From Octopus vulgaris (lineage: Eukaryota), in contig OX597815.1 of NCBI GenBank assembly GCA_951406725.2, positions 172,670,001 to 172,734,000 on the forward strand: a stretch of DNA of 64,000 bases, read 5' to 3'. Shown one piece after another: positions 1 to 64,000 of this stretch (the stretch's first letter is position 1; every line of letters starts with the position of its first letter). The notes under the pieces are model-generated. The model made no database searches and was not told the DNA's origin. It was given only the letters and a program-made list of their open reading frames with translations. Made by a program: the position numbers and the translations under genes.

Positions 1-493
1 AAAAAAATTCATTAAAGACATTTTTTTTTGCTTTCCATATTTATTCTTGATGATAGCAGATTGATGGATAGGGTGGTATTCATTTTCTCTTTTCTTCCAC
101 ATAAACTGGATAGCTCCGAAAATTTAGAGAATGCTTGTAATACATGGTGTTTTATGGCGAGATGCTTTCCTTAGCACCTATCAGACTAGGAGTCATTTAA
201 ATTTTCCAACTTGATAAGCAAAGGTAAAATAAGGCACCTTCCCCAAAACAGGACTGCCTTAGTTTTTTTTATATCATCCCTTATTGACCATGAATCCAGC
301 ACCTTAAATATAGAATAACTGGTCAAATAAATTCAGTCAGACAAAATAAATATATGATTTTAATAAACTAATGAAGGAAGCTTTCAATTATGAGAAAACT
401 AAAACTATTAAACTACCCAAACTACAAGTGAATGTCAATGAAAACCAATAAGACCAAACTGCACTATGTATGGTAAATGTGTGTACTTGTGTA

Positions 494-1580
494 CATAGTC
501 TGATCAATAAGTATCCGGACTGTTGCCATAGTAACGAAGCTAAAGCACACAGAGTAAAGCTGATTGGCACAGATTGACCTTGAACTCTGCTGTGCATGTA
601 CACTAAGTTTTAACATTCCAGCTCACTTCTGTTATTTACAGCCATGCTTGGAAAGAACATGTGTAGTGTGTGATCATTGCATTGACCATGACAGAGAATC
701 TGCAACAAAGTTTACTAAAAGCTTGGTGATACCTGCTCAGAGGCCTATGCAAAGTTGCAGAAAATATATGGAGAGGAGTGTATGAGCTGAAAAAATTTTG
801 GTAGTGACAAATGTTGTGGGAAACCTACAACCAGCAGAACTGAGAAAAACATTGCAGATGTGTGTGCAACTGTGAGGAGAAATCGTCAAATCACCATCCT
901 TCAGTTATCAGAGGTTGTGCAAATTAGTTACAGTTCAGTTCAGTCCATTATCACTGAAGATTTGGGTATGAGAATGTGTCTGCCAAGTTTGTGCCAAAAC
1001 TGCTTTCAGCTGACCAAAAAGACACTCAGGTTTCAGTTGCACAAGATCTCCTTGATTGTGTTGAGAATGATGAAAACTTTTTGAAAACAGTCACAATGAG
1101 TGATGAATCATGGGTCTATGCTATAACCCCAAAACAAAGGCTCAGTCTTTGCAGTGGAAGACCCCAACCTCTTAGAGGCTGAAGCAATGTGAAAACACTG
1201 TTGACCATTTTCTTTGACTACAAGGAGATTGTTCGTCATGAGTATGCTACTGCTGGTCAAACAGTAAACAAGTATTACTACCATGACATTTTGAAGTATT
1301 TGCAGGGTGCTATTCATCAGAAAAAACCACATTTGCATGCATCTGGCAAGTGGCAATTGCACTATGACAATGCACCTGGTCATTCAGTGCAGCTTGTGGA
1401 GCAGTTTTTGGCTAGGCACAACTTTCCCCAGGTCTGACAGCCACCATATTACCCAGATCTCACCACTTGTGACTTTGTACTCTTTCCAAAAATCAAATCT
1501 CACTTGAAAGGAATAAAATTTCAGGACGTCAAGGAAATCAAAGTGAATGTGATGAGGCAGCTGCTAATTATCCCAGAAAA
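494..1580 (+). mobile_element. Decayed mariner (Tc1/mariner DD34D) element, 3'-truncated
   Basis: TA followed by a TIR-like start CATAGTCTGATCAATAAGTATCCGGACTG. Frameshifted transposase with FVPKLL, T.SDESW, HYDNAPGH and PPYYPDLTTCDF (YSPDLAP.D-like). No right TIR found. Confidence 0.9.
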
Positions 1581-2597
1581 CAAGTTAGGTAATCAATCAG
1601 CAATGATACCAACTGTACAACTAATTTTACAAAAGTAAACATTTAATTTTGTGTCTCTTCATAATTTGGGTATGAGATGTGTCTGCCAAGTTTGTGCCAA
1701 AACTGCTTTCAGCTGACCAAAAAGACACTCAGGTTTCAGTTGGTTTAAGTTTTATATTAAAATCTTTTCAAAAACCTAAAAGACAACAGCTTGCTATATT
1801 TGTCCATATTCTAGAAACTACTAGTAATAGATACAGTAAAAATGTTCTTTCATAATTTCATTTACAATGATGCAGCTATTTGGTGGTAAATGTATTTACT
1901 TAAAATATATATAGTACACCTTGCAAATCAATCAGAAATAGAACTAATGCTCTTACTATCACATAGGAATGTTACAGTGAAACAAAAGGCCTTGTGAAGT
2001 GTTGTTGCTGCTCATTGCATTCTGATTTTGAATTCCATAAAAGTCAGCTTAGACACTCAATTTTCTGGCATCAACTAAATAAGTGCCAGTCATAAACCAG
2101 GGTCAATAATAATTGACTGTACACTCCCACTCAATTTGAAACTTTGTGTCTATGTTAGAAATTAACATTACAACCAAGATGAGCTTATAACAGCCTTTCA
2201 CACAGGTCAAATTTCTCTTGGATACTGTGAAAAAATAGCTATTTAGTGGACTAGCTTGATAATACTAAGCAAATTGGATAGTCTTCTATGAAACAATGTA
2301 TCAATTAATTAAAAATTCCAAGAATAGTGAAGTTTCAACTTATAAATTATATACTCAACATTCACTATTGAGTACTGTGTGTGTGTGTATGTGTTTACAT
2401 ATAACATAATAACATCTTATGGAGTGCACACATGACCAAAGAGGAGTTGTATGGAGACATTACACCAATGTCTAGTAATATTGCTCAACAAAAGGTAGGT
2501 TTGGTTGGCCACTGCTATCATGTTGAACAGCAAGCCATCAGATGTTTTTATTTTGTAGATTCTTGCACCCTAATAGAGAACAAAGACCTCTCAACTA

Positions 2598-3164
2598 TTG
2601 GGTTGTCCGGAAAGTATGTGCAGGATTTATAGTAGCTTACCTTTCGACTTATTTTAGAACATGGTTAAGTTCATAAAATAGGATTTGACTACACCTCCAT
2701 TTAGAACACAGTTTAAGCTATCTTTTCGTGGAAGAAAGTTTATGTTCCTATAACCTGTGTTAATTCTGTAACCCTTTAAAATGGAAGATAAGAAAGTTCA
2801 TTTTTGGCACTTGGTGCTTTGGGAACCAGACAAAAATTGCTGCAGCTCGGCTGGGATGTGTTACCCCACCCTCCATATTCACTAGATATTGCTCCTTCAG
2901 ATTTCCACTTATTCAGGTCTCTGCAGAATAGTCATTATGGTAAAAATTTCAATTCCTTGGATGACGTAAAAAGATACCTTGATGAATTCTTTGCCATGAA
3001 ACCACCTCAATTCTGGGAAGAGGGTATTTTTAAGTTAAAGGAAAAATGGAGACGCATTGGGCAACAAAATGGTTCATATTTGGTTGATTAAAAATGTAAT
3101 GGCAAGTATTTATTGACCTTTTTCTTTCCTTTAAAAATCGGCACGAACTTTCCGGACAACCCAC
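2598..3164 (+). mobile_element. Internally deleted non-autonomous mariner
   Basis: TIRs TTGGGTTGTCCGGAAAGT / ACTTTCCGGACAACCCAC, both flanked by TA. N-terminus MEDKKVHFWHL (2781) is joined directly to the C-terminal LGWDVLPHPPYSLDIAPSDFHLFRSLQN... Confidence 0.93.
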
Positions 3165-3619
3165 TACATTCATGTTATTGATACAGACACACAACATGAA
3201 ACTCAAGATCTACTAAAGCTAATGGACAACAGAGAGTTTTGGCACAGCACTGGTAGAGACATCTTGTTCACAGACACTTGAATAAGAAAAAGATATAACA
3301 CACACACACACATACACACATTTATATTCTTATGGATTAGGAGACAGCTGTGTTGTTCTGCAGATGAAACCTTATGTAAATTGTCAGTAATGTTTGTCTC
3401 TGCTGTCAGACATGTAGAGTATGTTTTATGATTTTCAGATACCTTAACTGTATGACTAAGGATAAATATATTACTATGTACATGTGTGTATGTGTGTGTG
3501 TGTGTGTGTGCGTGTGTGTGTGTGTGTGTTTGTGTGTTTAAATGTTTGTTATGTAGTTATATATACATATATCTAATTATATATTTACATATAAAAATAC
3601 AAACACATATATAGTTATA

Positions 3620-3870
3620 AGTGTGAATGTACTGAGAGAGAAAAAAAAACGCTTAATGGGAAACAGATGTAGTGTGCAAGAAAAAAGACTGCACTGGTTT
3701 GGTCATGTGATGCACATGGATAAGGTCAGCTGCATAAAGCAGTGCTGGTTGCTTAAATCAGGTGTAACCTGTGAAAGAAGACCCAGGGAGACATGGAATA
3801 AAGATACTGAGATTCATGGAGGAGATGACAAAGAACTAAGGCGATTGGTGGTTTGCTGTGCTCAGGAAGA
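3620..3870 (+). mobile_element. RTE-clade LINE 3' fragment
   Basis: VQEKRLHWFGHVMHMD...RPRETW. Similar to 18560-19085. Confidence 0.7.
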
Positions 3871-4424
3871 TCCATCCATAACAGGAAACATGAGGTCCTA
3901 AAAACATTTTGTCTATGCTTGTATGTGCTGGGCACTGTCCCTACACCCATACAGCTACCAGTTAATAACTTCTTTCTCCTCATTTCCATCCCTCATTCTC
4001 ATTATCATCCCTTCCCATGCACTATTTCCTTTCCCACAACCTTCTGCCATGCTTCATCATAACACCCTGCATATCTGCTATCATTCTCTTGTGTCACCAT
4101 GCCTACTCACTATTAGTTATGCCCTATGTATCTCTGCACATCCTTCCCCATTGCTCCTATGCCTTGCTCATCTAGTAATCTCTTGCTTCTTGAGAGTTTT
4201 TCTCTGGCATCCCATAATTACCATCTTGTCTTTTCCCCAGCTACCTCCACTGACCTTTATATAAATGTGGGTAAGCCGTGCATTTTCTCTATAGCAGAAC
4301 ACCTCTGTTTCTCCCTGCCATAAAATCTCCTCTCCAGCATCTCAAATACTCCTCCATCTAGTCAAGAGGACTCTTCCCTTTTCTGATTCTTTCCTGACTT
4401 GCAAATTATATGGCAACCCTACTA

Positions 4425-5713
4425 TCAGGTCATCCCATAAGTTCTGTCTGAATTTTGAATAAAGAAAACAAGTGATCAAATGTTATATTTAATTGAAATT
4501 TAATCCTCAATGTACGTTCCCTGATTATCTGTAACTTCCTTCCATCTATTTACAAGCTTTTTAATCCCATCAATGTAAAACTCTTTTGGTTTCAGAGCAA
4601 AGAACTCTGAAATGTCAGTTTCGACCTCCTCCTGGCTTGCGAAAGTTATGTCCCACAAATGATTCTGTAAACTATGAAATAAATGGTAGTCTGAAGGAGC
4701 AAGTTCAGGAGAATAAAGTGGATGAGGAATGTTTTCCCAATCAAGCTCTTCGATCTTCTGTGATGTGATCTTTGCAGTGTGGGGTCGTGCATTGTCCTGA
4801 TGAAACATCACTCCTTTTCGATTCACTAAAGCAGGTCTTTTTTTTTCTTCAAAGCTTGGTTCAAATGCTCTAATTGCTAACAGTAGACTTGAGCATTGAT
4901 TGTTGCATTAGGTAGTAACAATTCAAAGTGAAATACTCCTTTGCAATCCCACCAAATAGAGAGAAGAACCTTTTTTCCATGAAGTTCCCTTCTCGGTTGT
5001 GGCTGAGCTTTTTCCCTTTTACCAAGCCACTGTTTACAATGTTTAACATTTCGATAGAAGATCCATTTTTCATCACCAGTCACAAGACCATCTAAAAAGG
5101 GTGAAATGAGTTCACGAGAATGAAGAGAAAAGCAGATGTCAACTTGGGATTTGCGGTTGCTTTTGGACAATTCATGAGGCACTCATTTTTCAAGTTTAGG
5201 AACCTTTCCAAGCTGTTGAAGATGACGATGAACAGTCGTATGGTTTGAACTAAGCTTTATTGCCAATTATTCAACTGATAATGCAGGATTTTCTTCAAGT
5301 AATGTCCCAAGGAGCTTATCATCAAACTCAACTGGACATCTTGTTCGATCTTCATCTTCAAGTCTGAAATCTCCACTTCTGAATTTTGCAAACCATCTTC
5401 TTCAAGTTCTTTCATTCAAGCATTCTTTCCCATAAACTAAGTGTATGTTTCAAGTCGCTTCGGCTGCAGAGTTTCCTTTTTTGTACTCATAAAGCATTAT
5501 GTGCTGCAAATGCTCTTTGGATACTTCCATGTTAGAAAGGGTTTTAATCAAAGAAATTTAATTCTATTATTCTGTAAAATATTATTTAATTAGTTTAAAT
5601 ATACACAAATGCATAAAAATAATATTTAATTCCATTAGACATTCTAAAACACTATTAAATTTCATTCAATTTTAAAAAAGGTAAAATCAGACAGAACTTA
5701 TAGGATGACCTAA
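4425..5713 (-). mobile_element. Full-length (about 1.29 kb) decayed mariner element
   Basis: About 30-bp TIRs (TCAGGTCATCCCATAAGTTCTGTCTGA / TCAGACAGAACTTATAGGATGACCTAA), with TA on the left. Confidence 0.95.
4500..5530 (-). pseudogene. Mariner transposase pseudogene
   Basis: Starts MEVSKEHLQHIMLYEYKKGNSAAEAT* (premature stop). Contains VPHEL, VTGDEKW, HQDNARPH and YSPELAPSDY. Has stops and frameshifts. Confidence 0.95.
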
Positions 5714-5714
5714 C

Positions 5715-5907
5715 AGTACCAGTGGCTTGAAAAAAGCACCCAGTACACACTGTAGAGTGGTTGGCATTAGGAAGGGCATCCAGCTGTAAAAACCATGCCA
5801 AAGCAGACAGTGCAGCTTGGTGCAGTCCTCTAGCTTGCCAGCTCTTGTCAAACCATCCAGCCTATGCCAACAGGGAAGACAGACGTTAAATGATGAAGAT
5901 GATGATG
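5715..5907 (+). mobile_element. SINE/LINE-tail family with (GAT)n tail (many copies)
   Basis: GGTTGGCATTAGGAAGGGCATCCAGCTGTA...ACGTTAAATGATGATGAT. Further copies near 17435, 20850, 21070, 28075(-), 29100(-), 52255(-) and 63925(-). Confidence 0.85.
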
Positions 5908-6799
5908 ATATATTACAATATGCATACATACATACATATATACATACATACACACATACATACATACATATTGCGATGTTCTAAAAAAGGGACAAAACTT
6001 TTGAAGCAGCATAAATACAGAATCCAACTTTGCATCTATGTAATTTTGGGTTCAGTCACTGCACAGTACTTTGTCTTCTGCCACTACTCCAGGCCAACAA
6101 AAGCTTTGTGAGTAAACTTTCCAGATGGAAAGGGAAAAAAGTCTGTTGTGTGTGTATGTGTGTGTATATAATATATATCTGTATATTTCTTTTACTTGGT
6201 TCAGTCGTTAGACTGTAAACAAGCTGAGGCACTGCTTTGAAGAATTTTTTTTAGCTGAATGAATTGATCCCAGTACTTCTCTTTTGTTTACAGCCTGATA
6301 CTTATTCTATCAGTCTCTATTACCAAACCACTAAGATACTAAAACCGGTAGTCAATCAGTAGTGAGTAACAAACACAGACACAAAGGCACACACACAATG
6401 GGCTTCTTTCAGTTTCTATCAACCAAATTCATTCACAAAGCTTTGGTGGGCCCAAAGGTATAGTAGAAGACACTTGCCCAAGGTGTGCCACACAGCAGGA
6501 CTGAACCTGGAACCATATGGTTGGGAAGCAAATTTCAAATGTACGTGTGTGTGTATCTCCTTGTCTTGAAATCCATGATTGTAAACAAATTTACCACTCT
6601 TACAAAAACAATGGCATTTGTTTATAATCTGGCATGAAAACAGGTCCAGCCATCAATCTGTGCTCACACTCAAATATACATATAGGCATATACACACACA
6701 TCGGTGTATATGCATCAATATATGTAAAACAACACATAAATTTCCTAGCAAACAAATATATTGATAATGATTTTTTCCCTTTAAGAAAACGGAAATAGG

Positions 6800-7215
6800 C
6801 ACAAGTGTGGCTGTGTGGTAAGAAGTTTGCTTCCCAACCACTTGGTTTTGGTTTTAGCCCCCACTGCATGGCACCTTGGGTAAATTTCTTCTAGTAAAGT
6901 TTTGGGCCAACTAAAGATTTGTGAATAGATTTGGTAGACGGAAACAGAAAGAAGCTTGTCATGTGTGTGTGTGTGTGTGTGTGTGTGCATGTGTGTGTTT
7001 GTGTGTGTCTTTGTTTGTCCTCCATCATTGCTTGACAGCTGGTGTTGGTGTGTTTACATTCTTGTAACTTAGCAGTTTGGCAAAAGAGGCCAATAAGATA
7101 AATACCAGGCTTAAAAATATAAGTGCTGGGGTCAATTTGTTCAACTAAAATTCTTCAAGTCAGTGCCCCAGCATGGCTACACTCTAATAACTGGAACAAG
7201 TAAAAGATAAAAGAT
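6800..7215 (+). mobile_element. tRNA-derived SINE with central (GT)n and AAAAGAT tail (many copies)
   Basis: Head GTGGCTGTGTGGTAAGAAGTTTGCTTCCCAACCAC; tail CCCCAGCATGG...GAAACAAGTAAAAGATAAAAGA. Copies near 6190(-), 37975, 50620 and 58920(-). Confidence 0.85.
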
Positions 7216-7987
7216 ATACCAGTAATAATTATTTTCTTGTGACAAAGATGTCTTAAAAAAATGAACTCATTGACAAACTGATATTATGATGACCTCTCAT
7301 ACCACTGTGGCCACAGTTTCATGGAAATAAGCCATATTTAAATGTCAAACAAATGTCATATTGATCATAATTCTGAGAAAGAAAAAATCCCCAGATATTC
7401 TGGTGTTAACATCATAATTCTTTATCTACAAAAATCATAAAATCAAACACTTATGACTTGCAAAACTGCAACACCTCCAAAGTGGGTACACTTAAGGACA
7501 AGAGATAGGGAAAGAAGAAAAGAGAGAAGTAAAAGAAAGATGTGGCTGAAGAATGATGGTGTGTGAGATATACAAACATCAAGAAGCTTATTCATAATTC
7601 AAATAAAATAGATAAATAAATAAACATGTTTATTTTAATGTTATATAAAGAAATACCTAAATAATATAGATTGATAATTTGACATTGAATTGAAGCCTTG
7701 TTTAACATAAACACACACATACAATATGTGCAAAAATAGATATGCACATGTGCATTTATGTTTTAATATTTCACATAGGCATTGCAATACTAATAACCTG
7801 GTGTAGAACTCAATATACATATGTTTATGTACAAAGTGTTAGTCGGGTATCAAACAGTAATAAGAAAAGAGATGTCAAAGGAATAACCAATTATCTTATG
7901 AACTTCATCAGCTGACAGCTGTTTCTGCTATAAGATGCAGAGGACTCATAACTGGATGCTGAGAAACACCTTACAGTTTCAACAGAG

Positions 7988-8046
<59 letters not shown>

Positions 8047-8817
8047 ATGTATGGTTGACAGACAGATAGAGAGATACAGATGCAGTTATGGCGGTGTGGT
8101 TATAAAATTTGCTTTGTAACCACATTGTTTTTGGATCGGATCCACTGGATGATATCTTCAGCAAGTGTTTCTCCTATAGCAACAAGATCAAGCTGAGCAA
8201 TACCTTGTGAATAGGATTAGTGGCTGGAAAATGTGTGGAAGCCTGTTATGCGTGTGTTATGTGTATATATATATACATTGTATGTTGCATTAAGGAAGTC
8301 AATTTGCAGAGTTGTTTGGATATTGGACAGAATGTTCTTGTGAATCTTTTTGGGCTCTCTGCATTCTCAGTTCAAATTCTGACATTTTTTCAGGATTAAT
8401 AAATAAAACTCTAATCAAGTGCTAGTGCAGTCCTCTCTCCACCCAGCTGTCATGTCCTAGTATATTCTACTGGGTCAACTGTGGGAGCATGGCTGCATAG
8501 GTACTTAAAATCATTAACAAAGAAGTATAGTACACCTTGTTCTCTCTTTTCAATTCTTGCTACAATTTACAAAAAATTTTTGGTTGACCTCTCTTTTTTA
8601 GCAGTAATCTTTACCTGAAAATTTGGATTTGTATGCTGGAAAATATGGTATGAATTTTTGCCTGTTAGAGTTATTTATCAACAGTCAGATGTTTATATTT
8701 GTAATTAGGATATGTTGTCTGTGTTTATTTTAGCACTGTTCTATCTATGAGTGTTGCTTCTACCAGTAATCATTTACATTGTGGGGAAAACTGTATGAGC
8801 TTGATATGTTGTTTATT

Positions 8818-8819
<2 letters not shown>

Positions 8820-8885
<66 letters not shown>
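8820..8885. repeat. (GT)n microsatellite
   Basis: Direct observation. One of dozens of CA/TA/GA tracts in the window. Confidence 0.98.
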
Positions 8886-8886
<1 letters not shown>

Positions 8887-10806
8887 GTGTGATATAGTGT
8901 GCTGAAATGGCTCCTTTTTGTAAGAGCATAGTAAACCAGTAGAAGAATGCCACATTTGAATGTGACATTATAATTGTTGTAGTTGAGAAGGTTATAACTT
9001 TCGTCTTTGCAATCAAATTTCTAAGTCACAGTTGTTATTACAATGAATTTAGAAACTTTAATATTCTTAACAAATTGCAAGGAATGATATGGATATTGAT
9101 AGAAAGTTATAACTCAAACATAGACAAGACTTTCAACACAATATGGTTAAAATAAAATCTGTTCTTTGTGAGTGACCAAGCATTTAGAATAAGGAACCAT
9201 TGCATCTCATACAGTACAAGAAATAAAATTGGATAGAAGAAAAAAAACATTAACTGACTACATTACAATTTTATATAGATTCCCACAAAAAAATGAGATG
9301 AGTAACTATGGAAGCTTTACCAATAGTAAAATACAAACACAACAACAGTACATGTAAAAAAAAACAACCCACACAATCAACCAGAAATTAACTGTGTAAA
9401 TTGTGAGTCCAGCATTAAAAATTTTAACAGTCAAAACAGTATTCCCATAATACTTTGCAATCATAGCAAAGCACACAAACAACACATAGTTATTACCATC
9501 ATTTATTCCTGATGATGATACCATGAACTAATGAATCTAGGAATGCTAATGTGGTAAACTGAATATAATAAGGGCTAATAAGGAAATAAGAAAATATCTT
9601 TAAAGATGATTCAACTTGAGTGCAACCATGTCTTTGATATAACATGTTTAAAAGAAAATTTGTCCTGTATTTTCACACATGTACATATATGCATATATAC
9701 ATACATACAGTCACACACATAATTATTAATAGTAGAGATATGGATGCATGGTTAAGAATTTCATTTCAGAACCACATGGTTCTGGGTTCAGTCCTACAAT
9801 TTGGTAACTTGGATAAGTGTCTTCTATTATAGGACTTGGTTGACCAAAGGTGTGTGAGTGAATTTGAAAAAACTGAAAATGAAAGAAGCTAGTTGTGTGC
9901 ATTTATGTATATGTGAAGGCATGTGATCTAGCAGGTAGGGTGTTGCACATATGATTGCAAGATTGTGATTATGAATCCCAGATCAGCAGTGCATTGTGTT
10001 CTTGAGCAAAACACTTTGTTTCACATTGCTCCAGTTCACTCAGCTGTAAATGGATAACCTTGTAATAGACTGATATTCCGTTCAGGGGAAATGTTGACCA
10101 GTCTACCTAGCCAGTGGGAAGGCATCATTTGAAAGTTGCAAAAATGCAAAAGAGTACTTTGTGACCAGCAGAGTATAACAACATCAGCTCGTGTGGTTAT
10201 CAACCAGTGATGTATATGTATAGGTCAGAGTTTGTGTGTGTGTGCGCGTGTGTTAATGTCTCCTTGTTTTGACACCATGTGATAGTTGTAAACAAGTGTC
10301 ACCATCCTTCATTTTCAATCTTCCGTGAAAATATGCCTCCAAGTAAGGAGAAATATTACCTTACTTGCAAATAAATGAGGAGTGGTGTCAGGAAGGGCAT
10401 CAGGCCATAGAAAACCTGCCACAATGAATTTCATCTAGCATGGAAAAATGAAGGCTAAAATGACAATGATGATACACACACACATGTATATAACAGGCTT
10501 CCTTCAGTTTCCATCAACAAAATCTACTCACAAAGCTTTGGCCAGCCTAGGGCTTTTGTAGAAGGTGACACACAGTGGGACTGAACCCAAAACCATGAGG
10601 TTAGGAAGCAAATTGTTAACCACAGAATCACACTTCCATTTATACCTCTCACTCTCTCTCTCTCACACACACACACACTTTCGCTGTGTGTTTATATATA
10701 AGCATATATATGTATGTATATGTGTGTGTGATGTATGTACATACACGCACACACACACATGCACACATATATATTATATATTACACATGCATAAACATAC
10801 ACACAC

Positions 10807-10846
<40 letters not shown>

Positions 10847-11349
10847 CCTCACACAGGTGCAATAAATGGAATCAATTGCTTGACCTTTTATGATCAGAGG
10901 TATATATGAATGATTGATCAGCCCTACTGACCTTTCAAGAGAAATCTGATATATATTCCCAACAGCTATATGAACTGAGGCAAAGCAGGATGAACTTGCC
11001 CTAACCATAAACATAATATAACAACTGCTGTGGGTCTGAATGCATAATCTCTGAGCTGGTACTGGAATACCTTATTAACTCAGATATTATACTTCTACAT
11101 ATGTACATATATGTATATACAAAAGTATATATAGAGAAGTAAATGTAAGGATGAGTGAATTAGGCAGGTCAATATACAAAGTATATTAAATACATTAAAT
11201 AGAAATATATATATATATATACATGAGTGAATGGACAAATGAAAGAAGGACACTCAACAAATTTCTTTAGAGTTACATGTATGGATCAAAACAGTTTGAT
11301 TTAAATTCATTGGTACTCTTGAGTTTCAAGTGTGATGCTAGTTGTCAGC

Positions 11350-11402
<53 letters not shown>

Positions 11403-12019
11403 TACATATATATATTTCTACATCTTTTAAATTTGTTAACGGGAAACATTTTGAATATGCAAATAAAGCACCTATTCCATTATGCCGACCAAAGTCTAAT
11501 AATGCTGACTGGGGAACCAATTTTTGGGGATTGCATTGAGATGTACCAATATAAAATCCTTGAATGGAATTTATAAACATTTATAAACAGTGATGCATTA
11601 AATGTTTATAAATCCAATCCAAGAAGTATTGTTATTATTGTTACGTATATATATTCACTACAACATGTGAATATAGACAAGTCCATGATTAATACATATT
11701 ACAGGTGTTACAACCAAGGAAATTCTAAATAAGTCATAAAACCTAGTGAAACAGAAGGCACATTTTGCACCAAAGAAATATATGATATTTTATGATGTAC
11801 TACATGTGCTGAGGAAACAAGTTTGAAAAAGGTTTGATTTAATTTGTTCTATCCTCAAATGTTTCAGTAACTTATAGATGTACTTTCAAACCTAGCCAAA
11901 TCCTTCTAGGTTTGAAAGAAAAAAAACATACCTCATATACTAAGATAAATTTTCACAAGTTAATAAATGTTACGTTGTATTGTTTTGGTCAGCACTATGA
12001 ATTTGCTACCTTTAAGCTA

Positions 12020-12350
12020 TAAAAGGTAAAGACCCACTTCAGTAATGAATGATTAAGGCATTGCACCTAGAAGGTTCCCTTCAAGGCACAAGTCTGGGCA
12101 AGGATGTTTGTGGAAAACCAGCAGTTGCTCATGCATAGCAGTCTCCCTTCTCGATGCCACTAATGTTGTCCAAGGGAAAGGCATAGGCCAATACTGCTTG
12201 GCACTAGTGATATCACAACTCAGCTGAGTGAACTGAAGCAATGTGAATAGATTGTCTTGCTCAAGAACACAACAGACGGCTCAGTCTAGGAACTAAACTC
12301 ACAACCTCATGACTTCAAGCCCAACACTTTAACCACTGAGCCATGTGCCT
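12020..12350 (-). mobile_element. SINE with tRNA-like head
   Basis: Minus-strand head AGGCACATGGCTCAGTGGTTAAAGTGTTGGG followed by the TCTTGAGCAAGAC core. Related copies near 9915(+), 31975(-) and 54010(+). Confidence 0.7.
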
Positions 12351-12708
12351 TTATGCTAAAGCCTTAATCAAACAGAACTAAATGTGGTCTACTTAACAGT
12401 GGTTTTCAAAGATTCTGATGCCAATCTTGAGCAAAATGTAAAATCAATGCATTGATACCCATTTCTACAATATATTCTCTTGTACTTATAATTTATTTTG
12501 CTTGTAAGAATGATATTGTAAAAATGATATTATGCAGCATTGATATTCTGGAAACATTGTAAGAATGATATTCTATAGCATTACTTGAGTTTTCAAACAT
12601 TTCCTTTTCCCTCATTTGAAAATTATATAATTTTTCAAAATGAAAATGAAAAAGTTTTATACATTGAAGCTTTAAAAGATTAGACAACAAAGTAGCCTAA
12701 AAACTTAC

Positions 12709-12770
12709 CAGGAGTTGGAGGTGTGGAGACTCTGGAAAAATTATCAATGTTTGAAGGAGAATTAACTTTG
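12709..12770 (-). CDS. CACNB: Cav beta exon, HOOK region (KVNSPSNIDNFSRVSTPPTP)
   Basis: Acceptor ttatttacag, donor gtaagt, 62 nt, phase 2/1, continuing the frame of the previous exon. Ends in the STPP motif typical of the HOOK. Confidence 0.9.
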
Positions 12771-13168
12771 CTGTAAATAAAAATAAACAAAACAAGATAT
12801 AATTCCTGAAAATTCTAATAATTGGTAGAAAATAGATATTGACAGTAAAGACCAGGAAAACAGACTACTGACATAGATGATACTTTTTATTTACAGAATT
12901 CAATAAATTAGGAATTCAAGATATGATTTATTGCTAAATAATATCTGAAGAGATGCAAGAATATTTAGAAAGGATTGAAATTTCTGAATATGTTATGAAG
13001 AGATGTATTCAAAAAGGCAAAGCATTTACTGTGAACAGCCCAGATGTTGTTGCATAAAAGTACATAGTACGATCATGTCTGTAGTTAAAGAAATAGGAAA
13101 AGAATGCTTAGAAGTATGCCATAAGTCAATACAACTGAAATACCACTAATATATATGTGTATGTGTGT

Positions 13169-13241
<73 letters not shown>

Positions 13242-14537
13242 TGCACATATGCATGCACACACACAAACACACACATAGATATAGATATATGCTAGTGCAG
13301 CATCAGTGCATGCAACAATTACAAAGATAAAAGCTAAGATGGCTACACAGCTGTCAGGTATTGAAGCAGGAATGTGACAGTGTAAATCAAACACTTAATG
13401 AAGATATTATTTGCAATGACTGGCTTGCTAATGAATTCCTAACAACAACAAAAGAAATTTCCAGAATAAAATCTTATAGGTCAGGTAATGGCCATGAAAG
13501 TAGTCAAATTACAGAATACATATTGTGTAGTTTGGATGTGTATAAAGATGACAAATCAGGAATAAAGCATTTTTCAAGTAATAGTTAAGAGAAAAAATAT
13601 CTTTTTAAAAGATACAATTATTAAATTAACTGTTTTTTCTTCTTTATTTATTCAGACATAAAATTTCTTTCTATTGCACCAAGCAACTAATTTTTGATAT
13701 GTTCAAGCCTTAAACGAACAGGATTTTTTCCTGCATTTTGTGTGATATATTTTTCAACCATTTTTCACAGTTGATGACATGAATATAGATTCGTAAGAAT
13801 AGAACAACATCTTGTACTGTGGTACATGACTGAGCTCAATGAGGATAGTATTACATGGGTATATGGTATCTCTTATGATGGTAGGCAATATATTCTTAAT
13901 TTGTCTCCACTGCACATATGCAATGTTCTGTTGTAATGCTTAAACTGAAACCAAAATTTAAACTGCAAGTCATAACCTGAAAAATATCCATACTGAAGTC
14001 CAAAGTAAGTAGTTGTAGACAATAAAATCCTCAAATTGATGACTCTTTGTGCTATATGAGTCACTTGACTGGACAGTTTGATAGTTGTTCAGTTAGTCTC
14101 ATTATAAAAAATTGTGAATTTTGACCAATATCAGCAAATTTTTATGAATATTTGTAGAAGTATGCTACTAGTGAAATCTGACCTATCTTTGAAAAACACT
14201 TCAACTGCTTTAAGTGAAATAGCAGTTCATTGTCAGAGGTAAGAAACTGCTTCTGTTTGTTTGTTATCAAGTGGAAAAGTCTATATTAGTTTGGGTCATC
14301 TACAATAAATTCATAAACTGGGTAACTATCAAAAATAATTTCTGTTCTTGAGATATGCTAGATAGACATAGTGAACAGTAATACCAATATTAGACTGGCA
14401 CATGACTGAGATGAATCAATATGAAGCATATGACCACTTTGAAACATATTGATGGTGTTCAACTTTCATGCATAAAAAATAATAACAAAATTTGTGCCAC
14501 TGCTTCTCCAATAGTAGCAATGGTAACAATTACTTAC

Positions 14538-14671
14538 CCATAAAACTTGCCTCCCCTACCAGAACCTGTGAGCTGGAGCTTCAGGTTTTCCAATTTTGCA
14601 GGACTAGGGATAAATCCAACATCACAGCCTTCTTTAACAGCTCGGCCAATCCACCAATCATTACTGAATTT
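14538..14671 (-). CDS. CACNB: Cav beta exon, SH3 domain part 2 and start of HOOK ([45 protein letters not shown])
   Basis: Acceptor ttattgtag, donor gtaagt, 134 nt, phase 0/2. Contains the NDWWIGR..KEGC..GFIPSP.KLE motif. Confidence 0.98.
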
Positions 14672-15562
14672 CTACAATAAAAATTTGACAAGAATACGGT
14701 TTTTATTAATTCATTTAATGTTCAAGATAGAATTATGATTCTTTACCAGTTTTGATTCTAAATATGACTAAATTTTATATTTGGCCTCTAAGGAAATATT
14801 CTTGCACAATACTTCAGGCTAACACCAAATATGATAAAGAAATACATCTTAATGTGATTGGTGAAAAATGACCTTCAATTTTTATTATATCCATCAAGAG
14901 ATGACACTCTTGCCTTTGAGTGTTGATAAAAAGTTAACAAATGGGAACACTGAAACAGTATAAAAGTGTATCTTTCTGACCAATGACATACTATTATCCT
15001 GTAAAATCAAGTGTAACTTGGAAAAAAACAGAGAAGTTTTAAATCAAAACTGAAGCAAAAAAATGACATAACAGTTAAAATTGTTTCCAACATGACGTTC
15101 ACAATGCTATGTTGTTATCCAGTATCTAATTAACAGTACCTATAGCAAAAACAGACAAGCTGGTTACAGTTAATTGGCAATAGTTTTGTTGGAGTTGGGA
15201 CAGACCACTGTTTAAATGTGAAGGTTTATCCCCTTTTTTTGCTGCTTTTTGGGGGGATGGGTGGGTTTAAAAGAAAATATAGTAGTGATAAGATTTTGGC
15301 ATAGTTACTATGGAAATACTGAAGTTTCCATATGTTGACAAATAGTAGGGTCAGTGAGTACATCAGGTATACTTTTTTATATCATTTGCTTTATTCTTTC
15401 CTGTTTATTTTAAAACGAGTGAAGGTCATTTCAAGCTGTGTGTAACAGATGTCTTTTATGTTTGTCTTTTGTGTGTGTGGAATGTTAGCTTTGTTGTGTG
15501 TGATATAAAAAAAAGAATATCATGCTTTCTATGTATGATGGCTTGCTTTAGTGTTACATTAA

Positions 15563-15763
15563 CCCATTAAGATTTGGCCCAAATATTCTACCAGTTTTAT
15601 GTTCAAAACATGCAGATCTGGCCTCTCATACCTATCCTACAATATCATTCTAAAAATAATGACATTATCGAAATTGCCAAGCTATGATATAATGCATGAA
15701 TAATTCGAAACATTGTGAGTAAATAAGCATTACATTTAGCAGAATAAACTGAATGCTAAAGTA
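15563..15763 (+). mobile_element. piggyBac-like MITE (TTAA target)
   Basis: TTAA on both sides (15559-62, 15764-67); right end GAATGCTAAAG. Related copies at about 53330-53512(-) and 63745-63910(+), the latter starting TTAAGCCTTTAGCATT. Confidence 0.5.
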
Positions 15764-16869
15764 TTAATCCATTTATGTGATGCTAGAACTTTGTTTGGTG
15801 GATTTGTTGTGTGGATGATTGCATACTCTGCTCAATGTAGCAACTGAACTCCTTAGAAAGTATCCTTACAGCATATAAAATAGGAATCACATACAAGATC
15901 CAAAACTTTGAGCAATATACACACAACAACGATTGTTTGTCAATAACAAGAACACAGAACCATGAAATTGTGAACAAATACAACAGAAAACCAATTTGAA
16001 GGTACCTTAGGGATAAATATTTGTAGATAACATAATGATGCTTACTAAGATATCAAGATCCCAATATGAATGCAACAAATAATGCCAATGTCTAATCTAT
16101 GGAATGACTCCAATTGCTGATGAAAAGAAAATGGCTTCATAATGCAAAATTAAGATATGTACAAATACCACCACAAGGATAAAATTTAAATGAAAAGAAA
16201 GGGGAAAACTAAAAAGGAAAAGAATATACAGAAGTGGCATAAGGAGAAAATATATATTGGCCTTTTTAGAAACAACTTACCTAACAGTGACAGCATAATA
16301 AAATACACCCGGTTGACATTGCAAAGTGGTGGGTGAGAGGAAGAGCATCCCACAAAAAATATGTCAAAAATGAAAGAAATGACAAGAAAACTTGAACTCT
16401 GCAAGTATCAACACAAGAGAACTGTAACTTTAAGTACAACCACTTCTAGTGTTGGTGCATGATACAATGCACTTAACCCATGCTGTGGTGAGGCCTGTGA
16501 TAGGAAGAGTATCCAGCCATAAAAATTATGCCAAAAATATGATAGATATGGCAAAGGCAGCTAGTTTTTTATGTTCCTTATTTACCAAAGGATAAAAGAG
16601 TGAAATGAGAAGCAGGATGGTGTGAGATCCACCCAACCCATGTGAGCATTGGAAAAGAGATGTATGATGATGATAATATCAAGGATGGAATGATGATGAT
16701 ATGCAATAAAGACATATATTTAACTATAATTTCAGAGTAGTTAATTATGATGGTTAGTTTTTAGACACACACACACACACATACATATGCACACACATCA
16801 TTCTAATTAATTATTATTGAGCATATAATACATATATATACACACATATATATATATATACATACACAT

Positions 16870-17400
16870 AAAATCATACTAAAAGGATTACCACTGGTGC
16901 TAAAAAATAAGATGATATTACCTTCAAATAAAAGGTACAGCAATGAGCATGAAAGTCATACTCACTGCTGTGACACTAATGATGGAATTCTTAGTAGAAA
17001 ACATCTATATCCAATCCAAGTTTATTTTTGATCAGCATTTCCAATCTCATTTAGAAGATAATTGGAAAAGAGTCCTAGATAACTGTTTCATAGTTTGGAA
17101 CAGAAATAAGAAAGACATTATAAAGAGTCCATAAATTAATCAATAATATTGATGAATCAATACAGGTCACACTGGAAATGAGCGAAGAGGAACTTTCACT
17201 TCTGGACATTTTGATAATTAAGGAAAATAAAACTATTTAAAACTGATCTCTATAGCAAAGCCATTGACACACCAATACTTAGAATTTAACTCTCACTATC
17301 CATCCCATAGTGAAAGAAATCTTATTTAATATGGCAAGACATATATGTGCATTAGTTACAGACTAAACTAGATGAGAGAGAGAACTGAAAAAAATTAAAA
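16870..17400 (+). mobile_element. Penelope-like element reverse transcriptase fragment (decayed)
   Basis: YLQIKGTAMS (GTAMG motif), degenerate ..VLDNCFIVW (YxDD region), IQVTLEMSEEELSLLDILI and TDLYSK...QYLEFNSH. Confidence 0.8.
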
Positions 17401-17584
17401 AATGTGCGTATATATATATATATATATACACTCAAGGAGTGGTTGGCGTTAGGAAGGGCATCCAGCCGTAGAAACACTGCCAGATCTGACTGGGCCTGAT
17501 GAAGCCTTCCAGCTTCACAGATCCCAGTTGAACCGTCCAACCCATGCTAGCATGGAAAACGGACGCTAAATGATGATGATGATG

Positions 17585-17616
<32 letters not shown>

Positions 17617-18559
17617 ATGTGTGTGTGCGCATGTGTGTGTGTATATATATATATATATAATGTGTGTGTATGTATTCATTGATACACACACACACACACA
17701 CAAATTCTAAATAACAATATGTATATTTTTGATTTAAAATAATTTACAAAATATTTGCCAAATCTTCACCATCAGCTTATATATTCTGTATATCGACTGC
17801 ACTAAAGTTGAATAGACCTATGCTGAGAGAAATCATCCTCTCCTAGTTACACGACATTTGTTACAATCTGTCAACAAAATTCCAACTTGTAGCAAGCTTG
17901 ATTTAAGTAAACTTATATTTACTATTACGAAAGAAAGGTTTTTAGCATGTCATTATATAATTATTTCTTTATGAAAAAGTTTCAAATAAGTTTGGAAAAA
18001 ATTCATATGAAGCATATGTGTGTGTGTGAGTGTGTAATTGTCATTATCATCATCATTGTCTAAACAGTTTCCATGCTTGCATGGGTCAGAAGGAATCTAT
18101 TAAGGCAAATTTTCTATGGTCAGATGCCCCCCACCCATCCCTGTCACCAACACACACCTGTTACCAAGCAAAGCAATGTTTTCTATAGCCAAACATGTTT
18201 TTCCGAGAAGACTGAAAATGAACAAAGCTTGTTTACAACCACTGTAAGATGTCAAGACAAGGACACACAGATGCATGCACACACACACACATATATATAA
18301 GTACATATATACCCTGTATGTACAGTTAGATGTACAACTACAACAGTATGAGTTAAAGCTCCATGTAGATTATCCTTATCCAACCAGCTTCCAGTATACT
18401 GTTTAGTCTACCACTATACTTAGCAGTGTTACAATCTATGATATACTGAGCATATATAGTAGAAAATTACAATTAACATAAACATAGATTATTAGTTCCT
18501 ACATACGTTTCATGGTTGCAGTTATTTGGAACTCAGTATCAAGTGCATTTGGATGCTTA

Positions 18560-19085
18560 ACTGCAATGGACCATCAGGGGAACAATTTATTGCAGTAGGG
18601 TGGGGTATGCTCTGAGAGCATAGCTGCTAGAATAAGAATAGCCTGAACAAAGTTTAAAGAGCTCCTACCTCTGCTGGTAACAAAGGGCTTCTCGCTCAGA
18701 GTGAAAGGTAGACTGTATGATGCATGTGTGTGAACAGCCATGCTACACAGCAGTGAAACATGGGCTGTGACTGCTGAGGACATGCATAAGCTTGCAAAGA
18801 ATGAAGCCAGTATGCTCTGCTGGATGTGTAATGTCAGTGTGCATACTCAACAGAGTGTAAGTGCCTTGAGAGAAAAGTTTGACCTAAGAAGCATCAGATG
18901 TGGTGTGCAAAAGAGACGACTGCACTTGTATGGTCATGTGGCGAGAATGGATGAGGAAAGCTGTGTGAAAAAGTGGTTGAGGGAACCTGTGGAAGAAGTA
19001 GACCCAGAAAGACCTGGGATGAAGTGGTGAAGCACGACCTTCGAACATTAGGCCTCACTGAGGCAATGACTAGTGACCGAGACCT
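18560..19085 (+). mobile_element. RTE-clade LINE ORF C-terminal fragment
   Basis: RIRIA*TKFKELLPLLVTKGFSLRVKGRLYDACV*TAMLHSSETWAV...RRLHLYGHVARMDE...RPRKTWDEVVKHDL. Confidence 0.88.
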
Positions 19086-19221
19086 TTCTCTTATTCCTTT
19101 TTGTTCAAGAGTGTAGGCTCAAAACGTAAAAGACTTTCTCACTTTCCCGAGTGTCTAATTAATACACCTGCTTGTTGTTCATACACCTGTCTTCATCCTT
19201 TGTTTTACTGTAAATTTCAAC

Positions 19222-19253
<32 letters not shown>

Positions 19254-19364
19254 AATGTGTGTTGTATTTCAGGATGGTCATTTTTTTTTGCCAAATAAAC
19301 ACATGCACTAAATATTTGTTCTTCACTCATTTATTACTGTTCTTATTCTAACACATGTCCATTG

Positions 19365-19406
19365 ATCAGAAATCTTTCATCACACATTTGTGACCTCCTC
19401 AGTGAC
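19365..19406 (-). ncRNA. Minimal type-I hammerhead ribozyme fold
   Basis: GUCA-CUGAGGA-G-GUCACA(aaug)UGUGAU-GAAA-GAUU-UC/UGAU: both core boxes, 6-bp stem II, 4-bp stem I and a UC cleavage site. Confidence 0.65.
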
Positions 19407-19512
19407 ACTTTCTGTCTTTGTGTGTGTTCTTGCTCTGCTTCTTCTATTCTGTTCTTGTATGATGTGTATCCATATATGTGCATGCATCTGTGTTTGTGTG
19501 TGTACATGTACA

Positions 19513-19548
<36 letters not shown>

Positions 19549-19790
19549 ATTGTTCTTAATAGCACTGACACCCCTTCAGCCCATCCCCTACCCCGTTGCC
19601 ACTGCTACTGCCTTTGAACCTGGGCTCAATGTGGCAACAGAGTAGGGGACAGGGCTGTGGGGAGGACATAGTGCTACTAATAATCACACACACACACACA
19701 CAAACACAGACGCATGCACACATAAGGATACACATCATAGAAGAATAGAATGGAATAAGCAGAGCAAGAGCATACATGAAGACAAAAAGT

Positions 19791-19833
19791 GTCACTGATG
19801 AGGTCACAGATGTGTGATGAAAGATTTCTGGAC
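19791..19833 (+). ncRNA. Minimal type-I hammerhead ribozyme fold
   Basis: GUCA-CUGAUGA-G-GUCACA(gaug)UGUGAU-GAAA-GAUU-UC/UGGAC; this is the mirror copy in the opposite arm of the fold-back. Confidence 0.65.
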
Positions 19834-20054
19834 AATGGACATGCGTTAGAATAAGAACAAAAACAAATGAGTGAGGAATGAATATACAGTGCATATGTTT
19901 ATTTGGCAAAAAAAAAAGAAAAGAAAAGTAAAAAGAACATCCTGAAATACAACAATATCTGTTTCAACACAACTTCACATAAGGAATCTTGCAACACAAA
20001 TTCATAAAATGTATATATGTGTGGTTCTTTTTCAGATATATGATACAATGACGA

Positions 20055-20103
<49 letters not shown>

Positions 20104-20206
20104 AATATTTGTTGTGCAAGATTTTTTATGTGAAGTCGTGTGTTGAAACAGATATGGCTAAACTGGCAATATGACCATTCCGAAATATATATATATATAT
20201 ATATAT

Positions 20207-20287
<81 letters not shown>

Positions 20288-20525
20288 TATATCATTTGTA
20301 AAAAACATAAATCTGAAAGAAGAAGCACACTTTAAGATGTACAATTGTTTGTAAAATATATGTATTAATATATATATATTGCTCTACATCATAGAGTGTG
20401 CTTCTTCTTGAGCTATAATTTATATATATATATACACATACACATTCATATATACATATACATACACATACATATATACATATACATATACATGCAAACA
20501 CACAAACATGTATGTGTTTATATAT

Positions 20526-20571
<46 letters not shown>

Positions 20572-21246
20572 TATATTTGTTTCAGTCATCAGACTGCAGC
20601 CATGCTGGGGCACTGCCTTGTGTGTGTATGTATATATATATACATCGGGCGATATGATATGCTTGGGAAGACCTGTTGAGTCAAATAAAATCAATATCAT
20701 AGCTGGGGTTGGTGTCTGTAACTGGCTCCCATGCTGGTGGCACGTAAAGAGCACCATCCAAACATGGTCAATGCCAGGTCCACCTGACTGACTTCCATGC
20801 TGGTGGCATGTAAAAAGCACCATCCTGCCTGGAAATGATCACGTTTATGTGCCGGTGGCACATTAAAAGCACCCACTACACTCTCAGAGTGGTTGGCATT
20901 AAGAAGGGCATCGGCTGTAGAAGCAATTCCAGATTGGAATTGGAAGCCTGGTGATTGGAGCCTGATGCAGCCGCTGGCTCTCCAGACCTCAATTAAACTG
21001 TCCAACCCATGCCAGCATGGAAACCGAATGTTAAACGATGATGATGATGATGGTGATGATAGCCTCGTCTGGCACCTGTGTCGGTGGCACATAAAATCAC
21101 CCACTACACTCTTGGAGTGGTTGGCATTAGGAAGGGCATCCAGCTGTAGAAACACTGCCAGATCTGACTGGCCTGGTGCAGCCTTCGGGCTCCCCAGACC
21201 CCAGTTGAACCGTCCAACCCATGCTAGCATGGAAAGCGGACGTTAA

Positions 21247-21278
<32 letters not shown>

Positions 21279-21415
21279 ATATATATATATGTATATATAC
21301 AAATGATACAGATATACATGTATATAGATATATATATATTACACACACACACATATACACACACATAGATACACATACATATACATATATAAATACATAC
21401 ACACACACACATATA

Positions 21416-21421
<6 letters not shown>

Positions 21422-21451
<30 letters not shown>

Positions 21452-21520
21452 TGTATGTATGTATGTATGTATGTATGTATGTATGTATGTATGTATGTAT
21501 GTATGTATGTATGTATGTAT
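21422..21520. repeat. (TATG)n tetranucleotide repeat
   Basis: Direct observation. Confidence 0.98.
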
Positions 21521-22278
21521 ATCATCATCATCGTTTAACGTCGAATCATATTGAAACATACGTGTCATAAAATTATGATCTAATTGAAGTGAAACAGCAG
21601 CATTTCAGTGGAAATCATATGGTAGAATAGTGTTACACATACCTAACCATTGAGACAGTAGGCAGTAGTTAAGGACATTTACCAAAAGTATGAAGTTTTT
21701 TTTTATTGTTACTCCTTATATTATTTGTATATCTGTTCTTTTGAGGTTTTTAGCACAATAATTACTTTAAAAAAGACCTATTCAACAAGTCTTTGTAATT
21801 ATCACCATCTTTAATAAGTATCTTTCAAAAACAAAACCTTTACATATGCAAGCCATGAACTCGTTAACCTAGTCATATATTCATAGTAATCAATAAATTC
21901 TAGCACAACTACTAAAAATTCAACTACACTGGCCTACTATCATTCATTCCACTCCTACCATTCTCTAGAGGGTCTAGGCTTGCTAAGTATACTACCCATC
22001 CTTAGGGAAGCATGATGACATATCACAACATAACACAATGTGATTGATAGTTTAGTGCCATTAGAGAGACAACTAAACTTCAAGGAATTGTTAAGTGTTA
22101 GAACTGTATTTTATAATGTACTAGCAAGTGTTTTGCTTACTTTATTTGCTGGTAATATTTTAGTGCAAACAGTGAAATGAATGGATGTTATTGTCTGTGG
22201 CATAATGACAAACACATTTTCATTTCATTAAAATATTAATAGTATAGCCAAGAAGAATGTTTAGAAAGTGTTACTTAC

Positions 22279-22401
22279 CTCCAGTATGTGCAAGAAGTCC
22301 TTGCATGTGAAGGAGATGGCATATCCATGGACTGGGGAGTCATCGTCCAATGAAGCATCAAAGGAAACATTTGTCCTCACAGCGAAGGCCACAGGTTTCC
22401 T
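22279..22401 (-). CDS. CACNB: Cav beta exon, SH3 domain part 1 ([41 protein letters not shown])
   Basis: Acceptor ctatttcag, donor gtaagt, 123 nt, phase 0/0. Contains the diagnostic [11 protein letters not shown] and DFLH motifs. Confidence 0.98.
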
Positions 22402-22936
22402 CTGAAATAGAATGAAAAAAATATAAACAATAAATTGATGAGCATGAGAGGAGGGAGAAGAGCGTAAGAGAGCGCAAGAGATAGGGGGAAAGAGAGAAAG
22501 AATGGGGAGAGGTTTAAGAGATGTAGCATTTTACAACATTGCTTTTATCTTTTCATTATTTTATTGTTTTTCAATATTAATGTTCTCTTCAATAAAATTA
22601 ATGTGCCATTTTTGATGAGTAACATGAAAGATCATATTTTTTTTTATTCAAAAGAGTAAAACCACTGCTTTCCTATCATGGTTATATTGCATTTAGCAAT
22701 ATCAGTCTTAAAATTGATTCTTAATTAGTCTATTGATAAAACCTCTCTCAACTATAGGGAACATGGTCTATGCCATGAGTCCTAACCATACATATTGTCA
22801 TTCTAACTTTGATATTGTTATTGCTATAGTTGTTCTCTTCCTTTTGTCACCACAATCATCATCAGCATTGTTTCATTGTATAGCTTTTGTCCAAGACTAA
22901 TCATATACCATCTCATCTTGTAGATATGTTTTAAAA

Positions 22937-23181
22937 GCTGGCAGAAACGTTAGCACGCCGGGAGAGATGCTTAGTGGTATTTCATCTGTCTTTACGTTCC
23001 GAGTTCAAATTTCGCTGAGGTCGACTTTGCCTTTCATCCTTTCAGGGTCGATAAATTAAGTACTAGTTACGCACTTTTGCACTGTTATTTATTGAGTTTA
23101 CTGCCAATATAATCGACTTAGTCTGTTTGTCTGTCCTTGTTTGTCTCCTCTGTGTGTAGCTCCTTGTGGGTAGTAAAGAAA
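22937..23181 (+). mobile_element. Deu/Nin-domain-like SINE with 16-bp target site duplication
   Basis: TSD TAGATATGTTTTAAAA at 22921-36 and 23182-97. Core CCTTTCATCCTTTC.GGGTCGATAAATTAAGTAC. Related copies near 31480, 48100(-) and 62030. Confidence 0.88.
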
Positions 23182-25482
23182 TAGATATGTTTTAAAAACT
23201 TTGACACAAATCTATGATTTGAAAAGAGAATTTTATTGCCATAAATCTATGATTTGAAGAGAGAATTTTATTGCCATTGCTCCTAAAACCCTAAAACTCA
23301 CCACATTCTTGTCACACACATCTCTACTATTAACCACACTATTTCACTTTTTTCTTTCCTAGCATTTATATTGTTTCATGCAGGGGTCACTTGCTCTTAT
23401 TGATGCAATTAACATATAACTCAAATCAATGCATTGTTATGTCTATTGGAAACTTATCACTGAAAGCTGGATGTTGAAAGGACCCGTTTTCCTACTTCAA
23501 GAAGACTGGTGATAGAAATCCAGAATTTGAACTCAGAACATAAAGAGACAGTCCAACATTCTAACAAATTCCATCACTCCACTATCCTGTACTAGTACCT
23601 TATTTATCAGCCCCAGAAGGATGAAAAGCAAAATTAACTTAGTATGATTTGAACTCAGACAACAAAAAGACAGAGAAAAATACTACCATATATTCTACAC
23701 AATGCCTTAATGATCACCAAGTTGCAGTTCTTAATCATGTCAATAACAGGACATATGAACTAATTTTAGTGTATTATTCAAGCTACCTTAGACAGTGATC
23801 TCTTATGCTGTTAATTACTTCTAGCACATTTGGTGCTGCTACTTCTTTGACATTTTTGTATACCTAATGTTTCCCTTGAGTGCTAAATTCCTGCTTCTTT
23901 CCATCCTGTATACTGACCAGAATCATTTCTTTAATGCTGTTTGACTTCTGTGCCCCTGATACTAATTACCACTTTAATTATTAGCATATTTACACTTCCA
24001 ATTTTTTTCTGTACAGCTTCAGTTATGAATTTCAGATTAAGTTAAACAAATGAATAACAACAAAACTTCAGAGACACTCACACCAATTTTGCACTGTTAT
24101 TTATTGGGTTTACTGCCAATTCTTACTCTATGTTTTTTTCAGCATGATTGTACATTATACAGTAAGCATAGTATGGCTAAATAGTTAAGAACTTTGCTTC
24201 ACAATGGCAAAGATGATCTCAGGTTCAATTCCACTGTGTGTTACCTTAACCAAATACCATTTTCTATAGCCTTAGGCCAATCCATATCTAGTGAGTGAAA
24301 CTGGGAGATGGACACTGTATCTTCCTGTTAAGCGGGTTGCATCTGTTATTCAAAAGGTGCGGCCTTGTCACACAATGTGTCATTGATTCTACCTGAGAAT
24401 TACATCAAAGGTCCATGTATCTGGAGAATGCCAAGATACTTACACATTGTTTCAGAAGTATTTTAGTTGGCTGAGCAACTGAACTCTCATCACTGAATGA
24501 CAGAGCCCAACCAATCAACAAAACACCTTTAATAATAAATAGATGTGACTGTGTCAAAGATTTGCAATTTAGTTGTCTGACTAGAAATATAGCAAATGAG
24601 TTTTTATGTGGTAGAATTTAAGCATAGTTGCTGCTTCATGCATAAACATGTCTTGCTTTATTTATCATTTACAGTTTTATTCTCTATGATTGCCTTCTAC
24701 AAAATTGCCACTTTCCTGACTTAAAATTCATTTATTGACTCCAATATTGGTTTAGCTTGCAATAGTGCAGGCTCACATCTACACAACATTTATAAAGTGT
24801 ACAAGACAGCCTGCACTATCATGCTAATCTCTACCTGCTTTTCTATCCATTCAAGAATTTACAATTGTCATGTGGAAACTGACTCACATCAAAGCCTCTT
24901 TTTAAAACTTGTACTAATATTTCTTTAACTACAATTGTTTCCCAACATACAGACAAATGATATTTCCTTGATACTGTTTGACTTCTGTGGCTCCTGCTAC
25001 TAACTACCGCTTTAGTCATTTGCATATTTACACTTCCACATTACTTTTGTAGCTTCAAAAATTCATTCTACACAGGCTGGGCTCATTTCTCGCTAGGGAA
25101 ACATTCAAAGTGGCTGTCAATATCATTAGTGTCATTTTATTGATTCAATTTTTTTTTTAATTGAGGTTACTTCAGCATACAACTATATACAAATAGAAAT
25201 AACAAGCATAAAAATAAAACCCTATTACATATGTAAATTATAATTATATATATCTGATAGTAGGACAGTCTGTTACCACAAGTAATGTAAAGTAACAAGC
25301 TACCAACAGATATGAGTTCGTTAAGATAACTGATACTGTAGTGTTTGAAACTCTCATTTTTCTTTAAATGAAACTTGGGGTAACATTCAGTATAGATTAA
25401 AAACATACAGTGCTTCAGAAATGATTTTAGTAATATATTTTTAAACAGAAAGGACTGGCTTGAATTAAATTTAGTTCATATT

Positions 25483-25868
25483 TTTTTCTACTCTAGGCAC
25501 AAGGCCCGAAATTTGGGGGGAGGGGGCTAGTCAATTAGATCCATCCCAGTACGCAACTAGTACTTAATTTATCAACCCTGAAAGGATGAAAGGCAAAGTC
25601 AACCTCGGCAGAATTTGAACTCAGAACATAAAGACAGACGAAATACCTATTTCTTTACTACCCACAAGGGGCTACACACAGAGGGGACAAACAAATTAAG
25701 TCGATTATATCGACCTCAGTGCGTAACTGGTACTTAATTTATCAACCCCGAAAGGATGAAAGGCAAAGTCAACCTCGGCAGAATTTGAACTCAGAACATA
25801 AAGACAGAAGAAATACTGCTAAGCATTTTGTCTGGCGTGCTAACATTTCTGCCAGCTTGCCACCTTAG
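25483..25868 (-). mobile_element. Deu/Nin-domain-like SINE with internal duplication and 14-bp TSD
   Basis: TSD ATTTAGTTCATATT at 25469-82 and 25869-82. An approximately 90-bp core is repeated at about 25555 and 25725. Confidence 0.88.
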
Positions 25869-26733
25869 ATTTAGTTCATATTACTAGCAAATCAAATGGC
25901 CAACAGAGGTTTCTTCACTGGCCTAGAGGCAAAATTCCGAGTATACTTTTGTTAGATCTAGCATATAATGCACATCTACCTTTTAATTTATAATTTAGTA
26001 TATATTTCAGTACATAATCATAAAAATGTTTAATACATAATGGAAATCAATAAAATGCAATAATACAAATACATTTACACACTTACATAGTTTCATGCAA
26101 ATATATGATGTTTTTTGGTACACAATATACCATCACACACTTATTTAATATTTTATAGCATTAAACAAAAGAGTGTCAAGTCAGACTAGTAGTATTGTGG
26201 ATGACTAGTTTGTAAACCCTTATGAATATTAATCAGATGCAACTAATCCATAATTTACCAGATTAGAATAAAAAGCTAGCCCCAATGTTTTCAACAAAAA
26301 GCAAGTTTTACAAAAACACTTCCTAATAAGCTGTTGTCTGATAAATATTGAGCAATAAAACTACAGATAGAAAAGAACATTTCAAAGTGATCTGTAAGCA
26401 TCAAAAGTTCCCTCAAAATCAAGGTATACTTATACACACAGACTGACAGAAAAACATACTCTTACTCCTATTACACATACACACACAGCCAAAACTCCCA
26501 GGAGCTTTTCTCACAGATGTGTTGAAGCTTTACCAGTAAAGAACATAGTCTACAACAACAGGATAAATTATCCAGCATCACCAACGGAGAAGTGTTTATC
26601 TACCATTGCAATTTCCAAATGATGCCTTTGTGTATCACATGGCATGTAAGCTCTCCCACCTTCCATACTGCAATTGAGACATTTGGTTCCTTGCCAGTCT
26701 GGAATGAGTCTGGTATGAAGAGCCAAGGTTGTA

Positions 26734-27034
26734 TTTTGTGGAGGCACATGGCCTAGTGGTTAGAGCAGCGGACTCGCAGTCGAGGGATCGCGGGTTCGAA
26801 TCTCAGATTTATGGGCGAAACACCTAAGCTCCACGCGGCTCCAGCAGAAGGTATTGGCGAACTTCTGTTGACTCTCTCGCCACAACTTTCTCTCACTCTT
26901 TCCTCCTGCATCTTGCAGCTCACCTGCGACGAACCGGCGTCCCATCCAAGTGGGGAACCTATACGCCAAGGAAACTGGGAAACCGGCCCTTATGAGCCAG
27001 GCATGGCTCGAGAAGGAACAAACAACAACAACAA
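26734..27034 (+). mobile_element. Young tRNA-derived SINE with (CAA)n tail and 11-bp TSD
   Basis: A box TGGCCTAGTGG, B box GGTTCGAATC, (CAA)n tail, TSD CCAAGGTTGTA (26723-33, 27035-45), many CpGs retained. Confidence 0.92.
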
Positions 27035-28954
27035 CCAAGGTTGTAACTGGATGATGGTGTACACAGAAGGCTAAGGAAGAATCAAACCTGTAATCATCTG
27101 CATATTAGTGTGTGTGAGGTTAGAAGTAACAGCAAGTAGGCTATTAAAGATAATTTAAAGTTTTTCTTTGTATTAACACTTAGAGGCTATTTTAATTAGA
27201 CCATATTTGCAACATTAAGCCTTATTCTTTAAATCCTGACAAAACCAAAAAACTGAATCATATCTGCTAATAAACCTTAGATTTCTATAAGAAGTTAATG
27301 AAAACAAACTGAAAATTTTATCAATTATCATTGAAAAAAAGGCAGTATGAAGTTATTATTGCCTCTATAATCCACAAGCACAATGGCTTAGAGTAAACAA
27401 ATTGAATACAAATGAAGGAACCATTCTTTACAAAGCTCAAATGCTAAGTATCGTGCAGAATATCAGTTTTTTTTTCTAGGTAATAAATATACTTTAAATA
27501 ATAACATCACTTTGACATATTTCAAGAGAAAGCATTCAGGTCCATTACAACAAATGAAGCTGAAGCTGGTAAAAAGAAGCTAAACAGCATAAAAAAAAAA
27601 CAATTAATGAACAGTTTGCACCTCAGAAGAAATGTTACTGCAATTGAAATGCTCTACAAAATGAACAGTCACAACCCTTCGAACTTCAGAGTTAGGCTAT
27701 CACCACAATGTGGAAGCTAAACATTAAGCAAGCCAAACATTTTAATGATTATATATCCTTTCTGCATTCTGAAAGCTGCAGTTGAAATTATCACTAAAAA
27801 GTGAATTCTAATTTAAAGAACAAAATAGGATATATTGGATTTCTTTCTCAATCAGACAAATCATTCATGAGACTATAATATATAATAGTCCACGTGTAAA
27901 TATAAAAAGCTCCACTAAATGAAAGCCCCTTTTTTCCTTTATCTCATTCTCGCCCTATTGAAGATACTAAGTGAAAAAAGTTCCCTGATAAAACTAAAAC
28001 CTTCCTTGGTGCAGATATGCAGATAATCATAACACAATCATATTAATTTTGCTAACATATATCTGTATCCTCATCATCATTTGATGTCTGTCCTCCATGC
28101 TGGCATGTGCTGGATGGTTCGACAGGGTTGAACAAGCCAGAGGACTGCATCAAACTTCATTGTCTGTTTTGGCATGATTTCTACAGTTGGATACTCTTCC
28201 TAAGACCATTCCTAAGACCAGAATGTATTGGGTGCTTTTGCTTTTGTCATCATGCAATAGTTGTAAACAACCATCACCATCATGTAAGTAGTGCCCTTTG
28301 TTTTCAATATTGATCCTAGTACTCATTTTTCTAAAGTTTGGAACCTATTCTATCAATCTCTTTTGCAAAACTGCTAAGTTAAAGGTCGTAAACAAACTAA
28401 CATTTGTCAAGCATTGGAGAGGGGACAAAGACACATACACATATAAACGATGAGCTTCCACACAGTTTCCATCAATCAAATTCTCTCACAAGGCATTGGT
28501 CAACCTGCAGCTGCAGAAGACACCTAAAATCACATGGGTACAAAAGTCAGCTTCTTAATGACACAGCTATATATATATTATACTTCTGTTTAGCCACAAC
28601 AGAACCAATAGTGAAAATTCAATACACTTATAAAGTATTGTATTTTTAAGATCTAATAACAAGGCAGTGTGAATTCACTGATGTCCTCACCTCCAAACTC
28701 CTATATGAACCAGAAGATAAGTAAAGCTAAGTACAAGGCATAATATTAATTAATAAAGGAATGGCTTAAGACAGGCTCTGATAAAACTACATCACACTGT
28801 CGCTCACTTCTAGATGCACAGTTCCTTACAGTGAAAACATTTGTAAGCAAATGAATGTGATTATATAAATCCTCTTATGTTATCTTATTTATTTGTTTAC
28901 GTATATGTATAATATGTGAGCGTATGTGCAGGCATGGATATATGTGTGTGTGTG

Positions 28955-30097
28955 TGATATCAGAAAGTTCATGAAGCATGCTTAAAAGAAGTACACTAAT
29001 ACTCCAATAAATATTGCATTATTTACATTCAGGCAACCTTCCTTTCAACATAATCTATTGGGGACATACACAATGATTATAGTGCCTCTTCATCATAATC
29101 TTCATCAACATTTAATGTCTGTTTTCCATGCTAGCATGGATTGGATGGCTTGAGAGGAACTGGCAAGGCCAGGGAACTGCACCAGGTTCCATAGTCTGTT
29201 TTGGTTTGGTTTCTATGACTGGATGCCCTTCCTAACACCAGCCACTTTACAGAGTGAATTGGGTGCTTTTTACATGGCACCATCATCGGTGCCTTTTATG
29301 TGGCACCAGCACCAGTGCTTTTTCTGTGGCACCAGTACCCATACCAGTACATTTTCTGTGGCACCAGCACCCATACCAGTGCTTTTTACATGGCACTCGA
29401 AAGCACCGGGAAGTTCTTTTCCTGAAAGCCAACCAATACTGTCTGCAGTTCCATTTGAATTTCCTTGACCATCCTGAAGTAGATTCCCTAAAGATTCAAT
29501 TTCCTTTTGGAAAATACAAGTTGCTGCCACTTTATATTGTGTGTTAAGAATTGGTTGACAAACTTTGCAGCATTTCTATGAAAATCTCCTAGCAAACTTC
29601 ATAACTAATTCCAATCATGTGAAGGATCTGACAGATTGTTTAATGGCATTCCCTCATAGATTAGTTAAATTTTTTTCCATTTTCTGGTGATTAACTTGTG
29701 ATTGGTTATCCTGAATATTCATCAAGGCTGGTTGAATATTCTTAAAAGAACATTCAACCAGCCTTGGAATGTGTATGTCATTCAAAATACTTGTGTTCAA
29801 TCTAAAGTATGTATGCTAGAAGCTTGACAAAGTATTTTGAGGTTCTTGGTAGCAGATTTGCTGAGCTTCTTACAAAATTTCATGCAAGCACCTTGTTTGA
29901 CTTTGCTAGCTTACATAAAAATTGCAGAGCTATTCTGAAGGTAATTCTACAAAACTTCACACAGTATTTGAACACGAGCAGATAGTATGGAGCCTATTTG
30001 TAGATTGACTCAGTTGGCTGACTACCAACTATTATGAAACTATTTCCAGCAAACAGCATAGTCTCAGTTTGTGCATTCTGGAAACTTTCTCATAATA
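28955..30097. mobile_element. Possible very old mariner-like remnant interrupted by a SINE
   Basis: Weak terminal inverted similarity (TATCAGAAAGTT / AACTTTCTCATA) about 1.1 kb apart. No intact motifs. Confidence 0.3.
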
Positions 30098-30100
30098 CCT

Positions 30101-30160
<60 letters not shown>

Positions 30161-30612
30161 CATGCACAAAGCTTAGAAGTGTAGTTAATAAGTTCACTTC
30201 ACAGCCACCAGGTTTCTGGTTTGATTCTATGGCACAGTATCTGAAGTGTGTTCAAGTGCCTTAGGTTGATCAATACCTTGTGAATGAAATTTGGTAGACA
30301 GAAACTATGCAAAAGCCTGTCAAATATACATATGCATGTGTGTGTGTGTGTTTGTGTGTGTCTACGTGTGTGAGTATGTATATGCAAGTGTGTGTTTGTC
30401 TTTACATTTTCCCATATTCACAACACTAAACCAGTCGTGATGTTTGTTTATTGCCCAATTAAGTAATGTCTTGCAATTCAACAATTTGGTACATAAAGAC
30501 CAGTGAAATAAAGTATCTTACTCAAAATTAAGGGTTGGTATCAGGAAGGGCATCTGGCAATAAAATATTATCCTAAGATTCAACCCAAGCTAGCATGGAA
30601 AAAGTAGACTTA

Positions 30613-30848
<236 letters not shown>

Positions 30849-30999
30849 GTAACTATCTATGTATGTATTTGTCTCTTTCTCAAGTATATGTAGCAAATTG
30901 ATGATGATTAGTCATTTATTATGATGCCTTATTTATTATGTACAATCTGATTGACTTTATGAGTGACAAGCCAGCACATGACCTACTCCGCCAGATATT

Positions 31000-31440
31000 T
31001 CAAGTATCTCAACAACAATCACTGATGGTCTAGCTTCCTTTCCTGCCTTCATATCTTTAACCACTCTTGCAGTAACACTGCAGTCAATTTCAATGTTTAG
31101 TCCCTCTTTTGCATTAATTCAGAGTACCCTCTCTCTCTTTCTCTCCCCTATGCATTCTCCTTATTTAACAGCTTCTTATAATTCTATATCCCTCCCTGTC
31201 TTTTCAGTGTTAGTAGGAGCAAGCACACTGTTATCATTCTGTACACATTTCTCTCTAGGACAACTTGATTCTCTCTGGTACACACCCTTACAATTTGAAA
31301 CACTTCACACCACTGATCCTCATGTTGCAGAACATGTAAAAACATCTTTTCTTTCATTTCAGCCCTTGCCAAGCATGCCCAACATTCTCTTCAAGCAACT
31401 TGATATTGCTCCTTACTAGCCCCACTTTTTTTCGTAGTCT
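31000..31440 (-). mobile_element. RTE-clade LINE internal fragment (between EN and RT)
   Basis: Frameshifted AEMKEKMFLHVLQHEDQWCEVFQIVRVCTRENQVV..EKCV...YKKLLNKENA. Confidence 0.6.
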
Positions 31441-32512
31441 TTCAAGGCTCTTTATCATTATTATTACTATTGGTGGAGTACTAGAATCATTAGAACATTG
31501 GACAAGATTCTTTGTGATATTAAGTTACTGCCCAGTATGTTCTGAGTTCAAATCCTTCTGGGGTTGATAAAATAAAGTACCAGTTAAGTACTGAGGTCGA
31601 TTTAATTGACTAGTCCTTCTCATCAAATTTCTGGCCTTGTGCTTTTGTTAGAAATGATTATCATTGTTACTATTGTTATTGAACCAATAATGTCCAAAGA
31701 CTAAAAACAAAAAATCTTGAGTTTTTATTGGAATAAGATCCAACCCAGCCCCACCAAAAAAGAAAGGAATTAAAATATGATTTCAGATACATCACTTTCT
31801 AATTTAAGGTCCTATACTTAATTGAATATTCTACACATGCAATTAGATTCACAACAAAGATAAAAAGCCTCAACATACAACTTGCATATTTGAGAATTTC
31901 CTTAAAAAAAAAAGTTACATATGTAAAGATCAGACATGTGATCCCAACTGCATTGCAGACATGAATAGTCAATAAAACTGACGTTCTGTCGGTTATAACA
32001 ACAAATATTCCAGATGATCCAATCAATGCTCCTGAAATTAATGCGCATTGATCCGATCAATGCTCTTGAAATTAACAGCTTGCTCCTAAAATTAACGTGC
32101 AAGTGGTTGAGCACTCTACAGACACAAGTACCCTTAATATAGTTCTCAAGGAAGTTCAGCATGACACAGAAAGTGAAAAGGCTAGCCCTTTGAAATACAG
32201 GTACTACTCATTTTTACCAGCCAAGTGTACTGAAGCAATGTGAAATAAAGCGTTTTGCTCAAGGACACGATGTGCCGCTGGGAATTGAAATCACGACCTG
32301 ATGTTCATGAGCTCAATACCCTAACCACTAAGCCACACACCTTCACACAACAGTCAGTGAATTAAAGGTCACCTGCTGAAAAGTAAACCTTTACTCAAAA
32401 ACACACTACAACCAGTAATCCACCAACTTAGTGTATCACCTCTCACTCACTCACACACACATTCTTTTTTCTCTGTCTCTCACTCTCTTTTTCTCTCTCT
32501 CTCTCTCTCTCT

Positions 32513-32547
<35 letters not shown>

Positions 32548-32849
32548 ATATTTGCTACAATTTGTGCTTTTCTGAAACAGCACCACATGCACCCACCTCT
32601 TCATCTTTAATAATCCCTAGTGTTTTTCTCACACCAACAAGTTCCATACTAGCCCTATTTTCCAATCATTCCCCCTTAGAATTTTATCTTTGCTCATTTT
32701 CCCCCAGTAAACATTAACCTACAGATGTTCATACTGAACATCAACCACATCAATGTCAACAGTATTCAAGAACCTGCCATAGCTAAGGCACTGTACTCTA
32801 CCTCAAGACAATAGAATAACAAAGCAAAGCAACAACAACAACAACATAA

Positions 32850-32907
<58 letters not shown>

Positions 32908-32969
32908 GTGATGATGATGACGATGATGATGATGATGATGATGATTGCAAGAAATTAGTGTATGAAAAC

Positions 32970-33180
32970 TGTCTATAATAACTGGTGCATTGGAAACTGC
33001 AAGCAAAGGTATAGGCAAATGGTTAAGGAGATTGGAATAGAATACCCTGTCGAGCTCCTAGGGAAGGTTTGCCTAAGCACTTGAAAGACTATTGAAAGAT
33101 TGTGGATATCCAAGGTTACAGGTAGTAACCCACTAACCACATAAATCATACTAGGAATAAGATCAAACCTGAGTCAAATC
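32970..33180 (+). mobile_element. Dong/R4-like retrotransposon 3' end between (TAA)n tracts
   Basis: PII.GALGT-like ITGALET...IGIEYPVELL.KVCL. Flanked by (TAA)n/(GAT)n at 32850-32945 and (TAA)n at 33181-33232. Confidence 0.6.
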
Positions 33181-33236
<56 letters not shown>

Positions 33237-35403
33237 TGCTAGTGCATCAGAAGTTACATAATTTACACTATCATAAACATGAAATATAAAAAGTTTTACA
33301 CACGCGGAACCATCTCTTTATAACACATAACCAATGTAAGTATGTATACATGAAAGTCTTTGCTTTTAACTGATATGAAGATATTTACAAGAATACAGAA
33401 GTTATAGTTTCTCTCATAGTGCTTGATAGGTATTCAAACCAGATATCAACAACTATGAAGAGCTTCTTGGATGTCAGAAGTTTAAATATCTAGTTTCACT
33501 GCCATATCAAATTAATTTCCTCATTATATATATTCTGCTTAAATACACTTCAAAAAGGAAAAGTTATGAACATCAGAACTTATTTTCATTGCTTAAACAT
33601 TAGTCCATTCAAAAGACTAATATTAGAAAGAATAATATGTAATAAGAAAAGAAAGGAATTTAATGACATTCTGCAATGACTAATGGATAAAAATTAAATG
33701 AACAAACTTGAGTTTGAAAGAAATGATGATTTGCATAGACAGTTCCTTTTATTAATTGAAGGGTTCTAATATATTTGTATGAACTAATAGTAAAATTCAC
33801 CTATCTTGACCAAATTTTGCAATCCTAGTATATTCATTCAAGTTTGCTTTAGTTTTATGTCTATTTTATGTTATATTTTGAATGAAGATTGCTGTAATTA
33901 CAGCAACTGGAGATTTTTTATGTTGTTTTCTTTATGGCTTAGTCAAAGGAAATGGGACCCTTTACAGAGTCCCCAAGACATGGAGGAGAAAGTTATCTCC
34001 AAAACACACACCTGATCTGAATCCTTGCAACACACTGGAGTCTGCTGAAAGCATATATGGCTCAGATGGTGGTGTTAATGGGATGACAAATTAAGCCTTT
34101 CTTATATATGCAAGATATTCGGAGATTTTTTTTGGGGGTTTTTGTTTTCTTTTTTGGAGGAAGTTGGTTTTGTCGAGTGTAAAGTAAGGTAAAAATGTGA
34201 TATTCTCTACCATTCCTAGTTAAGTAGGGTCTTAGTAAATCTGCTTGGTGATAATGTTAATCTATTTTTATAGAACCAAGATTCAAATTTGCTGTTGTTC
34301 GATACATTTCTTGCTGTTTAGCCCCAGGTCTTCCTAATTAAGTAAACTCACTTAATGAAATACATTTCAGCTGTGATTATCATGTCTTTTTGTATATCAG
34401 ACACTACACTGTCCATGTATCATTTCTTTTTTTTTTTTTTAAGATGATAAAGATTATTTGTTGGAATATAACTTCTATTTGTAGCAGGCCAAGGGACCAT
34501 GTTGAGTTTGCTCCATTGACTCTTGGTGTATTTGTTGTGTGACAATGTCTGGAAGATGTTAAAGGAAATAAATTAAGAACTAGCAATGAAGCTTCTACAT
34601 AACTACATGTGTTGCTCAATGTGGCTCTTATATATCCTGACCAGTACAAAATGGAAAACAACAACAGATATAGAACTTGAGACAATATAACCAATAACAA
34701 AAAGAATAAAGCTGAAAATTAATCATGCTATTATTAAATACTGTTTCTAATTTAGGTACACAGCCAGCAGTTTTAAGGGGATGGGGTTAGTCAATTATAA
34801 CCTCTATCCTCGCTATGAGACAATGAGACTGATAATTTATTTCATGAAAAGCAATGTTGATCTCAATAAGATCTGAATTCAGAATGTAATACCATTGTTG
34901 ATTATGGTAAGAGGAGTCCAATATGAAGGAAACTTAATGGTAAAAACAGCTTGAAAAGAGCATGAAAATGCTTACTAAGATACCCAAACCTGAAATGTGA
35001 GGCAGCAATTAATGCTAGTGGTTAATCTTTGAAGTTACTCCATTGTTTTAATACAAAGAATAAGTGACATAAAGATCTGAAAATTTTAATTAAAATGAAC
35101 AACACAACAATTTAGTCAATAGTTTCCTTTATTCTCTTATCTGATTGATATCAACTAGTAAAAGAGAATACTGTTGTGATCTAAATTCTTGGCTATAAAA
35201 CTATGGTCAGTCATAAGATATATCCATAATAAAGTGTGCTGTATGAAATTGGTAACACTCACACTCATCATTTTTTTTTTTATCCTAGCCTAATCAGTAT
35301 ACAAGCTACATGGATCATCAACATAGGTTTTAAAGACTTCCCACACAACAAAATTCATTTTAAAAATTGAAATAATAAATAAATGACTGATATTTTTACT
35401 CAC

Positions 35404-35520
35404 TCGAGCTTGTTCTAACTGAGTAAGTGCTTGGTGCTCCGTTTCTCTTCGTAAAGCTTCCCTTTCTTCATCCAGAGACAGGTCAGTTGATGGCTGGCTG
35501 CATGTTGACTCTGCCGATCC
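35404..35520 (-). CDS. CACNB: Cav beta exon, N-terminal alpha-1 helix (GSAESTCSQPSTDLSLDEEREALRRETEHQALTQLEQAR)
   Basis: Acceptor tcttttatag, donor gtgagt, 117 nt, phase 0/0. Matches the conserved Cavb segment GSADS..SRPS.SD.SLEEDREA.R.E.ERQA..QLEKAK. Confidence 0.96.
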
Positions 35521-38500
35521 CTATAAAAGAAACAAAACATTAGGAAACAATTGTAATCATAGGTAGTGATAACACAAATACTGCAAAGTAGAATATACAA
35601 AAATAGAGATCTTGCACCAGAGATCTAATACACAATAAATACAATTTATATTTTTTAGAAGGCAAGAAATTAGAAAAAAAAATACTATTTTAATTTTTAC
35701 AACATCAAGACAAGTGGTTAGAATGTTGTAGTTTCTTTCCACTTCCAAAGAAAACACCTGTTACACATCTGAAATGTTGCTTCCTTAAATTTTTTTATAA
35801 TTTAAAGGCTTTCTTTAAAAAAAAAAATTACTAATGAAAAAATTCTCAGATGTTTCAAATGTGTAATTTGTAATTGAAAGGTAGTATGCAGATACACAGA
35901 AAATATATCTAATGTAATACAAAGATATTTACATTAGTATTATTCCAATACATGGTAACCTTAAAATCATTCATACAATGGATTATATACTCTGAGGATA
36001 TAGAATTAAAGATGTCCAGTTTCACAATAGAAGATATAACATAAATTTACTGAAGTGCTATCGAGCAGAGACAACAGTAGAGTCAGCGTTATTTTGATTT
36101 GGGATGAAATAAGAAAAATTTCCAAATGAGGGAGAGAGAGATAGATAGATCATGTAAGCTCACTTTTTTTTGTTTTTACCAGTTTTCTTGTTGTGCATGG
36201 GAGATATCAAGATCCCAAGGAAACCAAGCCTGCATCTAATTCTGATCTATAGTTGAAATTACTACACTTTATATATGCTCTATGACATTATGTTTACTTG
36301 CAATTAATAGCTCAAAGAGGGATGAACTTTATTAATATTGATGTAAATGGCAATGAAGTCTTGATACACATGATAATGAATACACATGACAATAAATATA
36401 CATGACAATTAATAGACATTACTATCAAGTCATTAGTAGTATATCCCCCAATGACTTAATGAATTTGGGAGTATTTTCATTTTCCAATATTTCAGAGCTG
36501 TCTTGCACTTTAAAGTTCAGCATAACAAGTTTATTTAACCAAACTGACCCATGTTTAGATGCTAGTTAATTTTATTACTGAAACTAGCAAAATACTATAC
36601 TTACTATCACAAGTATATGAATTTTATAACACACATGCTGAATATTCATAGCACAAACTAACATGCTAACATCTTGGCAATTGCATCCTATATATGAAAT
36701 GAGAAGTGAAGACATTGATATATTCTCTGTAAATATAATTCAAGTTGGCTTGTTTGAGTTTTAAACAAATCAAACATTCTATAGTGATTATATATATTGT
36801 CAAAGATCAAGCATATTTATTTGACCATATGTGGTAGCACCACTGTAAGTTTGACCAATATGCTTCAGAACATGCTTAATTAGAAGAAATGTTCTAATAA
36901 CTGGATATCTCACTATTCTGTATTGCCAGCTCACCACTAACTGTACTTTAAAATAAAGTGGTTCACTAGGTTCTTAACAATAATGATTTTTCACATTGTT
37001 CCACATACATCCATTTAATTCAAGTAGTCTTTACAAAGAGTGTACTACATAAAAATTTTTTATATTAGATAGGATTACTTTGATACTACAACAAAGAAAA
37101 CAGTTATGTAAGCAATAACCATTTTTTTTGGGGGGGGGGGAAATCTACTAGAACTTGATCCAAGGTTTTCTGGATATGGGAAAAACGTAATGGAATGATT
37201 CTAATAAAACATTTGAAATACCACTAAACTGGCTTATCTGAGTTTGCAAATATTATATTGTAAATGGTATAAATGGTAGCACAAATAAAGAAGGATATTT
37301 TATGTCCTTAGTTTTCAGATGAATATAGTACATCTTTGGGTTTCTATGTAATATTCATAGGTCAAACTATGGCAGTTTATACAGACCAATGTATATTGGT
37401 TATTAATGATGGGCTGAGGTATAATTTATTTTATTTTTTCCTGAAAATATAGAAAGATATTTCCTTCAGATCCCTTTGAACTGAAAAAATTTCAAACGTA
37501 GCAAAAATATTGACTGTACTTAGAAGGGAAACTGTAGACACTTATCAATAAACATTGTTTGTAAAAAAAAAAAAATATCTCAAAGATTGCTAGCTATAAG
37601 GATTTTGCTGTAAAGATCATCTATAATATGTATTACTATACAATAATGGTTCAAGTGATGCAAGAACATAGTAAACTCTCTAAGAACTATGTTGTAATCA
37701 AATTTTTATGACTAGTTGAAGTCATTTTATTTCACTTATACATTCAATGATCCTGTAATCTAAAAATGGAGAGCACTATGAAATGAAAGGCAAGCTATTG
37801 GTGAACCAAATCAATTATCTAGATTAAATACAAAACCAAATAAAATCCCTTATACTGATAATGCAGTAATCCATCTTTTCTGCTGTACCTGTATGACACA
37901 TTGTATCTAATCAAAGAAAATTAATATTAATAAAATATTGCCTCTATTTTTTTTAATATGTTCCACAAAGGTACAGATATGGCTGTATAATTTCAGGTTC
38001 AGTCCTACTGCACAGCATTTTGGGTAAGTGTCTACCACCATAGCCCCAAACCAATTAATGCCCTGCAGGGGACAGAAACTGACTGTGTGTGTATGTGTGT
38101 ATGCACATGTGTGTGTATGTGTCTTTGTGTCTGTCTTAACCATTGCATGACAACTGGTCTTGGTTTGTTTATATCCTTGTAACTTAGCAATTCAGCAAAA
38201 GAGATTGATAGAGTAAGTACCAAACTTTAAAAAAAATGTAAGTACTGAGGTCAATTTATTCAACTGTGGCCATGCTAGGGCACCTCTTTTAAGGAGGTGC
38301 CCTGGCATGGCCAGAGTCCAATGACTGAAACAAGTAAAAGACAAAAGATAAAGTATTTGTTTGCCCCATATAAATTCAATTAATCAGAGATAATTTATCT
38401 TAGGGCTAGATGACCTGTATAACCTTTCTACCTCTCAAAGAAGTTTCCACTTGTAATATTTGAGAAGCAATAATAAGGCTATCAATATAATGTATACTAA

Positions 38501-41500
38501 AAGCTCTCCAATTGGGAATATAATCAATAACTTGATATGTCGTTAAATTTAGTGATATAAATAACATTAAAAATGACATTATAAGATATTCACTGTTTAT
38601 ATAGCTTAAACATTTAAATGTAACGAACTGTAAGATCCTGGTCTGATACATCCGTAATGTGATGAAACTATTTATATGAGAAACTTTTAAAACATCCAAT
38701 GTCAATCTTTCTGTTTAGAAGCTGTTGTAACTGTTGTAAAGTTTGTTTCAGAGAAATCCCTGGTTCTCCTTGGAACACTTGTCAGGCACTGACGATTGCA
38801 AATCTTGCAGCTACTGATATCTGTAATATGTTTAGGAACTAAGCAAATACCTTGTGGTTAATTAATGTTCAGATATTACAAACTCTGAGTGAACCTTCAT
38901 AAGTTAATAGAGTGTCTAATGTTGAAAGGCTTCAAATCTTGTAAGCCAGGGAGGAGACTGAAATAGTTTAGATATAAGTACAGAATAGGTTGTAGGAAAG
39001 CTAGTAGAGAGTGCTGACCAAAATGACTTGGAAATCTTCAAAGGAATAATTACAATAATGATGTAAAAGCAGAAAGCTGTGCATACTATGCCAACATGGA
39101 AACTAAATACAATGATAATGACAATAGTGATGAACGCTAGAGACGATTTTATAATGTCTATAATACTGGTAAATATTATACCAACTATGAACTATTTGGG
39201 CTCTACAAGGCCATAGAAATACAAAACTAATACTGTACTTGAAAGGGGATATCATCTGTTTAACTATGGTAGTGCATCATTTTGTTTACAGTGTACAACA
39301 TACCTCAACAGCTGGCTCGCTGCACATATTTGAATTGAGACATGCAGACATTAGAGTCCTTCCTTCCTCCCCTATAATAGAAGGTAGTCGTTGCTCCATT
39401 TTCCATAGTGCACATTATGTAGCCGGATGTAACAGTTTGAATCTGAACAGCAGAAATATTCTTTAATTGATTTTATGAAACAAAGTGAGAAAACTCAAGA
39501 TGTGCTATGCGTGAAATTTAAGACAAGAATGGCTAGTGCTTGCTTTCATAGGCTTAGAAAGGTTAAATAGAAGGAGATTCATCATTATTAACATGATGCA
39601 ATGATGACAAAAAAATAAATATTTTGGGAGAAAAAGTAAATAAATAGTAACTTCAGTCTTGTAGATCAATAAGCATAAAGTCAAGTGTCTGGACTTTAAG
39701 ATACCGTATGTGTATATTATAGGTTTTTAGATACAACTAAATATAATACCCACCAAAATGCATAAATATTTAAGCAAACAAGATTTTAAAGCATACAATT
39801 GTGCTAAATAAGAGTATTTAGTACTGGAAAAGAGAGAGGCGTAGAAATTTGAAAACATCCTCATGATGACATCGTCATTCGGATGTTCATCATCATTGCT
39901 ATGAACACTGTTTTTCCATGTTGGCATTGAAAAAAGAATAAAAACAAAGACTAAAAGACAGCTTAAAGGGGAATGCATCTTTGAACAGGGTGAAACTGAA
40001 TTATAATGTCAATTAAGTTGAAGTGCTAAATAAAAAAAAAGATTTTGAAAAAGGATATTTTCTGTAATTCAAATTTTTAATTAAAATGTTTTACTATCAC
40101 TTACTATCTAAAACTTGACTGGTCATTGTGTAATAACTAATACCAAAAATAAACAATAAAATTTTTAAGTCAATGAGGGAGTTTTAACATGTTTCAGTCC
40201 ACTAGAAATAGCAGCCAAATTACCCTCAAATCACATCTTATCTCCTTAAAAAAGGAAAGGATACACTGAACAATGTAATCCATGGTCTACAAGAAAAAAA
40301 TAAAAAGGCTGGCCACAGGTGGGATGGCTTTGATCAAAGTTTTGCTTGGTTCAAGGATATTATTGTTGTTGTTCAGCTTTACATCAAACAACAATATATG
40401 TGACCCAGAGTGGGAGTTTCAAGTGGGGTTTTTTTTAACCTGCTAGAAATTACAACCAAATCTCCCACAAATTACATCCAACTAATTTAAAAGGAAAAAA
40501 CACACTATGTTTCTATGTCTTTAAATAAGACAGGATGGTTATGCTTTTATGTGTAAAAATAACATGGGATGGCCATGACTTGATCATAGATATACTCAAC
40601 CAGGGTTGACTTGGAGTTAAATAAAAATAGGAAAAGAGGAAAGCATTTTTGCAAGTGCCATGAAAGTGAATATTTTTAATACTTCTTTCAAAACCTATTG
40701 AAATATGGAGAGCAAAAATCCTTTTAAATATCAGAATTCATATGCATGCATTTTATTAAATACAGTGAGTCTGAGGAAATACAATTTGCTTTGCATGAAG
40801 GTTCAACAGAGGCCTTTGGGTGAAATAAAATGCATTTCATCTGATAATACATATTGGCAATCAGAATTAGCTCTTTTGAGTTCTTTACTCTAAGGCACCT
40901 AACTTAGTTCCTGTAAACTGATAGCCCCAGGAGCACATATATAAAAGGTAATTAAGTAGTATATGAATTACAACACATGATAGAAATTTACACAGTTTGA
41001 TATACAATAATAGCAAGACAGGGAGGGTTAATTATTATATTTCAAATGATTAATCAGTTAATATAGATACTATAATTTTTTTACATCATTATCATTATTT
41101 TATTATATGCTCCTACAATCAGTCCTTATATGTACATATATACATATTCACACAGACATACATTTAGTGCATTCACATGTTTTCTTACAAATGTATATGC
41201 ATCTATATCTTGTCCTTTCACTCTATATGAGTTATAGCGTTCTTGCCTCACCAAAGAATATTAAATCACTATATGAACTGAAGTATTTCCTGATAATAAA
41301 ATCAGTTAGCTAAAACATACTAACACATATCACATGCATATATACACTCCCTCCCCTGCACAACAATATAATATATTATCATCATCATCCATCACTATAA
41401 TGTTCACTTTTCCATGCTTGTATGGGTCAAGTGGAGTTCATCAAGGCAGATTTTCTACATCCGGAAGCTTTTCCTGTTGCCAACTCTCACCAGTTTCCAA

Positions 41501-41740
41501 ACAAGGTAATATTTCCCCCACGGCCAGATATGATTTCGCAGAATATTGGAAAAAAAAATAACACTGCTTACATGACTGCGACACTCATTTACAACTATCA
41601 CGCGATGTCAAGACAAGAAGACACAAATATACACACACATCCACTTACATATATATAGACATATACAAATATATATGCAAATGCACACATACATATCATA
41701 AATACTGGCACACACCAACACACACAAAAATACTTTACAT

Positions 41741-41773
<33 letters not shown>

Positions 41774-42094
41774 GGTACACACACACACATGATGGTTTTC
41801 TTTCAGCTTCCATTAAGCAAATTCACACACAAATCTATGGTTGGTCCGAGGCTATAGTAGATGACACTTACTCTAGGTGCCACATAGTAGGACTGAACCT
41901 GAAACCATGTGACTGAGAAGCAAATTCTTTATTCATACAATCACATCTTGTGCCTAGAAATATATATATATATATATATATCATAAATCCGGAGAAGCAG
42001 CACACTCTAAGATGTAGAGCAGTATATATATTTTACTGGGGAAGGCCAGTTTATGGGATAAATGGGCCTTCCCCTGTATATACACACATACACT

Positions 42095-42126
<32 letters not shown>

Positions 42127-42854
42127 CACACACATATACACTTAAATATAGAAACATAAATACAGATCATGTATTTATATGTATTATTGATGCTATATAT
42201 GCTGTAAGTGTGTGTGTGTGTGTGTGTGTGTGTGTAACAAAAACGAGAAACTCAGAGTAGTAATGAGTGTAACATCAGCTTTAAAGAAATAAAAATTCTG
42301 CTATATATATTGAGTAATATTTCTCCTATTTGTTTGTGTGTGTAAGTATATGTGTATGTATGTGTGTGAATGTGTGTGTGTGTGTCTGTGTGTATACACA
42401 CACACACATATATGAATGATATTATAAAGTTAAATACCAATTTCAGATTGTAAAAGAATGAAACCAGAGATCTATAAAAAAAAATGGGATGCACATTAAA
42501 TATGTTTAACGGGTAACATAGTTGCCAGACAAGCAATGGATATGTTGTACCTGTCTCATGAGTGGGTTTGACGTGCTCGTTATGATCTCAAAAATAGGCT
42601 TTACATGTTTAATATTGTTTTCATTTAAAACTCTTAGTGATTAATTTATTATTGATATATACATATATAAAAAAAAAAAAATAGAGGTACAGAAATATGT
42701 AGAAGGAATGAGAGAAAATAGAACAGGGGCTTAAAATGAAAGGTATTCAATGCATATATTTACAGGTATGTTCATTGATATACATATGAATCTATTAGCA
42801 AACATTCACTTATATAGGAATATATATATATATATCACGGTCCACAACCTGAAT

Positions 42855-42928
<74 letters not shown>

Positions 42929-43011
42929 AGAGAGAAAGAGAGAGGGAGGGAGGGCGAGAGAGAGAGAAAGAGAAGACCTTTATATATCTACTTAAGTAAG
43001 ATGTGTGTGTG

Positions 43012-43044
<33 letters not shown>

Positions 43045-43906
43045 ATATATATTTGACCGTATGTAGTTTCATTCATTTGTATGTATTTGTTGCATATAAA
43101 CATTTTTTTTTCTAGCACTGCCATGTTTTGGTGCAGTGTGACACATATTCTGCAGCATCTTTCTGATTAAATATAAACTATGTCAATATGTGAAAGGAAA
43201 GATGGGCGATGGCGATGAATGAAACAGTCGAATGCCAGACTAAATGCATTACACTAAGTATTTTCTGTCTTTTCAGTTTCTTATTCAAATACCACCACAG
43301 TTGACTTTGCTATTCATCCCTGTGGAGTTTATAAAATAATTACCCATAATTACTAACTTGGACTCAATTCAATCTATTTTACTACAAACATTGACCTTTT
43401 ATCTATATCTATGTATTTAAGAAATCAATACAGTAAAGAAAAGATTCCCAATGCAAATTTTAAAAAGAAAGGTATCTTATTCTCTTGATTTATTTATTTC
43501 GCTTATGGTGACTATCACAGTCCTCAACCTGGTTTTGATTCCTTCTTAGAATCATTTCACACTGCTATTGGCCTTGAAAATGGCTTGGTTCTTACAACTT
43601 TCCATTTTCCCATTCCGTATTAAATAAGGAATCTATCTATTTGCCATAATTCAAACAGAGGGGACATAAAAGTGTCATAAAAACACACAATGTAAATACT
43701 GCCATTTACATCAACAAGTAAATTTCAAAGGCAAAAATGCACAAAGAATTGATTGTTTCCCCTCATCCCTTGGATAAGATACAATTTAAAATTAAAACAC
43801 TAAAAAGAATCAATAAACTATTACTAGGATTTACTGTAATGATGTATTTGTGAAAAATGATTTTGGTGTAAACTAATATGGTGACAAAATGATATTACCA
43901 AACACA

Positions 43907-43955
<49 letters not shown>

Positions 43956-44028
43956 TTTTATGTATGTATGTATATATGTGTATCTATATCTATATCTATA
44001 TATATATATATATACATATATATGTGTG

Positions 44029-44084
<56 letters not shown>

Positions 44085-44935
44085 TATATATGTATGTATA
44101 TATAGTGAAAATTTACAGTAAAAGAAAAGACAGGTGTGTAAACAACAAACAGATGTATTAGTTTAACGCTTGGTGTATATATATATATAAATATATATAT
44201 ACACACATAAACATATATACATATATATATATATAATATGTAAGGTATAAAGAGGGAAATGAGCAATACTACAACTAACACTCCTGTCTTTATTGAAAGA
44301 GAATACATTAACACATAGAATGCATTACACCTAGTAAATAACCTCTTATATCATAATAAATAAGATGGAATATCAGTATTTAAATACTTAAAAGGAAAGT
44401 GCAGCAGAAATAAATTCCTCTTACCAGATAGATAGATAGATAGTTATATAGATAGCTAAATTTTGTAATGCTAATTACATTTTGCTTTCTAAAAATCAAG
44501 AAAGTGATTTATAATAGAGTGAACAATAAAATGAGAGAATGAAAGAAAGTGATGAAAAGAAAAAGGATAAGCTATTTTCTCTTTTCCACACTGTGTATTT
44601 AGGTTAGAACAAATGTGCAGAAGAAAAATGTATGCAGTGAAGAGCTATACAACAACACTGACAGTGAAATACAATAGTAGCAAATATGGTAATCAATTTT
44701 ATAGTTGAACAATCAACAAATCCATTAAAAAATGTTTTCAGAAATTTTCAAATGGTTCTCTACAACCACAACCAGAACCTGGCAATCCTTCTGCTTAAAC
44801 AAATCACACTTCTCTGTTTGCCCTATCTATATAACAGAGATCAAAAGAAATGCAAAATAGTATTTTATACATATATGCATTTGTATATCAGTATCTATTG
44901 CATGTGTGTATGTCTCGCTGCATATGCACACACAA

Positions 44936-44984
<49 letters not shown>

Positions 44985-45154
44985 CAAATATTCACGCACA
45001 CACACATATATATATATACACATACACGTCAACTCATGTTTGTGAAGCAGCAGGAGACTAGTAGAATCACATCAATATTCAAAGATGTAATGTTGCCATT
45101 AACAACTAGTGTGTGCAGATGAAGGATTTACTTTGCACAATCATAATTTACCCT

Positions 45155-45204
<50 letters not shown>

Positions 45205-45498
45205 TATAAACATATATGTGTTATATATATATATATATAGATATATACATATAGATATAGATATAGATATAGATATATATATATTACATGTACTCATACA
45301 TGTATTCAATTGAGTAAAAATATATGAATATCTAGGAAGTTATGATTAGAAGTAAGCAGGTGTCACCATGTGTATATGTGCATATATATGTAATATAGGT
45401 GTGTGTTGGTGAGTGTGTGTGTGTAGAAAAAACATGTACATGTATGTAAGTATGTATGTATAATATGTACATATATTTATATATATATAAAAGCCAAC

Positions 45499-45549
45499 CT
45501 TAATTTGTGTACTAGGTCCCAAACAGCTGAGTCCAACTACTGTTTGCAT
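45499..45549 (-). CDS. CACNB: Candidate first coding exon of Cav beta subunit (MQTVVGLSCLGPSTQIK)
   Basis: ATG at 45549, 17 codons, then AAG|GTTGGC donor. Phase 0 matches the next exon (GSAES...). It lies directly downstream of a TE-poor, GA/CA-rich block. The donor is weak and there is no transcript evidence. Confidence 0.55.
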
Positions 45550-46800
45550 ATAGTAGATGGTCCATACAGAAGTGATCAGCAGCAACAAGAGGAGAAAGAA
45601 GTTGGGGGAGGGAGGTTTTGTAGTATTAGTAGCAGTAGCAACGTTCAATAAGGTGGAAGACAATACAGTACTATATACATACACATATATATTATTTATT
45701 GTATTATATTATATTTGATGTGTGTGTGAGTGTGTGTGGCTGCGTGTGTGTGTGTATGTGTGTGTGTGTGTGTGTGTGTGTCTGTGTGTGTGTGTATCAC
45801 TCTGACAGTAGCCAGTCAGTTAGACAGTCATGGTTAAGTAGTGCAGCTGTAAGTGAGAGGCAGAGGACCTCTAAGGCAAACATCATCTTTACGGATAAGA
45901 GAGATAAAGAGAGGAAAGGGACGAAAAGAAGAGAGGAAAAAAAAGAAAAGAAAGGAAAAATCAGATGACTGCGATGATAATGAAAGAAGCAACACCAAAC
46001 TGCCTAATGTAATAATCCTCATCACACAACTGACTTTTTTCCTCGGATGAATCTATGCTATAACAGATATTAGCTGTGTACGGTGTGATGTGTATCCCTC
46101 TGTTTTCCAGATCTCATAACATATTCAATATGAAGCTCATTGCCGTTGGCCGCACACTACTGACCTTGTCATTCAGGACTCCGAGACAAATTGCTGGTTA
46201 TTACCAGGCTCAACAACTGGTGGCAGCAGTGGGAGGAAGAAGAGGAGAAGAGGAGGAGGATGGAAGAGGCGGCGGTAGCGGTGGTGGTGGTGGTGGGGGG
46301 GCTCCTAATGAATGTTGCAATTATTAAGCATAGTATTACTTACACTGTTGTTCAGCCAACATACCTGCTTGTGCTGATGAAAATCTATGTAGTCAAACCT
46401 GCTTGCGCTTGTGTCCCACACTTTCAAGAGTGTTAGTGAATATGATTGCGTGTGCGTGTGTGAGTGTATTAGAGTTAGTGAGAGAGAGAGAGAGAAAGAG
46501 AGAGCAAGAGAGAGTAGAAGTAAAATTGTTCAGGCTGTTCCTTCACAGAATTTAAATGCTGAATAGTGTACAGGAGAGAGATAATGAAGAGATGGAGGAA
46601 GGTTGTTTCCTCTATCTCTATACACCTTTCTCTCTGAGCATCAGATGAGGTGAAAGAGGAAGAAGGAGAGAGTGAAAGAAAGAGAGATGAAAAGAAAGGT
46701 GTAAAGTGATTATAAGAGGGAGGGTGAAAGTGTGAGAGAGCAAAGCAGAGCAAACTAGAGAGTGAAAGTGAAATTAAAGAAAGATTGAGGAGAGAGCAAA
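45550..46800 (-). promoter_or_regulatory. Putative promoter / 5'UTR block of the Cav beta gene
   Basis: About 1.2 kb with no recognisable TE, locally GC-richer, with (GGT)n, GA-rich and (GA)n/(CA)n tracts, immediately upstream of the candidate ATG. Possible minus-strand donors near 46364 (CAG|GTATGT) and 46343 (GTAAGT). Confidence 0.4.
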
Positions 46801-47084
46801 TGTGTGTGTGTGTGTGTGTGTCTGTGTTTGTCCTTTACAATTATTTTCAGTGGGAAATACCTCTCAATACCACATGGATCCAAAAATAAATGCATTGTTC
46901 ATAAATATATCCATCAAATTATTTCATTGAAATGTATCTTTTGCACACACACGCACACACACACACACACACACAGGTACACACACAGATACACTCACTC
47001 TCTTTTCCTCCCCTCTCTATATCTTTCTCCCTATCTTATCTATTTTTTTGTGCTATCAACTTGAATCTGCCTGTCTGTCCACCC

Positions 47085-47123
<39 letters not shown>

Positions 47124-47649
47124 CTCTCTCTCTCTTAAGAAGCCTGTCTTCAATAGATACATCTTCAAAGGTGAAGTATTTTGTAAGGTACTGACATCTT
47201 TTGTAGAAAAAAATTAAAAAACAATCCTGAAAAGAAATGTCTTTTCTTTGGCTAGAGACATTTATTTATAGCTAAGCTCCTAGTGCAGTTTTTGAAGACA
47301 TGAGTATGCAGGAGAGAGGGGATACTTCTTTTTTTGTACCTGTATTTATGTGGTACGTATATAGATAAGCATCACCATCAGCAACAGCAGCAGTAGTAAT
47401 ATTATTATCATCACCACCAGCACTGCCATTATCAATACCAAAATAACACCATCATGTGGTCAATCATTATGCTAGAAATAGCTTCCAAATCTCCCTTAAA
47501 TCACACCGTATCATCTTAGATAAAGAAAAAGTACATTAAAAAATGCAGTTCATTATACACCTTAAAAAAGATAAGATGGCCATATCTTGAATAATTTTGA
47601 TTACAGGTATGCTGAAAGAAGGCTTAATTGGGATTAAACAACAAAATAA

Positions 47650-47797
47650 TTTCTTTATTTACATTATTTACATTTGACGGATATTTGTCTTCATCTTCTT
47701 TGTTGTTAACATGTTTCGGCTGATATACCCTCCAGCCTTCATCAGGTGTCTTGGGGAAATTTTGAACCTGGGTTCTCATTCCTAAGGTATTTTTCGA

Positions 47798-47832
<35 letters not shown>

Positions 47833-47903
47833 TCACTGCCTGGAATCAAACTAAGAATCTTGGTGTTAGTAGCCCGCGCTCTTAACTACTAATGCATATG
47901 CCC
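47650..47903 (-). mobile_element. tRNA-headed short element with (AAT)n spacer and 3' hammerhead-like fold
   Basis: Head GGGCATATGCATTAGTAGTTAAGAGCGCGGGCTACTAAC...AGTTTGATTCCAGGCAGTGACC (47829-47903), then (AAT)n, then GACAC-CTGATGA-A-GGCTG(10 nt)CAGCC-GAAA-CA (47707-47750). Confidence 0.7.
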
Positions 47904-48429
47904 AAGGACATATGGCATAGTGGTCATGAGAATTGAACTCATGACCTTACAATCATGAGCTGAATATCCTAACCACTAAGCCACACACTTTCACATCATA
48001 TATAAACTAGTTGTCTAAGAATTATAATAGTGTAAGAATACCTGTAAAAAATAAAGATTTTAAAAAATTTCCACCTTCTCAAGTAATGATAATAATAATC
48101 CTTTCAACTAATAAGCACAATGTTTGAAATGCAGTTCATTATACACCTTAAAAAAGCTGATTGCATCAACCGTCAGTGTTTGACTGATACTTATTTTATT
48201 GACCCAGAATGGATGAAAGACAAAGTCAACCTCTTCAGAATTTGAACTCAGAATATAAAGACAGACAAAATGCTTCTAATCAATTTTTCCTGTGTGCTAA
48301 CAATTCTGCCAGCTTGCCATCTTAATGAAAACAATTATCAATAATCCTTTCTTTATATAATAAACATAATAATAGTAACAACAACAACAACAATTAATAA
48401 TAATGATAATAATAATAACTATCACTATG

Positions 48430-49310
48430 ATATCCCACACCCTAAGAACTGGTATGAAGACCATCCAGAGCCAGCCACTGAGGGAGAAAACATTACTATC
48501 CTATGGAATTATGGGATACTTACAGACAGGCAAGTAAATACTAACAGACCAGACATCATCATCAAAGATATAAGACAAAGAACATACCTGTTAATTGATA
48601 TGACAGTTAATTGATACAACATGCTTATTAATTGATATGACTGATAGAAACATCTCAGCAAAAGAATTTGAAAACTGTTGAAATATAAGGAGCTTGAGAC
48701 TGAGATATCTAAGACATGCAATTAAAAACCGAAACTATCCCTTTTGTTGTAGATGCCCTGGGAATGATCAAGAAAGGTACTGACAAATTTTTTGACCAGA
48801 TCCTTGGGAAACCAACAATCTGTGAGACCCGATAAGTTGTGTTGACATCAACCACCCACATTATCAAAAATTTTCTCTCCATCTAATATATACATGCCTT
48901 AGCTCTCTGGTCGAGACCCAGTTGGAAGATGAAAGAAAATGCAAATAAAATAATACAAATCAAGACATGACAGAGTTGGCCAATTTCTACACTGGATAAT
49001 GTGTTGGCATTATAAAATCAAAACTGCTGACAAATGGTACAAGCACCACCCTGAGGCTGTAACTGAGGGAGAAAATGTAACTATTCTTTGGAACTTCCTA
49101 TTATGTACAGACCAGACCATCAAAGCAAACAAACCAGATATTTTTGAGGAAGACTAAAACAATAAAGTCTGTTTATTGATTGACATGAGCAAACCCTGTG
49201 ACCATAATATCTCAGCAAAAGAATTTGATAAGCTCAGAAAATATAAAGATTTGCTCATCAAAATTGAAAAGATGTAGCATCTTTGCTCAACAAAGACATA
49301 TTATACCATT
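48430..49310 (+). mobile_element. Two tandem Dong/R4-clade fragments (restriction-like endonuclease domain)
   Basis: WYEDHPEPATEGENITILWN..ITD...NRPDIII...LLIDMTV and HWIMCWHY...WYKHHPEAVTEGENVTILWNF..TDQTIKANKPDI...CLLIDMS.PCDHNISAKEFDKLRKYKDL. Preceded by (TAA)n/(CAA)n. Confidence 0.85.
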
Positions 49311-49329
49311 GTTGGAAGCAAGATGATCC

Positions 49330-49640
49330 CAGGATTGAAAATCTACCCTTTATTTGGTTCTTGCACATTCAGCATTGCAATCTGATTTAAACGCATTTGG
49401 GTTGCTATTTCAAGCAGGTAAAGCTTGGCTGATTCACACCATCTTGGTTGTTGTTTGTTAGATGATGTCAGAGATTAAAGGGGAGATAAATGACATTTGC
49501 TTTGTTAATTTTACATCGAAATAAGAACTTTGGGACAAATTGGTCAACAGTTGGAATTCAAATTGGGACTGGAGCAATAGAATGATTGCATTACAGAATT
49601 AATTCTCATACATCCTTAACCTCCAATCAAATATCGCCAG
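49330..49640 (-). mobile_element. Possible CR1-like LINE 3' remnant
   Basis: Weak resemblance to a CR1 C-terminus (RINS...SFYCS..P...NS.). Heavily decayed. Confidence 0.3.
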
Positions 49641-49836
49641 AGCTTATAGTCATTATAGACATATTATTGTCATGTTATATAGCTCTCTTCAGTTTAAAGC
49701 CACAGGCCCAATTAGCCCTCCGCAGGAGCTAGCTTAAAAGTCCACACAGAGTGCAGCTTTTAAGCTAGTATATATATATGTGTATCGCTAGCCACTAAAG
49801 CTTTTTTTTATTCTCTCTGTTTATTTTCTCATGTTC

Positions 49837-49872
49837 CTTTCTGCTGAAGAGCTTAGGCTCGAAACGTAAAAG
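49837..49872 (+). ncRNA. Minimal type-I hammerhead ribozyme fold (core variant)
   Basis: CUUU-CUGCUGA-A-GAGC(uuag)GCUC-GAAA-CG-UA/AAAG: stem I 4 bp, stem II 4 bp, palindromic ACGU stem III. A degenerate paralogue lies at 19097-19132. Confidence 0.62.
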
Positions 49873-49957
49873 ACTTTCTCACCTTCCTGAGCAGTAAACT
49901 AATACACCAGTTTTTTGTTTACACACCTGTCATTGTCTTTTGTTTTTTGTATATTCC

Positions 49958-50003
<46 letters not shown>

Positions 50004-50552
50004 GAGAGGGATTACTATGCCTCCACCTAATAAGTAGAAGCACCTTGGACTGTCTGGTGACACATCACAAAAACAAGGCCAAGTAATTAATGTCTCTATC
50101 TCAGTTCAACAATTTTAATTGTGCATATTCAAACAATATTCCTTTTCATTAGTCTAGTGCAGGAGCAGTGTATAAGGAAATAAGATAACCAACAAAATAG
50201 AGACAATTACATGTGGTTAAAGCAGTTAACCATTCAACATTAATTGTTCTAAGTCAATGGCTGACAAGAAAATATGGGAAAAAATTGAATTTCCAGAAGA
50301 GTGCAATACTTTGGAAGAAAGATTAATGTAATTTGTTCAACATGGCTTCTAGTGGGGGAGAAAATCAGAGAAAGGAAGAAATTAAGATATTGCATAAGTT
50401 CCATTTAAATCAAAGGGGTATGTAATTAGCAAAAAATAAAGGGAGTAAAGGCATTTGTGGTAATAACACTGAAGAAAAATGACAAAAGAATCCAACTCTC
50501 TTCAATATTAACTGTGTCATCACAGATACTGGAACAAAAAGAAAACATGTAC

Positions 50553-50605
<53 letters not shown>

Positions 50606-51557
50606 TGTGTGTGTGATTGTGTGGTAAGAAGTTTGCTTCCCAACCACATGGTTCTCGGTTCAGTACCACTGAGTTGCACTTTCCACAAGCATCTTCTACT
50701 ATAGCCTAAGGCTTAGCCAAAGCCTTGTGAGTGGATTTGGTGGGCCAAAATTGAAAGAAGCGCATCATATATGTGCGTGCATGTGCATGCATACGTGTGT
50801 ATGTGTATGTGTGTGTGTGTGTGTGTGTGTTTTTGTCCCCCCACCACCACCATCTGACAACCAGTGTTGGTGTGTTTTTGTCCCTATTAATTGGCAGTTA
50901 GGCAAAAGCGACCAATGGAGTAAGTACCAGGCTTAAAAAGAAAATAAGTACAGGAGTTAATTAGTTCAACTTAAAGTCTTCAAAGCAATGCCCCAGCATG
51001 GCCACAGTCTAATGACTGAAACGAGCGAAAGATAAAAGATAAAAGGCATACGTATGACTATACATGTATATATCGACTAACACTATAGTCACTATTCAAG
51101 ATAGTTCTCCCCAGTTAAATTTACAGTGTTTTCTACATATTTTATTGATAACATTATGGCTACTATTAAAATTTATTTAGTATTTTTTTCATTAACACGT
51201 CATTTACTCATAACATATGAACACACAACAACTTGAACTGTTATAATATTATCAGAGATCATATCTTCAGCCAGACTTACTTCCCTAAGCAACTACTATA
51301 TTGATTTCCTAAATGGGCACAAAGCCTATAGAACTGTTATGCGATTGTGTGACATGCATGCTTTTCTCATATACATTAATGCCTATGCTACTACTTTATT
51401 GAATAGATTAACCTACTAACTAAAGTGTAACAGTGCACTTTGAATAAACTAGAAGTATCCATATGAAAAGTACCAAACAGTGCATATATCATTTAGTCTG
51501 TGGCTGAATATTGAAATCAGCAGACTGTGTGAGTCTATGTGCATATATATATATATA

Positions 51558-51955
51558 CTAGCAGTATCACCCGGCGTTGCTCAGGTTTGTTTCGACCCTT
51601 TACTTTAGAATTGGAATTTTTGAAAAGTAAAAATTTTGCATTATGTAGCTTGTTATTCTCTTTAAGTGAACATTTTTCTGGTTGAAATACACCGAAAAAT
51701 GGCGACACAGCAGTAAAAAAATCGTAAAAATAGGGATTTTCATAGAAAAAAAAGCACCTTTTTGATGTGAATTTTTGGTCTTAACATGGTCCGATTTGAA
51801 TTTTATCTTCTGCGGAATGAAGAGCAAGCCTTCTTCTATCATACTCTCAATTATGGTCAACTTGAACCGCAGGGTCTCGGAGGAGTTAGTGTTAGTTGAA
51901 GTCTACCAAACCTGCCACACACAGACAACTTCAGCTGTATAACTTCAGCTGTATA
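51558..51955 (-). mobile_element. Non-autonomous Helitron-like element
   Basis: Minus-strand 3' end is a GC hairpin (CCTGAGCAACGCCGGG) followed by CTAG|T, inserted in (TA)n. A second isolated 3' end GCCAGGCAACACTGGG...CTAGT is at 56427-56455(+). Confidence 0.7.
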
Positions 51956-51959
51956 TATA

Positions 51960-52007
<48 letters not shown>

Positions 52008-52046
52008 GGCATGCACATGTGTGCACACACACACACACATTCTTTT

Positions 52047-52182
52047 TTATTAATATTTAGCAGAAGTAACAGAGTGACTCAAGGTCTGAGAGTTTCATGT
52101 ATTGACACTTATCAAACTAGTTTCATAAGTTCCAACACACGAAGCTCTCAGACCTCCAGTTATTCTACTAAATATTAATGAA
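52047..52182. repeat. About 135-bp imperfect palindrome (fold-back)
   Basis: Centre AAACTAGTTT. Arms AGGTCTGAGAG / CTCTCAGACCT and ATTAATATTTAG / CTAAATATTAAT. Confidence 0.85.
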
Positions 52183-55100
52183 AATATACATATACTCATA
52201 TTTTGAATTCTGTTTTTCTGTTTGCATCAACACACACACATATATACATATACATATCATCATCATCGTTTAACGTCCGTTTTCCATGCTAGCATGGGTT
52301 GGATGGTTTGACCGGGGTCTGGCAAGCCAGGAGGCTACACCAAGCTCCAGTCTGATCTGGCAGTGTTTCTACAGCTGGATGCCCTTCCTAACACTAATCA
52401 CTCCAAGAGTGCAGTGGGTGCTTTTTACATGCCAGAGGAGGCTGGCAGCAGTCACAATCGGTTGGTGCTTTTTACGTGCTACCAACACAGAAACCAGTCA
52501 TATATATATATATATATATATAAAACAAGCTTCTACACTATTTTTATCAATCATATTCACTCATAAGGCATTAGTCACTCTGGGGTTATAGTCACAGGTA
52601 TTTGCCCAATGTGCCATGCAGTAGAAGTGAACCTGAAACCACATGGATGCTCCATAAGCTTCTTAACCACCATGCTTGCACCTATGATAATTTGATACTT
52701 TGATAAGTTCAAAACATGCCAAGGTTGTCTTCGATTTTCATTCTTCAGTATTCTAAGAATATAACTAAGATTGATTTGAAGAAATATGCTTCTACATTAT
52801 AAAGATTGAACTTGCATCAAGTCAAACATGATCTTACTCATTTCCTTGTTATATTTCTTTTTTATGAAGTATTTGGAATTACAATGTTTCTATACATTTT
52901 TTTTTCTGTATTTATTGTATTTATTTCTGTTTTCTCATCAGACTCTTTCTTTTTTATATTTTCCATATTCTATGCAATATAACTTGCTAATCATAATGTT
53001 TTTAATCTTTCACTGATTCCATCCAGAAGACTATGGCTATATTAAGCATTTAAATTGCTATGGCACTCAGATTACAATGTCAGATGTATCCTATCATGGT
53101 ACTTTCATGAGTCCAGCAAAAACAGTTCTGCAATTTCTTGCTGAACAACCTGCACAGGTGATTTATTTACAGGTGATCAAATGTTTGTACTGTACATAAG
53201 CTCACTCCCTCCATCAAATCAAAATCCTCTATGCAGGTGCAAGGTGTGCTACACGTCAGAGGTGGAAGTAATCACAGAGCCATGCAAGATGTAGTGCTTT
53301 GCTCAAGAACAAAACACACTGCCCAGTGCTTAGTTATCCACATTGTTTTGAATTAATTATGCATTATTTCATAGTTTTAAAATCCCAATGATGATTGTTT
53401 ATTTTTAGAATCACATTGTAGGATAGGTGTGAGAGGACAGACCTGGCTAGTTTTAACATAAAACAAGTAGAATATTCGGATCAAATATGTCAGATTTAAA
53501 TATTAAAAGGTTATGGTATCATCATTGATGTTTTTGGAAATGTTAAGATTATTTTTCTTAGATCCTGTGATTGTGATTGTCCAAATAGAAAGAATGCTGC
53601 AATTTGAGTTGATAAAGAAGAATGGCTTCAACTTGCAATAAACAACTTCAGAGAAGAGCTTGGCTATATGGGACTGTCCTTTGGATAAGGTTCAGAGAGC
53701 AATTTGCATTCCATTCATTATATGGTTCCACACTAAAAGTACTGTTCCACCGGAACCTTTTTTTTCAGACTTGACATATATTATCATTTTAACACACATA
53801 CATGCAAGTTCACACACATACACTTTATAACAAAACTAAAACTAAAAATGGGTTTTATATAAGCTCTGGCATGTACAACTAACTCTCTTGAGCACAAAAT
53901 TTGAGCAATAGTGAGAAGACTAAATATTTAATTGTATTGATTTGTTTCCTGTAAGCAAAAGGACAATTTTAAAGAGTCAACTGAATTGATTTGAATATAT
54001 TACTAGTACTTATGTGAAAGCACATGTAGTGCTTTAGGTATTGAGCTCATTATCACTAGATAGAGTTCCATTCTTGGCTTGGGTAATATGTTGTGTTTTT
54101 GAGCAAGACACTTCATTTTACATAATTCAGTCAACTCATTGAAATGAGTACCAGTGACATCTTGGGTTGGGAGAGTTAACCCCACAAGATAACAACTTAT
54201 TGTTCAATAGAAAGTATACTACACTCATTCATTTAAGCACCATGGAAACTAAGATAAGTTCCACCCTAATGGGCCAATAAGTTCAAGACAGACTTTGACT
54301 TTTACCTAGTGATATGTATTTTAGCAACATTACAAAGACAAGTTTATATCTGGTAAAACTGATGTAAATTAAAACTAGTTTTCTTCCACAAAAACACATG
54401 ACAGATATGAAAGGCTACCAGAATCAACATAATTTGGTTGATGATGGATTAAACATATAATTTAGAGAAATGCTTTTACTGATATGCCAGAAGAAAGTAG
54501 CATCATAATGTGTATAAGAAAGAAGGAAAAATAGAAAAGAAAACCAACACACACTTAAAAAGCACTAACAAGGATTTATTTTCAATAGTTGAAATTTTCA
54601 ATAATAAATGAAATTTAGAAACTACATTTTGATAAAAATATATTAAAATTAGAATTTTTAAGAATTTTCTAGACAGTGTAGACTTCAATAGTTGCTTTCT
54701 TTTCGTAAAAGATACATACTAACCTGCTTCTTGCAATAGATACGTCTAAAGCAAAAATTTTTCATGGACCCTTAAAATAATACTGTAGATCCCAAATTTA
54801 CTATTTTGCATGCATAGACCAGTTGAGGACCATTGATAAAGAGAATATTGTATTTTCCAGCATACAAGTTGAATTTTTCAAAACAAAAATTTACAACCAA
54901 AAAAGGTAAATTGACTTATGCATCAAGACAACTTTGGAAGATCAAAAATTCCATGTGAAATGCAACAAGATTTGGAAAGATAGTGATGATGTTTGAATGT
55001 TTACATTATATATTTTCATTTTGTTGTATACTTGTATGTCAGAAAATATGGCAAAAATATTGATGTTTAATATAAGCACCAGCCCTCAAATTTGAGGGAA

Positions 55101-55842
55101 GAGTATATTTGATTAAATCAGTCCCAGTACTGGACAGGTACAAGACCTAGAAAAGATTGCAGACAAATTTGCTATATGACTTTTGGAATTAGAGAAGAGG
55201 TTGCTGGACTTGGTCAAAATGGGGACATATCATCTATGGTTGATAATAGCAAGTTTTTAAACAAAATTTTTAAACAGCCTACTTTGAATATGAGTATATA
55301 ATGTGACACAACACAGGATCACACTAAAGAAAGGATGCTTAATTATTTTTCTTCAAAACTCAGATGTTCCACATATGTGCAATGGCACAATGTTGGTGGT
55401 CAAACAACTAATATGACACCTGATCAAAACAGCAATACTAATACATTGAGCTGCTGCTGAGGATGTGTTTGTCTCAGGAATTTCAATCATTCCCAGTAAC
55501 ATCCCATTTGAATCTAAAAAGTTGCAGTCAGTGTATGTTTTACTATAACCATCAACAAATTCTAGGGGCAAATATTAAAGACAACTGAATTACAATTGGA
55601 GCTACTGTACTTGTATAATCAATTTTTTATTACTGGGTCATGAATTATGATGCAAAAAGACTTGTATGTATATACTCCACAGGAAAAAAAAAGTCAAATA
55701 TTGTTTGGAAAGAAGCTTGAATATAATGTAATTTATCTTTTAGTGTATATTAAGTACAGCATTTATTCTTTGACTCTTTACCCAAGGCAATGCCAAGTAC
55801 ATACATATGCATGCATATGTAAGCATATGAGTATGTATGTGA

Positions 55843-55880
<38 letters not shown>

Positions 55881-56821
55881 ATGTGTGTGTCTATGTATGT
55901 ATGCATGCATGTATATGAATATATACGCAAATACACACACATATATATCTATATTTATGTTTGTATTTTTTTCCTGTTACATTCTATATTGTTGAAAAAA
56001 ACCTAAGAATATGGCGTACACATAAGAATTGTAATAGGCACTGGAAAAACTGATTTTTTAAAAAAAAAACATTCATTTGTGGTAATTATAAACGCTATGC
56101 CAGTATTAGCAGAGTAAAAAAAAATGCTAACAAAGAAAATTATTAAAAACTTTGAAGTAAAATATTCTTTTATATTATATATTTATTCATTTATTTTTGT
56201 ACGCTTCACTGAAGTTTGATTTAAACCATCTTCTGAAAATGCATATAGATCAACACTTTTTAACAAACTTCAGATAGTCAGCATCTTTTCAAGGAATTTA
56301 CTTAAAATATTCTCAGTTCCAAGTTCTAGATCACAATTTTGTACCTAGCTACCTGAAATTTAGCATAGAGCTGCAAATTCAAAGGTAGGTCATAGGCTAT
56401 GTAATTTTAATGATACTTTTTATAAAGCCAGGCAACACTGGGTACTACTGCTAGTGTAAAATATATAAGCAATTTAGCTAAGAGGAACTTCTGCTGAAAG
56501 TGGCACAAAATAAAAAAAATTTTTTAATCAATAGATAAACCAAACAAAACAACATCTGTGACAAGATGAGAAAGAAAAATCAATTGTACCATTGATAAAT
56601 GATGTAAATAGATCTAAAACAGAATATTTTGTAAGCTAGAGTGAAAGGGAGCTTCAGCCAGTATGTTTGGTACCAAGTTACAAAATGAAAAATAAATAAA
56701 TAAATCTTACATTATTAGATCAAATAAAATTAAGAAATAAGACACTGACAGGTAGAGTCATTCACTGCTGGATAATCAAATAGCTGAAGAATATCTGCAT
56801 CTAATTAACCTACTTTGTTGA

Positions 56822-56823
<2 letters not shown>

Positions 56824-56870
<47 letters not shown>

Positions 56871-56880
56871 AATCAATCAA

Positions 56881-56917
<37 letters not shown>

Positions 56918-56982
56918 TTATCAATCTCTCTCTCTCTCTATCTATCTACCTATCTATCTATCTGTCTACATACCTATCTATC
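56824..56982. repeat. (TATC)n/(TC)n compound microsatellite
   Basis: Direct observation. Confidence 0.95.
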
Positions 56983-57443
56983 CAGCTAGACAGCATCTTG
57001 TAGTACCAAATATGAAAATCATATATTAAAATTAAATTAATCATAATAGTAATAATATTAATTTAATAATGTTTGACAAAAGTGATAAAGTTAATTAGAT
57101 AGTATACATTAATAATAAGCAAATTAAAGTATTAAGAAAGCAACAAAGAAGAGACTACATTTTACTTCAATGACCTATGTGTGTTAGGATAGTAAAAAAA
57201 AATCAATTAACTGTAACATAGTCAGTCCTTCCTTTGGAGGGACAGTGTATGTTATAATTATATTTGTCTTGTGACTAACTCTGAAGAGATAGAATGAAAA
57301 ACTTCAATGACTACTGGGAAGTTTCGTGAGTAGTGTAAAGAAAAGTCAGCTCTAGATTTCTTTCAGACATGCACCACCATATAAACTCTAACAGATCTAT
57401 CAGTGTCTTTTGTATTAATAAATTGAGTCTGCTTTATGTAGGC

Positions 57444-57770
57444 CAGTGGTTCTCAACTGAGGTCCATATTGCCCCTGAGTGTCCATGTAAGATTTTTGGG
57501 AGTCCACACAACAAAATAATAAATTGGAGATCCATGATAGTATTTTAAGGGCCCCTGAAAAAATTTTGCTTTAAATGTAGGTATTGCAAGAAAAAGCTAG
57601 GTTTCTTTCCCTAACATTTTATATAGTTCAACCTACAGTAATTAATGTGTGAAAACATTAATAAATAGCATTCTATAAAACTAGTTTTTAAACATTGAAT
57701 GGCGATGGAGGTCCACCAGAATAAAATAGCAATCAAAGGGGGCCATAAGAAAAATCGTTGAGAACCCCTA
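57444..57770 (+). mobile_element. hAT (Charlie-like) MITE
   Basis: TIRs CAGTGGTTCTCAAC / GTTGAGAACCCCTA. 8-bp TSD ATGTAGGC / ATGTAAGC. A partial inverted copy lies at about 54690-54835. Confidence 0.88.
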
Positions 57771-59439
57771 ATGTAAGCTGTAACCATTTCTGTCTTGATT
57801 TTATTTTATAGGAGTTAAGAGTGAACAACTAATAGCTATATACCTATTATGCGTAAGATGAAATTTCTTTATATACTAAGGACCTAAAATAGCATAACAT
57901 TATTTTGGGGTGTTAAATGGTTGGGATTAGTGGTTTAGTGCTTCTATGGATCTTACTACATTGTTTTAGTTTGTATATTATTCTTAGTGTATACTAAATC
58001 ATTCCAAGTACACAAACTAAAACATTGGTAATGCAAGAAAGGTGTTACATTTTACTTCAATAGTTTTTGTACGTTGAAATTGTTACAAGTGGATTGCATC
58101 ACTAACAACATATAGGCATATACACACATCATCATCCTTTAACATCCATTTTCCCAGCTTGCATGGATAAGATAGAATTTGTTGAAGCAGGTTTTCTACA
58201 CCCAGATGCCCTCCCTATCACCAACTCTCACCTGTTTCCAAGCAAGGTAATATTTTCCCATAGCTAGACTTGTTTTTCAGAAAAGGACTACAATAACCTC
58301 ACTTGTACGACAATGATGCTCGTTTACAACCATCACATGATGTCTGGACATAAACATGCACAGAGACACAGAGACACAAACACGATATATATGTGGTGGG
58401 CCTCTTTCTGTTTCCATCTACCAAATCCATGCAGAAGGTCCTGGTCAGCCTAGGGCTATATAACAAGACACTTGCCCAAAGTGCCTCAAAGTGGGACTGA
58501 ACCTAAGATCACATGCTACATGGTTAGGAAACAAGCTTCTTAACCACACAACCATGACTGTGTCAATAACATACTCATAGTTTTATAAATATGTTACTAT
58601 CTCTTTTAAACCATAAAAAAACAAATTTATTTAACAATATCATTCAACTTAAGACACTGTTGCAAATATTTCATTTGTAGGTACTTCAAATCAAACTGTT
58701 GCTGTTGTTATTTAGCCCTACCCAGATAATTCCTAACCAAACAGATAACACGATCAAAGGACAACAATAAATGTCCTCTCTTCTTATAAAAGAGACCACA
58801 CATTGTCCAACATTTTCTTCTTTATTTAAAACAACAGGGTGTGATTTTATTGAATTTTGAAGATCAAACAACTACATACAAACTTCCTCTTTTCCTTGAT
58901 TTTTTCTTTCTTTCTTTTTTGTTTGTTTGTTTCAGCCATTTGATTTCAGCATGCTGGAGCACTGCTTTGAAGGATTTTCAGTTGAACAAATTGAACAAAT
59001 TTCAGTTTAACAAATTGATTTATTTCTTAAGCCTAGCACTTATTTTATTGGTCTCTTTGGCTGAACTGCTAAGCTATGGGGGTGTAAACATACCAGCACC
59101 AGTTGTCAAGTGGTGATGGAAGGACAATTACAGTCTCACACACACAGACATATATATACGACATGCTTCTTTCAGTTTCCATCTACCAAATCCACTCATA
59201 AGTCTTTGGTTAGCCTGAGGCTATAATAGAAGACACTTGACCAAGGTACCTTGCAATGGGACTGAACTCAAAACCATGTAGTTGGGAAGCAAGCTTCTTA
59301 TCACATAACCACATCAACTTAAGAACTTACTTGTTTGTGCTATTATGATTTCTATGCTATTTTTATTTCTTTTTTTTTTTATTGGCTTAGCCAAGAAGAA
59401 GGAGCAGTGCTCATGATCTTTTCCTGCTCCCCAAGACTA

Positions 59440-59740
59440 ATGAAACTGATAAACAGTTTATGTTCATTTTGAATATTAAGTAAGTCAACACATGCAAGAC
59501 AAACAAGGAGAGGAGATTCCAGAAAATTGACAATCTGGGGATGAAAGATTAAGCTTAAGATTGGTTGGTGCAGAATTTGCATAGTGAGACAAAGCAAGGA
59601 TGATGAGAAGAGGTTTAAAAAAGTGTAAAGGATAGGCTTGGGTAGAAGATGTATGCAGCTAGCTCAATGAGAGGAACAAAGATCATTGCAGAAGCAAAAG
59701 AATAGGAAGAGAGAAAGAAAACACCTCATCTATTGGCCAG
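59440..59740 (-). mobile_element. CR1/L2-group LINE 3' remnant (60300-60660 may be an upstream piece)
   Basis: Decayed ..ELAA..HP..V.L....T...SFIPR...FWNLLP-like ending. Confidence 0.4.
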
Positions 59741-61078
59741 AAACTATTGTGTGTTGGTAAGCCAAAGATTGTAGTGTGTTCTCTAACTGATAAAATAAGC
59801 TATTTCCATAAGTCAAAAAAATATCAAATTCTTGGCTACAGTTGTGCTTTCTGTCAAGCAGAAAAAGATTACTCTCCCTTGGTTCAGAACACATTATATA
59901 GGAAATATACTGATACTTAAAACCTGAGAAGTGTTATTTTTTCACAGTTAGAAATGTAGAGCATGATTTTTGTTGGGTTTTTTTTTATCTCATTTAGTCT
60001 GACAAAGAATAACATTGCATGTAATTATTTTTAACTCTTCCTACACTAAGAAATGATAGTATGACCAAATTCATAGGATACCAGACAACCAGTTGAGAAG
60101 CTGGTGACTAATATTCAGATAGTGGTACTGCTTTTGTACCTTTATTCAAGAAACATAACAGACCACCTAACTAAAATAGTTACTGAATGGTATTGTAAGT
60201 AGTATGGGCACTGTAACATTGTTGAGTGTTTTGTTAGCTTCAAGATCTGGATTCAGCTTTTCCTGTGGGCATAACTTATAGTGGGATAGGCTCTGTTAAG
60301 CTGAATTACCTCCTGATACTCTACATGAAGACAAGGTTGTCAGTGGTGTTCCTGTGAACGAATAAATTATAAGACCCAACAAACTGAGTGGTTGGAACAG
60401 TTTGGTGATGTTAATAAGGTTGATACTCAAGTCTAAATTCTTGAAGGTTGAAGGAAAAGAGAAATCCAGATGAGTTCTGGGTTTGGAAAAAGAATTGCAA
60501 AAATCCATGGGAGGTGAGATACAATAAAAGTGATGTAGAGAGGAGGTGGTATACAATTAGCATGTTAAGAGGAACAGAGCCCAATTTAGTCAGCAGAAGA
60601 GACAGCTTTATTGGAGGGTGTCAGTGAAGGTTTGCCAGTTAGGTAGGTGGCCATTTATTTTGGAAGTGCTCCAGAATGTCTGTGTGTATGTATCTTAGAT
60701 ATGTATGAGTGTCTCAGAAATGTGTGTGTGTCTTAGATATGTAGTTGTCGCTTAGATATGTATGTGCCTCTCAAACATGTGAACAGTTTTCTAGTGTAAG
60801 AAATACTTGGTTTAAGAAAATTAAATATCACCCCCTAATATAATTAAGACTTCCAAGTAACATAGCAAAAAGCAAAATTAAATAAAGCACATATTGTTCA
60901 ACACATATGAATTAAAACAGATGTTAATCTATTATTGATTGTTATTATTATTTTATTTCCATTTCACTTCTCAGAGCTCTTGATTTCACTTGCTCCAGTT
61001 GATTCTCACAAGGTCTCTTTCCACAATACTTAATACCCAAGTATCAATCTCAAGATCTTCACTGTCCCCAATAAAGCA

Positions 61079-61113
<35 letters not shown>

Positions 61114-61120
61114 CATTATT

Positions 61121-61980
61121 GTCTTTGCACAGCTTCTAATGCTAGAGATGTACTATAGTGTCAGCTGTTCACTACCAGTGAACTAAGGTAACGCCTCTTA
61201 TTTTTCAAGCACCTTCTGGAGAATTCAAGTGGTTCCAAGCAGTGCTGTTTTCTGTAAGTGCTCCACCCTTATTGCAGCCCCTACTTGTTCCATGTAGTTC
61301 TCGAGATTTTTGTTCACTGTTCCCAGGGCTCTGACAATTATTGGTACTACTGCTACCTTTTTCATTGACCACAACTACTTAACTTCCCAAGCTAACCTGT
61401 CAATCTCTCGACTTTTCTTTTTTCCTTATTGCATACCTTGTTGTCAGCTGGGCATGCTATATCAATGATCCAGCATAGTTTGTTTTCTTTCTCAATTAAG
61501 ACTATGTCAGGCTTCCTATTCTCTATCTCATGGTCACACTGAATCATAAAATTCCATAGGATCTTTGCATTTCTATTTTCGATGATGCCTTCAGGTTTGT
61601 GGTTGTACCAATTTTTTGCTCTGTCAAGTCCATGCTTGTTGCAGAGTGTCCAATGGACAAGCCTGGCTATATTGTCATGGCATATCTTATATTCCTTCTG
61701 GGCTAGTGGCATACATTGGCTGGTATGCCATATGGGTTTCACTGTTTTGTCCACAGATTCTGCACTTATCACTTTCTGCTGTTTTGTCTATTCTGTATTT
61801 TATATAGTTTGTTCTTAGTGCTTGCTCTTGGGCAGCACAGATTAGAACTTCCGTTTCTGGTTTTAAATCCCTTTTAGTCATCCACAGCCATCTTTTTTCT
61901 CTGTCTGTTTTCAACATCCCTATGAAATTAATCATGTATTCTTTACCCACCTATTTTCAGTTTCATTTGTTTTCAGTTGC
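61121..61980 (-). mobile_element. Dong/R4-clade non-LTR retrotransposon, 5'-truncated, embedded in (TAA)n
   Basis: LKPETEVLICAAQEQALRT, zinc knuckle CRICGQNSET..H...C, HDNIARLVHW, RKPDIVLIEKENKLCWIIDIACP (RLE PD..D), EHLQKTALLGT. (TAT)n on both sides. A second 3' end lies at about 60950-61080. Confidence 0.92.
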
Positions 61981-62026
<46 letters not shown>

Positions 62027-62258
62027 CATTAAGGTAGTGAGCTGGCAGAATCATTACCATGCCAGGCAGAATGCTTAGCAGCATTTCATTCATCCTTACA
62101 CTGAGTTCAAATTCCGCTGATGTCAACTTTGCCTTTCATCCTTTCGGGGTCAATAAATTAAGCACCAGTCAAGTACTGGGGTCGATGTAATTAACTATCC
62201 CACTCCCCACAAATTCCAGGCCTTGTGCCTATAGTAGAAAGGATTATTATTATTATTA

Positions 62259-62304
<46 letters not shown>

Positions 62305-62460
62305 AGCATCAACAAAGATCAGTTAAACAACTTATTGCATATTACTTTCAACCTGGACATCTCTGGTCCAGACATCTCTGGTCTGGTTATATTACCAAGG
62401 GAATTACCAGTTTGAGATAAACTCTCCAGACACAATATTTTAGAGAGGAAACAAAAAATG

Positions 62461-62659
62461 ATTTTGTTGTGTCTGGGGAGAGTCATACTGCCTTAATAAC
62501 GAACACACTCACCAGTTCAATTTCCACTAATTTACTTATTTTTCTTATGTCTTCCAAAATTTTGGAAGACACAAAATAAAAAATATAAGAGTGGAAATTG
62601 AACTGGTGAGTGTGTTAGTTATTAAGGCAGTTTGGCTCTCTCCCCGGACACAACAAAAT
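62461..62659. repeat. About 200-bp near-perfect palindrome
   Basis: Centre GTCTTCCAAAATTTTGGAAGAC. Arms ACACACTCACCAGTTCAATTTCCACT / AGTGGAAATTGAACTGGTGAGTGTGT and ATTTTGTTGTGTC / GACACAACAAAAT. Confidence 0.95.
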
Positions 62660-64000
62660 TTGTTTCAACACACAAATTCACATAAAGAATCTTGCAAACC
62701 AAATACAAAAAAGAAGTAAAATATAATTTGAAAATCTCAAGTTATGTCATGCTGAACATTCCAAAACAGGATGAAACGATATCATACAGGGCTACTATAA
62801 TAATAATAAAGAATAATAATAAAAAAATTATATGAAATAAGATGTATGCTCTTCTCACTCTTTTCACTCTGAAAAAAAAAGAAAATTTCTCCATAGAAGA
62901 CAAAAGAAGGATAGGCTTAGAAACGATTATCTCCCCCTGAGCAGCAACTTGCTTTCATTCTTTGTCTCTACTGCAGTAATATACAGCTTCCAGTAAAACT
63001 ACCATGTGTAAAAAATATAAGTAGTTAACAGGCACAATCTGGATTATTTAATTTCAAAAAAGAAGGCTACAATATCCATATACACACATATAATTATAAA
63101 TAAGTTCATACATCCACCACACTGACCCCGCCACACATATACATATATTCATATATAGACATTTCCCAAGAATTATATCTGTATTTGTGATGTAGAATAT
63201 ATTAAAACTTTGTTTTTAACTTAATGATATTTGATTATTTTCAGTTTAATTAAAAATTGATCTAGGATTCATTTGTGTTTCATCCCTGTTGCCTTTTAAC
63301 TTTCTATAATAAAAAAAATATTCTTTTATAATCATAGCTGTTTAAAAGATTCCAGCTTGCTTTTTGTATTATTATTTGGTAATTATAATCCCTGCTGATA
63401 CATCTTCCTGCAGTAGTAGTCCTCAGAATATCTTCACTGACTCTGTAGCAGATTTACTTAGCTAAATCTCCAAATAGCCTTATGTATCTGACATTAACAT
63501 TAGGGGTTTTGTTGTTGTTGTTGTTGTTGGGTTTTTTTGGGGGGGGGGCAGATTGCCACTATTGTTATATATTCAACTATTTTCTAATTTATATGATGTT
63601 TGCCTATGATAAAAATTTATAGTGAAAGTCTTCCTACAATTAGATATTCTCATATCAGGGAGTTGAAAAACAGTATGCTAGCTCTACAAGAAATCAAAAA
63701 ATGTAGGATTCTGTACAACAATATTTCAAGAATGCAATATTTTAAGCCTTTAGCATTTAAACCAGCCATACCGAGCCCAAATATTCTACTTGTTTAACTT
63801 TCAAATGGACCATATCTGGCTTCCTGTACCTACCCTACAATGTCATTCTAAAAATAAATAGTTCAATAAAAGCTCAAAGCTACAAGATAATGGATGATTA
63901 ATTCAAAACAATCATTATTATCATCATCATTTAACATCCGTTTTTCCATGCTGGCACAGGTTGGTTGCTTTGACAGGAGCTGAAAAGATGGGAAGCTGCA

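Follow-up and report, generated by a model that had tools for sequence, protein, structure and literature searches.

A tRNA-derived segment in the pLTR of a Penelope-type element of Octopus vulgaris, a candidate promoter of SINE-like solo copies

Introduction

The window, a stretch of 64,000 nucleotides of the Octopus vulgaris genome (contig OX597815.1, positions 172,670,001 to 172,734,000), carries on its minus strand a short repeat in which a tRNA-like head is followed by a hammerhead fold. The original prediction, made from the letters of the window, took it for a separate SINE with a self-cleaving ribozyme that uses the machinery of Penelope elements for its own spread. Is this repeat a lineage of its own, or a part of the element that would move it, and what is the role of the tRNA-like head?

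Composition of the window copy

The following features were placed, with positions counted from the first letter of the window.

47655..47905, minus strand: almost certainly a solo pLTR copy of a Penelope/Poseidon-type element (PLE), lacking the tail of about 28 nt at the terminus; ORF-bearing copies are collinear with it at their 3' end and in their upstream pLTRs
47829..47903, minus strand: tRNA-derived head, as judged from sequence
47886..47896, minus strand: A box, damaged in the window copy (in intact copies it reads differently)
47842..47852, minus strand: B box, with a C-to-T change within GTTCGA (from the alignment)
47799..47828, minus strand: (AAT)n microsatellite, its length varying among copies
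47655..47779, minus strand: N-terminal coding stretch of the Penelope ORF, overlapping the hammerhead (ATG at 47777-47779)
47708..47750, minus strand: minimal type I hammerhead motif; three nt are missing at the predicted cleavage site
47746-47750 and 47739-47745, minus strand: GACAC and CTGATGA of this motif
47733-47737 and 47718-47722, minus strand: stem II arms GGCTG and CAGCC, then GAAA
47655..47674, minus strand: 9-nt repeat, the end point of tail-less arms
47906..47925, plus strand: inverted stub matching the 5' end of the head; the junction is at a small palindrome of the head itself
47926..47988 (approximately), minus strand: head of a different tRNA-type SINE, with no SINE body to either side of the element (RF00005, 24.6 bits)

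The head, the (AAT)n spacer, the hammerhead core and the inverted stub thus all lie on the minus-strand locus where the original prediction had placed them, and the damage that it read at the cleavage junction is a loss of three nt compared with intact copies. Both the promoter and the ribozyme of the window copy are predicted to be dead. The boxes in the head were placed with what we take to be the A and B box consensus. Neither head nor hammerhead of this copy was called by Rfam or ARAGORN, and no target-site duplication was seen around it.

The stub is separated from the head by 2 nt, and the 16 bases of its core (47909-47924) are all complementary to a common variant of the head. Similar stubs are present in L002, L047, L150, L163 and L173. 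The stub of the window copy adjoins the neighbouring SINE head, which is unrelated to the pLTR head, abundant, and overlooked in the original prediction; its 24.6 bits fall below the RF00005 cut-off of 29 bits. As the last bases of the stub also resemble the body of this SINE, the exact junction is ambiguous. A reading of the whole stub as SINE body was rejected as a poorer fit than the 16/16 match to the head, though its last 12 bases suit both.

Other repeats were observed in the window. A perfect 30-nt direct repeat (47541-47570 and 48127-48156, 586 nt apart) encloses the element and the neighbouring SINE head; it does not lie at the edges of the element. Two frames on the minus strand, of 135 aa (4503-4907) and 131 aa (61395-61787), resemble the C-termini of a mariner-type transposase and an R4/Dong-type LINE protein, respectively. 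A long, MITE-like inverted repeat is located at 62476-62641.

Family size and samples

The genome (2.8 Gb, 227 contigs) contains 2,808 candidate matches to the window copy. Genome-wide, a 38-mer of the head has 568 exact matches and a 28-mer of the hammerhead 3,523, with none for either reversed control, so that at family level the feature is far beyond chance. At least half of the sampled words of the element were also present in 20 public runs under five organism labels.

Four samples of copies were read. For the hammerhead-anchored sample the 3,523 places were read up to number 94, within one contig (C1), which gave 93 copies at 88 loci after one duplicate was dropped. The head-anchored sample comprised the first 30 of the 568 places, the RT-anchored sample the best 30 of 150 scored matches, and the sample anchored near the 5' end of the ORF the best 30 of 43 matches. 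Exact-match anchors bias these samples to less decayed copies, and some insertions were counted via both arms.

Origin of the head

Head and hammerhead are linked in 27/30 head-anchored loci, as the original prediction had claimed, which rules out chance nesting. A head better preserved than that of the window copy resembles a tRNA from end to end. The head of copy L032 agrees with genomic tRNA-Arg(TCG) at 49/73 positions with a score of 63, above all of 200 shuffles (best-of-set; mean 35.7, maximum 53). The head of the window copy scores 43 against the genomic tRNAs, inside the range of its shuffles (maximum 44 of 200). These comparisons covered 25 distinct tRNAs of eight anticodon types; tRNA-Arg(TCG) is a tentative isotype. 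Rfam gave no tRNA match on the head, and ARAGORN found 0 genes in 30 loci.

No pair of A and B boxes was found in the 3' regions of 53 related PLE frames, which were drawn from 79 metagenome loci and lie in some cases off the true ORF end, nor in two copies of a second PLE family of the octopus. This family, here called family B (L267, L372), is younger, with many intact frames of 781 aa. Its hammerhead-like core starts with U instead of C, and its 3' UTR of 900 nt contains repeated CCAAT-like boxes and a TATA box.

The parent element

In several copies the sequence that precedes the head is the end of an ORF. This parent ORF is a frame of 569 aa in which RT and GIY-YIG-type motifs were read by eye. 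RVT_1 scored 27.7 bits on it and reached 36 bits in a second copy, with a cut-off of 29.6. Its homologs at E<=1e-20 number 2,923, and PF01541 was assigned to 4 among the 120 listed. On the element's own EN region the Pfam GIY-YIG model gave no match, and a PDB search returned weak RT matches only (best E 0.014). From the domain order and the motifs we take the element to belong to the Penelope/Poseidon clade.

In 22/30 RT-anchored loci the stop codon is followed by 26 nt and then by the head or a deleted remnant of it; of the remaining eight, four end before the stop, one fuses the EN region to the hammerhead half and three were left unread. At the other end, the tail of a pLTR continues directly into the ORF in at least 12/30 loci anchored near its 5' end, a partial tandem arrangement. 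The per-column majority of the copies has a stop-free frame of 834 codons, running from an ATG just past the microsatellite through the hammerhead into the RT ORF. The order of the element is therefore stop codon, 26 nt, tRNA head, (AAT)n, ATG, in-frame hammerhead and tail. With a pLTR in partial tandem the start codon follows the tRNA segment at a distance of about 100 nt, which puts the segment at the expected position of a PLE promoter. It is close to certain, in our judgement, that the sequence in the window is a Penelope pLTR with a captured tRNA segment.

The original prediction had assigned mobilisation to the Penelope machinery, which is in accordance with the RT-anchored loci, where an ORF with RT and putative GIY-YIG-type motifs precedes a 3' end collinear with the window copy. 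It had also proposed to match the 3' half to autonomous Penelope termini; the hammerhead half belongs to the terminal repeat of the element and encodes the N-terminus of the ORF. The N-terminus of one homolog (P0003) matches the peptide encoded by the pLTR, hence the in-frame hammerhead is not peculiar to this family. The N-termini of P0003 and P0119 resemble translated hammerhead motifs. An overlap of ribozyme and reading frame in other PLEs as well is suggested by these protein comparisons.

Hammerhead motif

The hammerhead junction is full in 75 of the 93 hammerhead-anchored copies, carries the 3-nt deletion in eight and is otherwise changed in ten. The family has the CUGANGA and GAAA core, stems I and II, the UH site and the palindromic loop 3; in the predicted fold of the intact motif both stems are of 5 bp, an unpaired A precedes stem II and the palindrome is AACGUU. 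A family majority, as called for in the original prediction, restores GAAA-CG-UU-GUGUU with stem I, and the lack of a UH site in the window copy is due to its 3-nt deletion. The intact motif matches the minimal PLE hammerheads which, in the available text of PMC4209133, are inactive as monomers and of low activity as dimers. For the octopus motif a dimeric hammerhead fold of -22.1 kcal/mol was calculated, which is not the predicted minimum (-30.6).

The 3-nt deletion occurs on both subfamily backgrounds. It was present in 10/32 ORF-linked pLTRs versus 6/38 short copies, a comparison subject to ascertainment bias. This in-frame deletion (window 47708-47717) was also observed in the ORF-linked copies L085, L087 and L254, including an upstream pLTR. 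Either a ribozyme-dead sublineage may have transposed, or the deletion site may be a slippage hot spot.

Structure of the insertions

How often the inverted head is present had been posed as a check, and inverted arms proved common, adjoining the 5' end in 52/88 hammerhead-anchored loci and in 22/30 head-anchored loci. Where both arms reach the 3' region, the tail was found on one arm in 31/33 pairs by pattern and on both in none; in the other two it was on neither by pattern and on one by eye. This is the PLE layout with an inverted arm and the tail at one end described by Craig et al. 2021 (available text of PMC8557442), with a tail of about 28 nt instead of the 30-40 given for PLEs. Target-site duplications of at least 7 nt were present in 8/33 pairs, compared with 3.3% of mismatched pairs (rough flank calls), and measured 9-13 nt.

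The head starts with a palindrome, GCCC-NN-GGGC, already present in the parent, and many head-to-head junctions sit there; we infer that it lets two cDNA ends anneal. Most copies in the sample are solo or joined head to head, and no head-to-tail tandem arrays were seen among them, with isolated partial head-to-tail cases in L075 and L188. The (AAT)n of some copies is an insertion site of other elements. In L050 and L119, LINE-like sequence within the (AAT)n parts the head from the hammerhead; we assume this insert to be R4/Dong-like.

5' ends of the copies

The 93 hammerhead-anchored copies start at -11..+25 around the edge of the head (38), within the head (13), past the head (30) or in the ORF or UTR (12). 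After removal of one segmental duplicate, 38 of the 49 copies that reach the head end in this zone of 37 nt, and 0 of the remaining 11 in the next 97 nt. The end rate in the zone exceeds that of other zones by a factor of 9.5-16 (P<1e-12, the zone having been picked with the data in view). In the head-anchored sample 16/30 copies end at -2..+7, with a mode at -1..+3, about 13 nt before the A box. A cut by RNase P at the first base of the tRNA was set aside as the cause of this pile, as many ends keep 6-7 nt of leader. Another 17 ends pile at the microsatellite. At least some of these are later insertions, but a same-strand head further upstream was found for only 2/17, and this second pile was left out of the start-site evidence.

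Of the few upstream pLTRs that reach the head zone, one starts in it and three extend past it (P=0.05 compared with short copies). This counts against the promoter reading preferred below, or is neutral, and suggests that long templates are frequently multimers or circles. Family B has solo pLTRs too, though their share is higher in the family of the window copy. As a control, the ends in family B were placed relative to its TATA box: seven of 30 lie 30-60 nt after it (two of these look like one duplicated insertion), 21 beyond and two before. Ends that follow a TATA box in this way indicate that 5'-end piles can mark the start site of a pLTR. The pile at the edge of the head suggests that transcription starts there, which we hold to be very probable.

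Transcription of the element

The preferred reading is that the captured tRNA segment is a Pol III-type promoter from which SINE-like solo pLTRs arise, to which we give a probability of roughly 0.6. A tRNA-derived promoter in the pLTR would account for the thousands of short SINE-like copies with a ribozyme motif in the genome. Under this reading the segment between stop and start codon would serve as internal promoter, with transcription starting about 13 nt before the A box. Since the monomeric minimal hammerhead presumably does not cut, short transcripts would stay whole and could be copied back into the genome by the reverse transcriptase and endonuclease of the element. Two cDNAs, one primed on each side of a break, would probably join head to head, aided by the palindrome at the 5' end of the RNA.

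In favour of Pol III are the position of the starts relative to the A box, the closeness of stop codon and ATG, and a lack of T4 runs. No T4 run is present in the majority ORF of 2,502 nt, where 2.9 are expected after synonymous permutation (P=0.027) and 4.2 after base shuffling (P=0.012). Family B has 8-9 such runs in 2,343 nt at equal T content. In 45 related ORFs the median is 4.9 runs per kb, with one ORF free of them. The absence is a modest result, partly explained by a low Phe content common to close homologs, and the comparison is of a majority sequence with single copies. The T4-free ORF among the 45 (L296, 1,419 nt) also shows the highest identity (48%) among the related ORFs from the metagenomes, but it lacks a tRNA-like segment and carries T runs in its 3' UTR. 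It is conceivable, but on balance doubtful, that Pol III transcribes the whole coding element, with T4 lost over 2.5 kb for that reason. Protein would then be made from RNA without a cap. As the start codon precedes the ribozyme cut, an unbroken frame would exist only in RNA that is uncut or has been re-ligated into a circle.

The same element could also be read by Pol II, its start being set by a TATA-like motif near the stop codon, with the tRNA segment and AAT tail as the passenger of an old retrocopy in the UTR. We regard this as rather unlikely. The TATA-like motif TTTATAAG occupies -30..-23 in 23/27 ORF-linked copies read and fits a Pol II start equally; AT-rich motifs near -30 occur at Pol III genes too. 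Family B solo pLTRs do start after a TATA box, but the pile in that family is far weaker than at the head (7/28 versus 38/49). The gap between stop codon and ATG is only about 135 nt and mostly tRNA segment and microsatellite, whereas the corresponding 900 nt or so of family B hold CCAAT-like and TATA motifs. The lack of a T4 run in the ORF also counts against Pol II. In its favour, a capped coding RNA is easier to translate, and no variants private to short copies were found in a comparison of 38 short with 41 long copies, so that there is no sign of short copies becoming source genes; 13 of 225 positions differed at P<0.05, about the number expected by chance. The available text of PMC2377424 also places the promoter of D. 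virilis Penelope within the pLTR and likens it to those of LINEs.

Three raw RNA runs gave equal depth on both strands, with 72-89% of reads continuing into unrelated sequence. No piles of molecule starts or ends were present in them, and such passive coverage is uninformative on the polymerase.

A third reading dispenses with a promoter. Reverse transcription of long RNAs would halt or fold back at the palindrome or at the tRNA-like fold, and truncated copies would accumulate. The GCCC-NN-GGGC palindrome does lie exactly at the pile and serves many head-to-head junctions, and the majority sequence is one and the same for short and ORF-linked copies. Yet 10/38 copies that start at the head lack an inverted arm and many others are joined to arms that start elsewhere; moreover, a stall should occur where the reverse transcriptase first meets the fold, at its 3' side, and not at its 5' edge. 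This explanation is improbable.

Although short copies far outnumber long ones (12/93 hammerhead-anchored copies reach the ORF, and read depth drops more than 100-fold beyond the tail), an independent tRNA SINE lineage with a borrowed Penelope 3' end, as originally proposed, is very improbable, because the autonomous element itself holds the head between stop and start codon, two polymorphisms occur at similar frequency in short and long classes, and the partner carries the whole unit, where a SINE has a head independent of its partner and shares only the 3' end.

Comparison with known elements

The papers cited here are compared by their available text. Penelope/Poseidon PLEs (Cervera and de la Pena 2014, PMC4209133; Craig et al. 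2021, PMC8557442) share with the octopus element an ORF with RT, followed in the octopus by a putative C-terminal GIY-YIG-type domain, the partial tandem pLTR, the inverted 5'-truncated arm, the tail on one end, and a minimal type I hammerhead with an unpaired base before stem II and a palindromic loop 3. The A/B-box segment in the pLTR, the predominance of solo pLTRs starting at it and the T4-free ORF set the octopus element apart from the PLEs described. The feature is real, and the tRNA-derived segment in the pLTR is what is new relative to the PLEs in the text available.

Sm-alpha/Sj-alpha of Schistosoma (PMC6765202) are likewise short repeats in which a hammerhead comes after a Pol III-type promoter. 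Those units are in tandem and released by cleavage, with no autonomous partner named in the text available, whereas the octopus copies are dispersed or head to head, have a hammerhead of the minimal PLE type and correspond to the end of an autonomous element. The TRIMp3 elements Helenus, Cassandra and Ajax (Kojima 2024, PMC10886601) likewise have a small-RNA-derived Pol III promoter in the terminal repeat. They are non-autonomous LTR elements, with autonomous partners expected to be transcribed by Pol II and to lack long shared LTR stretches, while the octopus segment sits in a coding PLE. Animal non-LTR retrozymes (bioRxiv 10.64898/2026.07.22.740005) and non-autonomous Chlamys elements such as MRC1 (PMC8557442) resemble the short copies as non-coding, pLTR-related units probably moved by PLE proteins. 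Retrozymes are defined by tandem units, in the same preprint, and such arrays were absent from the sampled octopus copies; the words 'tRNA' and 'promoter' are absent from its main text.

Titles and abstract openings in the literature gave no report of a PLE with a tRNA promoter. The available parts of PMC4824008, PMC6962438 and PMC8490949 hold nothing on a tRNA promoter within a PLE, and the octopus repeat annotation in PMC13282606 lists many unclassified SINE and Penelope families, with no SINE-Penelope link in the text available. The short form may already be catalogued, as one of the known octopus SINEs or under a Repbase or Dfam name.

Such tRNA SINEs of octopus, OK, OR1 and OR2, are reported to have been described by Ohshima and Okada in 1994. 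They too are tRNA-derived high-copy repeats.

Significance

The octopus family provides a direct link, at sequence level, between a SINE-like repeat and the Penelope machinery, and with it a way for SINEs to originate from the promoter end of the very element that moves them. If the whole element were indeed transcribed by Pol III, it would be a LINE and a SINE in one. The high copy number makes several questions on PLEs testable, namely the polymerase and start site, the role of the in-frame hammerhead and the origin of the inverted arm. For annotation, it means that thousands of apparent tRNA SINEs in this genome are Penelope ends.
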